DNA from: Octopus sinensis
Lineage: Eukaryota
Assembly: GCF_006345805.1 (NCBI RefSeq)
Contig: NC_043017.1
Location: 20,894,001-20,958,000 of the forward strand
Direction of reading: 5' to 3'
Length of the DNA: 64,000 nucleotides
Positions within the stretch are counted from its first letter, which is position 1; each line of letters starts with the position of its first letter. The notes under the pieces were generated by a model. It was not told where the DNA came from. It searched no databases and saw nothing but the letters and a program-made list of their open reading frames with translations. Both the position numbers and the translations under genes were made by a program. This document shows positions 1 to 64,000 of this stretch, in pieces.

Positions 1-276
1 TCACGTGATCATGTGACCGACCAGGCTATGAGATGTTGCTACAAATCGCTGGTCACAATGCGCTTCGCACTGTTTTAGCCTGCAGGCCAACAGAAGAAAG
101 AATGAGAGAAAGTTGTGGCGAAAGAGTACAGCAGGGATCGCCACCAACCCCTGCTGGAGCCTTGTGGAGCTTTAGGTCCTTTCGCTCAATAAACACACAC
201 AACGCCCGGTCTGGGAACAAAACCGCAATCCTCCGACCGTCAGTCCACTGCCCTAACCACTGGGCCATTGTGCCTC

Positions 277-278
<2 letters not shown>
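1..278 (-). mobile_element. tRNA-headed SINE (family T), 5' portion; runs off window
   Basis: Minus strand begins TGGAGGCACAATGGCCCAGTGGTTAGGGC (tRNA A-box-like); body homologous to the copy at 46790-47087 (GAGCGAAA..CCTAAAGCTCCAC, TTCGCCACAACTTTCTCTCA). Confidence 0.8.
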
Positions 279-322
<44 letters not shown>

Positions 323-356
323 AATATATAAATATATATAAATATGTATGTATGTT

Positions 357-1021
357 CTCTTATTCTTTTACTTGTTTCAGTCATTTTGACTGTGGCCATG
401 CTGGAGCACCACCTTAGTTGTAGAAATCAACCCCAGACTTATTGTGGGAACATAAACACACCAGCATCAATTGTCAAACGATGGTGAAGTGTGTGTGAGG
501 GGAGAGTGCCTCACTAAAAACAAGAAGATGTGATTTTAAACAATTTTTTTTTTTTTGTCCATCTCATTTCACACATTAGGTTTTTCAATGTTTCAGTCGA
601 GGAAGCTGGTACATTAAACGGTAAAAAATACAGTTTGAATTACAGGCTGTACTGAACTGGCAGGTTAATGAACCCTGAATATATTGCTTTAAAATATTAA
701 TTACTTGTAACAAATAAGCACTATATAATAATGTGGATTTTGTAATAGTGTGCGGGGGGGACACATTTTTGTGGCTTGCTCCAGGCATGGTTTAACCTAG
801 CTATGCCACTGGGACAAACACAGACATATATGCATACATACAAAAATAAATATATATATATACAACAGGCTTCATTTCAGTTTCCATCTACCAAATCCAT
901 TCACAAGGCTTTGGTTGACCCAAAGCTATAGTAGAAGATACTTGCTCAAGGTGCCATGCAGTAGGACTGAACCCGGAACCATATGGATGGGAAGTAAGCT
1001 TCTTACTACACAGCTACGCCT
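357..1021 (-). mobile_element. SINE family A copy, split by an insertion at ~488-811
   Basis: 3' tail (TTTTACTTGTTTCAGTCATTT..ATGCTGGAGCACC) at 357-487 and head/body at 812-1021 match intact copies at 9991, 27786, 34731 and 46090. Confidence 0.85.
488..811. mobile_element. truncated DNA-transposon (hAT-like) fragment inside SINE A
   Basis: Ends GCTATGCCACTG (reverse complement CAGTGGCATAGC, a hAT-type terminus) and interrupts a SINE; the other end is not recognisable. Confidence 0.45.
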
Positions 1022-1143
1022 GACATATACATATATATATGTGTATATATATATCATCATTTAACATCTCTTTTTGCATGCTGGCATGGGTTGGATGGGT
1101 CTACATGAACAGATGTACCAGCGAGTAGTGCCAAGCTCTAATG

Positions 1144-1415
1144 CAGTGGCTCCCAAACTTTTTCAGGCTGCTGCCCCCTTGGCACCTGGCCAGATTCTTA
1201 GTGTCCCTCCCCACACACACTCACCACCACAAACATAAACCACTTTCTGCAGCAAATTCAAGACAACTGTATTTCACAAATAAAACTTAACCCCTAATGA
1301 ACCCATTATTTTGTTGTTTTTACACCCATTGTCCCCTTTTGACCACCCCATTATGAACTCCACTTTTCTTCAACGCCCTGCCCCCACCTCATGGATCTTT
1401 CCACTGCCCCCAGTG
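1144..1415. mobile_element. hAT/Charlie-like MITE fragment
   Basis: Starts CAGTGGCTCCCAAACTTTTT, a typical hAT MITE terminus, and interrupts the family C copy; right TIR not found. Confidence 0.5.
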
Positions 1416-1475
1416 GTATGATTCCTACAGCTGGATGCCCTTCTTAACACCAACCATTTCATGGAGAGAACCAGG

Positions 1476-2114
1476 CAGAGCTAGATTAACCATTAAGCAA
1501 AATAAGCATGTGCTTAGGGCAGTGCTTCTCAAAACATTTTGCTGGAGCAGAACCCCAAGGAAACATTCCACCGGCTCGAGGAACCCCTGTGCAATAATTT
1601 AATAGTCTTATGCACACATATCTGCACAGGAGAATTAAAAATTACTGCCGATTTTAGCAGTTTTGTAACTTCTTGCGGAACCCCTGGACTGTACTGGCGG
1701 AACCCTGGTTGAAAACCACTGGCTTAGGGCATCAAAGGAAGGAGTGGGGGCACCACAGAAATGGTAAATGGCTTACGGCACAAAAGAAATTACTTTAAAC
1801 TTGCTAAAATAATATTTGGGATGCCTTTATCTCTACTAAGTATAGATACAGGTGTGTTACCTAAGATTAATTTTGAGGGTCTGATCAAAGACTTTGCAAT
1901 TCAAAAATGAAAGAGAAAACTTTGCAAATATAAATAAAGTGGAAGTATACAAAAATAATCATTATTTTCCCTCTTCCTGTTTTTGTTTCATTTTGGAAAA
2001 TAAAAATTTATTTTATGGTTTGTTATTGTTTCTATTTTGAATTACATAATCGTTTAGGCAGGCACCAAAATCTTTTAAGTGCTTAAAACCTGAATGGGTC
2101 TTAATCCGGCCCTG
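1476..2114 (+). mobile_element. non-autonomous hAT (Tip100-like) element with transposase C-terminal remnant
   Basis: TIRs CAGAGCTAGATTAA / TTAATCCGGCCCTG; perfect 8-bp TSD GAACCAGG at 1468-1475 and 2115-2122; internal LSLLSIDTGVLPKINFEGLIKDFAIQK resembles the end of the hAT dimerisation domain. Confidence 0.9.
1520..1721. mobile_element. 202-bp hAT MITE nested in the Tip100-like element
   Basis: TIRs CAGTGCTTCTCAA / TTGAAAACCACTG; perfect 8-bp TSD GCTTAGGG at 1512-1519 and 1722-1729. Confidence 0.92.
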
Positions 2115-2915
2115 GAACCAGGTGCTTTTGTTCTTTGCGTGACACCAGCATTAGTGGGGTCACCAAGCAGCAGCTAGACAAGACCACTTAACTGAGTAAG
2201 CCCTAGAATCGAGGGATGATGAACTAACAGAGAGGGACAGTAGGAGGTATCATGCTGAAGTGGTGAATGCATAGCTTGGAAACAGAGATGAATATCATAC
2301 ACACACACAAACACACACACACACATGCGTGACTTTGTGTGTGTGTGCCTGTGTGTGGTTACAACACTACTGAATATTAAGTTACATCACATGGTATTGT
2401 TGTTACACTGTAGCAACAAATTAACAGACTTTATCTACAGTTACAGCCTCAATGCTTTTCTGGTATGTATATAATATTTAAGGGCACTAAAGTCACTCCC
2501 TATCCGACTCCATAGAAAGACCCCTAATATATAAGCATGGCATGGATATCACACAGCACTTGTTATATTTCTAGGGATTATTAGAATCACCTTAAGGTTT
2601 CTTCATGCAAATTATAAATCTGGTATTAACATAAGAAATCAATAATTATTTTCATGGATTAATCTGTAACTTTCCCCTTTATTTATAAATTAAAAGGTCA
2701 CTTTAATGGTGTGTGTGTGTGTCGGTGTGTGTGAAGGTGTTACTGATTGGAAAATGGGGGAGGAAGAATAACAGGTTTTTATGCTTATAATCTTAAAATA
2801 AAATAAGAGGATTTTGTTCATCGGAATAGGAATGAAGTGAAAACTATATCTTACTAAAACAACAGAAAAACTGAAAATTCTGTATTGTCTTCAAATGTTC
2901 AAATATTTAAATATA

Positions 2916-3023
2916 AGTGTGTGTATGTGAGTATATATATACATATATATATGCACAAATGTCTTTATGTGATTATGACATTTCTATAGATAAATGTATG
3001 AAGATGCTAATGTCATGCATATA

Positions 3024-3073
<50 letters not shown>

Positions 3074-3110
3074 GATATGTATATATATATATATGTACAT
3101 ATAAGCATGC

Positions 3111-3146
<36 letters not shown>

Positions 3147-3774
3147 ACATACATTTACCTACACATACATGTGTAGGTATATGTGTGTATGTCTACCTGT
3201 ATATATGTGTACATATATATGTTTGTGTTTATTTATGAATGCACACATGGCATACATGTAGACAAATCATGACATTATATAAATACCTGTTTGTACAAGA
3301 ACATTTTACACACATGCACTCATACATGTGTGTATATATATATATATGCATACACATATATATATACATGTGTGTGTGTATATACCCACACACACACCTG
3401 TATATAGGTACATAAATACATACATGTATATATACATACATGCATATATATGTACATACATACACTCATATGCACATACATACACGCATATGCACACATA
3501 TATAATACATGATATATATATATACATATATGCATTACATGCACACACACACACAAACCTTCACACAAAAACACAAACACAAAACCCACAAAACTACTAC
3601 TAACAAGTGCCACATTCTCACAAGCAGAGACATCAGATTAATGCATGTAGACATATAATAATACGCATATACCATGTACGAGCCATGGAGCATTCAGCTG
3701 TAAAAGACATACATACATGTACAGCTATATGCAGTCATATAGATACATACATTTACATAGACATGAATGCATAC

Positions 3775-3815
<41 letters not shown>

Positions 3816-3941
3816 CACATGTTAACAATGATAACCATGGAGAGTTTAACTGTAGAATACCTACATACATCCCTGTATATATGTATACATGTTTATATAA
3901 ACATGTATATATACATACATTTATATATATATATATAGTTA

Positions 3942-3975
<34 letters not shown>

Positions 3976-4133
3976 AATGTATGTATATATATAGTTATAA
4001 TTATATATATATATATATATATATAAATGTATGTATATATATAGTTATATATATATATATATATATATAAATGTATGTATATATATAGTTATATATATAT
4101 ATATATATATATTAAATGTATGTATATATATAG

Positions 4134-4177
<44 letters not shown>

Positions 4178-4440
4178 TATATATATATGTATATATATAC
4201 ATACATAAATACACACATATATACATATACATATATATACATAAATACATATATACATACATATATATACCTATATATATGCATATATATATGTATATAT
4301 ATATACACATACATATATGTACATATCTATACATATGCATATATTTACATATATATATGTAAATTTGTATATGTATATATATATATTCTCACATATATAT
4401 ATACATACATACATATATACATACATATATATGTGTTTAT
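2916..4440. repeat. compound (TA)n/(CA)n/(TACA)n microsatellite field
   Basis: Directly visible; includes a short AAATGTATGTATATATATAGTTATA unit repeated about four times at 3930-4140. Confidence 0.95.
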
Positions 4441-4604
4441 GGAATTATTAATGGTGATAGCCATGGAGTGTTCAACTGTAAATAAAATGTGAAGACCTGC
4501 ATGTATGCATGCATATTTATATATACATGTATATACATATCATATACATATGTAATGTACGTAGAGGTGTTAATGATGCTGATGATAATGATGATGGAAC
4601 TCAC

Positions 4605-4676
4605 CTCGTCTGAAGATTCTCCGACTTCGTCCGAAGATTCGGCATCCGTGGTAGAGACACTAAGTCGTCGTTTCAT
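4605..4676 (-). CDS. probable first coding exon (MKRRLSVSTTDAESSDEVGESSDE) of an unidentified gene continuing leftwards
   Basis: ATG with A at -3, 24 non-repetitive codons with a basic start and Ser/acidic content, ending exactly at a consensus GAG|GTGAGT donor (phase 0); CpG-rich. Product not recognised. Confidence 0.55.
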
Positions 4677-4679
4677 TCT

Positions 4680-5130
4680 TGTAAAAATTTTAATCGTGTT
4701 TATTCAATGTGACATAAGTACCGAGAGTTGTCAAAGCAACCAGAACAATGTAGTAGAAGTGGTAGTAGTGGTAGTAGTGGTAGTAGTAGTAATAACAACA
4801 ACAACAATAATAATAATAATAGTTATAATGTTGCTGTTTATACTAGTAAAGTGAAACTTGTTTGATAGGTAGAGCGTCTTTAGAAGTGGAAGAAAGAGAG
4901 AAGATGAAGAAGACGGCGGCAGCGATGCGCTACATGTGGATGAGGGATGCAACACACGCACACACGACAAGATAGTCCGTACCGTTTTTAGGTTGGAGTT
5001 TACGCGCGTGTGTGTGTGTGTGCACCTGTGTGTGTAGGAGGGTGTGGAGAGGTGCGTGTGTGTGTATGTGTGTCTGCGCCTGTCTGTGTCAAGTGAGTGC
5101 GCTGTAACACTTGTTAATGTGAATATCAAT
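4680..5130. promoter_or_regulatory. CpG-retaining putative promoter/5'UTR region
   Basis: Unique sequence with many CpGs (GACGGCGGCAGCGATGCG, TTTACGCGCG) immediately upstream of the candidate first exon, in an otherwise CpG-poor background. Confidence 0.4.
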
Positions 5131-5544
5131 GTTTATGTATTACGTGATGTGTGCAGTGCTGTGGAATGCCGCTGCACATGTAGGCATATGTGTGTATGGT
5201 TGTGCGTGTGCATGCATGTGTAAATGTACACATAAATGTATATATATATGTATATATATATATAATATAAATGTGCCAACACATGAAACTCAAGGCCCTT
5301 GAGCCACCCTGTAATATTCTGCCAAATAAGCATAAAAAATTATACATGTAAATATAAACATATATATATATGTATATATATATGTGTGTGTGTGTGTATG
5401 TGTGTGTGTCTACATATTTGCATGTATATGTGTAAAACGCCTACCAGAAACAATATTATTGTTTAAATAATATCAATGTTTCAATACAGGTGTGTATATT
5501 TATGTTCATGTGTGTATTTGTGTGTGTGTGCATATATGTGCATA

Positions 5545-5622
<78 letters not shown>

Positions 5623-6195
5623 ACACCTGTTAGTATGAATACCAACACCTATTAGATACCTGCATCTGAATACAGGTGTGTATGTAATGTATGTATATAT
5701 ATATATATATGTATGTATACACATACATACACACATACGTATGTATAGAGGTGTATGGCTAACAACGTTTATGTGATATCAGTGGCTAAGTACAGGTGAG
5801 TTTGATTGCATGTGCTTTGGTGTGTGTGTGTGTGTATGTTTGTGTGTGTGTACATTCATTTGTATTTACATATCTCCAAGTGTTTTTGCAATAACAATGT
5901 TTGTTGGGTAGCAGACAACACCAACACCAACACCAACACCAACACCACCACCACCACAAACCACCACCATCACCATCACCACCACCACCACCACCAACTG
6001 CAACAATCACATCAGTGACAACATTTAACTAAAAATGCTGACGACCACAACAGGTAAAATATATTTTGTTACTCTTTTCCAAGAACGTACCAAATTTGGC
6101 AGCAACACATGGGAAACTAGCAGTTTCCTCCAGCCCGTATCATGGCCCTGCAGAAACAACTAAGGAACCAAAAGTACACACACACACACTGAGCA

Positions 6196-6231
<36 letters not shown>

Positions 6232-6374
6232 AATTATATATAAATATTATATCTAATTTATTATATAATATATATATATGATATATGTGTATATATATTT
6301 TATATCTTTTATGTGTGGGTGTGTACATGTGTCTGTATCTGTGTATACAAACATACATACATATACATATTTAT

Positions 6375-6406
<32 letters not shown>

Positions 6407-8510
6407 TTAAATCAATAAATTTTCCACAAACCACTTCTTACAGTCTGTTTAAAAACAACATATTTGATAATCCTAATTCGATGATCTTAATTACACAATG
6501 TCTGCAGGAAAGACAGGACAGTCAAGGCTGGAGTGTCATTTATCCATAGGTCTGCCTGATCCAAGTTCAATCTGGGGTTAATCAACAACAACAACGACGA
6601 CAACAGCATCGACGATGACCAGTCACCATAACAACAAAATAATATTCCTAAACTAGAGAAAAATACAGAAACACGTCTAGAATGAGAATAACAACAACAA
6701 CTACACCACAATTTTCCTTGTTACTATCATCACCACCACCACCACTACAACCAGCAATAAGAACAACAACAACAATAACAATATCACTTGTGAATAGTTG
6801 AATGGAAGAATAAAAGAACGGCAGAATGAAAGAATGTATGAATGCGAAAGTGGAGAGAGGAATTCCGAGTGACAAGTGGTTGTAATTATTAACAAGTTCC
6901 CTCGTTAACTGGACAAGATAACGAAGATGGAAACGCGTCTATTCTTCGAAACATCCTTTCTACCGGTGTGTTGAGTTTCTATTACGTGCATTCGTATGTG
7001 CTGTGCTGTGTGTGTATGTGTGCGTGTGTGTGTTTGCGTTGGTGTTTGTGTGTGTGCATAGTGTGAGCGTGTATGCGCATTTGCGCATGTGAGGAATGAT
7101 GTAGACAGGTGTGTGTGTGTGTGTGTGTGAAGACTGGGTTGGGCAGATGAAACTGGATTAATGATATGATAGGTGGTCACTTAAGCTAGTGGTCAGTCAG
7201 CTTAATGGTCAGTTTAGATGAAAAAAAAAATCAGGTGAAGCATTTTATGCTTTTTTTTGATTTTTAATTTCTAAAACATTTTTTTTTTTTTTTCACATTT
7301 TAATTTTTACGTAGTTATTTCATCGGAAGAACACAGGTGAGTAAAAACAACAGAAACAAAAAAACAATAATAATGACAATGATATCCAATATGAATAAAT
7401 AATATTTAGTCTTTCGCCCTTCTGAGGTGGTGAGACAGTGATGGTGGTAGTGGTGGTGGTGGTGTTGAGGGGGTGGTGATGATAAAGGAACAGTCAAATT
7501 TTGGTAGGGATCAAGGGTTAGGGTCATTTTAATATTCCAGTAATGTGGTGGTGGGTGTGTGTGGAAATCTAAGAGAAAAATTAAGACCAAACTGACAACA
7601 ACCATGACCACCACCCACGCCACAACTACTTTCACAATGATGGCAACAACAACAATGGCGACTATAATGATGATGATGTTGATGTTGAGGATGATGACGA
7701 TGAAAGGGATGGGGAAGAAGAGGATAATAATGATGCTGCTGCTGCTGATGGTGATGATGAGGAGGAGGATATCAACCTTGACAACAGTGAGCAATGACAA
7801 CAATTTTAGTTTGTCAGAATCGACGACATCACAGACGTTGAGAACAACAACAACAACAGGAATGATAACAATGACAACAACAATAACAATAACAACAACA
7901 ATAATAATACTATAATGAACGACCGCAACAAGGACAACAACTATTTCAAAACTGCACTAACGAAGCTAGCTATTAAAATTTATCCGATGACACACGTGAG
8001 ATTTCTTTAAGCATGCCGCATCGTGTCAGCTTCCTGTTGTTGTTTAATAACAACGTCACCTCCTGTCACCCACGACCGTTCCGCCACGACCACCACCACT
8101 GCTGCTGCCAAAACGGTGTCGGTATGCACAGCGCATCCTAAGCGTAAGTATTAAAACACATGCCGAGAGACACAGGTCAACATCTTTTCTTGAAAGCGTG
8201 GTGGTAGCAGCAGTAGCAGTGTCAGCAGTAGCTTGCATAGGTACCAATAGCCTAAATAACAACAAACGGAATCGGATTCGGTAGTAACACGGCAACAGCA
8301 GCGGCAGCAGCATCAACAATGGTAACGGTAAAAGCGAGAGGAATCGGAGGAGAATGGAATTTATACTTCTGTTTTCTTGAGGTGTCTTCAACTGTCTTGA
8401 GAATATATTTATTCGACTTGGCAAGAACACTTCGAATATATAAACCCAAACGCACAGATACACACACACATCCTCAGATATTGCATATAAATAACAATCC
8501 AAGCACATGA

Positions 8511-8561
<51 letters not shown>

Positions 8562-8883
8562 CATACATATATATACATACATACATATACATACATACAT
8601 ATATATATACATACATACATACATACATATATATATACATACATATATACATAATACATATATATACATACATATATATACATATACATACATACATATA
8701 TATATATATTGTTGCTTATTTTGATTATATATATGTATATATATATATACATGTTCGTACATATTATAGTATATCGTCATTATTTTTGATATATTAAATA
8801 GTTATCTCATATCTATATAACACCAAAACTAACACTAATAATAATAATAATAATAATATAATAATAATGATAATAATAATAAC

Positions 8884-8933
<50 letters not shown>

Positions 8934-9059
8934 TGATGATAATAATAATAATGATAATAATGATTTCATGTATTTGCCACAAAGGCGAAGGATGAGGGGG
9001 ACAATACAGACAGACATAAAATGTTGGGGCTTACATATAATGAAATGACAGAAAAAAAA

Positions 9060-9360
9060 ATCTTTTCTACTTTAGGCACAAAGCCTGAATTCTTAGGGGA
9101 CAGGGAATGTCAATTGCAACACTAATAATAATAATGAGATGATGATGATAATAATAATCCTTTCTACTATAGGCACAAAGCCTGAAATTTGTGGGGAGGG
9201 GACTAGTCAATTACATCAACCCCAGTGCATGACTGGTACTTAATTTATTGACACTGATAAATAATAATAATAATAATAATAATGATGGCTTCATTTATTT
9301 ACCACCGGGGCAGCTGAGGGGGACAATACAAAGACAGATACAATAAGAGTTGTTGTTGTT

Positions 9361-9391
<31 letters not shown>

Positions 9392-9870
9392 TTATTATTA
9401 TTATTTTTATTATTATAATTATTATTACTAAGGCAACGAGTTGGCAGAGTTGTTAGCACACTGGGTGAAATACTTAGTGGCATTTTGTCTGCCTTTATGT
9501 TTTGAGTTCAAATTCCGCCGAGGTTGACTTTGCCTTTCATCCTTTCGGTGTCACTGAAATAAGTGCCATTTGAACACTGGGGTCAATTGAATCAACTAGC
9601 CCACTCTTCCAAATTCCAGGCCTTATGCTTATAGTAGAAAGGATTATTATTATTATTATTATTATAAAGGTGGCAAGCAGGAAGAATCATTAGTAAGCCG
9701 GAGAAAATGCTAGTGGCAGTTTCACTGTCTTTACATTCTTTGCTCAAATTCCGCTCTGGGGTCAGTTTTGCTTTCCATTCTTTCAGGTGGAGGAAATCAG
9801 TCCAAGATGATCACTGGGGTCGATATAATCGACTAGCCCCTTCCCTACAAGCTTTCAGGACTAAAGCCTA
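9060..9870. mobile_element. cluster of SINE family B copies among (AAT)n/(CTT)n tracts
   Basis: GAGTTCAAATTCCGCCGAGGTTGACTTTGCCTTTCATCCTTTCGG core at ~9505 and ~9745 (+); partial minus copies at 9060-9260. Confidence 0.85.
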
Positions 9871-9891
9871 TAATAAAAATAATAATAATTC

Positions 9892-9936
<45 letters not shown>

Positions 9937-9990
9937 AATAATAGTAAAAATTATTATTATTATTATTATTATTGCTATTATTATTATAGA

Positions 9991-10388
9991 CATAGGAGTG
10001 GCTGTGTGGTAACTTGCTTATGAACCACATGGTTTCAGGTTCAGTCCCATTGCATGGCACCTTGGGCAAGGGTCTTTTACTATAGCCTCAGGCTGACGAA
10101 AGCCTTGTAAGTGGATTCAGTAGATGGAAACTGAAAGACACCTGTCGTATATATGTGTGTGTGTGTATGTGTTTGTCTGTCTGTGTTTGTCTGCCCAATA
10201 TCGCTTGACAACTGATGCTGGTGTGTTTACATCCCCCGTCACTTAGCGGTTCAGCAAAAAAAAATGATAGAATAAGTACTATGGGTCACAATGAATAAGT
10301 TCTGGGGTCGATTTGCTCGACTAAAGGCAGTGCTTCAGCATGGCCACAGTCAAATGACTGAAACAAGTAAAAGAGTAAAAAGAGTAAG
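9991..10388 (+). mobile_element. SINE family A, full length
   Basis: GGAGTGGCTGTGTGGTAA head, GGTTCAGTCCC B-box-like motif, GGCACCTTGGGCAAG core, internal (TA/TG)n and (GAGTAAAA)n tail. Confidence 0.9.
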
Positions 10389-10600
10389 GAGTATCATTAT
10401 TAAATAGAAATGTTATAATATTACACACAATTTCCTCTCGATGCTATTTCCTTTATCAGCTGTCAACGAGAGATCATAAAGATTTGGTATCTTCCAACTG
10501 AACCATTCCCTCCTTCAGTGTCAAACTCTTAATATTTCGAAGTTATATTCTCAGGTAAATAGTAGCTGTTAAGGTAGATAGATAGGTAGATATGCAGGTA

Positions 10601-10816
10601 GGCGGTGAGCTGGCAGAAACGTTAGCACGCCAGGCGAAATGCGTAGCTGTATTTCATCTGCCGTTACGTTCTGAGTTCAAATTCCGCCGAGGTCGACTTT
10701 GCCTTTCATCCTTTCGGGGTCGAAAAATTAAGTACCAGTTACGCACTGGGGTCGATGTAATCGACTTAATCTGTTTGTCCCCTCTGTGTTTAGCCCCTTG
10801 TGGGTAGTAAAGAAAT
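10601..10816 (+). mobile_element. SINE family B, young copy with Tx1-like tail
   Basis: GGCGGTGAGCTGGCAGAA head, CpG-rich body, tail TGTGTTTAGCCCCTTGTGGGTAGTAAAGAAAT. Confidence 0.9.
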
Positions 10817-11518
10817 GGGTATGTGTGTTGTGTGAATGTTTGTGTGTGTGTGCAAACATTTAGACAAAGGATAGACAGATTGTTATGCAAACAGATATAT
10901 ATATATATATATATAATTATTATTATTTAAGTGAATAAAATCCAAACTTACAAGGAAAAAGAATTCAATTTAGAAATACTAAATCAGATTCCACACAATG
11001 TATATAAAATATTAGGAAAAAAATATTAGAAAAAAAACCCACCTTTTATCAATTCAAAATAACTAATTAAATTACACCATCTATAAAATTACATATAATA
11101 GAAAAGTAAAATTAAAATAATAAAAAGTAAAGATTAAGTAAATTACAAAAATAATAAAAATGTATAGATAGATAGATAGATATGCGGGGGTATAGGAAGG
11201 CATTGTGTCTGTGTGTCTGCATTCATATACACAAGAATAGATTATAGACAGGTGGAAAGCGTGATAGTTATACAGGCAGGTAAATAGTTTGGTAGGTGCA
11301 TGTGTATGAATGTGTACGTGGACAGACAGAAAGGGAAAAGATAAATAGGCAGACAGATAAAAAAATAAATAAATGATAAAGAAAGAAATGAAGGAAGAAA
11401 GAAGGAGAGTCTATCAATGTGTGTGTGTGGGGGGGGTTGTGATTGTAGAGAAAGAAGAGATAGACTGAAGGAAAACAGACAGATAAACAGATGCGAGAAT
11501 AACATTTAAAAATGTAAT

Positions 11519-11559
<41 letters not shown>

Positions 11560-11564
11560 TATAA

Positions 11565-11760
11565 TTCTTTCTACTGTAGGCACAAGGCCTGGAATTCAAG
11601 AGGAGGGGGATTGTCGATCCCATCGGCTCCCAGTACTTGACTGGTACTTAATTTATTGACCCCCGAAAGTATGAAAGGCAAAGTTGACCTTGGCAGAATT
11701 TGAACTCAGCTCATTAAGATGGATGAAGTGCTGCTAAGCATTTTGCCTGGCATGGTAACA
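11565..11760 (-). mobile_element. SINE family B
   Basis: Reverse complement of the family B core with an (ATT)n tail. Confidence 0.8.
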
Positions 11761-11793
11761 ATCAACCTTTGTTTAACTGGGTATAAAGGTTAG

Positions 11794-12140
11794 TGCTGGA
11801 GAAAACTTTTGTGGATTCCATGGACAGCGAGGCTCACCAATGGAGACGTTCTTAAGCAGATAAGGCTGAAAATGTCACTAGAAGCTAGGATCACCAAGTA
11901 TAGATTGGCATATTTCGGTCATATTATGTGGAGAAAATCCTTGGAGAAGGACATCATGCTCGAAATGGTCAGTGGCAAGAGAGGAAGAGGCCAACCAAGA
12001 ACCCGCTGGCTTGACACCATCAAGAGGGATACCGGAATGGACATAGCCAATCTGAAAGAAGTGGCCAGGATAGAACTGACTGGAGAACACTGATCCAACG
12101 AGTGACCGAGAGTCGATTTCGACTGAGCGGATAGAGAGAT
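11794..12140 (+). mobile_element. RTE-clade LINE 3' fragment
   Basis: CWRKLLWIPWTAR..LAYFGHIM..LEKDIMLEMVSGKRGRGQPRTRWLDTIK is the typical RTE/BovB ORF C-terminus, followed by GAGAGTCGATTTCGACTGAGCG, an RTE-like 3' end. Confidence 0.9.
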
Positions 12141-12480
12141 AGGGCCGTGGGGGTAGGATGGTAGAAACCACAGAAATGACAAGAGGTGAAGTGATGAGTG
12201 GATCAGTGAGGGGTACCTTGGTAGTGAAGTGTTAAGACTGTTGACTGTCGAGGAATAGAAACTATTGTAAAATGGCAATGGGAAAGAAAGAATGTAGAGA
12301 GAAAACCAGTGGACCAGACTTGGATGTAGAAAACCAGCTAAGTCTGAGAAACAGAGGCGGGATTATGTCTGGGAGTAATCTAATGCCAAGCAGTTAGTGG
12401 CCCTACTCTGGATGTGGTGGGAAATTTCAGTGAAACTCTCAAAGGCACTGTTCTAGATGTGAGCAAAATACTTGGTCATC
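12141..12480 (-). mobile_element. old CR1/L2-like LINE fragment
   Basis: Degenerate translation KYFAHI*NSA..HIQSRAT..LPFYNSFYSS resembles the CR1 post-RT region; weak. Confidence 0.35.
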
Positions 12481-12639
12481 TGTTTCAAATCATTTTATTA
12501 CGCAAAACAATATTCAGTCTGAATAATTTTTTTTAGAGTTTTGAACCCTTTGAGAGTCATCCCTAATTAACGAGGAACCTGTCAAACATACATCATCATT
12601 GCCATCATCATCATCACCATCATCTCTATCTAGTGTTTG

Positions 12640-12686
<47 letters not shown>

Positions 12687-12689
12687 GCA

Positions 12690-13000
12690 CTATGATGCGG
12701 CGCTGCATGCATATACAGCTGTGTGCGTGCGCACATACATGCGAGTACTGTCCAAGTCTCCGACCAATCACATACAGCTAGCTGGCATTCAATTGGCGTA
12801 TCAAGTTTGGGGCATTTTGATTGGGTTTTGGATAGAAAAGTTCACAAAAAGGTCACTTCTATTGATTTTTAATGGTGCACTACCACCCTTGGATGGTTTT
12901 GAATGACCATAGAAAGTGCAAGCCCTCTAACTGAAAAATTGTGGATTTGTATAAAGGATACACACACACACAGACAATTTGCCGTTTATATATATAGAGA
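12690..13000 (-). mobile_element. Helitron-like non-autonomous element (5' part)
   Basis: Minus strand begins A|TCTCTATATATATAAACGGCAAATTGTCTGTGTGTG, the TC start plus microsatellite pattern of non-autonomous Helitrons; 3' CTRR end not clearly found. Confidence 0.4.
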
Positions 13001-13204
13001 TATTAGTTACTGGTGAAGGCCGGTTTCTAGAGTTACCTTGGGCTTCTCACCATAAAAGGTCCTTTATAGCATATCTTCAAACCTTAAGACCTGTTGGCCC
13101 ATGTACTTCTCCAAATTTATGTTTTTCTAAAAAACAACATATATATATATATATTTCGTAAGTAGGGTTCAAATCCAAGCTATGTCTAGTTGAATCACAT
13201 CTAC

Positions 13205-13250
<46 letters not shown>

Positions 13251-13522
13251 CACAAAACTAGGAGGTGTGAGTGGTGAAAATAGATGATTACAGCTGTTTC
13301 CTAACCTGCATTATTTTGTATTGCTTATTGCAGTACGAAAAATTATACATACATGATTATGTGAAAATATATGCCGAGTGATGTCCCAGTATGGCCACGG
13401 CCTTGGGCTGGGACTATAAATAAAAAAAATATATAATTCTATATTCACAAATAAATGCAAATAAACTGATAGCCATATCTGTATGTTGAGCTTACTCAAT
13501 GATTCTCTAAATCCACATTTTA

Positions 13523-13608
<86 letters not shown>

Positions 13609-13799
13609 ATATAATGTGGCTTGTGGTTAGGTTCTTGGATCCATGATTGTAAGGTTGGAGGTTCAATTCTCAAACAGACTTGGTAGAACATTGAGCTCTT
13701 GAGCGAGATTATTTATTTAAATATGCACAACATACACAAACCCTTCAGATTGGCAACACAGTAAAAGATTAGAAAGAATAAATGAATATGTGAGTATTG

Positions 13800-13848
<49 letters not shown>

Positions 13849-14407
13849 GGGTAGAAAGGGATAAAGAAAAGGGAGAGAGAGAAAGAGGGAGAGATGCAGG
13901 AAGGAGAGAGTGAGAGAGAGAGAGAGAAAGAGAAACAGAGAGAGTAAAGGGATGATGATATAGATGAAAGGTTCCCGTGCACTTTATGCTTGCACACATA
14001 CAATCACCTCCCCCGACAAACATGCATGTGCATGCAAGCGCCCCCGCCCCCCCACCCCGTTGCATGCAGATGCACCTGCGGGTATATTTCATTGCATAGT
14101 TACTAAGCCTTGCATGTGGTGTCTGTGTTTTGTTGTACAGAATTATCTCGCATACCTGGATTAATGTTGTTTTTTTATAACAATGATAGTGTGTGGATGT
14201 GTGTAATATATATATATATATATATATGTATATGTATATATATTTAAATGTATGTGTATATGTATGCATGTGTGTGTATGGGAGTCTGTTGTGTATGTGC
14301 GGGTGTGCATATATACATATATGTATATGTGTGTGTATATATATATATATGCATACCATAAGTAAAATACTGTTAAATACACACCCATGCCTACATATAT
14401 GAATATA

Positions 14408-14440
<33 letters not shown>

Positions 14441-14463
14441 TTGTGCAGTGAATAAATATATAT

Positions 14464-14518
<55 letters not shown>

Positions 14519-14530
14519 TGTACACACACA

Positions 14531-15818
14531 CATTGTGCAGTGAATAAATTGTCATTTAAATTACGCAAATATAATAATAACACTGACATCTCATTCTAAC
14601 AGATATATTTACCAAAATTACATAAAAATATCTTGGAATGCTAAAGAGTAAATTTATTCAATAAAATCGTCATTGGCTTCAACCATGGCCTCCTGACAAC
14701 TTGGGAATCTCCTGCAACTCTTCTGGATGGTCTCCTTGTTTAAGTTGGTGAATACTGCCATAATCCTTGACTTCAGTTCATCTTTGGTGTTACAAGTTCT
14801 GTTGCTCTCTCGCGCAACAACACCCCATACATAATAATGAAGGAGTTGCAGTCTGGGGAATTAGGTGGCCAGATGTTAGGGGTGATATGGTCGCAGAAAT
14901 TGTCTGGCAACTATGACTGGGTACCCTTGCTTATGTAGCAATGGTGCAAAGTCCTGTTGCCAGACATAGGGTCTTCCAGCAGCCACCCACTTCACCAAGA
15001 GCAGCACTACTTCCTCCAGGCATTTGATTTAGGCCCCTTTGTTGAGTGTGAGGCCGTGAGGGAAGATGAATGGAGCCATAACGTTGCCATCACTAGTAAT
15101 CACTCCAAACACCATGATGTTGACTAGATGTTTGATTTTTACAGATGTCAGTCCGTGTTTTGGGGGACATGGCCAGCCAATGGTTGTTCTTTGTGTTCAC
15201 CATCTGATCCTGGCAGAAATTTTTCTCATCTGAGAAAAACCAAAGGATGTTCAGTTGGAGGGGATGCTTGAGTTTGTTCAGATTCTTCATAGTACTATCT
15301 TTCCTCTTGTCCTCAATGGTTTGGGATAAAAATTGGCCCTTTTTCTCATCTTATATGAGGAATACTGAATGTCTTCATGCACTTCCTGGCTAATAAGAAA
15401 CTCAGACACTCCCATGTCCCTGGCAATGGATCTGATTGACTTGGCAGTATTGTTGTCAATCATGGCCTGGATCTCACCAACAAATTCAGGAGTCCTTTAC
15501 TTATCAGAACGATCACAATGAGTTTTTCAAGCAGCCATACCTTTGTAATCACCATTAGACTCATCCAATTCTTTCTGAATCCTCTGCACTGCTCTCAGAT
15601 TGACACCCAAACACTCTGAAAGGAGCTTCTAGTATAAATGCCAAGCAGTACATATTGTTTTGAAAATTCTGGCTGAATGAATAACGTCATGGTGTTGTTT
15701 TTCTCACAGACAGTGCCCAACTGACCCTACTATACAGTGTAGTCAACACCATCAAAGACAATGTGCATGCGTGAAATAAAAAAATATAAAATGCTGACAA
15801 TTTATCCATCACACACTG
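14531..15818 (-). mobile_element. decayed full-length Tc1/mariner transposon, DD37D (maT) type
   Basis: ~1.29 kb; imperfect TIRs CATTGTGCAGTGAATAAATTGTCA / TGACAATTTATCCATCACACACTG followed by TA; minus-strand motifs WFFSDEKNF, IMVFGVITSDG, VWQQDFAP, IWPPNSPDCN, YYVWGV with stops and frameshifts; 37 residues between the 2nd and inferred 3rd Asp. Confidence 0.88.
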
Positions 15819-15844
15819 TATATAAATAGGCAGATTGATATATG

Positions 15845-15880
<36 letters not shown>

Positions 15881-15904
15881 CATACACACATATATTTATG
15901 TATA

Positions 15905-16155
15905 TATACATACATGGTGGCTGCCCCCTCGTTATCGAGTATGGCCATTGCACGAAGCTTAATCAATGTTGTTATCGTGCAATCCCACTCACTAAGCAAC
16001 AGCAGCCATAATCCGAAAAGAAGAGCAAGTCAACATCATCAGTAACCACTGAGCCGCAGGTTTTATGTTGGAGTTATCCCAGTTACCTGAGTTACCTTCT
16101 CTTAGAAGGATGCCCTAACAAAGGCTAGGAGTCCTTCACTCCCAATGGTTTAACA
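15905..16155 (-). mobile_element. short RTE-derived non-autonomous element
   Basis: Minus strand TAGCCTTTGTTAGGGCATCCTTCTAAGAGAAGGTAACTC resembles an RTE 5'UTR motif and is joined to a short 3' end with a (TGTA)n tail. Confidence 0.45.
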
Positions 16156-16519
16156 TACATACATACATACATACATACACACATATGTATGTATATATAC
16201 ACATGTATGTATGTATGTATCTATGTGTGTGAGTGTGTCAGTAACTATACATTATGCATATGCACACATGTGTATATATGGAAATTCTATTGTCTGCTAA
16301 CTGAATTTTTAAAAAGTTTTCTCTATGTATATGCACGACTTTTAATTCGATGATGCAGTCTGATGCAAGCTAGTACATGCAAATACTTGGAAGTAATAAC
16401 TGCACTTGATGCAAGCACAATTAAAAATGCATCTCCTTCATTCAATTATCTTTTTTTCTTCCACCTTTTCTTTTCCTGATTGGTTCGTGGACGAATTATT
16501 AAATTGAAATTCATCTCTG

Positions 16520-18960
16520 ACAGCATGTGTGAATGTGTGTCAGTGTGTCTGTCTATATATGACTGCTTGTCTGTCTACCTTTGTGCCGCCGTCTGTGTCT
16601 GCTTCTATGTACATATGTCTACTTCTGTTTGTGTCTGTCTGTCTCCCTGCATATATATATTTATATATGTCTAGCTATCTGTCTGTCTGTCACTATCTTC
16701 CTGTTTGTATGTGTGTATAAATGTATGTATGTATGTATGTATGTACGTACGTACGTATGTATGTATGTGAGTATGTATGTATGTATGTCTGTATGTATGT
16801 ATGTCTATGTGTGTGTATGTGTGTGTGTATATCTGCTTGCCTGTCTGTCTGTGTGTTTGTCTGCATCTATGTCTATCAATCCTTGTCTCTCTATACGTAA
16901 GTATGTATGTATGTCAGTCTGTCTGTCTGTCTGCCAGCCTGTCTGTTTGTATGTCTGTCTGTCTACATATGTATATATGTGGTTCTATCTCTGTCATTCT
17001 TTCTGCCTCTGTATGTCTGTCTGTCTACCTGCATGTCTGTCTGTATGTATGTCTATCCCTCTGTCTGTGTGTCTGTCTACCTGCCTGACTGTCTGTATGT
17101 ATGTCTATCCCTCTGTCTGTATGTCTGTCTACCTGCATGTCTGTATGTCTGTATGTCTGTATATATGTAAGTATGTATATATGTATGTACCTCGACCTCT
17201 GCTTTTCTATCTGTTATATGTATGTATATGTGAATGTATGTATGTATATAGGTAGGTAGATATGTATGTATATACATATATATATATATATATGTACCTC
17301 TACCTCTGCTTGTCTGTTTGTTATATGTATGTATATGTGTATGTATGTGTATGTATATATTTATGTGCATGAGTGTATGTGTGTATGTATGTATATAGGT
17401 AGGTAGATATGTATATACATATATATATATATTATATGTGTGTGTCTCTACCTCTGCTTGTCTGTTATATATATGTATATGTTTATGTATGTATATGTAT
17501 GAATGTATGTATGTATGTAGGTGCGTGTATGTATGTTTGCATGTATGTATGTGTGTGTATGTATGTATGTGTGTGTATGTATGCATGTGTATGTATGTAT
17601 ATATGAGTGTATGTATGTATATATGTGTTTGTGTATGTATGTGTGCTTCAATGGTGAAGAATAAATACTGAAAATTCTAAATGAGTTTTACTCTTTGTGT
17701 AAATACATACATAAATCCATGGTCATACACACACACACACACACACACACCACACACACACACACAATCACAAACATGAACACACACATAAATGCACATA
17801 GATTTGCATATGTGTGTGCGTGTTTGTAACGGATATAAATGCATTATGATAGATAGGTGAGCATAATAGGTTATTGAATTTAGCTTGTCAGAAGTGAATA
17901 GAATACCTATTTGTTATTCTTGTATACACCGATCCCTACACACACACACTCACACACGTGCACATAGGCACGCAAATAAACGTGGCATACATATGCATAG
18001 GTATACACACATGTATACACTTACTCTCACAGTCTCTATTGCACACGTATACACACACAAACCACACACATCTATATATAAATATCTATCTATCTATCTA
18101 TCTATATATATATATATATATTATATATATATATATATTATATACATATATATTTATATACATATATATATATACACATATATATATATACATATATATA
18201 TTATATACATATATATATATACATATATATTTATATACATATATATATATACACATATATATATATACACATATATATATATATACACATATATATATAT
18301 ATATATATATATATTAATACACATAGATACACACATATACACAGTCTCACATAGTGTCAGAGTCTCCCTCTGACTCTCTCACTCACAAATCACATACACG
18401 TACATGAACACATAGACACACACATTCACTTTCCCATAATCTCTCTCTCACACACACACACACTCACACAAAGCATATATATGTACACATATATAGACTT
18501 ACAGACACGTACATACACTCACAAAGCTTTCTCTCCTCCACACACACACACACACTGATACACATACAAACTACAAATAAATAGGCACACAGAAACACAC
18601 ACACAGACACACACACACACACAGATACACATACAAACTACATATAAAGAGGCACGCAGAAACACGCACACAGATACACATACAAACTACATATAAATAG
18701 GCACACAGAAACACACACACACACACACACAGATACACAGACACACACACACACAGACACACACACACAAACTGCATACATATACACAGACATACAGGTA
18801 CAAGCATACTTACTCTTAAATAGTTTCTCTCTTCCTCCCACTTGCACACACAGACACACACATACAAACCACATTACAAATGCACACACACACACGTACA
18901 CATATACTTGCATATAATCTCTCTCTCTCTCTCTCTCTATCTCTCTCACACACACATCTA
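16520..18960. repeat. compound microsatellite field (TGTC, TATG, TA, CA) with short higher-order repeats
   Basis: Directly visible; ACCTCTGCT-containing unit x3 at ~17185-17460 and CACAGATACACATACAAACTACATATAAA unit repeated at 18550-18790. Confidence 0.9.
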
Positions 18961-19814
18961 TAAACCTCATTGCAACACAACTGAAGGAGAAGGGTGAGCG
19001 TAGGTAGTTGACATCTAAGCTTGGATTCATTTCCCTGCCATTGAATAATGCAAAGTTGTGACATTCATGCTACGCCGTTTTTTTTCTTCTTCTTTTCAAA
19101 TAGTTTAAGAAAGGGATTTGAAAGATAAATTTGGCACGTGACAAGGAAAGTGAACAAGGCTGGCTACAATATTACATTGTGAGCTTATCGTTAAACTACC
19201 TGCATTATTCTCCTCTAACGACCAGTATCAAGATTTAAATTAAAATCTATTTTATTCATTCCTAGCGTTGGCAACTTGGCAACAGCAATCCCAAAACCAG
19301 ATCGGAGAATGAAGGTGGGGCCATTCATCTTTTTCTTTGGTTAACCCTTTAGTGTGCACATTATTCTGTAAAATGGTAACGTTTATATATTCACATGTTT
19401 GGAATTAATTTTGCACTTTCTTGAAGATTTGAGATTTTGATGTGGCAACCGCTAATTTTTAGAATGACATTGTAGGTTAGGTGAAAAAGGCCAGATGTGG
19501 TCAGTTTGATCATAAAACAAACAGAATAGTCAGGCTACATATGGCCCGTAAAATGTTATGGGTCAACCTTTAAACATTCAAATTTCTTTCTCCAATGTAA
19601 TGCTTATTTATTCAGATGTTTTGAATTAATCTCACATTATCAGCGGTGGTGCCCCAGCATGGCCACGGCCTTTGGGCTGAAACCTTTTTAAGGATCTAAG
19701 AATTTATCTCAAAGCTTGGAGATTTTAATAAAGTAACTGTTAATTTCTAGGATGACAGTGTAGGGTAGGTGTGAGAGGCTGGATATGGTCAGTTTAAACA
19801 TAAAACATGTAGAT

Positions 19815-20135
19815 AATATTAATAAATCTCCGAACGAGATGTAAACAGTAACCGCTCAACAACGTAAATCAGTGACAGTGGTAGCTGGGAAAAACATTAA
19901 ATAGATATTCACCAACAGGTCACTCCAATCGAAAATCGGTGATTACCGTACGTTGACGAGAGGCAAATACCTCGAAACTATAGTCCGTATGTATCCCTTT
20001 GCGAATATCAGAAGGGCACAGAAAGTGTGTCTAAAGCCAGCTGGAGACGATGATCTCCTGGGGCTATAAGCTTCAGTAACACCCACCCCCAGTGGCTAGC
20101 CACATTCAGATGGCTAGTACACTTTACGTTGAGGT
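19815..20135 (+). mobile_element. Penelope-like/retrozyme-like element family H1 with 5' inversion
   Basis: 19938-20127 is homologous to 38068-38288; 19822-19868 is the inverted copy of the segment at ~37930-37972; carries a hammerhead fold. Confidence 0.75.
19947..19991 (+). ncRNA. type I hammerhead ribozyme (U3 variant)
   Basis: CGTACG-TTGACGA-GAGG caaata CCTC-GAAA-CTATAG-TC-CGTATG: stem I, core YUGANGA, stem II, GAAA, palindromic stem III and GUC site (predicted cut after 19985). Confidence 0.82.
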
Positions 20136-20139
20136 AGAT

Positions 20140-20285
20140 AATAATATTTTATAATCTTAAAACTTACAAACAATCACTGTGTAATGATGAAAGAAAATAG
20201 TCTAACATTGAGGCATATATTAGACTACTTCTTTTAGTCATTACACTGTGATTACTTATAAGATTTAAATTTATAAAATATTATT
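20140..20285. repeat. AT-rich inverted repeat (~65-bp arms)
   Basis: AATAATATTTTATAA..GTGTAATGA..TAGTCTAA versus TTAGACTA..TCATTACAC..TTATAAAATATTATT. Confidence 0.85.
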
Positions 20286-20483
20286 AATATTATTTACAGA
20301 ATTGTAAGAACTGGCACTGCTTGCCTAAAGACATCGCACAAAACAGGTAAAACATTAGGGTCGCATGTGGCTGTTTTAGTTACTAAAGGGTTAAAAGCAT
20401 GAAGGAAAATAAGGTGTTAATTACGGGGAGGTTTTAAATTGCCAGAAAAAATGCCTTGCAATATTAATTTTAGTGTTAATGCT

Positions 20484-21828
20484 GGGAGCTGGCAGAATGG
20501 TTAACTCGCAGGGCAAAATGCTTGGCAGTATTTCACCTGTCTTCATGTTCTGAGCTCAAATTCCACCAAGGTTGACTCTGCCTTTCATCTCTTTCAAGAG
20601 TCAATAAGAAAAGAACCAGCTGAACACTGGGGTCGATGTATTTGACTTAACCCCACCACACAAAAAATTGCTGGCCCTGTGCCAAAATTTGAAACCATTA
20701 TTGAATTTGGTGTAAAGGTGGTAAGCAGGTAGGGTTGTTAGTATACCAGGTAAAATGCTTAGCAGCATTTCGTACAATTTTATGCCTTGAGCTCAAAAAT
20801 TCCATCAAGGTTGACTGTGCCTTTTATCTGTGTAGGGGATCAATCAAATAGGTGCTGGTTAAACACTGGGGTTCTTTTAACTGTCTTACTTCCTCTCCAA
20901 AAATTTCTAGCCTTCTGCCAAAATTTGAAATTAATATTAATTTTCATGTTAAATTGGCAGAATCGTTAGCAGAATCGTTAACATGCCGGGCAAAATGTTT
21001 CATAACATTTTACCTGTCTTTACGTATCCGGGTCAAATTCTGCCAAGACCAAATTTGCCTTTCACCCTTTCGGATAACAACAGCAATAATTACATACTAT
21101 GAGAGAAATACTTGTCGGAATTTACAACAAGCTGTTGATATGGTAACCTGCAGCTTACACAACATAAATAGAAACAATTTTGCTATGTTCCTGGCGAGGG
21201 AAAGTTTTGGTAATCTGTTTGAGCCATCTATGTGGGCCATCTGGTGTGGCATGAATGAAAACACACCTCACTCAGCTGCCTCAAATCTGCATTTACTGCC
21301 AAAAGTGGTTTTGTATAGGACACAAGAAGCAGATTCTAGAAGACTGAATCATATGATTGCTTGATGTCGATTGGTTGTTTAATTGGCTGATCATAGGAAA
21401 CCATTGTGGTTTGATCGTGATGTCTGACCACATATCTGAAGATTTGGTTTTTGAATCCCCACTACAAGTTCAAATCTTGGAGAAGTTAATTTTGTCTTTC
21501 ATCATTTTGGGATTGATAAAAGCCAAATACCAACCAGAAGGTGGGTTGGCAGAATTGTTAGAGCATAGAGCAAAATATTTCATGGTATTTGTTTGTGAGA
21601 GCTCTGTGTATTTTAAGTTCAAATCCCGCTGGGGTCATCATTGTCTTTTATTGTTTTGGGGTCAATGAAACATAACATCAGTTGGAATGATGGAATGGCA
21701 GAATTGTTAAGATGCAGGAAAAAATGGATTGCAATATTTGTTAGCTGCAGCTCTTTACACTCTGAATTCAAATCCCACTGACACCAAATTCATCATTTAT
21801 TCTTTTAGGATCAATAAAACAAATAATA
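20484..21828 (+). mobile_element. head-to-tail run of degenerate SINE B copies
   Basis: TGGCAGAAT..GTTCAAATT/CAAATCCC..CTTT motif recurs at ~20490, 20725, 20955, 21545 and 21695. Confidence 0.75.
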
Positions 21829-21916
21829 GGCTGGGTGATGGATTGGCAGATTTGTCACTAACCCCAAGATTCCGAGTTTGATTCCAGGCAGTGACCTGAA
21901 TTATAATAATAATAAT

Positions 21917-21968
<52 letters not shown>

Positions 21969-21970
<2 letters not shown>

Positions 21971-22253
21971 GGGAACCGAAAATTATATGAGAATGATCCC
22001 TGGCTTACCATCCCTGCAAGAAGTGCATTAGATTGTCTTAACTGGTACATCACACGTATTGAGAAGAGCATTGTCGATGTGAGAACCGTTGCTGCTCATG
22101 TATTTTAATTTACCTTAAAAAAAAAAAAAAATGAACGAACTATTGAGTTTGGTTTAATGGCCTACCAATGTATACTATGAGTTTCTTTGCCCTAGGAGTC
22201 GGGAAGACACTCGGCAAGAAATGGAAGCAAATTTGAAAGAAGAAAAAAAAAAG
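21969..22253 (+). mobile_element. R4/Dong-clade LINE 3' end inserted in (AAT)n
   Basis: KGTENYMRMIPGLPSLQEVH*IVLTGTSHVLRRALSM* matches the C-terminus of RLE-type R4/Dong ORFs; flanked by (AAT)n on both sides. Confidence 0.75.
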
Positions 22254-22345
22254 TAATAATAATAATAATAATAATAAAAATGATAATAATAATAACATCG
22301 AAAAATACCTTAAGAATTAGAACCCAGGTTTGAAATTTCCCCAAG

Positions 22346-22389
22346 ACACCTGATGAAGGCTGGAGGATGTATCAGCCGAAATGTTGTGT
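22346..22389 (+). ncRNA. minimal type I hammerhead ribozyme
   Basis: ACAC-CTGATGA-A-GGCTG gaggatgtat CAGCC-GAAA-TG-TT-GTGT; stem I ACAC/GTGT, stem II GGCTG/CAGCC, minimal stem III (AATGTT, probably CpG-decayed AACGTT). Confidence 0.78.
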
Positions 22390-22876
22390 TAACAATAAAC
22401 AAGATGAGGACAAAAATTCGTCAAATGAAAATAATGTACATAATTCTTCATCTCTTAAATATAGAACTGAAGCATTTATAAGCTGGAGCTCTTCACAAGT
22501 TCAAATTTTGCTGAGCTCAACTTTGTTATATATTTTTTCAAGGTCGATAAAATGAAATGGCAGTAAATGTGATGGAGTGAGAGTGTTGGACAAAGTGTTT
22601 TGTGGTATTTGTTTCAGATCTTTGCATTCTGGGTTCAAATCCCAGTGAGGTTGACTTACCTTTTTATCATTTTATGAACAATAAAATGAAATACAAGTCT
22701 GGGTCTTAGACTAGCAGAAGTATTGGTTTGTAAGACAAAACATTTTGGGGTATTTATTCAAACTCTCTGTGTTCTGTGTTCAAATCTTTATCAGACGGGT
22801 ACTCATCATGGGTACATTGGGCTTCATGTATTTGTACCCCAGTGTCACTTTGATGGTATGTGCTGCTCTCTCACTC

Positions 22877-22914
<38 letters not shown>

Positions 22915-22924
22915 TAATAATAAT

Positions 22925-23310
22925 TCTACAGGAGGCACAAGGCCTCAAATTTGGGAGAAAAGATTCAGTCGATTACATTGACACCAGTGCATAACTGGTA
23001 CTTATTTAATTGACCCTGAAAGGATGCAAGTCAAAGTCGGCCTCAGCAGAATTTGAACTCAGAACGTAATGGCAGACGAAATACTGATAAGCATTTTGCC
23101 CAGCATGCTAATGATTCTGCCAGCTCGCCACCTTAATAATAATAATAACAATAATTTTTTCTAGTTTTGGCACAAGGCCAGCAATTTTAGGGAGAGGGCC
23201 TAGTCAATTATATTGACCCCTATGCTGCTTATTTTATCAACCCCCAACATTGAGTTTGGTGGAATTTGAACTCAGAATGTGAAGATCTGAAGCACGTACC
23301 ACAAGACGTT
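22925..23310 (-). mobile_element. SINE family B copies
   Basis: Reverse-complement core GAATTTGAACTCAGAA..CTGCCAGCTCGCC. Confidence 0.8.
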
Positions 23311-23729
23311 TTATCTGAAGATCTACTGACTCTCCTCAAGGGGCAGAAAGAGTTGAATACATTTATGCCAGTACTTGACCCTGGAAGGATCAAGTGCAGC
23401 ATGAGCCTTGGAAGGATTCGAACTCAGAATGTACAGAACCAAAAATGAAAAAAAAATAAATAAATACTGCAAAGCATTTTATCCAATGGTTTCTAATGGT
23501 TTTATTACCCACTGTACTAACACAACAACTCCCACTGCTTTTACCACCACTACCACCACCACCACTAACAACAACAGTAACAATAATGATAATGGTGATA
23601 ATGATGATGATGGTGGTGGTGGTGATTATAGCTTCCTTTTATTTTGCAGAAAGGAAAACACTTAATTAAACTAACAAGAGACACTTTACTAGCAATGGAG
23701 AAATTAGCAACAACAAACCCTATGACAAT

Positions 23730-24630
23730 AACACTGTCTGCATGATGACGATAATGATGATGACGATGCTGATGCTGATGATGATGATGACGGTGAAGAT
23801 GACGATGATGATGATGACGCCTGTGATAATGATGGCAGTGAAGGTTATGATAATGCATATGATGATGATGACGGTGAAGATGATGACAATGCTGATGATG
23901 ATGATGATGATGACAGTGAAGATGACGATGATGGTGATGACGCCTGAGATAATGATGACAGTGAAGGTTATGATAATGCATATGATGATGATGACGGTGA
24001 AGATGATGACAATGCTGATGATGATGATGATGATGATGACGGTGAAGATGACGATGATGGTGATGATGCCTGAGATAATGATGACAATGAAGGTTATGAT
24101 AATACATATGATGATGATGATGATCACACCAGTGATGAAGAAAACAGAACAGTGAAGATGGAAATGGTGATGATGATGATGACGGTGATGATGATGGCAG
24201 TTGTAGCTGTGATGAAGATGATGACAGCAGTGACGACGAGGTTGAGGACAATGACCACATCAGCGAAGAAGATGATGGCACTTATAATGATGATGATGAT
24301 GATGATGATATAAATGGTAATGACGATAAGGACGACTGCAACGATGATGACGAAGATGATGGCAGTGAAGGAGAGAAGATGGTGATGGTTATGATAATGA
24401 TGACGATGGTGATGACAGTACAGCTGCTGCTGTTGCTGATGGTGGTAGTAGTGCTGACGGTGGTGATGATGATTATGATGATGACACTAATGATAACGAT
24501 GACAGGGGATAATGATGACAGCAGTGAAGACGATGATGATAATGATGACGACAATGATGACAATGATGACGACAATGATGATAATGATAATACAATGGTG
24601 ATGATGATGATGTTACTAAAAGTGGTTTTA

Positions 24631-24662
<32 letters not shown>

Positions 24663-24720
24663 AATGGTAGTGGTGATGATGAGGATGATGATGATGACAA
24701 TGGTTGTGGTGGTGGTGGTC
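23730..24720. repeat. (ATG)n-derived low-complexity tract with a ~123-126 bp higher-order unit x3
   Basis: Marker TGAAGGTTATGATAAT(G/A)CATATG recurs at ~23839, 23962 and 24088. Confidence 0.9.
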
Positions 24721-25167
24721 GCAATGGTTTTAAAAGCGCACATAGCCACAAATAGGCGATTTGATTCTTGTAGTTTAGTAGAAGCGGCACTATTAGCAAA
24801 AAGAAAAGTCGTAGAAACAGCAGCATCACCATCACCACCACCCCCACCACCAACAATAACAACACTATTCCCAGCATCAGCAGCAGTAGGGGCAGCAGCA
24901 GCAGCAGCATTAGCAACGACACAACTAGTCAGAGATGCAAGTTAGCAATCAATAATTTAACAGAAAGCAATACTGTAACAGCTGACTGTAACAAAAGCTG
25001 CTGTTGTTGCTGCTGTGGAGACAAGTGAGAGAAAAGAGAAACCTATGCTTGCTCCCCCGCCTTCCTCTCGTTGTTCCTCCATCTCGCCTCCTCCCCCTTC
25101 GCCATCTCTTTCTCTCTCTCTCAGTGCCTCTTGCTCTCTCTGTCTCTGTCGTTTCTTCATTGCAAAA

Positions 25168-25670
25168 CCACACACACACACACGCACACACACACACACA
25201 CGCACGCACACACGCACACACACACGCACACACACACACACGCACGCATGCATACACACACACACACGCACGCATGCATACACACACACGCATGCACACA
25301 CACACACACACACGCACACGCACACGCACGCACACACACACACACGCACGCACACAACACACACACACACGCATGCACACACACACACCACACACACGCA
25401 CACACACACACCACACACACACACACACACACACGCACGCACGCACACACACACACGCACACACACACACACGCATGCACACACATGCACACGCACACAC
25501 TCACACGCACACACACACAACACACACACGCATGCACACACGCACACACACGCGCACACGCACACACACACACGCACGCACACACACACACACGCACGCA
25601 TGCATACACACACACACACGCATGCACACACACATGCACACGCACACACTCACACGCACACACACAGATG
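25168..25670. repeat. (CA)n/(CACG)n compound microsatellite
   Basis: Directly visible alternating purine-pyrimidine tract. Confidence 0.95.
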
Positions 25671-25896
25671 CAGAGACTCACGCATATATGCGTGAGTGTG
25701 TGTGCTTACACGCCCATATGTGCGTATGTGCATGTACACGTAGAGTTATTATCACACCTAGGAAACTATGAAAACTGTAACAGCAGCAGAAGAAGATGAA
25801 GAATAATGACAACAACAGCATGAACAACAATGACAGAATTGGTAAACCTTCTTCAGAAGAAGATTAAAGAATGTGGGGAGTTGTTAACAGTATGTG

Positions 25897-26525
25897 TATC
25901 ATCATCACCGTCATCATCGTTTAGCGTCTGCTTTCCATGCTAGCATGGGTTGGATGGTTCAACTGGGGTCTGGGAAGCCAGAAGGCTGCACCAGGCCCAG
26001 TCTGATCTGGCAGAGTTTCTACGGCTGGATGCCCTTCCTAACGCCAACCACTCCATGAGTGTAGTGGGTGCTTTTTACGTGCCACTGGCACAGGTGCCAG
26101 ACGGAGCTGGCAAACGGCCACGATCGGATGGTGCTTTTTATGTGCCACCAGCACAGGTGCCAGACGAGGCTGGCAAACGGCCACGATAGGATGGTGCTTT
26201 TTACGTGCCACCAGCACAGGTATCACAACTACAATTTCCATTTGATATTTATTTTGATGTTGATGTACTTGACTCAATAGGTCTCCTCAAGCACAGCAGG
26301 TCATGAGCACTGGCACAGAAACCAGTGAAGGCAATGCTGGCATCAGCCACGTTCGGATGGTGATTTTTCGTGTCACTGGCACGGAGGCCAGTCGGGGCGG
26401 TGCTGGCAACGGCCACGTTCGGATGGTTCTCTTAAGTGCCACCGGCACTGGTATCACAGCTACAATTTACATTGATGTTGATCGAATCCGATTTTGATTT
26501 TGATTTTCACTTGCCTCCACAGGTC
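25897..26525 (-). mobile_element. repeat family C with internal ~62-bp tandem units
   Basis: Family C start, then GGTGCTTTTTACGTGCCAC..GCTGGCAAACGGCCACGAT repeated 3+ times. Confidence 0.8.
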
Positions 26526-26542
26526 TTATGTGTATGTGTGTG

Positions 26543-26939
26543 TTTTACTCTTTTACACATTTCAGTCATTTGACTGCGGCCATGCTGGAGCACCACCTTT
26601 AGTTGAACAAATCGACCTCAAGACTTATTCTTTGTAAGCCTAGCAGTTATTCTATCAGTCTCTTTTGCCAAACTGCTAAGTTTCTGGAACATAAAGACAC
26701 CAGCATTGGTTGTCAAGCATTGGTAGGGGGACAAAAACACACACACGCATAAATATTTATATTTTACATTTATAGGTGTAGGAGTGGCTGTGTGGTAAGA
26801 AGCTTGATTACGAACCAGATGGTACTGGGTTCAGTCCCACTGTGTGGCACCTTGGGCAAGTGTCTTCTACTACAGCCTCGGGCCAACCAAAGCCTTGTGA
26901 GTGGATTTTGTAGACCGAAACTGAAAGAAGCCCGTCGTA

Positions 26940-26970
<31 letters not shown>

Positions 26971-27158
26971 GCGTGTGTATATGTTTGTGTGTCTGTGGGA
27001 CACCCACCATATTCACAAGACATTACCCCATCTGATTATCATTTATTCCACAGGTTCAGTCCCACTGTGTGGTACCTAGGACAAGTGTCTTCTACTATGG
27101 CCTTGGGCTGACCAAAGCCTTGTGAGTAGATCTAGTAGACGGAAACTGAAGAAGCCTG

Positions 27159-27237
<79 letters not shown>

Positions 27238-27420
27238 GCATATGTTTGTGTGTCTGTGGGACACCCACCATATTCACAAGACATTACCCCATCTGATTAT
27301 CATTTATTCCACAGGTTCAGTCCCACTGTGTGGTACCTAGGACAAGTGTCTTCTACTATGGCCTTGGGCTGACCAAAGCCTTGTGAGTAGATCTAGTAGA
27401 CGGAAACTGAAAGAAGCCTG

Positions 27421-27492
<72 letters not shown>

Positions 27493-28014
27493 GCATATGT
27501 TTGTGTGTCTGTGTTTGTCACCCACCATCACTTGACAACCAATGTTGGTGTATTTACGTCCCCGTAACTTAGTGGTTCGGCAAAAGAGACTGACAGAATA
27601 AGTACTAGGCTTACAAAGAATAAGTCCTGGGGTCGATTAGCTCAACTAAAGGTGGTGCTCCAGCTTGGCTGCAGTCAAATGACTGAAACAAATAAAAGAA
27701 TACACACACATCTACACACACTGTAAATTGTCTATATGTATATATGTACATATGTATGTACATTTGTATACACATGTACATACATACTCTTTACTCTCTC
27801 TCCTTTACTCTTTTACTTGTTTCAGTCATTTGACTGCGGCCATGCTGGAGCACTGCCTTTAGTCGAGCAAATCGCCGCTGGGACTTATTCTTTGTAAGCC
27901 CAGTACTTATTCTATCGGTCTGTTTTGCCAAAGCGCTAAGTGACGGGGACGTAAACACCCCAGCATTGGTTGTCAAGCGATGCTAGGGAGACAAATATAG
28001 ACACACAAACACAT

Positions 28015-28045
<31 letters not shown>

Positions 28046-28212
28046 CATATATACAACAGGCTTCTTTCAGTTTCCGTCTACCAAATCCACTCAAAAGGCA
28101 TTGATTGGCCCAGGGCTATAGCAGAAGACACTTGCCCAAGATGCCACGCAGTGGGACTGAACCCGGAACCATGTGGCTGGTTAGCAAGCTACTTACCACA
28201 CAGCCACTCCTG
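26543..28212. mobile_element. cluster of SINE A copies in both orientations, including a 261-bp tandem duplication
   Basis: Minus tail 26543-26745, plus copies 26775-27700, full minus copy 27786-28212; GGACACCCACCATATTCACAAGAC unit at 26998 and 27259. Confidence 0.88.
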
Positions 28213-28419
28213 CGCGTATGTGTATACGAAAATAAATGTTTATTACAAATATGCATGTGTGTGTATATATATATATATGTATATGGAGCGAGAGAGAGAG
28301 AGAGAGAGAGAGAGCAAGGGGAGAGAGTGGAAGGAAAAGAGAATGGCTTCTCTTCCCTTAAGACTTCACTCACTCTCTCTCTCTCTTCCACACACGCACA
28401 AACAGAAACACACACACAG

Positions 28420-28450
<31 letters not shown>

Positions 28451-28949
28451 GACTGACAGAGCTTCAAGAAATTCACTTGAAGAAAGCTCACGGCATCCAG
28501 GAATAAATAGAAACAATGGCTAACTTGAAGGTTTGGCAAGATCTCCTAAATTATTTCTACACACAGCGCTTTAAAAGTGCCAGGGAACTTTCTGGAAAGA
28601 ACATTCTTTAAATATTGCAGGGAAACTGTGCATCTGTTCAATGAGTGTGTGCATGTGTGTATGTGTGTGTGTGTGTGTGTATGTCCATGTGTGTGCATAG
28701 TTATACTGGCTGTTATGAAGCATATGCAGTCGTATTTTAGCGGAACATTCTATATGCATCCACACAAATATTTATAATTGTGTGAGGGAATAAATAAATT
28801 TAAGCTTGAATGAATGTATGCGTATATGAATGTATGTATGCATATACATATGTGTGCATGAGTGTGTGTGTGTGGTGTGTCTTATGTACTCAGCTATCTA
28901 TATATTTATGTATGTATGAATGTATGTAGGTATATATATATACATACCG

Positions 28950-28991
<42 letters not shown>

Positions 28992-29636
28992 ACATATATC
29001 TTATGTATGTATCTTATCATCATCGTCATCATCATCGTCATCATCATTTAATGTCCATTTTCCATGCTGGCATGGGTTAGATGTGTTGACAGGAGCTGGC
29101 AAGTCAGAAGATTGCATGAAGCTCTGCCGCCTGATTTGGCATGATTTCTACAGCTCAATGCTCCTTCCAGTGCCAATCATTTTACAGAGTGTACTGGGTG
29201 CTTTTTATGTGGCACTAACAGCAGTAAAGTCCCCTAATGATTTGCAGAACAAGACCCTTTACCCTTAACTTATAGTATTGAGGGACAGAGATGACGTTTT
29301 GCATTAGAAGTGAGACATGGCTACCTCAAATAGGGAAGAGAGAGAGGTCGAGTTGAGGGTCCACATAGGCAAGTTATAAGGTGGTGTATATAGTGGAGGG
29401 GACCAGAGATTGCAGAAGGTGGAGTAGTGGGTGAATTCACAAGATTTCAAGAGGAGTGTAGGAGTAGAAGATTGAGGGGAGGGAAGGGATTTAATAGGGG
29501 CACTCTGTGTGTTGTAGGTACATGGACACGTGAGGAAGAATGAGGGGAAAGGATTTATGTATGCATGTATGTATGTCCTCTTCTGTATTTAGTTATTCAA
29601 AATTTTCAGAAGCAGGGAATCTAAAACCACATTATA

Positions 29637-30118
29637 TATTTCTTTACTACCCACAAAGGGCTAAACACAGAGAAGACAAACAAGGACAGACAAACGGATT
29701 AAGTCGATCAGATCGACCCCAGTGTGTAACTGGTACTTAATTTATCGACCCCGAAAGGATGAATGGCAAAGTCGACCTCGGCGGAATTTGAACCCAGAAC
29801 GTAACGGCAGACGAAATACGGCTACGCATTTCGCCCAGGCGTGCTAACGATTCTGCCAGCTCGACCACATTATACAACACACCCATTGAATAAAATTCCT
29901 TGCATTGAGCTGGCAGACTTGTTAAGCACACTGGATGAAATGCTTAGAGGCATTTTGTTCATCTGCACATTCTGGGTTCAGATTCTGCCGAGATCGACTT
30001 TGCCTTTCATCGTTTTGGGACTGATAAAATAAGCACCAGTTGAATATTGGGATCGATGTTATCGTCTATCCCTCTCCCCTAAAATTTCAGGCCTTGTATC
30101 TATAGCAGAAAGGATTAT
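29637..30118. mobile_element. head-to-head pair of SINE B copies
   Basis: Minus copy 29637-29866 (Tx1-like tail) and plus copy 29906-30118 (short tail). Confidence 0.85.
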
Positions 30119-30823
30119 TTATTCTAAGATCAAATCCATCTGAGGCCACCACTGCCTTTCATTCTTCCAGGCCAGTGAGGCTAATCAAATAAAGCACCAG
30201 TTAAGTATTGGTGTTGATTTAATCAGTTACTGTATTGGATGGCATAAAAGGAGCACTCGCTTATTAAATGCACCCTAATTTCCGTAGCACACATTCACGA
30301 AAAAAAAATGCTTTTAGTGCATAAAATCTTGAGGGAGACCCAACTTTGCATATAAAACCTAAGATGATTTTTCGTGATATTATTTTTAGGAACAAAAAGT
30401 GCTTCTAATATGCTAACTCGTTCCTCAAATTTATGGCCTTGAGCCTAAGCAGAAAATTTATCATATGTTAGATTATATATAACAGCGAAGTTTCCTTATC
30501 ATCGATTTTAATATTGGAAGGAGGAAAAAACCCAATCTTATTCACAAAGGAGAGATAAAGTAAATGGTTCGGAATAATATAATAAAAAAAAAAAATCAAC
30601 ATTTCTACTCTGGTTATAATCCAGGAAGAAAATATGTGGAATGCTGTTATTTGCTAAATTAGTTTGAGTGACCTTGGACAGGGTTTTATATCATGTTATG
30701 TATGCTATTTCAGTATTTCACTGACAGCCTACATTTCACAGTCATCTCTTGTCGTTTTAACCTCACTGATGAAAATGTTGAAACAGTGATGTATTGATGT
30801 GACCTAATCTAATGTACACTGAC

Positions 30824-30829
<6 letters not shown>

Positions 30830-30885
<56 letters not shown>

Positions 30886-30962
30886 GACAGAGAGATACAC
30901 AAACACTTATCCACAGAGTAGTAGTGAAGTCAATAATCAATGACTTGCCAATGAATTAATAT

Positions 30963-30994
<32 letters not shown>

Positions 30995-32242
30995 GACACA
31001 CACACACACATATATATAAACATACATATATGGATACATGATTGCATGTATACATATATATGTATACATGCCTGTATATATATATATATACATGTATGTA
31101 TATATATGTGAGTGTGTACATGCATGTGTGTGTGTGTAGATATGATTATGCATGAGCCATACTCAATTTACTATCAAGATTTACTATTTCTTCAATCATG
31201 CTGACAAAAGAAGAGCAAAGACTTGCTGCCAAATTAATTTCCCAAGACTTTTGCTAGAATTGCCCTGCGGCCCCTAACACTGCCCTAAACATACGCTTAC
31301 CTAATAGTATACCTTTAAATAACTTTAAACCTTTTACTGTCACACTTGATTCCAAGATTTAGAAGCTCATGTGCCACTTCCACATACCATTTCATCATCG
31401 TCATCATCATCATTGTTGTCATCATTTAATGTTTGATTTCCATGCTGACATTGGTTGGATGATTTGACAGGGTGTGACAAGTCCAAAGACGACATCCTGT
31501 TCTGGTGTCTTCTCTGGAAAGGATCCTGCAGCTCCTCCTAGATCTAACCACTGAGACTTATAAAAAGAATTGTCAGCAGAATTCTATTTTATGCATAGTA
31601 TATTACTCTTTTAGTTTTTGGAACTTTCAGAAAATTTCCAAAAATCAAAGAAATTTACTATTCATCGTCTTCTCATTCCCCATGTGTAGAATAGAAATTC
31701 ACAAGAATTTTCTGAAAATTCCAAAAAAATGCAAAATGTTATGAGGGTTTATATGCCATGTGTGAAGCAGAATTCCACTGAATTGTCTGCAATTAAGCAA
31801 ACTAGATTCAACACTTGCAGAGATATCCAGCCTCATTCCCTTACTTCTCTTGATCTAAATTCTTCAATTAGCCAGAGTCTCAGTCTAACGATCTTGAATA
31901 TCATCCTCCAAAAACTAAAAAAAAGGAAGGGAATTCTGAATCATGATAAAAATATGAACAATGGGTACCTCAGTCATCAAATACCTAAGAAATGTTAGGT
32001 TATATGACAAAAGTGCTCAATATCACATCGAGCCAGTGGGAAAAAAAACTTACTGAACAGGCATAGGAGTGGCTGTGTGGTAAGTAGCTTGCTTACGAAC
32101 GACATGGTTCTGGGTTCAGTCCCACTGTGTGGCACCTTGGGCTAGTGTCTTCTACTATAGCCTCGGGCCGACCAAAGCCTTGTGAGTGGATTTGGTAGAC
32201 GGAAACTGAAAGAAGCCCATCATGTATATATATATATATATA

Positions 32243-32287
<45 letters not shown>

Positions 32288-33623
32288 GACAGAGAGATAC
32301 ACAAACACTTATCCACAGAGTAGTAGTGAAGTCAATAATCAATGACTTGCCAATGAATTAATATTCTCTCTCTCTCTCTATATATATATATATAGACACA
32401 CACACACACATATATATAAACATACATATATGGATACATGATTGCATGTATACATATATATGTATACATGCCTGTATATATATATATACATGTATGTATA
32501 TATATGTGAGTGTGTACATGCATGTGTGTGTGTGTAGATATGATTATGCATGAGCCATACTCAATTTACTATCAAGATTTACTATTTCTTCAATCATGCT
32601 GACAAAAGAAGAGCAAAGACTTGCTGCCAAATTAATTTCCCAAGACTTTTGCTAGAATTGCCCTGCAGCCCCTAACACTGCCCTAAACATACGCTTACCT
32701 AATAGTATACCTTTAAATAACTTTAAACCTTTTACTGTCACACTTGATTCCAAGATTTAGAAGCTCATGTGCCACTTCCACATACCATTTCATCATCGTC
32801 ATCATCATCATTGTTGTCATCATTTAATGTTTGATTTCCATGCTGACATTGGTTGGATGATTTGACAGGGTGTGACAAGTCCAAAGACGACATCCTGTTC
32901 TGGTGTCTTCTCTGGAAAGGATCCTGCAGCTCCTCCTAGATCTAACCACTGAGACTTATAAAAAGAATTGTCAGCAGAATTCTATTTTATGCATAGTATA
33001 TTACTCTTTTAGTTTTTGGAACTTTCAGAAAATTTCCAAAAATCAAAGAAATTTACTATTCATCGTCTTCTCATTCCCCATGTGTAGAATAGAAATTCAC
33101 AAGAATTTTCTGAAAATTCCAAAAAAATGCAAAATGTTATGAGGGTTTATATGCCATGTGTGAAGCAGAATTCCACTGAATTGTCTGCAATTAAGCAAAC
33201 TAGATTCAACACTTTGCAGAGATATCCAGCCTCATTCCCTTACTTCTCTTGATCTAAATTCTTCAATTAGCCAGAGTCTCAGTCTAACGATCTTGAATAT
33301 CATCCTCCAAAAACTAAAAAAAAGGAAGGGAATTCTGAATCATTGATAAAAATATGAACAATGGGTACCTCAGTCATCAAATACCTAAGAAATGTTAGGT
33401 TATATGACAAAAGTGCTCAATATCACATCGAGCCAGTGGGAAAAAAAACTTACTGAACAGGCATAGGAGTGGCTGTGTGGTAAGTAGCTTGCTTACGAAC
33501 GACATGGTTCTGGGTTCAGTCCCACTGTGTGGCACCTTGGGCTAGTGTCTTCTACTATAGCCTCGGGCCGACCAAAGCCTTGTGAGTGGATTTGGTAGAC
33601 GAAACTGAAAGAAGCCCATCATG

Positions 33624-33657
<34 letters not shown>

Positions 33658-34893
33658 ATATAGACACACACACACACATATATATAAACATACATATATG
33701 GATACATGATTGCATGTATACATATATATGTATACATGCCTGTATATATATATATATACATGTATGTATATATATGTGAGTGTGTACATGCATGTGTGTG
33801 TGTGTGTAGATATGATTATGCATGAGCCATACTCAATTTACTATCAAGATTTACTATTTCTTCAATCATGCTGACAAAAGAAGAGCAAAGACTTGCTGCC
33901 AAATTAATTTCCCAAGACTTTTGCTAGAATTGCCCTGCGGCCCCTAACACTGCCCTAAACATACGCTTACCTAATAGTATACCTTTAAATAACTTTAAAC
34001 CTTTTACTGTCACACTTGATTCCAAGATTTAGAAGCTCATGTGCCACTTCCACATACCATTTCATCATCGTCATCATCATCATTGTTGTCATCATTTAAT
34101 GTTTGATTTCCATGCTGACATTGGTTGGATGATTTGACAGGGTGTGACAAGTCCAAAGACGACATCCTGTTCTGGTGTCTTCTCTGGAAAGGATCCTGCA
34201 GCTCCTCCTAGATCTAACCACTGAGACTTATAAAAAGAATTGTCAGCAGAATTCTATTTTATGCATAGTATATTACTCTTTTAGTTTTTGGAACTTTCAG
34301 AAAATTTCCAAAAATCAAAGAAATTTACTATTCATCGTCTTCTCATTCCCCATGTGTAGAATAGAAATTCACAAGAATTTTCTGAAAATTCCAAAAAAAT
34401 GCAAAATGTTATGAGGGTTTATATGCCATGTGTGAAGCAGAATTCCACTGAATTGTCTGCAATTAAGCAAACTAGATTCAACACTTTGCAGAGATATCCA
34501 GCCTCATTCCCTTACTTCTCTTGATCTAAATTCTTCAATTAGCCAGAGTCTCAGTCTAACGATCTTGAATATCATCCTCCAAAAACTAAAAAAAAGGAAG
34601 GGAATTCTGAATCATTGATAAAAATATGAACAATGGGTACCTCAGTCATCAAATACCTAAGAAATGTTAGGTTATATGACAAAAGTGCTCAATATCACAT
34701 CGAGCCAGTGGGAAAAAAAACTTACTGAACAGGCATAGGAGTGGCTGTGTGGTAAGTAGCTTGCTTACGAACGACATGGTTCTGGGTTCAGTCCCACTGT
34801 GTGGCACCTTGGGCTAGTGTCTTCTACTATAGCCTCGGGCCGACCAAAGCCTTGTGAGTGGATTTGGTAGACGGAAACTGAAAGAAGCCCATC

Positions 34894-34930
<37 letters not shown>
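30830..34930 (+). repeat. near-identical tandem triplication (offsets 1398 and 1272 bp)
   Basis: Identical ORF-track peptide at 31505, 32903 and 34175; copies differ by a few 1-nt indels, one visible substitution and TA-tract lengths. Confidence 0.95.
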
Positions 34931-34943
<13 letters not shown>

Positions 34944-35168
34944 ATATGTTTGTGTGTCTGTGTTTGTCCCCACCAACATCGCTTGACAACCGATGCTGGT
35001 GTGTTTATGTCCCCGTAACTTAGCGGTTCGGCAAAAGAGACTGACAGAATAAGTACTAGGCTTACAAAGAATAAGTCCTGGGGTCGATTTGCTCAACTAA
35101 AAGTCGTGCTCCAGCATGGCCACAGACAAATGACTGAAACAAGTAAAAGAGTAAAAGAGAGTAAGAGT
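34731..35168 (+). mobile_element. SINE family A, full length (5' halves also at ~32060 and ~33460)
   Basis: Complete head-body-tail match to family A. Confidence 0.9.
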
Positions 35169-35474
35169 AACGGACATTTGTAATCAAAGAAGATTCCAAG
35201 GTAGAGGTAAGCAAAATTGTTCAACCTAAAATTAAGCTCAGAAATATCAGGTAATCCATAATCTTCTGTCTAATTTTAAGATTCACAAAGCACATACTGT
35301 AAGGTGGTTGATATTAAGAAAGGCTTTCAACTGTAGAAAACATGTCAAAGCTGGCACTAAAGCTCAGCACAGCCCTGCTGCGATTTGCTGGAGCCTGTCA
35401 ATTGTCCAACCCATGCCAGCATGGAAAAACAGACGTATGATTATGATGAGGATGATGATACTGCTACTGATGCT

Positions 35475-35690
35475 GAAAGCTACACCTGAGATTAAAATTA
35501 GACCTATTGCATCCAACATTGAAGTATCCTGGTTCCTATTTGAAACCCTCAAACCTCAAGCCACTATAGCATGTCTTTCTTGGATATGCTAACGGGTCCA
35601 ACAATGTCACAGCTGATTAAATAATCTTGAACTCATTACAACTAAACATAGTAAATATACCTTTAGCGATGAAGTGGTGAAGTATGACCT
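35475..35690 (+). pseudogene. possible degraded Penelope-type reverse transcriptase fragment
   Basis: PEIKIRPIASNIEVSWFLFETLKP resembles the PLE RT 'RPIVS..L..LLKP' region; an upstream IIDKNM..GTSVI-like motif lies at ~34610-34650. Weak. Confidence 0.35.
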
Positions 35691-37029
35691 TTGAATGTTG
35701 GGCCTCATGGAGATGATGACAAGTGACCAAGACCTTTCACAATTTGCAGTGCCACTGAGGTCAACTTAGTACCAGTTGCATACTGGTTGATCTAATCGAT
35801 TGGCCCATTCCCCAAAAATTTCAGGCCTTGTTTCTAGAGTAGAAACGAATATGCTGTGCTTGAGAAGACTTGTCATGCTAAGTGAAACCACAGTTGTGGC
35901 CATTGACAGTATCATGTAAATGACACCTATGCCAGTGGCACATAAAAAGCACCCACTACATTCTTGGAGTGGTTGGTGTTAGGAAGGGCATCCTGCTGCA
36001 GAAACTAAGCCAAATCAGACTGGAATCTGGTGCAGCTCTCTAGTTTACTTGTTTACCAGTTAAATCACCTCACCCATGCCAGCATGGAAAGTGAATATTA
36101 AAAGATGATGATGAAGATGATAATGATTTGTCTCAGAAATGCTGCAAAGGGCTAAAGGTATTGCCCCCTTTCTTGACTGAAAGTATAAAAATCTTTTAAA
36201 TCTGATGGTAACAGGGAAATCATGGTTAGAGGATGGGGTTATTCCTGGGAAGTGAAATTCAGGGAAGACAGGATGGGATGAGGTTATTGATGTATTGGAC
36301 TTAAGGGTTGGGTTAGGGTTAGAGTGATGAGAAAACAAGAGGTAAGTCCCATGGAGATGGAATGAGGTTAGCATGAGACCAGCCAGTGTCAAGGATCAAT
36401 GGCCATTCATGTAATAGCAGTAGTAGCGGTGGTGGTGGTGGTGATGGTGGTGGTGGTAGGAGTAGATAATATGAGACAGAATTTCTGTGGGCCAGATGTT
36501 GAAGACATATTGGCAACACAATCATTTTATACCAATCAATCAGGTAACCTAATATTTGGATGCTGTCTAGGATTTTTGCATTGGTGGTGGTTGCAGCAGC
36601 AGCAGCACCACCACCACCAAAACCACCACCACCACCATACCACCACCACCACCAAAACCACCACCACCACCACCACCACCATCCCACCGCCGCCGCCGCC
36701 ACCACCACCACTAACATCGCCACCGCCATTAACATCCCAGATATCGATAAGGTCAATGCTTAATTCAAATGAGGAAGTTATGTAAGAGGCAGGAAAAACA
36801 ACCATGTTTTAATGTTCCGGTAAAACCATAAGAGAAAAAAAGAGAAAGTCTCTTAGATCTGAATAACGATTGCCTTTCGACGGTCAAGAATGAACAGGAA
36901 GTGAGCAGAGGATGTGTGGAGGTGTAATTGGTCATCAAAGCAGTAATGAGAGTGTTTGGCCAGAGTAATGTCCAGCTAGCAAAAAATGAATAAAAGAAAC
37001 TAAACTGGCCAGGGTTTTCTGCTATGAAA

Positions 37030-37270
37030 TTGCGTGGCTTTGTGGCTAGGGTGGTGTACTCAGCGCATGCAAGATCGTGGGTTCAATTCTAAGGCTGGGT
37101 GGTGTGTTGTGTTCTTTAGCAAAACACTGCATTTCACCTTGTTCCAGTCCACTCAGCTGTGAATGTGTAATTCCTTGAAGGGACCGGTGTCCTGTCCAGA
37201 GGAATGTTGTCAATGCTGTCACTTACAAACTGGGGAAACCAAGTAACTGTCCCTATGAATCCTTTGATTC
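37030..37270 (+). mobile_element. tRNA-headed SINE (family E)
   Basis: GCGTGGCTTTGTGGCTAGGG..GGTTCAATTC..TGTGTTCTTTAGCAAAACACT..CCAGTCCACTCAGCTG; related to 43843-44027 and 13615-13710. Confidence 0.7.
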
Positions 37271-37737
37271 AAGACAATAATGTCCAGGGCAATTACTTAC
37301 ATCATCATCATCATTATTGTTACCATTGTCAATCGGTATTATTTTTTTTTACATCCATTTTTCTATGCTTGTATGGGTCACATGAAATTCATTGAAGCAT
37401 ATTTTCTATGCTTGAATACTCTTAATGTAGTAGTAGAAAAAACTTTCAGACCTATGTTCCAAACTTTTGGCCAAGTAATAATATATTGCCAACCAAATGT
37501 AACTTTGAGCATTAAATATACAAAAATTTTAATTTTCAGACATATGTTCAAAACTTTTGGCCACAATTGTAGATGACACCTTTACACCCCTCAGATTACA
37601 ACCCTTCAATTCATGGGTCTGTTTGGGTAGGCATTGCTGGAGAGGATTTTATAAGGCTTAATGCAGTCTTCTCACTTGCCAAACATTTACCAGCATTGAA
37701 AAGGGAGGTTAAATGATGGTGATGATACGCAGATGCT

Positions 37738-37777
<40 letters not shown>

Positions 37778-37865
37778 TTGGTAAAAACGGTAAGATAACA
37801 AAAGAAAGAAAGAGACCTCAATATTATGTAAATAGAGGAAATTTATCTATAAAATAATATGTAAA

Positions 37866-38289
37866 ATAAAGCTACAGTAACACCCCCTCCCCAATGTGGT
37901 TAGCCATGATAAGATGGCTTCTATACTTTACATTATCGAGCGATTACTGTTTCATTCTCATTCTGAGATTTAATTATGCTTACTGTTCGTTTTTCGACAT
38001 CAGTGGCAGACGCCATTAGAAAAACTTATATCTATTTGCAAAGAGGCCTTCACTTTCCTCGCGACCTGGTGGTTACCGCCCGTTGACGAGGGACAACAAT
38101 CCCAAAACTAGTTCGAGCGTATCACTCAGGCTTGCGAGGAAGGGATGGCCTCCCTTTGCAAATACTCCAAGGACACTGATATTGTGTCTAAAGCCAGCTA
38201 GAGACGAAGATCTCTTGGGGCTATAAAGCTATAGTAACACCCCCTCCCCAATGTGGTTAGTCATGATAAGATGGCTTCTATACTTTACA
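37866..38289 (+). mobile_element. retrozyme/Penelope-like element family H1, ~357-bp monomer with ~65-bp terminal direct repeat
   Basis: AAAGCTA(C/T)AGTAACACCCC..GATAAGATGGCTTCTATACTTTACA at 37868-37932 and 38225-38289; internal hammerhead; no ORF. Confidence 0.78.
38077..38119 (+). ncRNA. type I hammerhead ribozyme, probably inactivated copy
   Basis: CGCCCG-TTGACGA-GGGA caacaa TCCC-AAAA-CTAG-TT-CGAGCG; same architecture as 19947 with compensatory stems; GAAA changed to AAAA. Confidence 0.72.
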
Positions 38290-38535
38290 ATATGTACAGA
38301 GATGGCCAGATAACCGAAGAGATGGTGTTGTGGATTTCCACTTCGGCATCTGAAACTCAGAGTTTTATCTTGACTATTGAGTAATTGTACATATTATTTT
38401 ATATATATATATGAAATTACTACGATGATCCGGTTCTTGACTGAAGACTGAGGGTTTCGAATGTCCTGTCCGTGTTTATTGTATCGTCTTCTAAGAGTTA
38501 TACGTTCTTGTCCATGTTGTATTTTTCTACATACC

Positions 38536-38573
<38 letters not shown>

Positions 38574-38729
38574 TTTCGTATATTTGTACCCCCAGTGTCA
38601 CTTTGATGGCACACACTACCCTCTCACTCAATAATAATAATGATAATAATAATAATAACAATAATAATAATAATAACAATAATAATAATAATAACAACAA
38701 TAATAATAATAACAGTAATAATAACAATA

Positions 38730-38943
38730 AACCTTTTCTACTAAAGACACAAGGCCTGAAATTCGGGGGAGGGGTTAAGTCAATTACATCGACCCCAATA
38801 TGTAACTGGTACTTATTTCATTGACCCCGAAAGGATGAAAGGCAAAGTCAACTTTCACAGAATTTAAACTCAGAATCTGAAGATGGATGAACTGCCACTA
38901 AGCATCTCACCCAACATGCTAATGATTCTGCCAGCTTGCTGCC

Positions 38944-38945
<2 letters not shown>
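38730..38945 (-). mobile_element. SINE family B
   Basis: Reverse-complement core between (AAT)n tracts. Confidence 0.8.
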
Positions 38946-38980
<35 letters not shown>

Positions 38981-38982
<2 letters not shown>

Positions 38983-39400
38983 TCAGTTGTTTGACCGTAA
39001 CCAGTTGAGCATGTCCCTTAGTGGCTGACGATATGTGCATCTCTGATCACGAGCAGAAGTAGTGGGGGAGCATCATAGCCACGTGTTGAGAGGAATTCTT
39101 TGCGGTTTGAATAATTCACTCTGGAAACATGGGTGGTTCTTTCAACATCCTTAAACAACCCTTATTCAGGGACCTTTTGAGCGGGATGGGCTACTCAACC
39201 TGAAGAATATTCTAACTGGGCTCCACCTGCAAGGTCATGTGCTGTTTATCTTGATATGAGATCACCATGTCATGCACATATGGTTGTGATGCATGTGCCT
39301 GGTGTACCCTTATCAGACGGGTAGTCATGATGGGTATATTGGGCTTCGTATATTTTACCCCAGTGTCACTTTGATGGCATGAACTGCTCTCTCACTCAAT
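38981..39400 (+). mobile_element. repeat family D (LINE 3'UTR-like) ending in (AAT)n
   Basis: 3' end CCCCAGTGTCACTTTGATGG..CTCTCACTC(AAT)n is shared with 5'-truncated copies at ~22787-22880 and ~38572-38630. Confidence 0.7.
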
Positions 39401-39431
39401 AATAATAGTAATAATAATAATAATAATTATG

Positions 39432-39482
<51 letters not shown>

Positions 39483-39854
39483 GTAATAATAATGGTAATA
39501 ATAATGATAATAATAAAGAGCAAATCTATTTCAGTAAAAAATATAATTCTTCACCGTTGCAACTTTATAATAAAAACAGATTAGTGAATGAGAGAGGGAG
39601 AGAGAGAGTGTAATATTGCTGCAGAAATATCAATACTCTAGTGGGGTTTTGATGCATAACAAATGAAATTAATATGCATGCCAGGTATGGCTAATCATGC
39701 CAGGTACCTGCTAATCATGTCTATTCCACTGCCACCCCCACTCCCCCATATATGTATATATACCATTGCCTGATATTCTGCATCTCTAAGAGTGAAGATG
39801 ATTGTTGGTGATGATTATGATATTTCAGTATCAATGCTGTCTGATTTTTTCAAT

Positions 39855-40285
39855 TTCTCACTCTCTCTCTCCTTCCCTTCCTCTCTCTCTCCTTCCCTTT
39901 TCTTTCTCTCTCACCTTTCCCCTTCCTCTCTCTCTCACTTTCTCCCTTCCTCTCTCTCTCACCTTCCCCTTCTGCTCTCTCACCTTCTCTTTCTCTCACC
40001 TTCGCTCCACCTCTCACTTTCTTAATCTCTCTCCTTCCTTTCCTCTCTCTAACTCCTTCTCTTCCTCCTTCCTTCCTCCCTTCCTCTCTCCATCCCTCCA
40101 TCGATCTCAGTCCCTCCTTCTTTCTCTCTCCCTCTCTTGCTTCCCCTACCCATCTCTCATTTTCTCTCTCGTATTTTTTACCCTTGTCTTGCTCTCTCTT
40201 CTCATCTCTCTTATCCTTGTCTTTCCTCTCCCCTACTCCTCTTTCATTTTGTCTCTCCCTCTTACCATGCTCTCTCACTCTTCCA
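39855..40285. repeat. polypyrimidine (CT-rich) tract
   Basis: Directly visible. Confidence 0.9.
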
Positions 40286-41191
40286 TAAATGATGTGAACT
40301 GTTTATGGTTTCCCTTATCTCACAATATATACATATTCATATATCCTCATCACAATCAACACTGTTTACGACAGCTGTTTCATGCAACCAAGACTTAGAT
40401 TGATATTTTTGTCTGAGACACCAGGCTACATAACCGGATGCCCTTTCTTTTACCAATTCCTCTTTCATTGGTTGCCTTGTACAAGACATAGGGAAATTCA
40501 TAGGCCACACTTTTTATTGACCAGACCAATCTGTCACTGAGCTGTGCTTCTTTTTCTAACCCTGATGGGATGCTCAAGCCTGATGGTCTAGCTTACATGA
40601 CATATGTCCATGAACTTATGTGGGACACAACTGTGCATTGTCTCAGAACTGGCAGATGAGATGTTACCTTACTCAGCTTGGAGAATAATTTGTTTTTCAG
40701 TTGGAGCTAATGCCCATGGTTGACGTGGCATAGACTAAAGGGGGGAGAGAGAGAGATGGAGAGAGAGAGAGAAAGACACACAGAGAGACAGACGGACAGA
40801 GAGAGACAGAGACAGGGAGGGAAAGTGACAGGGAGAGAAAGAGAGATGTGTGTATGCATGTGCATGGGTGTGTTTGTATGTGTGTGTATGTGTACGTGTG
40901 TGTGTGGTGGTAGGGGGTTCTTTTATCCCTTTAATGGCTTCAGTCACTGGACTGCAGTCATGCCAAGGCACTGCACTGAAGGGTTTATTTAATCTAGTTG
41001 ACCCCAGTACTTACGCTTGAGGCTGATATTTGTTCTATCCCTGTTTTTTAGGTAAACCACTAAGTCACAAGGATGCAAACAAACCAGCATTGGTTGTCAA
41101 GCAGTGAAAGGCAAGCACTTACCTACCAACCTACATACCAACATACCTACCTAACTATCTATCTACCTACCTACCTACCTATCTATCTATG

Positions 41192-41229
<38 letters not shown>

Positions 41230-41232
<3 letters not shown>

Positions 41233-41600
41233 GTAGGTGAATGAATTATCCTAGTATTGATAATTCGGTTAATCGATACCTGGGTAGCAAATTCACGTCA
41301 GAAAACACGGTTGTAGCTATATGCCAAGGGTAGAAACTCCGTTGACGTCATTGCTTATAACGGATTTTTAAAAAAACATTCATTATCACTGTGAACACCA
41401 TGTAGGAAGCCATAAAAAAGTTTTTGTCCGTCTTGAGGCTGATAGAGGTTCCTTGTCTTTCCTGCTGAGAAGACGGCATAATGCACCCTTTATTCCTTCG
41501 GAATTAAGAATATGCAGTCTTCGAAACATGTGTTGAAAGTAAAGGCATTTTGTTAAAATCTTCGTTCGACTCCATTCTTTCATTTATTCATTTTAAATAA
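41230..41600 (+). mobile_element. Penelope-like non-coding element family H2
   Basis: 41418-41591 is homologous to 47449-47623 in the same orientation, and 41230-41342 to 47657-47768 in inverted orientation; flanked by (TA)n. Confidence 0.78.
41451..41545 (+). ncRNA. type I hammerhead with long stem II, core mutated (CUGCUGA)
   Basis: CTTTC-CTGCTGA-GAAGAC..GTCTTC-GAAA-CATGTG-TT-GAAAG; stem I CTTTC/GAAAG extended by CCTT/AAGG. Confidence 0.68.
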
Positions 41601-41622
41601 TATTTATATATATATATATATA

Positions 41623-41928
41623 TATAAGTTAAATTAGAGATAAAACCACTATTAGGCAAATCAAACAGTGAAAAACATAAACCAAAACATAGAAATAAAA
41701 ATAATTAATACAATATACAAAATATATAAAATACAAAATTAAAAATTTAAATTATTTAAATTTAAAGTTAAAAATTTAAAAATTTAAAATTTAAATTTAA
41801 ATAATTTAAATTTTAAATTTTGTATTTTATATATTTTGTATATTATATTATTTTTATTTCTATGTTTTGGTTTATGTTTTCACTGTTTGATTTGCCTAAT
41901 AGTGGTTTTATCTCTAATTTAATTTATA
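41623..41928. repeat. long AT-rich palindrome (~140-bp arms)
   Basis: TTAAATTAGAGATAAAACCACTATTAGGCAAATCAAACAGTG.. versus ..CACTGTTTGATTTGCCTAATAGTGGTTTTATCTCTAATTTAA. Confidence 0.93.
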
Positions 41929-42481
41929 TTTATACTGTAAAATTAGATTTAATCCTAAATCTAATTTTTCCCTGTAAGTTTGGATTTACTCCCTAATGTT
42001 ATTATTATTATTATATATATATGTATATATATATATTAATATTAATTTACTGGTATTCAGTTAGCACTGGTGCAATCAGAGGGGTAGTTTTTGGACTCTA
42101 TAAATGCACTGAAACTAAGCTGATTATGTGTCTCCATGGCTGATGAAAGGATTGCCAGTTTAAACCATGGGGTTACAAAGCTAACTTCTAAATCACATGC
42201 CCATATCTGTACCTATTTCTTCCTCCAAACACTTTTCTATCTATTTTGCATTTCATTTTGTAATTGTATGAGGATGGAGTAGAGGAGATGGACCCTTTCT
42301 CTGCATGATGTTCCTTTATTTCAGATAGTTTTTTTTCTATCGGTCTATCTATCTGCCTGTAGTTTCTTTCTACTTCATATTATGTCTGTCCTTTTTCATG
42401 TTCTTTCACAAAAAAGATTTCTCTCCAGCTCTCTCTTTCTCTCTCACACACACCCTCTCTCTCCCCATTTTTCAAGCCACC

Positions 42482-42512
<31 letters not shown>

Positions 42513-42735
42513 GTCTATGTATGTATGTATTTATCATTGTTTGTATGTTTGTATCTAGTTATCAATGAATCTATATTAGAATCTATCTGTCTATTTATCT
42601 ATCTACCTATCTATCTATCTATCTATCTACCTATCTTTCTACCTATCTTTCTATCTATCTATCTATCTATCTATCTACCTATCTTCCTACCTACCTATCT
42701 ATCTATCTATCTATCTATCTACCTATCCATCTACC

Positions 42736-42766
<31 letters not shown>

Positions 42767-43369
42767 CTATCTCCAGCTTTGTATTTCCTATTCTATCTCA
42801 ACATTTTTTTCTTTCCCTTTCACAAAAATCCTTTCTCATTCATCTTTACCTTCATTCATCTCAACATAAAAAGAAAAAGAAAATACAATTTCTCTCTCCA
42901 CTAATTCAATTTTCACCTTTATCTTTTTCACTGGTTTCTTTCCATTTCTTTTCTTTCTTCACCAAATCTATTTACCTTAGCCTTGCATGTCAACATTTTA
43001 TGTTTTTGTTTGCATTTTGTAGCTGTAGTTGTTGTTGTTACTTTTGCTGTTGCTATTTTTACTTTTTGAAGAAGTTGGCTTCCTACCCACACACCCACAT
43101 ATCCCCCTAACACACCCACATACCCCCCTATGGTTTTTAAAAATATTGATTCCTAAATTTCTAACATTGGCACAATGCCACAAATTTCTGATGGAGGTTA
43201 TATTTAATTAAGTGAAGCCTTGTAGATGACTGGTACATTTATTTATTGGCCCCTTTATGGAGAAAAGACAAAGTAGACCTTGGTGGTGTTTGAACCTAGA
43301 CCGTAAAAAAAATGTGCTGTAATTAAACAGACAAATACATCTTGACTGATACTTTAACGATTCTGCTAA

Positions 43370-43835
43370 TTGTCATTGTCATTATCACCAGCATCATTGT
43401 TGTCCTCATCATCATCATCACCATTGTCACCATCATTATCAGTACTATCATCATTATCATTATTAGCATCATCATCACCTGCATCATTGTCATCGCTATC
43501 ATCATCGTCGTCATTATCACCATCATCATTTGCACCATCATCACCATCAGCATCATCTTCTTCATTATTGTCACCACTACCACTATCATCATCTTCATCA
43601 TCATCATCAGTGTCATCATCATCATCATCAGTGTCATCATCATCATCATCAGTGTCATCATCATCATCATCATCATCATCACTGTCATCATCATCATCAT
43701 CATCATCACTGTCATCGTCATCATCACTGTCATCATCATCATCACTGTCATCATCATCATCATCATCATCCTCATCATCATCACTGTCATCATCATCATC
43801 ATCATCATCACTGTCATCATCATCATCATCACCAC
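43370..43835. repeat. (CAT)n trinucleotide tract
   Basis: Directly visible. Confidence 0.95.
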
Positions 43836-43842
43836 GACCAAA

Positions 43843-44027
43843 TTCTCCATCTGGATGGGGTGCAAGTCCATCGCAGGGTAACTCATTTTTCCAAGCTATG
43901 TGGACTGGAGCAATGTGAAATGAAGTGTTTTGCTGAAGAACACAAAGCGTTGTCCAGTCCAGGAACTGAAACCACAATCTTACAATCATGAGTCCAACAC
44001 CCTAACCACTAAGCCATGTACCTCCAC
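43843..44027 (-). mobile_element. tRNA-headed SINE (family E)
   Basis: Minus TGGAGGTACATGGCTTAGTGGTTAGGGTG head; CCCTGCGATGGAC..CCCATCCAG central motif. Confidence 0.75.
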
Positions 44028-44099
44028 ACACATACACATGTACAAACATAGTGGTCCTCATCCAGTTTCTGTCTAGCAAATTTCACTCACAGATAAATA

Positions 44100-44520
44100 T
44101 TGATTTCAAATTTTAGCACAAGGCCAGCAATTTTGAGAGAGGGGACAAGTCAATTACATCAAACCCAGGCCTCAACTAGTACCTATTTTATAGACCCTGA
44201 AAGGACGAAAGGCAATGTAAAGAAGGACAAAATAGTGCTTAGCATTTCGCCCAGCATGCTAACGATTCTGCCAGCTCACTGCCTTATATGACCTGCTAAT
44301 ATTGGTTTCAAGTTTTGGAACAGGGCCAGCAGCTTTTGGAAGCAACAGGGAAGTTGATTTCACCAGCCCCAGTATTTGATTAGTATTTATTTTATCAACC
44401 CCTCCAAAAAATGAAAAGTAAAGTCGACTTTGATTGAATTTGAACTCAGAACACAAACACAGACAAAACACCAGTAAGCATTTTGGCTGGCATCCTAATG
44501 GTTCTGCCAGCTCACCCCCT
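44100..44520 (-). mobile_element. two tandem SINE B copies
   Basis: Reverse-complement heads CTGCCAGCTCAC at ~44270 and ~44505. Confidence 0.8.
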
Positions 44521-44647
44521 CCATACACCCCAAAACATTATTAGATATTTTTTTTTATTTCAAAGACATTATATAACATCTGATGTTAGTTGGAATTGAT
44601 TCTTTATAGTCTATCAAATTCTAAACTGAATGTGGATTTCATTTAGA

Positions 44648-44689
<42 letters not shown>

Positions 44690-45494
44690 TTATCAGAAAC
44701 TTACTGTCAGCCTTTGATATGCTGATATTTGGGTTAGGCACCAGTCGTGTCCCACCTCCTTGCCCTTACTATCTTTCTATTTATCCACTTATTCATTTTA
44801 TTTTATTGTTTGTTTTTGGGGGGGGTTTTTTTTTACCATTTTTGGTAATTTTAATTTTGGTTATTTTAAAAAAAAAGAAATGATTGAAATTTTTATTCTT
44901 TTTTATTATCAAAATGGAAATATATACAGAGACATAGATAGATAGATAGATAGGTAGGTAGGTGGATAGGTAGGTAGGTAGGTAGTATTTTTGAGTTGTT
45001 TTTATTATTCAATGTTTGCACGTAAACAGACACATATATACATGCATATATATATATGCATATTTACATAGAGACATGCATATATATATATATATATACA
45101 CACACACATATACACATATATACATCAGTGTGTGTATGTATATACATTTATACACACACACATACAAAACATAAACATGCATGCATATATCTGTTTAAAA
45201 TGTCTAAATGTGTTTATTGATTATTGCTTGTGTCTTATCTGGGAAAATTCTGTGTTTATTTACGTTTATGATGCAATTGGGTGAACTTCTGTTATGAACC
45301 TTCCTTTCATATCACAAATAATTTTAACGATTATTTTGATAAATTTCACCTCTTAATTCAGATCAATAAAATAACTACTAAACTGAAACATATACCAGGG
45401 CCAAATATGATCAACTAAAACATAAAGAAAGAAACCTTAGAAGTACTGCTCCAGTATGACCACAACTCAGTAACAATGGCTCATTATTGTGTAT

Positions 45495-45990
45495 CAAATG
45501 CCTGCTGTGTTGATGAAACCACGACAAAATTTTCCCAATTGACCAGGAGTTCTCCAACTACCTCTCCACCCTTGTCCAACCAGTTTGTGAAATTATCCAT
45601 CCATTGCATTCTTTGCCCAACTCTTTATCTTCTACCCCCGTATTTCCATGATAACATCTGCAAATCTCTGCTTCTTCAAATATGGTCAATATAGATGAGC
45701 TTTTGTTCTTTCACAATCTCTAGAAGTCATCATCTTTCCCCTAATTGTTGTAACCCTTATTCAGTCGTCCAATGGTCCTCATAAGAAACTCACAACATCT
45801 TCCTATAAACCCACATTTTAAACATATGATTGACCTATGAACAACTCATTGTTATCATCATTTATCATGTGCCTGCAGTCCATTGATGAAACCACTAGAA
45901 AATTTTCCCACTTGACCAGGAGTTCTCCAACTGCCTCACCATTCTTGTGAAATTATCCATCCATTGCATTCTTTGCCCAACTCTTCATCT
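45495..45990 (-). mobile_element. RTE-clade LINE 3' fragment plus a second copy of its 3' tip
   Basis: Minus translation FKMWVYRKML*VSY..KLIYIDHI..QRMQWMDNF is an RTE C-terminus; TTGATGAAACCAC..GACCAGGAGTTCTCCAACT occurs at ~45511 and ~45883. Confidence 0.7.
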
Positions 45991-46089
45991 GCTACTCTCT
46001 TAGGCAAGTGTCCTCTACTACAGCTTCCATCTGACCAAAGCCTTGTAAGTAGATTTGGTAGATGGAAACTGAAAGAATCCCATTATACT

Positions 46090-46493
46090 CTTTTTTCTCT
46101 TTTTTACTCTTTTTACTTGTTTCAGTCAATTGACTGCGGCCATGCTGGAGCACCAACTTTAGTCGAGCAAATCGACCCCGGGACTTATTCTTTGTAAGCC
46201 CAGTACTTATTCTATCGGTCTCCTTTGCCAAACCGCTAAGTGACGGGGACGTAAACACACCAGCATCAGTTGTCAAGCAATGCTAGGGGGACAAACACAG
46301 ACACACAAACACACACACATATATATATATACATATATACGACGGGCTTCTTTCAGTTTCCATCTACCAAATCCACTCACAAGACATTGGTTGGCCCGAG
46401 GCTATAGCAGAAGACACTTGCCCAAGGTGCCACGCAGTGGAACTGAACCTGGAATCCTGTGGTTGTTAAGCAAGCTACTTACCACACAGCCAC
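46090..46493 (-). mobile_element. SINE family A, full length
   Basis: Match to family A. Confidence 0.9.
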
Positions 46494-46720
46494 ATATAAG
46501 AGTATTATTAAAGGTTAATTTCCAAATTAGGTTGATAGGGATACATAATCCTTGTGGGTCCCATATTCACTTTTACCGGCTAATAATGCTGGCTAACCTC
46601 AATGAGTGTAGATAAATACCAATTAGTTTATTTTAATATCCTCAGAAGGTCCTCACATCGGCAAATACATGTTGTTATGGAGACTACATGTTGAGAAGAA
46701 ATAAGGCATTAATAAATTTT

Positions 46721-47431
46721 TAATTAAGGAGAAAAGAGATTTATACATCCAGGGTTTATTAGTCACTTAATTACTTCATGTTAGTACCTTTTGTTGTTTG
46801 TTCCTTCTCAAGCCATGCCTGGTTCATAAGGGCCGGTTTCCCCGGTTTCTTGGTGTATAGGTTCCCCACCTGGATGGGACGCCGGTCCGTCACAGGTGAG
46901 CTGCAAGATGCAGGAGGAAAGAGTGAGAGAAAGTTGTGGCGAAAGAATCAGCAGAAGTTTTGCCATTATTTTCTGCCAGAGCTGCGTGGAGCTTAGGTGT
47001 TTCGCTCGTAAACACCCGGTCTGAGATTCAAACCTGTGATCACAAGACCGCAAGTCCTCTGCTCTAACCACTAGGCCATGTGCCTCCATATCAGTACCTA
47101 CATATGTTTCTGCTGCAAGTCAGTGTACACTGCAAATTTTACATCGTGATATGCATTTCAGTGTTAATTACTGATGCCAGTTCTTAAGGGTACTATTAAC
47201 TGCATTTCAGATCCAATTTGAACTGAATATTTAGTTCAAATGGAATCTGAAAGGCATTTAATAGTACCCTGAAGGAGTGGTGTCAGTAATCAATGCCAAA
47301 ATGTGCACCATGATGCAAACTTTGCAGTATGCACTGACCTGCATCAGAAACATATGTAGGTACTGACATGAAAAGAAGTAATTAATTGAATAATAAAACC
47401 TGGATATATAAACCTCTGTTCTCCTTAATTA
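46721..47431. mobile_element. foldback (hairpin) MITE interrupted by a SINE
   Basis: 47088-47370 is an imperfect palindrome centred on TTGAACTGAATATTTAGTTCAA; 46721-46789 pairs with 47358-47431. Confidence 0.85.
46790..47087 (-). mobile_element. tRNA-headed SINE (family T), complete with TSD
   Basis: Head GGAGGCACATGGCCTAGTGGTTAGAGC, A/C-rich tail; TSD ATGTTAGTACCT (46778-46789) / ATATCAGTACCT (47088-47099). Confidence 0.88.
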
Positions 47432-47448
47432 TTAATATATATATATAT

Positions 47449-47770
47449 AAAGTTTTTGTTCGTCTTGAGGCTGATAGGGGTTCCTTGTCTTTCCTGATGA
47501 GAAGATGGCATAATGCACCCTTTATTTCTTCGGAATTAAGAGTATGCAGTCTTCGAAACATGTGTTGAGAGTAAAGGAATTTTGTTAAAATCTTCGTTCG
47601 ACTCCATTCTTTCATTTATTCATATAAAAAAAACGCACAAATTTCCACACAAGAACACGGGGTTTCTGCCCTTGGCATGTAGCTTCAACCGTGTTTTCTG
47701 ACGTGAATTTGCTACCCAGGTATCGCTTAACTGAATTATCCATACTAGGATAATTCATTCACCTACTTAA
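47449..47770 (+). mobile_element. Penelope-like non-coding element family H2, second copy
   Basis: Rearranged homolog of 41230-41600, inserted in (TA)n. Confidence 0.78.
47481..47579 (+). ncRNA. type I hammerhead ribozyme with extended stem II
   Basis: CTTTC-CTGATGA-GAAGAT g GCATA..TTCG..TATGC a GTCTTC-GAAA-CATGTG-TT-GAGAG; stem I extended by TTCCTT/AAGGAA; intact core; GUU site (predicted cut after 47566). Confidence 0.8.
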
Positions 47771-48325
47771 ATATATGTATATATATATGTGTGTAAGTGT
47801 GTGTGTATGTGTATGCATATGTGTTTGCCCTACCCCACTTCTTGAAAACCGGTGTTGGTACGTTTACATCCCTGTGATTTAGTAGTTTTTCCGAAGAGAC
47901 CGATAGACTAAGTATTAGTCTTAAAAATAAGTACTGAGGTCATTTCATTCGACTAAAGTCCTTCAAGGTGGTGCCCCAGCATGGCCACAGTGAAATTACT
48001 AAAAACAAGTGAAAAAAGAAAAGAAAAAGAAAACATAAAACAAAAAAAAAATGAAAATAATGAAATTGTCTTCAGCCATGGACTGGTGTTGTATTGATTT
48101 GTTTAAATGAAGCTTTATCACATTTTGACAAATATAAATGCTAAAATAGTGAAAAAGAAATTTGAGAAATAAAAAAATAAATTAAAACAAAGAATGTAAT
48201 AAAAATAAAAAATAAAATGAAATGAAAATTATTTGACATCTATTCAATAAAATATTAACTGTTTAAATTCGAAATTCTCTGTATATAAATTATCACCATG
48301 CTTATCATGTTTCTAAGTGTTGATC

Positions 48326-48356
<31 letters not shown>

Positions 48357-49067
48357 TGGTGATGACAACAACAATAATAATAATAATGATGATGATGATG
48401 ATGATGATAAAAGATTTACCAAGAGATAAAAAGAGACACATACATATAGTTGTGCACATGAATACAAACATACACATACATACATACACATACACACTTA
48501 CATACACATATACATGCAGAGATACACACACACACACACATTCAGAGACACACAACCAAAGATACACATTCACACGCAAAATAATGTTTGGAAATCAATA
48601 GAACTCTTTTGGAAATGAAAGCAATATTGACGTAAGAAAATAAATTAAATTTTTCTTAACAACATGCTGTCTCTGTTTTCTTTTTTTTTTTTTTTTCACT
48701 TTTTTTTATAAAAAAAAACCATAAATGGAAAAAAGAAAATACTTCTTAGTAATTTCATAAGAAATAAAAAAAAAAAACAAATATATTATTTATTGGCTGA
48801 ATTGTAGCTACTTGGAAGTGCTGTTTTTCTGGGGATTTATTTATTTATTTATTTATTATTTTCGAGAGAAAAAAAAACAAAAAACAAAACAAAAACTTAT
48901 TATTGTTGTTGTTGAAAATTTCCTATTATTTTTCAATATTCCATTGTGTTTCTCTTCCCACCTTCCTTGTCTTTCCACCACAAACTCCACCAGAAGAGCG
49001 TAAATATTTTTGTGTTATATAAACAAACTTTTGCAGTGAGAAGTGTTTTAACACTATGTATAAAAAT

Positions 49068-49109
<42 letters not shown>

Positions 49110-49689
49110 GCACATATATATATATGTTTATATGTGTACATATATGTATGTATGCATATATATATATATATGTATGCATGTATGTGCATATATATATATA
49201 TTTATACATATATACACACATACATATTTATGTTGACATGTAAATACTGAAATCTGAAATGAGTTGATGAAGGTGTTACTAAATGGCTGTTATAATTGCT
49301 AGAAATAACAGCCAAATCACTTTCTCCAATATGGCTGAAAAAGAGACAATGGAACCTGGTTGGAGAAGTGATGTAAACATCTGAGACATGTACTGGTTTG
49401 CCCATGTGGCAAGTCAGACCTGCTTGACTCCACAAGTTGAATTGTGCTGGTGATACCAAGATGAAGGACATGAAATACTAATCACAAATACTGACCAGTC
49501 AAACAAGTCAGGGGGATCCTCTAATCAGTGATGGTGGGGGGAGCGGTGTGGTGTAAATCCACCAAGAGGAAGAAGGCCTTGAAATGATGCTCGTTTTTCC
49601 TGATGACCCCTACATGCACTGGCGTCCTGTACATAGAGCTTGTGATCAGCAATCCTTGCATAAATAAACTCTCCATTTTGCATTTCAAC

Positions 49690-49972
49690 CACTCCCTATT
49701 CACCTGATCTTGCTCCTTGCGACTTTTGTTCCCACAAAGGAAACAAGTCCTTAAAGGAAAACATTTTGCAGATGTGAAAAAAAATGATGGAGGCGTTAAA
49801 AGGCATCACTTCACAAGATCTCTGGGTCTGCTTTGAACAGTGGAAAACGCATCTGGACCGATGCATTGCTTCAAATGGAGAATACTTTGAAGGCAATAAA
49901 AGTGTAAACATATAAAACTAACTGGATAAAATCAGATTGCAACAGTCCAGTTTCTTTTAGGTACCCACCTCA
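49690..49972 (+). mobile_element. mariner (DD34D) transposon 3' end
   Basis: YSPDLAPCDF..LKGKHFADV..CFEQWKTHLDRCIASNGEYFEG; ends TTTTAGGTACCCACCTCA|TA. Confidence 0.88.
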
Positions 49973-50232
49973 TATGTATATATAGGGAGAGTTTACAAAA
50001 AAAAACAAAAGACGAAGACAGGTGGTGTACAAAACAAACAGATGTATAAGTATAATGCTCAGGAACAAAAAAAGTATTTTGCGTTTCGAGCCTATGCTCT
50101 TCTACAGAGAGGGACACAGAAAAAACAAGAAGAGAAAAAAATGTTATATGTATATAACCTATGGAGCAGATATTTAAATAGGGTTAATTTAGCTATTCTT
50201 CTGTAGATTGAAAAAGTAAAAAGCAGCTTTAA

Positions 50233-50744
50233 CCCCATTAACTACCAAATTTTTAATTCATATTTTTTGGCATTGCCAGGTGTCTTGGGAGTTAAAATAA
50301 TATATAGTATTTGAATTTTCTTCATGTGTGAATTATTTTGGAAATTATGATAAATTTTTCAAAAAGTCCCAAATGGGGATTATTGAAAAAAAAAAAAGCA
50401 TATTTATCCTTTGCTGTTCAATTGCAATAATAAACATATTAGTTTTTTTGAAACTATAGTATCAAATATGAATGTGTATGAAATATCAATGAATGATATA
50501 AATGGGAAAGGCAAAAAAATAGAAAAAGGTTTTCAAAACAGTCAATATCTTCGTAGTTCAAAAACTGCGATTTGTGACATAAAATGTCGTTTTTCATTAT
50601 TAAAGCACTTTAATTACTAAATATTGTTAAACACACCTCTGCAAGTGTAACGTACATAAGCAATTCAATTTAAATACAACGAACAACGGGCAGTGAGACT
50701 GTTTTTAGCAGATCCCCCAAATGGGGTTCATGGCAGGCAATGGG
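50233..50744. mobile_element. piggyBac-type MITE
   Basis: TTAA|CCCCATTAACTACCA ... TGGCAGGCAATGGG|TTAA. Confidence 0.75.
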
Positions 50745-51551
50745 TTAATTGATTCTGGAACCTTATTGGAGCCTCATCAGAGGTGTCTACATCAATTTGA
50801 ATCAATCTCAGAGAAATGAGCAGCCAATCTGTTTCTGTACTCAATAAATCTAGATGCTATTGAAAGCGAGGGCTACTAATTTGCATAATGCAAGTGTTAC
50901 ATGCACACATATATACACGTACATAACAAGTATATCGCTTTCTATCAATGTATTTTAGAAAACTTACCTCTAACGTGCTATTTCTAATTTAAATTCTATT
51001 TTAAAAATTGCACTGGTTCACACGGAAAATAGCAATTCAATAAAAGAAAATTTCGATACAACTTCAAAGTTCAAATATAAAAAAAAAAAAATGGTAAAAT
51101 CTGTATTAAGAAGCTTCCAAAAACTTTAAAAATAAAAACAATAGGAAGCAAAGGAAATACGAAAAAGAAAAGGCTAAGAAATATTTTTTTTTTCCCCAAG
51201 AACAAATTCTGAGCTGGTTTTTCATAGATCCTGTCTGTATTCCAAAATCAATTTTGAGTTCGGATGTACTTTTGTATATCCAGTTTGTGGAGATATAAGA
51301 CAGACCAACTGTTGTTGTAGAATGTGTGAGATGTGAGATGTATATTTGGAAGGAGAAACTATGACCTTGTTGACACGGCAGCTACCAAAATGTTAACATA
51401 TTCTGTTGCGCATCAATCAATTTATGTGTGTGTGTGTGTGTAAATATATATATTTGTATGCATAGTCATACAAAGATACGTTCTTAAAAAAATGGATCTC
51501 ATCGCATGCGTAGTTAACTTGATATAGATTACCTTACAGTTTTGTTCTGAT

Positions 51552-51605
<54 letters not shown>

Positions 51606-51611
<6 letters not shown>

Positions 51612-51865
51612 CATCATCATTTAACGTCCATTTTCCATGCTAGCATGGGTTGGGCGGTTCGACTGGGGTCAGGTAAGCCATGGAGGCTGCACCAGGCTCT
51701 AGTCTGATTTGGCAGGTTTTCTACAGCTGGATGCCCTTCCTAACGCCAACCACTCTGTGAGTGTAGCGGGTGTTTTTTACATGCCACCGGCACAGGGGCC
51801 AGAGCAGGCTGGCAAACGGCCACGATTGGTTGGTGCTTTTACGTGTCACCGACACGGACACCACT
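51606..51865 (-). mobile_element. repeat family C
   Basis: Match to the 25897 copy. Confidence 0.85.
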
Positions 51866-52062
51866 AAGGGGGAAGGTACGGCTATCTAGTGTTCACTTTG
51901 GTAAAGTCTCTATTTGATGAAGTGTGAAGTCATGGAATAGCAACACACTGGGGATAACTGGCAGAAGTCATAAAAAAAGGACATACATTTAATTAAACCT
52001 CTGATCCCTCCTACCCAACACTTCAATATGTGTGAAAACACATCAACGATCTGAATGTACAG

Positions 52063-52471
52063 TCATCCATCAAAAAAATCCTCAAATGAAGGAGAAGTGG
52101 TCACCATTGGATTAAACAAGCAACCAAAGCCACTTTCTTCCTCTTCCAGATTAACAGAGTCATCTTTGATATTAGATTTCAAAGAATGTTTCTTACAGGT
52201 TTTAGCATCACATCTTTTATCATTGGCATCGGTCTTGTTCTTTGCACTAGTTTTTGGAAACTTTGGAACCAAAACACTTCAAATATTTTTGTAACTTGTC
52301 AGTTTCTGATATTTGTGTTTTTGGCGCTGTTTCTTTCTGTTTAGCATCAAATTCCTCATTTGAGTTCATTGTGTCTTTGACGTTCTTCCGAATTCTAAAT
52401 ATTTCTTTTTCTACTTCTATCACAGTGGTGATGGCCATATTAGTGTCATCAGATTCTTTGAAAGCAAATGT
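52063..52471 (-). CDS. coding-like segment (Lys/Glu/Ser-rich, possible terminal exon) broken by a 1-nt frameshift
   Basis: Two overlapping non-repetitive ORFs (..ESDDTNMAITTVIEVEKEIFRIRK..VSKN* and ..KTSAKNKTD..EEEESGFGCLFNP..EDFFDG*) join if one base is removed from the T5 run at 52251-52255; candidate AG acceptors precede 52471 and 52455. No family recognised. Confidence 0.4.
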
Positions 52472-52536
52472 CTTTGTAGATGTGTGTAGGTATGTATGTG
52501 AGTACGAGAGTGAATGTGTGTGTGTGTGTGCATGCA

Positions 52537-52567
<31 letters not shown>

Positions 52568-54519
52568 ATATAATAGACATATCATTTGTATGAAATACAC
52601 TATGTGTGTATAGGTGTCTGGGTGTCTATGTGTAAGTGTATTTGTCTCAATGTGTGTGTGTGCATGTGCATTACAGAAAAAGTGAGTGTCTGTTGAGTAT
52701 GTCTGCATATGTGTGTATGTATGTCAGTATGTGAATATGTGTACGTATGTAACAGACTGAATGAGTGTATATATGCACATGTGTATGAGATTGTCAGTAT
52801 TTGAGTCTGTGATTGTGTGTGTGTGTGTGTTTGTTTATAATAGAAAGAACAGGTGTTTTCTTATTCCATTAATATATGTGTATCAGTGTGTGTATGTGTG
52901 TAATAGACAGACTGAGTGTATATGCATTGGTGTGTGTGTGTACATGCATGTATGTGCATGCATGCGTGTGTGTGTGCATGCATGTGTATATCTGTGTGCT
53001 TAGTAAGTATGTAAGAGAGTGAGTGTGTGTGTGTGTCTATCCATATGAATGAAACAGAGCTGGTGTCTGTACATGTATGTGTGTGTATGTGTCTCTGTGT
53101 CACTGTGCAAAAGAGACAGACGAAGAATTTATCCAGCTGTGTCTCTACATGTGTGTGTGATGGTGATGATGATTATGAAGGAGGAGGTGGTTGTGATGGT
53201 GATGGCAGGTAAAATGTTGGGTATGTGTCTACCTGTCTGCACGTCTCTCTCTCTCTGCCTGTGTGCTAACAAAACTAAAGACATCCATTTAATCACAGAT
53301 CACGACAAGAATCACGCAAAAATGAAAGAGAAATTCCATAAAACTCAGATTCTGACGATGCTAAGAATGCTTCAGGTGTAATAAACCAGGTAAGATATCA
53401 ATTGATTGACACAACATACCTTGCCAGACAAAACACCCACACCACCTCTCTCATACGGGTGGTGGGGGGAATAGGTGGGGTAATTTGGTTGATATCAACA
53501 AAAATTAGTTTATTACGATTCTGTGATTGTATTAATGAGTCTGAGGCAGGTGGCAGGTGGTGGTGGGAGTAGTAGTGATCGTGAGGGTGGTTGGTGGTGG
53601 TGATGATGATTGTTCTGGTGTTAGTGATGTTGGTGGTGTTAGTGATGGTAGTGGTGGAAGTGGCAATGGTGGTGGTGATGGTAGTTGATGGTGGTGGTGG
53701 ATGTTGTTGCTGGCAGTGGTGATGGTGGTCATGGGGTGTTGTGTTGGTGGTCGTGTTTGGGGTTGTGGTGGTGTTGGTGATGGTTGTGATGGTTGATGAT
53801 GGTGGTCGTAATATGGAAGTGGTGCTGATGGTAGTGGCGCTGGTAGTGATGATGAAGGTAGCCGAGGATGTGTTGGTGATGGTTGGGGTGGTGGTTTATG
53901 GTGGTGGTGGGTGGTGGTGATGGTGGCAGTGATGGCAAGTGAAGTTTTGGGTGGTGACAAAGGGTAAAAATGGGTGGGTAATGGTATCATGGTTGGATAG
54001 TGGTGGTGGTGGTTGTTGTTGTTGTTGGTGGTGGTGGTGTTGATGGATGCTTCTTGAAGGAGAAAAGTAGTGTATTAGGGAATACCATTTTGGGTGATGA
54101 GTGGCTTTTATTAGGGTGATGCTGAAAGGAAACGGAAAAAGGAACAGAAAAAAGAAAACCAAACACTGTGAGACGTGATGTGTACAGGAACAACGGTGAG
54201 TTAATTTTTGAGTGGGGTGTGTGTGTGTGTGTGTGTATAGATATGTATATTTATATTTGTGATATATTTGTGTGTGTGCATATATATCTATTTATATATA
54301 TATGTACGTATGCATATATGCATGATACAGATGTATACACATATACATGCATACATATTTATATATATACATATATACATATATGTACATATATGTACAT
54401 ATATATATGTACATATATGTATATATATGTACATATACAGACATATATATATACACACCTACACACACATACACACACACACACACACATATATATATAG
54501 CAACAGATATATATATGTG

Positions 54520-54554
<35 letters not shown>

Positions 54555-54631
54555 CACATACAGATACACACACACACACTCACACATACACATGTAGATA
54601 TAAAGACATATGTGAAGGTATATGAGTATAA

Positions 54632-54666
<35 letters not shown>

Positions 54667-55407
54667 TGCATGTGTGCACAGTTTCCAATATGGGTGCATG
54701 TAGATTGTAAGAAATAATTCAACAGCAACAACAACAAATAACTAACAACAGTTGCTACTAATGATACTACTACAACTACCACCACCACCATCACCACTAC
54801 CACTACCACTACTACTACTACTACTACTACCACAGACACCAAATATACAAATATAATTAAATATTGCCAGAGGTTCTCACGGAGGGAACAGTCAGGAGTT
54901 AGATAATAGATATTTCTAAGAAGAAAAAAGAAGAGCAAGAGAGAGAAGGAGAGATAGAGAGAAGGAGAGGGAAAGAGAGTGAGAAAGAGGGAGAGGAAGG
55001 GTGGGGAAGAAGAAGAAATAATATCATATTGTGTTATTAATAGAGTATTATCATGAAGATGATTCCTGGAACTGTTAAACAGAATAAAAAGAAAAAAATC
55101 ATTCACACAAAAAACACAAAAAATAAAATAAAATACAAAAAATTTATAGAACTAAACCCAGAAAGTAGTTTACAAGAAGCCAGACTCGCCCCCCCCCCTC
55201 CAATGCATCTCAACACACCTCCACTGTCTCCACCATTTTGCTGGAAGGCTATGTTTGTTTTTGGAGGGGTTTTAGTTTTTGTGCAGTGGGATGCGCATGA
55301 GAGAGAGGAGAGAGAGAGAGCAGGGAGAGGGTGATGTGGAGGTGATGTCGAAGCCAATGACAATGGGGCCCCCTCCACCCCTGCCAACATATAATGGGGT
55401 GGATAGC

Positions 55408-55438
<31 letters not shown>

Positions 55439-55863
55439 TAGGGGCCAGGGAAGGTGAGCGGGGTGAAGAGAGTAAGGAGCATGAAGAAAGGAAATTTGAT
55501 TGTAGAATTAACACCAAATAAATTATAAATATATGTACCTGAATGCATATATGTGTGTGTGTGTGAGTGTACACATGCTTATATATATATATATATAATT
55601 ATATATATATATATATATCACATATATACATATAATATATATATATATATATATACATACATATACATATATATACATACATACATATATATATATATAT
55701 AGGTAGATAAATATACAGATATATATGTACATACATATATATATATATATATATACATACACATTTATATACAGATACATGCATACACATATATGTATAC
55801 ATATCATGTCATATATATATATATATGTAGATAGATAATTTACACGCAAGCAATCTCTCACTC

Positions 55864-55930
<67 letters not shown>

Positions 55931-55944
55931 CTCTCTCTCTCTCG

Positions 55945-56005
<61 letters not shown>

Positions 56006-57764
56006 TGCATATGTGTATGTGTGTGCATATATATATAATAGATAGTCATATGTATATGTGTGTGTGTGTGAGTAGGAAATTAAAATGAAAGACAATGCAA
56101 GCCTGACAGAGGCACAGAAGGCAAAAAAACAAAACAAAAAAGAAGAAAACAAGAAACAAAAATACAAAATAAAACATAAATGTCCCCTAAACGACCATAA
56201 GACCAAAAAAATTCTTCACGTCACCCCTGACTACCCCACCCCAAATAAGTGATAATACATAAAATAATTAACAAGAACAACAACAACAACAGACAATTTG
56301 GAAATAAGCAAGGACTTGTCTTCGAAATATGACAAGTCGTTGATAGAAGGAAGAAAGGAAGAAACGAAGGAGAAATGAAAGAAGGAAGGAAAATATGATT
56401 CCAAGCTGTAGAATTTATGGAAGAGGAGTGCAAAAAAAAAACACCTTGAAAAAACAAAGCAAGATATTGGAATTGAATGCTGACATGTCAGGTATAAAGC
56501 ATATTTTTGTGAATTTATTCGTTTATTTTGCTCGTTCTTTGGCGGGGGGGCGGGGGCGGGGGTGAGGGAAGGGGTGGTGGATGCGGGGGGGGGGGGGGTG
56601 CTGTCTGCTGTTAGCTGATCTGTCTGTTGTCAGGTAGACGTAGACATGCACGCAAAAACAACATACATATAAATATATATGCACACATACATACACACAG
56701 ACACACACATACATACATATATATATGCATAGGTATATATTCACACATATGTATATACAAACATATATACACACATACATACATACACACACACACACAT
56801 ATATATACATAAGTATATATTCACACATATGTATATATATATATACATATATACACAATATATATATATATATATATACACACACATATGTATATATACA
56901 TATATATACACACAAATATGTATATATATATATATATATATATGTGTGCATGTATATATATATTGTGTATAGATATACACATATATATATATAAGTATAT
57001 ATATGCAAATATATATATTTAATAGATTTATGTATATATTTACATACAATCATAGATACTTAAATTTGTGTGCATGTGTTTGTGTGTGCGTGTGTGTGTG
57101 TGTGTGTGTGTGAGTGTGTGTGGATTTTCTGTCTGTATGCAAGTCAATGCATCTCACTGATTTCTCACATGTAGCTTTGGCTGATGCGAACAAAAAAGTC
57201 GCAACATAAATATCAATAAGTCACGAAGATTACAAAACCCAAATGAAAACAGACTTGTTTTCATATACATGTGTGAATGTATATGCATGTGTGTAGGAAG
57301 TGAATATGCATACATATATCCATATACCTATATACATGCAAGAATACTGAAGTAGTTTTTCTTCAAAACATTAAAGACATGACTGAATCCAGGTTTCGAT
57401 TTATTCTTTATTTTTATCAAAAATCTTCCATATTATTTATATTGTGTCTTAAAATTTATTTTGATACCAACAGTGATCCTGTGTGCATTACTCCATCAAT
57501 ATTTCAACAACTTCATGGCTTCATCATCAGAGTGAAGTGAAGTTAATAACTGTATGTTGAACATGAGCTTAGCATTAGGCAACAACAGAGCATGGGAATA
57601 CTTGTGTAACAGATAAAATTGCTGTTGTCAGATTTACAAAATTGTATAACATTTAAGTCGTGGTAGACTGTGGGATTTCTTTTCGGTGTGATGTTTCTGT
57701 GCATTGATTTGTTACTATTATTATTATTATTATTATTATTATTATCATCCTCATCATCATCATT

Positions 57765-58000
57765 AAAAAGATCCAACTGATCGTGGCCATTGCCAGCCTC
57801 CCCTGGCACCTCTGCCGGTAGCATGTAAAAAGCACCAACTACACTCACGGTTTGGGTTGGCATTAGGAAGGGGATCCACTGTAGAAAACACTGCCAGATC
57901 AGACTGGAGCCTGGTGCAGCTCCTGGCTCCCCAGATCCCAGTTGAACTGTCTAACATGCTAGCATGGAAAAAGACGTTTAAACGATGATGATGATGAGGA
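57765..58000 (+). mobile_element. repeat family C, opposite orientation
   Basis: GGTTGGCATTAGGAAGGG..CATGCTAGCATGGAAAA..(GAT)n. Confidence 0.8.
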
Positions 58001-58654
58001 TGAATGATGACTTATCATAATATATATTATTATATTATTATTATTATTATTATTATTACTGTTAATAATTTAAGGCCTTGGTACCTATAATGGAAAGGAT
58101 TATTATTATTATTATTATTCTATGTTTGACTTTTGCTTTACATTTGCACAAGCTGGCTCCAAGTCTTACCCAGAGACCTCAAGAGACAACAAGCTGGAAG
58201 TTTATGTTGGTGTTATGCCTAGGGTGTCATATATTTGGTTTTGTACTTAGTGTTGTACTAGTGAATGCCTAAAAAACCATACGGAAATTATGTTTGTATC
58301 TATATGAACATAATTTCGTATTTATACGAACATATAGGAAAAATTATATTATTTTTATTATTATTGTTATTATTACTATTATTATTATTATTATTATTAT
58401 TAAAAGGAAATGGAGTGTGGAGAGGGAAGTGCTGTCCTCAAGTGAATTTATTGAAAGGTGGGTGAAAGTTGCGAAAATAGCAAGGGTGGATGGTACCCCT
58501 CTAAGTGTAGATCTATGAGTTAGAGAGAAGAAATTGGAGAGGGCACTTGTTCCAAGGGCTTCAGGGAAATTTTGGACAGTGGGGTTCATCAATCTTTATG
58601 TTCTGAGTTCAAATTCCACGGATGCTGGCTTTGCCTTTCATCTATTTGGAGATG

Positions 58655-58712
58655 CAATCAATTAGATAGATAGATAGATAGATAAAGAGATAGATAGATA
58701 GATAGATAGAGA

Positions 58713-58748
<36 letters not shown>

Positions 58749-58780
58749 GTATGTAGGTAGGTAGGTAGGTAGGTAGATAG

Positions 58781-58811
<31 letters not shown>

Positions 58812-58849
58812 GATAGAGAGATAGATAGATAGATAAATAGGTAGGTAGG

Positions 58850-58890
<41 letters not shown>

Positions 58891-58906
58891 TGGTAGAGAG
58901 ATAGTG

Positions 58907-58937
<31 letters not shown>

Positions 58938-59061
58938 CAAAGGTTGACAGATAGAAATTGATAGAGGCAAACAGATAGAGAGAGGAAGATAGAAGTAGAC
59001 AGATAGAGATAGATTGATAAAGGCAGAGACATAGGGATAGATAAATAGATAGGTAGATAGG

Positions 59062-59097
<36 letters not shown>

Positions 59098-59120
59098 CAG
59101 AGAGACAGATAAATAGATGT
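58655..59120. repeat. (GATA)n tetranucleotide tract
   Basis: Directly visible. Confidence 0.95.
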
Positions 59121-59602
59121 ATATGTGTATGTATGTATTCCAGCAAGTCAGAACCGCTGCAAATCGTGTTTGGTCTACAACAACAGTTTTTAGGTGGCAA
59201 CAATGATGCCTCACTGAAGAACTGTTTACTTTATTGAAATTTCAAGCAAATAAATATAATGAAAATGTAAATAAAAAATAAATTTTTTAAGAGCAATTAG
59301 TGAACAAACATACAAAAACAGGAAGTTTAACAGTGAATATAGAACAACACTATTATTTTTTTTTTGTCTTCCTCATGAGATTAGTCTGGTTGTCGTAAAA
59401 CATATTTTCTAATGGAAAATATATATTTCTCTACATTAACTGATTAGCTAGGAATTTGTAACTCATACGAGGGTGTATGGCTATGTTAATCAATTAATGT
59501 ATAGTTGATTAAGTTATGTGTGGCTTCACTTAAAGCTTTCAGTCAAACAGTCACGTACAAGTGCACCCACATACATACTAACATATACACGTAGATATAC
59601 AT

Positions 59603-59667
<65 letters not shown>

Positions 59668-60074
59668 TACACATATGTGTGTATGAATATGAATATATAT
59701 ATATATATACACGTGTGTATAAATATGAATATATATATATGTCTGTGTATATGTATACATATGTATTTGTATGTATGTATAAGTGTGTGCATACATACAT
59801 ATATATATATATATATACACACACATACACACACACATATATATATACACACATGTATGCATACATATATATATGTATAGATGTATGTGTATATGTATGG
59901 GGTGTATATGACTCGAAGAAGCATAATTCTATGTGCCAAAATGGAGAATAAGTGTTACGTATTGAGACAGTTCGGCCACGATTGGACAAATTTTTATTCA
60001 ATCATGCGTTTCAGTGCTTTCCATCCTGTTCTTTTCTCTTTATCTGTACCTCACCAATTCTCTTCCGTGACACC

Positions 60075-60440
60075 ACCAATTTTGGAGGAAGCGGGCTAGT
60101 CGATCATATCAACCCCAGTGTGTAACTAGTATTTATTTCATCAACCCTGAAAGGATGACAACAAAGTCCACTTCAGTGGAATTTGAACTCAGAATGTAGT
60201 AGCAGATGAAATACCTATTTCTTTATTACCCACAAGGGGCTAAACACAGAGAGGACGAACAAGGACAGACAAACGGATTAAGTCGATCATATCGACCCCA
60301 GTGCGTAACTGTACTTATTTAATCGACCCCGAAAGGATGAAAGGCAAAGTCAACCTCGGCGGAATTTGAACTCAGAACGTAACGGCAGACAAAATACCGC
60401 TACACATTTCGCCTGGCATGCTAACGATTCTACCAGCTTG
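60075..60440 (-). mobile_element. dimeric/nested SINE B (Tx1-tailed unit followed by a partial short-tailed unit)
   Basis: The family B middle region occurs twice (60100-60215 and 60280-60400), separated by the Tx1-like tail at 60216-60275. Confidence 0.8.
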
Positions 60441-60456
60441 TTGTGTTGTTGTTGTT

Positions 60457-60487
<31 letters not shown>

Positions 60488-60491
<4 letters not shown>

Positions 60492-60630
60492 CAGGAAAAC
60501 CAAAAATGGCAGAAATTCAAAAGATGGTGCTCATGGCAACTGCCCATATCCTACGTAAAATACTGTCTATGTAATCTCAAATTTGAAAACAAACTTATAA
60601 TTTTCTTATGTTTTCTTAAACATTCTCGAA
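60488..60630 (+). mobile_element. R4/Dong-clade LINE 3' fragment after (AAT)n
   Basis: IPGKPKMAEIQKMVLMATAHILRKILSM* aligns with the 21969 fragment. Confidence 0.75.
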
Positions 60631-60892
60631 CAATTCTGCCAGCTCGCTGACTTAGGAATAATCATAATATTAATCCTTTCAGCTTTGAGGCATAAGGCAT
60701 AAGGCCTCACATTTGGGAGAAAGTTTTAAGTCAATTACATCGACCCCAGTGCATAACTGGTACTTATTTAATCGACTCTGAAAAGGCGAAAGGCAAAGTT
60801 GATCTCGGTGAGATTTGAACTCAGAACATAAAGACTGGCAAAATACTTTTAAGCATTTTACCCAGTATGCTAGCAATTCTACCAGCTCACTG
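60631..60892 (-). mobile_element. SINE family B
   Basis: Reverse-complement core and head. Confidence 0.8.
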
Positions 60893-61455
60893 AATAATAA
60901 TGATAGTCATAATAATAATCAATAATAATAATGAATTAATAATAATGTATAACTTAATAGCTTTTTAATATTAACGCTGTAATAATCGGTATTTATTTCA
61001 GATAAACACCTTCACAGGAATTATATTTGGAAGGCCCAATGAGGGGATGATATTAATGTTGTATATAAGGATAATTGTCATGTGCACCTGGGTGTGTGTG
61101 CATATGTGTGGTGGAGTGTGTTTTCATCTGTGTATAAATACACAAGCACATACACACACAGGCGTGTATTTCTGTATGAGTGAAGATTTATATAAATATA
61201 TTTACCCATACAGACACTATATACATACATACATACATACATACAAGCAAACACACATACATACATACACTGCATGACACTGCATCCTTTAAGGCCCTCA
61301 TGCTTTCCGAAATCCGCCGAAACTACACCTGATTATATATACACTTTAGATGAGTTGTAGTGCACCTGAGCACTGTACACAATTATTATTATTATTATTA
61401 TTATTATTATACATACACACATATACACACATACATATATATGTATTATGTGTGA

Positions 61456-61495
<40 letters not shown>

Positions 61496-61541
61496 TATAT
61501 ATGTGCACACACATATAAAGAGAAAGAGAGACAGAGAGATA

Positions 61542-61699
61542 TGTTTCTTTATTAGCCACACAGGGCTGCACACAGATAGAACAAATTACAAGGTAGAGCT
61601 TTTCTTTTGAAGGGATTAAAAAAAAAAAAAAAAAAGGAAGGGGGAGGTTCGATCAAAAGGGATCGTAAAAGGAGAGAAAGAGGACAAAAATAAGGGGGG

Positions 61700-61735
<36 letters not shown>

Positions 61736-63075
61736 AGGGGGGTAGAGGAAAAAAAAAATGAATCAATATAGGATCGTTATCACACAAATGTCAATATGAA
61801 GTGTAAAGGGGAGGACAGGTGAGGTTTACCCGTGGAAAGAAAAGCCTGCGGAAAAGACCACGGTAACCTCGGTCAATGAAGTCACATTTCATATTTCTTT
61901 TTTTTTTTTTTTTTTTTTTGCAAATAAGCAACTCTCTGTTTTCGATTTCTGGGTTCATAGGACTATGTCAAGGTGGCTTCGTCATTCATACGTGCCATTC
62001 TTGCTACATTCACCCATTTTTTTTAAAACATTCGCTAGACAAAACTTGCCTCTCTACTCTCACTTTCCTTTTCAAGTGGTACTTGAAGAAGTTGATGAGA
62101 GATTGACCAGAGAGGAAAGTGTTTGTCTCCAATCCTTTCAGACGCGTCCACCAGATACATTCTTTCGCCATAGCCACAAGGATGATGAAAATAGCTCTTC
62201 CTTCCCGTTTGAAGGAAGGAGGCGTGACAATATTGACGATAGACTCAGCTGATAAACCGACTCGTCCCACACGTGACAGCAGTTGTTCGACATAAGCCCA
62301 CAGGTCGGAAATTGTTGGACACTGAACGAGTGCGTGCAGAACGGTTTCGTCGCTCTTGACCGCATCTCGGGCAGGTCGGCCCCGTGTTTCTCGAGCCGTG
62401 TCTGTAGAGCTTATCCCGAACGGGTAGCGCTTCTCGGTTAGCACTGCCAGGCCAGGGATCTCTGGAAGTTGTCCATGGGCCCTGGCCCGAAAGTCGTCCT
62501 GAACAGGCGGGTCAGGTACTCCTCGTCGACGTCCAGGTTCGCCCCGAGCTCGTCGTCGTACCTCCCCTCCACTAACCCTATAGAATGCTTTGGTTGTGTT
62601 GAAGTCACTTAAGGTCGACCCAGGACGGCAGAGTTGCTTGAGAGCAACGCGACACTCGCGGTGCCATTCGCCCTTCCTCGGCCTCTTTTTGATCCACGAC
62701 TGCAGTTCGGTCATGGAGACGAGCTGCGGGAAAGCGTGCCTCACAAACGGCGACCACACCTGTTCACCGTCGTCTACATAGAGCCAGAGATGTCGCAGTC
62801 TCAGCGCGTGTCTGCGCATCATCAACCACGGCATGCCCAGCCCTCCTTTAACGGGTGTTGACAGCAAATGGATCGCCTGACCATCGGGACGCATCCTTTC
62901 CACAAGAAGCGAAAGAGGATGCGTTGTAGTTTGGTGATGGTAGGGTCGGGACAAGGTACGACGGTCAGGCGGTAGTAGATGACGGACGCGATGTACGGGT
63001 TCGCCACCTCCGCTCGACTTTTAGGGACAGTTTCCTCTCGGCCCATTGCCGGGCGAGAGTGACCACCCTACTCGT
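61542..63075 (-). mobile_element. 5'-truncated Tx1/L1-clade LINE (post-RT region, zf-RVT, 3'UTR) with 9-bp TSD
   Basis: IASVIYYRLTVVPCP..LFRFLWKG, GGLGMP and CPRCGQ..ETVLHALVQCP zinc knuckle across frameshifts; AATAAA at 61548-61553; TSD AGAGAGATA at 61533-61541 and 63076-63084; CpG-rich. Confidence 0.9.
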
Positions 63076-63079
63076 AGAG

Positions 63080-63137
<58 letters not shown>

Positions 63138-63154
63138 GTAGGTAGGTAGGTAGG

Positions 63155-63214
<60 letters not shown>

Positions 63215-63608
63215 CAGACATGACAACATACACATCATGGTGTGATTGGAGTAGATTAGCAAAGTGAAAGAAGAATCAGGGGTGGGGAAACAGATCGAGA
63301 GAGAGAAGAGAGAGGGGAGTGTGTGTGTGTGAGACAAAGGGACATAGAGAAGACAGATCCTATGGGTTTAAGTTGATGTCAATTTACATCACACTGCTAT
63401 CAATCACAGTCCTACAGCTGTATAACCTATACAACTGGCTAGTGTTCCCTTAACCTCCCCACCATCACACACACACTGCCCGTTTGTCTGTCTGTCTGTC
63501 TGTCTTGCTCTGTCTCTTTTACAGTTATCTATTCAAGATGTAAGATATCTGTGTCTATACATAACATAATGTGTGTGTATATACATACAGACATAATTAT
63601 ATATATAT

Positions 63609-63673
<65 letters not shown>

Positions 63674-63863
63674 CATATATATATATACATATACATATAT
63701 ATACATATATTACATATATATATACATATATATATATATACATATATATACATATATATATATATATAATATATATATATCATATATTACATATATATAC
63801 ATACATATATATACATATATATACATATATATATATAACATATATATACATATATATATATAC

Positions 63864-63910
<47 letters not shown>

Positions 63911-63952
63911 TTATATATAATATTATATATATACACACACACACACACACAC

Positions 63953-63991
<39 letters not shown>

Positions 63992-64000
63992 TATGTATGT
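63076..64000. repeat. (GATA)n tract, a short unique spacer, then (TA)n tract
   Basis: Directly visible at 63080-63215 and 63570-64000. Confidence 0.9.

Follow-up and report, generated by a model that had tools for sequence, protein, structure and literature searches.

The closest described systems are the retrozymes of animals and the Penelope-like elements (PLEs), and published work on both is taken here from the accessible parts of the papers cited. Mussel retrozymes of 350–390 nt yield abundant circles, and PLEs were named as merely a strong candidate for moving animal retrozymes (PMC7229834). Animal retrozymes have also been argued to be non-autonomous PLE derivatives, with their mobilisation left open, and one of nine Xenopus retrozyme dimers was cleaved in vitro (10.64898/2026.07.22.740005). 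PLE insertions are truncated at the 5′ end, form partial tandems, and carry an inverted arm together with a tail of 30–40 bp that is usually one-sided (10.1101/2021.04.23.441226, PMC3846280), with TSDs of 8–10 bp (PMC3846280). For a Poseidon PLE, whose protein is predicted to be dimeric, both strands of AT-rich DNA were cut in vitro, and reverse transcription began inside the RNA at two sites 3′ of the hammerhead, the tail being the interval between them; hammerhead cleavage in vitro was protein-assisted and dispensable for insertion, for which mainly uncleaved RNA served as template (PMC11167929).

We analysed a 64,000-nt stretch of the Octopus sinensis genome (2.72 Gb, microsatellite-rich; assembly GCF_006345805.1, contig NC_043017.1), hereafter referred to as the window. 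The insertion under study occupies positions 37866–38289 on the forward strand and comprises 1.19 turns of a 357-nt unit that has 44% GC and no ORF, which places it among the low-GC, non-coding units of 150–450 nt typical of non-LTR retrozymes. It is 5′-truncated, ends at a 3′ position termed site A, and is itself ORF-less, as the initial annotation had read it: no stop-to-stop frame of at least 100 codons overlaps it. Its terminal redundancy, previously described as the same ~65 nt at both ends, was confirmed as a 67-nt repeat on the forward strand, in which 37866–37932, the remnant of the preceding turn, equals 38223–38289, whose terminus is site A, at a period of 357 with mismatches only at 38232 and 38261 (BLAST E 7e-28). 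LTR, PBS, and PPT were absent (PBS and PPT judged by eye), and the terminal repeat, being a partial turn of variable length, does not constitute an LTR.

The insertion is flanked on the forward strand by an 8-bp TSD, AATATGTA, located at 37856–37863, where it is followed by 2 nt foreign to the unit, and at 38289–38296, where its first base doubles as the element end. This TSD, earlier considered possible, is genuine, because the element splits a high-copy repeat whose intact copies (e.g., L189) contain the 8-mer once; the intact host repeat thus rules out a chance origin. The left arm of the host repeat (37779–37863, reverse strand; defined by a depth profile and intact copies) carries its own tail of ~70 nt and lies inside (TA)n, and the right arm (38299–38400, forward strand) is tail-less and opposite in orientation to the left arm. 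The host repeat is young and present in very many copies; its arms stand head to head, its 3′ ends are fixed, one side carries the tail, and (TA)n flanks it. It is probably another PLE-type family. None of the runs listed as containing the element is recorded as RNA. Contigs of two runs, tentatively taken for RNA, span the element; the flanking repeats were covered more deeply, and these contigs were therefore set aside as evidence of expression. On its own, the copy at 37866–38289 is an ordinary mutated insertion. Elsewhere in the window, the one long non-repetitive frame (62010–63020, reverse strand; 336 codons) contains a cysteine/histidine cluster, resembles the C-terminus of a LINE ORF2, and gave no Pfam match.

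A type I hammerhead is predicted at 38077–38119 (forward strand), with the cut after 38113 at a GUU triplet. It consists of stem I (38077–38082/38114–38119, one mismatch), the core UUGACGA (38083–38089), stem II (38090–38103), and a palindromic stem III (38107–38112). The G-to-A core change noted earlier is located at 38104 and affects G12, which belongs to the consensus hammerhead core (PMC3088659). It is private to this copy: A was found at G12 in one of the 65 family units scored (one of 44 in another count), and G at 38104 in all four runs compared. Judged from this substitution, the copy is, as had been proposed, probably inactive. Intact copies of the same family (family A) matched Rfam HH9 at 31.2 bits (E 1e-5), below the gathering threshold of 52, and Rfam gave no hammerhead match in the copy itself or in the related family D; in the scan of the whole window, the matches listed (150 of 412) were microsatellite noise. 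The copy contains a single hammerhead and would therefore be unable to release a monomer even if the ribozyme were active.

Stem III of this copy, ACTAGT, is a palindrome for which hairpin closure is impossible (2-nt loop), which points to a dimeric double hammerhead, a form described for metazoan motifs (PMC4209133). When two hammerheads were cofolded, the palindrome duplex was the only favourable pairing (−4.8 kcal/mol in family A), and unconstrained cofolding did not return the double-hammerhead fold. In family A, the cleavage triplet is GUU rather than GUC, and U occupies the third position of the core. GUU triplets are less active in hammerhead cleavage, and with this triplet, the stem I mismatch, and U3 also counted, the family-A hammerhead may be a weak ribozyme. 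Further hammerhead-core-like motifs (CTGACGA/CTGATGA...GAAA) are present in the window at 10093 and 22350, and the region around 10093 is a repeat common in PLE loci.

The second copy in the window, used in the initial annotation as a comparator, is located at 19820–20131 (forward strand) and represents a sister family, B, with a 338-nt unit that is 75% identical to that of family A; the copy has an internal deletion of ~30 nt. Its hammerhead (19947–19991) matched Rfam Hammerhead_1 at 28.3 bits (E 5e-5; gathering threshold 34). The re-pairing of all three helices relative to this copy was as claimed, whereas its inverted tail arm (19820–19868), which accompanies a main arm reaching site A, and its 10-bp TSD, GTAGATAATA (19809–19818 and 20134–20143), had been overlooked. 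At least six related families with units of 338–360 nt were found, namely A, B, C, D (352 nt), E (360 nt), and F (~352 nt), and families A to E are colinear and 50–75% identical. Two units seen in family E (L100:5541–6094 and L197) have a U3–A8 hammerhead core, a compensatory change previously described in Schistosoma PLEs (PMC4209133).

Covariation was scored in 11 sequences from six related families, on a structure taken from family D. In the hammerhead helices, 93% of 114 cells were paired and 7 of 12 pairs were compensatory, compared with at most 46.5% paired in slid controls. Families A, B, D, and E each have a stem III palindrome of their own sequence. At core pair 3:8, family D has C-G, families A and B have U-G, and the two family-E units have U-A. 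The earlier description of a retrozyme-like non-coding unit with a hammerhead under structural selection is supported. A long rod-like pairing, 38033–38042 with 38155–38164 (forward strand), is predicted around the hammerhead.

The conserved block downstream of the hammerhead, suspected earlier to be a second structured domain, is the start of a five-helix domain (six helices by another count) that shows compensatory changes and brackets both site A and a second 3′ end, site B. Its first half in the six families is formed by the conserved hairpins P4 (38171–38188) and P5 (38192–38222), both on the forward strand. In the copy under study, stem P6 is predicted to pair 37875–37881 with 37942–37949 (forward strand), enclosing a C-rich stretch, hairpin P7 (37902–37919), and site A. 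In this 3′ domain (P4–P8), 90.1% of 345 cells were paired and 7 of 32 pairs were compensatory, compared with at most 43.2% paired in slid controls, with the pair-count measure equalled by 55 of 500 shuffles. RNAalifold independently recovered four of the five helices, P6 being the one missing. Natural cut-to-cut monomers were more stable when folded as circles than their shuffles, with z scores of −2.4 to −3.5 in six family-A monomers and −5.7 to −9.1 in five family-D monomers against 40 shuffles per monomer. Given the relatedness of the sequences and the use of family D to draw the structure, the compensatory changes support the predicted hammerhead and second domain at a level short of R-scape-grade proof.because the sequences are related and the structure was drawn on family D.

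The census of family A was based on two genome searches, in which the best 40 of 1966 and the best 40 of 1248 first-look candidates were scored, numbers that are not copy counts. After removal of 7 duplicates from 60 loci, 53 were analysed. At non-polymorphic sites, their deviation from the majority is ~1.1%; they form many haplotypes and are scattered across many chromosomes. In four loci (L002, L008, L013, and L014), a single arm carries at least two whole hammerheads, giving tandem sources with 2–4 hammerheads; the longest array has 3.9 units, and multi-unit arrays are present in several haplotypes. Family A is thus young, dispersed, and partly tandem. In the longest array, L008, two neighbouring units have common private mutations, which points to local duplication after insertion.

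The ends of these insertions follow a strict pattern. Site A corresponds to unit position ~68 (37933 or 38289 in the window), and site B lies ~46 nt beyond it (~37980). Among the 87 family-A arms at the 53 loci, 45 ended at A, 33 at B, and 9 were unclassified, so that 78 of 87 had a fixed 3′ end at a classification tolerance of 6–7 nt, and their 5′ ends were scattered. The circularly permuted ends anticipated in the initial annotation were therefore not found; terminal redundancy reflects a fixed 3′ end combined with a 5′ truncation that falls at random within the preceding turn. The interval between the two sites forms a tail of ~46 nt (37934–37980, forward strand, with a small hairpin at 37956–37968), which in other copies marks one arm only. 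Of the 33 multi-piece loci of family A, 7 had one unclassified end and 2 had other layouts; in each of the remaining 24, which were head-to-head insertions with both outer ends classed, one outer end was at A and the other at B. The same held for 13 of 13 and 16 of 16 such insertions scored within 26 family-B and 28 family-D loci, respectively. Overall, all 53 classifiable two-armed loci had A and B as outer ends, and none had A and A or B and B. TSDs in unique flanks were AT-rich and ~10–15 bp long, as determined by a search permitting a few bases of slack, so that TSDs longer than 4 bp were found both in these copies and in the copy at 37866–38289. The targets were AT-rich, many copies lying inside (TA)n, within a genome that is itself rich in microsatellites.

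The two arms of an insertion are also alike in sequence. Inverted arms of one insertion differed at 4 of 127 polymorphic-site comparisons, compared with 7023 of 18155 (39%) between loci, and rare variants were common to both arms in 8 of 110 comparisons, compared with 38 of 16880 between loci. Since arms have the same haplotype and the same rare variants, the two arms of an insertion were most likely copied from one RNA; later conversion between the arms is a possible alternative source of this likeness. In family D, eight secondary pieces start (5′) at query positions 101–107, in the 3′ strand of the rod stem, which suggests template switches at the long inverted repeat in that family.

These insertions match the PLE pattern in all structural respects except for the ORF, the RT and GIY-YIG ORF of an autonomous EN+ PLE being absent from the element. 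Because the ends of the copies match those of PLEs, spread by a borrowed PLE enzyme is likely. Our verdict is that the family is a new non-LTR retrozyme family and a non-autonomous PLE derivative. For the copy at 37866–38289, we favour, by a modest degree of confidence, a 5′-truncated and likely ribozyme-dead retrozyme copy that was inserted in trans by a PLE, probably from a circular monomer RNA. In this mechanism, the PLE protein would bind the conserved 3′ domain (P4–P8) and cut AT-rich DNA with a stagger of 10–15 nt, and the two DNA ends would be primed at different sites of the same RNA, one at A and one at B. The two cDNAs would extend over variable distances and join head to head, or a single end would be extended, as in the copy under study. 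Two steps are weaker: the hammerheads of a tandem source may pair through the palindromic stem III to excise a monomer, and a host ligase may circularise it. Copying beyond one full turn would then give terminal redundancy and new tandems.

The template of this reaction was considered from the position of the predicted cut, which lies 177 and 224 nt before sites A and B, respectively. Of 26 arms reaching the cut site in a sample not selected for length, 21 read through it, which rules out the cleaved linear monomer as the main template; the template was therefore either a circle or an uncleaved tandem RNA. A circle is favoured because mussel retrozymes of the same size form abundant circles, the hammerhead is conserved, and a linear cycle shortens arrays. 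The same PLE-driven insertion from uncleaved linear read-through RNA of tandem loci, with no need for a circle and with the hammerhead acting as a weak or protein-assisted regulator, nevertheless remains a strong rival, and we assign it a substantial minority share of the probability. It agrees with the in vitro insertion that was unaffected by hammerhead mutants in the accessible text on the Poseidon PLE (PMC11167929), with the U3, GUU triplet, and stem I mismatch of family A, and with a pile-up of 5′ ends at the cut that was not significant, 5 of the 26 arms stopping within 8 nt of it compared with 2.5 expected (P=0.10). Adjacent turns had common rare variants in just 1 of 68 comparisons in family A; the corresponding value in family D was 5 of 56, a mixed outcome in which the family-D value counts against the linear template (one long array per family, L144 and L008, was dropped from this test). 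A purely linear cycle would, moreover, lose sequence in each round, yet several haplotypes hold multi-unit arrays, and the hammerhead, the dimer palindromes, and the canonical loop contacts are retained across families that are only 50–75% identical.

It is improbable that the copies are no more than the truncated pLTR ends of a long coding PLE, with tandems formed later, an origin that the initial annotation had listed among the outcomes that would refute it. The fixed ends of PLE type that such an origin predicts were indeed seen, but the copies are tandem units without a contiguous PLE ORF. Arms that run upstream past site B enter the previous unit and never an ORF, and of 150 retrozyme loci (duplicates included), 9 contained PLE protein matches, in no case contiguous with a unit. 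The scope of the searches leaves the pLTR origin some room, as the best 150 of 5029 GIY-YIG candidates were scored and the locus flanks were 1.5 kb long. The PLE fragments at L005, L026, L230, and L125/L097 were rejected as joined PLEs and are decayed targets or separate inserts, and those at L166, L143, L022/L164, and L057 were assigned to the same classes by distance only.

Autonomous PLEs with intact RT–GIY-YIG frames of 775–781 codons exist in the genome in copies that are 99–100% identical. No pLTR matching the unit was found in 64 GIY-YIG-anchored stretches around PLEs, and the search for an autonomous partner, which comprised a GIY-YIG scan, inspection of 34 longer stretches, BLAST, and a profile search with nhmmer, yielded only independent insertions near PLEs. 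A young PLE at L091 has an upstream frame of 479 codons (574–2013) overlapping an RT–GIY-YIG frame of 781 codons (1932–4277), and its long 3′ region contains short tandem repeats; L097 has a similar upstream frame. A piece of a third repeat is present in the window at 38413–38525; in L114, two copies of this repeat lie 786 nt apart, downstream of a PLE GIY-YIG frame and in the same orientation, and the repeat is possibly the pLTR of that PLE.

Least probable of all, and very unlikely in our judgement, is a SINE mobilised by LINEs, or a satellite or foldback element arising at the DNA level, with a hammerhead-like motif by chance: LINE machinery also gives 5′ truncation, 5′ inversion, and variable TSDs, and array L008 shows local duplication, but a poly(A) or simple-repeat tail is not encoded, the two fixed ends occur strictly one per arm, and the copies lie on many chromosomes.

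Beyond the trans-insertion by a PLE favoured above, we tentatively put forward a more specific and rather doubtful reading, in which at least six hammerhead circRNAs with a portable, covarying 3′ domain recruit a dimeric Penelope RT that has no parent matching in sequence, with one start site per subunit, and all two-ended insertions are twin-primed rolling-circle copies of one circle. If true, this would connect the circles of animal retrozymes to the PLE machinery by a mechanism for the first time and would provide a minimal substrate of 350 nt for PLE integration. The PLE tail signature on ORF-less families bears in any case on how animal retrozymes move. The tail has been remarked before to be usually one-sided; the rule of one A and one B end makes of this a sharp prediction for a dimeric enzyme. 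As a candidate landing site for the RT, the shared 3′ domain is well defined.

The suggestion that the family might be undescribed is in line with our literature search, which yielded no description of these families or of the one-A-one-B rule for retrozymes; Repbase or Dfam may hold the family unnamed. The words "ribozyme" and "retrozyme" are absent from the main text, as accessible, of a 2026 octopus repeat annotation (PMC13282606). Compared with the metazoan non-LTR retrozymes in the accessible text of PMC7229834, and especially with the mussel repeats of 350–390 nt, the present families are alike in having a canonical type I hammerhead with a short palindromic stem III, TSDs longer than 4 bp, autonomous PLEs alongside, a short non-coding unit with less than 50% GC, and dispersed monomers to multimers. 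They differ in that circles and cleavage were shown there and are predicted here, and in the U3 and GUU triplet of the present core; the two fixed end sites, the A/B arm rule, and the conserved 3′ domain seen here are not described in that text. The available part of the work on Xenopus and mainly vertebrates (10.64898/2026.07.22.740005) reaches the same conclusion on origin, with similar unit sizes and repeat limits; its evidence is co-occurrence and pLTR homology, whereas ours is the insertion signature, with no parent pLTR found.

With EN+ PLEs, as far as the accessible texts describe them, the insertions share 5′ truncation, partial tandems, head-to-head arms, and a one-ended tail (PMC3846280; 10.1101/2021.04.23.441226), as well as AT-rich or (TA)n targets and, as in Poseidon PAc, a pair of start sites located 3′ of the hammerhead (PMC11167929). 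Unlike EN+ PLEs, the present element lacks the RT–GIY-YIG ORF, and its tail is ~46 nt rather than 30–40; the distance from the cut to the start sites is 177 and 224 nt, compared with ~85–90 nt in Poseidon PAc (PMC11167929). Chlamys MRC1, as presented in the accessible portion of 10.1101/2021.04.23.441226, is likewise a non-autonomous PLE derivative, with pLTRs and head-to-tail multi-copy insertions.

Follow-up and report, generated by a model that had tools for sequence, protein, structure and literature searches.

An extended stem II is known from a plant satellite hammerhead. In that ribozyme the peripheral contact slows cleavage (PMC3152364). Among viral type I hammerheads, 'long helix II' denotes 6-8 bp (PMC13725137). 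In hammerheads of PLEs, helix II measures 6-8 bp, helix III can be small and palindromic, and activity as dimers is low (PMC4209133; also PMC6765202, PMC7761336), and the descriptor given for them allows a stem II of 3-7 bp with a loop of 3-10 nt, at most 24 nt (PMC4209133). A core search in Naiad elements allowed 7-17 nt and described eight cases with core halves 35-50 nt apart; by the same source, PLE copies are 5'-truncated, have two ends, may be inverted at an end, optionally carry a tail of 30-40 bp on one side and target (TA)n (PMC8557442). In a PLE of the anole, reverse transcription starts at two internal sites downstream of the hammerhead, in an AC-rich loop, and the hammerhead cleaves only with protein and is unneeded for insertion in vitro (PMC11167929). 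Retrozymes, a further group, are tandem (PMC7229834; bioRxiv 10.64898/2026.07.22.740005). What the hammerhead does in PLEs is still debated (PMC7761336, PMC11167929), and a family that keeps a 42-nt extension of it offers a simple test.

We analysed a 64,000-nt stretch of the Octopus sinensis genome (NC_043017.1, positions 20,894,001 to 20,958,000 of the forward strand; hereafter the window), which is AT-rich, microsatellite-rich animal DNA, and found at 47481-47579 a full type I hammerhead layout, open at stem I, by sequence and predicted fold (Table 1). The sequence marks of the type are all present (an NUH site, CUGANGA and GAAA), as are three helices round the core with G10.1-C11.1 and A15.1-U16.1. 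An earlier note on this DNA had reported an intact CUGAUGA/GAAA core and a bulged stem I; both are borne out, stem I consisting of CTTTC/GAGAG and TTCCTT/AAGGAA around a GT/TA 2x2 loop, with fold probabilities of 0.82-1.0. Pairing between the two outer extensions in Table 1 could make this stem longer than that note supposed. The hammerhead motif is genuine and far above chance expectation: on resampled 64-kb windows, a loose descriptor gave 0.015 matches per window (3 of 200 windows) and a strict one a single match in 200. Folding energy by itself is unremarkable (z -1.85). A local Rfam scan of 47400-47800 returned six matches with E up to 10, no hammerhead among them, and over the whole window the best 150 of 412 Rfam matches were microsatellite noise. 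A short ORF that begins inside the core, spotted by eye, was taken as chance.

Table 1. Coordinates of the hammerhead, its repeat unit and the second copy in the window.
Feature	Position	Strand	Details and basis
Block A, hammerhead-bearing repeat unit	47449..47625	+	94% identical to 41417-41600; for many copies of the family, the end lies in (TA)n near 47626
Upstream segment	47460..47464	+	predicted to pair with core 47496-47500, which would block the active fold; pair probability 0.82-0.9
Stem I, 5' strand	47472..47493	+	47489-47493 (5 bp), GT loop, 47481-47486 (6 bp), possible extension 47472-47479
Catalytic core C3-A9 (CUGAUGA)	47494..47500	+	sequence; none of the variant rows listed falls here
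Stem II, 54 nt	47501..47554	+	6 bp from G10.1-C11.1, G.A mismatch, 5 bp, asymmetric internal loop, distal hairpin 47521-47539 (UUC loop)
Core G12-A15.1 (GAAA)	47555..47558	+	sequence
Stem III	47558..47565	+	8-nt self-complementary stretch; 2 bp as monomer, 8 bp as dimer
Cleavage triplet GUU (family GUC)	47564..47566	+	predicted cut after 47566, from sequence
Stem I, 3' strand	47567..47587	+	47567-47571, TA loop, 47574-47579, extension 47580-47587
AC-rich spacer that links blocks A and B in some family members	47626..47656	+	bridging contigs in X1, X2, X19
Block B, second element end, then TA-rich repeat	47657..47768	+	92% identical to 41342-41211 inverted
Block A, second copy; its hammerhead (41449-41547) carries core change A6C	41417..41591	+	comparison with copy 47481
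Inverted block B, left end of second copy, adjoining (TA)n	41231..41342	-	sequence comparison
74-nt stretch, putative element sequence upstream of block A	41343..41416	+	arrangement of the second copy

Contigs of four public runs (X1, X2, X19 and X7; four coded organisms, four studies; 4 of the 24 runs listed) were aligned to 47430-47800 at a floor of 80% identity, below which short-armed relatives would escape; X1 may derive from the source of the window itself. The runs yielded 1834, 1167, 550 and 83 aligned contigs; X7 is only guessed to be RNA and is silent on transcription. The family is clearly abundant, with a summed depth over the core of 470,000 in X1 against 24-51 for seven of the eight listed pieces, depth not being a copy number. 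None of the 40 variant rows listed (of 54) affects a core position, and flanking positions among them vary at 5-100%. The X1 tallies by kind place all listed C, T and G>A changes outside the core; a further 3-4 X1 variant positions (A>C, A>G, G>T and possibly A>T) could fall within it. Among the rows listed for the four runs there is no indel at 47486-47586, no joint among those listed shortens stem II, and five listed records of 83-93% identity cover at least 47497-47575, each with no more than one gap. Loose ends reveal subfamilies in which the 3' strand of stem II is different and ~1 base shorter. The long arm belongs to the family as a whole and is no peculiarity of copy 47481, which rules out a recent insertion in this copy, itself a decayed family member. 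The RNA is of a known type, but the arm common to this abundant repeat family of animals gives it a new shape. Elsewhere, a metagenome scan gave 26 loci, none matching beyond 27 nt; viral scans gave one chance match and otherwise none; and prokaryote genomes gave none. The family is undescribed in the literature found on octopus or long-stem-II hammerheads (Lunse et al. 2017 and Arkhipova et al. 2017 may hold long-stem variants), and the available text of a 2026 octopus repeat annotation (PMC13282606) does not mention ribozymes.

The arm itself agrees closely with the 54-nt stem II of the earlier note: GAAGAT/GTCTTC (IIa) and GCATA/TATGC (IIb) are separated by a G.A mismatch, and the whole holds ~19 bp in 54 nt. 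When the 99 nt are folded, stem I, IIa and four of the five IIb pairs have probabilities of 0.82-1.0, two terminal pairs 0.43-0.48 and the monomer stem III 0.07; the minimum-energy structure is 2.3 kcal/mol below the hammerhead fold. The note had called the architecture of stem II atypical. Its length is, being outside the stem II range of the PLE minimal-hammerhead descriptor (PMC4209133), but the 6-bp base falls within the known 6-8 bp; the unusual part of stem II is the 42 nt beyond that base. The distal hairpin is also predicted, but in the family the TTCG loop ascribed to it gives way to UUC, as the family has C at 47527 (about 100% of depth) and with it a distal stem of five Watson-Crick pairs. 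As an isolated hairpin, copy 47481 favours the UUCG register only marginally, and the second copy, at 41449, has -3.6 kcal/mol in the UUC register versus +1.8 in the UUCG register; this C and these energies rule out a UUCG tetraloop as the family loop. A pseudoknot of 47517-47522 with 47476-47481, seen by eye, was discarded: it is mismatched in copy 41449 and missing in subfamilies with other upstream sequence.

Across the seven 5' contexts tried, the pair probability of stem IIa never drops below 0.94 (0.94-1.0), whereas that of stem I is predicted to fall to 0.07-0.16 once the upstream 47449-47480, with its core-pairing segment, is included; the arm is therefore the predicted stable part of the structure. 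Given this predicted loss of stem I, cleavage would need a partner RNA, protein or co-transcriptional folding. A longer cofold that includes 47449-47480 is not a double hammerhead.

Stem III is minimal, as the earlier note had it, with 2 bp in the monomer, but the palindrome ACATGT was taken in the wrong register: that 6-nt register would put the cleavage site in the wrong place, and the dimer register is 47558-47565, reading ACAUGUGU in copy 47481. In most family sequence this stretch is a perfect palindrome because of A at 47562, the majority letter in three of the four runs (71, 73, 66 and 33% of depth); the resulting ACAUAUGU accounts for 66-73% of depth in X1, X2 and X19 and 33% in X7. 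Palindromic 15.2-16.2 and loop 3, as in the PLE minimal hammerhead of PMC4209133, are both present. The suggestion that GUU is a CpG-decayed GUC also gains support, since the family has C at 47566 (97, 97, 98 and 64% of depth; about 97% in X1, X2 and X19, 64% in X7) followed by G. In an unconstrained prediction, two native copies cofold as a double hammerhead with an added A14-U17 pair (-56.6 kcal/mol); the double hammerhead without that pair, its core free, has -54.0 kcal/mol against -47.8 for two monomers. It has 8 bp through the palindrome and exchanged stem I strands. U17 of copy 47481 is able to pair with A14, and the family C17 is not.

Compared with the metazoan PLE type I hammerheads of Cervera and de la Pena (2014, PMC4209133), the locus shares topology, core, G10.1-C11.1, a 5-bp stem I, dispersed solo copies and a predicted dimer, and with their D. 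virilis, rotifer and shrimp variants it shares a small palindromic helix III. It differs in its 54-nt stem II, in a well-formed extended stem I where theirs has an ill-defined loop 1, and in that G10.1 directly follows A9, the customary extra nucleotide of the PLE minimal hammerhead being missing. It lies outside the minimal-hammerhead class as defined in PMC4209133. The chrysovirus 'long helix II' (PMC13725137) resembles it in exceeding the usual 4-5 bp, but that form stays at 6-8 bp, its helix III is longer and it is active in cleavage as a monomer.

The element anatomy is that of an A-spacer-B unit lying between TA repeats, and (TA)n loose ends behind 47626 occur in 25, 24, 13 and 3 contigs of the four runs. 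A 10-bp perfect hairpin at 47732-47757, 11 nt before the end of block B, is a candidate priming or end signal. In the second copy, (TA)n is followed by an inverted B, then by 74 nt and by A, which ends in (TA)n again, and the contigs contain opposite-strand joints from A to spacer or B (47513/47679 in X2, 47588/47637 in X7; one contig each). Copy 41449 and these two single-contig joints show the PLE trait of 5'-truncated copies with an inverted copy at the 5' end, and the (TA)n insertion is that of Neptune and Naiad elements. The two ends lie ~140 nt apart, against the 30-40 bp tail described for PLEs. None of the 72 window ORFs scanned (of 206 candidates) reached a curated Pfam cut-off, and among them no ORF for RT and a GIY-YIG endonuclease, which in PLEs lies between pseudo-LTRs, is linked to the repeat. 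The earlier note had spoken of PLE hammerheads, and the hammerhead is indeed of the kind found in PLEs; membership itself, which the note assumed, is likely here from the insertion anatomy, our one line of evidence for it. As the octopus Naiads do not match, we would guess, by target choice, Neptune as the clade.

Among described PLEs, the Poseidon element of the green anole, PAc (Frangieh et al. 2024, PMC11167929), also has a hammerhead upstream of the element end, AT-rich targets, two end points and AC-rich sequence at the inferred priming site; here, by contrast, there is no linked ORF, the spacing of the ends is ~140 nt, and cleavage is a prediction and help from protein a possibility. Naiad and Neptune PLEs (Craig et al. 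2021, PMC8557442) likewise have (TA)n targets, 5' truncation and inverted end copies. Identity with the described octopus Naiads was rejected: four family motifs gave 0 matches in the supplement of that paper, and the octopus Naiad ends compared from it differ. Outside the window, the Naiad_Obim and Naiad_Ovul 3' ends in the same supplement appear by eye to contain hammerhead blocks in which the cleavage site comes first, then GAAA and then CUGAUGA; the site would be GUA, stem III would have 5 bp, stem I 6 bp and a weak stem II only 2 bp. Such an order resembles the type-SGC permutation (PMC10085705) and could explain their 'half core' label.

We consider it probable that the locus, a type I hammerhead motif whose stem II spans 54 nt, sits on a likely 5'-truncated PLE end (pseudo-LTR) and, by prediction, needs to be dimeric to cleave after 47566. 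A single copy's stem III being too weak, the palindromes of two copies would pair and their stem I strands would be exchanged, forming a double hammerhead, possibly with help from the element's protein; the hammerhead would then act like a PLE-type dimeric hammerhead. The arm would fold independently and keep stem II closed at its G10.1-C11.1 base; for cleavage, the 40 nt furthest out are likely dispensable. Priming at two sites ~140 nt apart, near 47626 and 47768, would give rise to plain and inverted-end copies, the product of the outer site presumably being the inverted one. Copy 47481 is a decayed solo insertion, likely weak or silent.

An alternative accepts the PLE hammerhead and makes its long arm a required module, either a docking partner of the stem I internal loop or a binding site for RT; we think this unlikely, and it is doubtful to the same degree that the arm is a selected module, for long-range docking or for binding RT, and marks out a so far hidden class of retroelement hammerheads with long arms. 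The four coded organisms and diverged subfamilies retain the arm length, yet shared length among copies of one transposon is descent. Both stems have internal loops, as tertiary contacts need (PMC3088659), although the sole pseudoknot found (by eye) is restricted to copy 47481. Changes at 47506, 47527, 47539, 47548 and 47569 preserve or close pairs, those at 47548 closing the G.A mismatch (12% of depth in X1), and U>C at 47521 and A>G at 47539, which are pairing partners and may be a compensatory pair, are equally common in X1 (21% each) and X7 (33 and 31%). Against this, their shares are unequal in X2 (3% vs 26%), and linked two-sided covariation could not be demonstrated in the contigs of the four runs. 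G>A at 47533 (5-21%) disrupts the distal hairpin, and G>A at 47571 (27-32% in three runs) and T>C at 47481 (40-46%) also break pairs, none of the three with a partner change listed. The earlier note held that differences from the second copy keep pairing via G-U; three of the six differences inside the ribozyme do exchange G-U for Watson-Crick pairs or the reverse, but one lies at a loop edge, one is the core change A6C and one breaks a stem I pair. We set the G-U pairs aside as compensatory evidence: they are plain transitions, expected in any decaying copy, since T47506 lies at a CpG and C-to-T in a C-G pair always yields U-G. Evidence for selection on the arm is mixed. Were the module real, motifs missed by Rfam and by descriptors that allow no more than 17-24 nt could explain some PLE families scored hammerhead-less; were the arm dispensable, it would be a structural footnote only.

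Two further readings strike us as improbable. In one, the family is a non-LTR retrozyme, made of short tandem units that are cut by their hammerhead and spread via small RNA circles, with the window copies as strays. Like metazoan non-LTR retrozymes (PMC7229834), the unit is short, non-coding and AT-rich, with a type I hammerhead, a weak helix III and a bulged stem I, and solo monomers derived from PLE ends exist (bioRxiv 10.64898/2026.07.22.740005). However, head-to-tail tandem units of 150-450 bp, a retrozyme hallmark, are replaced here by two solo copies in (TA)n, one with an inverted end; no tandem array was seen in the window, and none of the four joints listed is head-to-tail (backward). 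The other reading, to which we give just as little credence, is a non-cleaving relic, that is, a family amplified with a hammerhead-shaped sequence no longer of consequence. It would fit the predicted sequestration of the core, the A6C change of copy 41449, which reduces activity (PMC3088659) and there accompanies the broken stem I pair, and the finding that hammerhead mutants leave insertion of the anole PLE in vitro unimpaired (PMC11167929). It fits poorly with a core free of variants in the 40 rows listed beside such variable flanks, and with GUC and the perfect palindrome as the majority state.

Neither Rfam nor either of two published descriptors captures this hammerhead family, abundant though it is in animals, and hammerhead counts in such genomes may therefore be too low; for the same reason, calls of 'no hammerhead' for some PLE clades may be unreliable.

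The window holds other features of note. On its minus strand, 62010-63020 is a 336-aa open frame without a Pfam match, which we take to resemble the C-terminal part of a LINE protein. An ordinary minimal hammerhead of another repeat lies at 22350-22385 on the plus strand, with an intact core and a 21-nt stem II but without stem III, a short-armed counterpart to the long-armed family. A hammerhead-like motif at 19953-19985, also on the plus strand, has U replacing C3 and a stem II of 14 nt, and its stem III is palindromic. Just to the left of the long-armed hammerhead, 47087-47370 forms an imperfect inverted repeat of ~280 bp (80% self-match), possibly a small DNA transposon.
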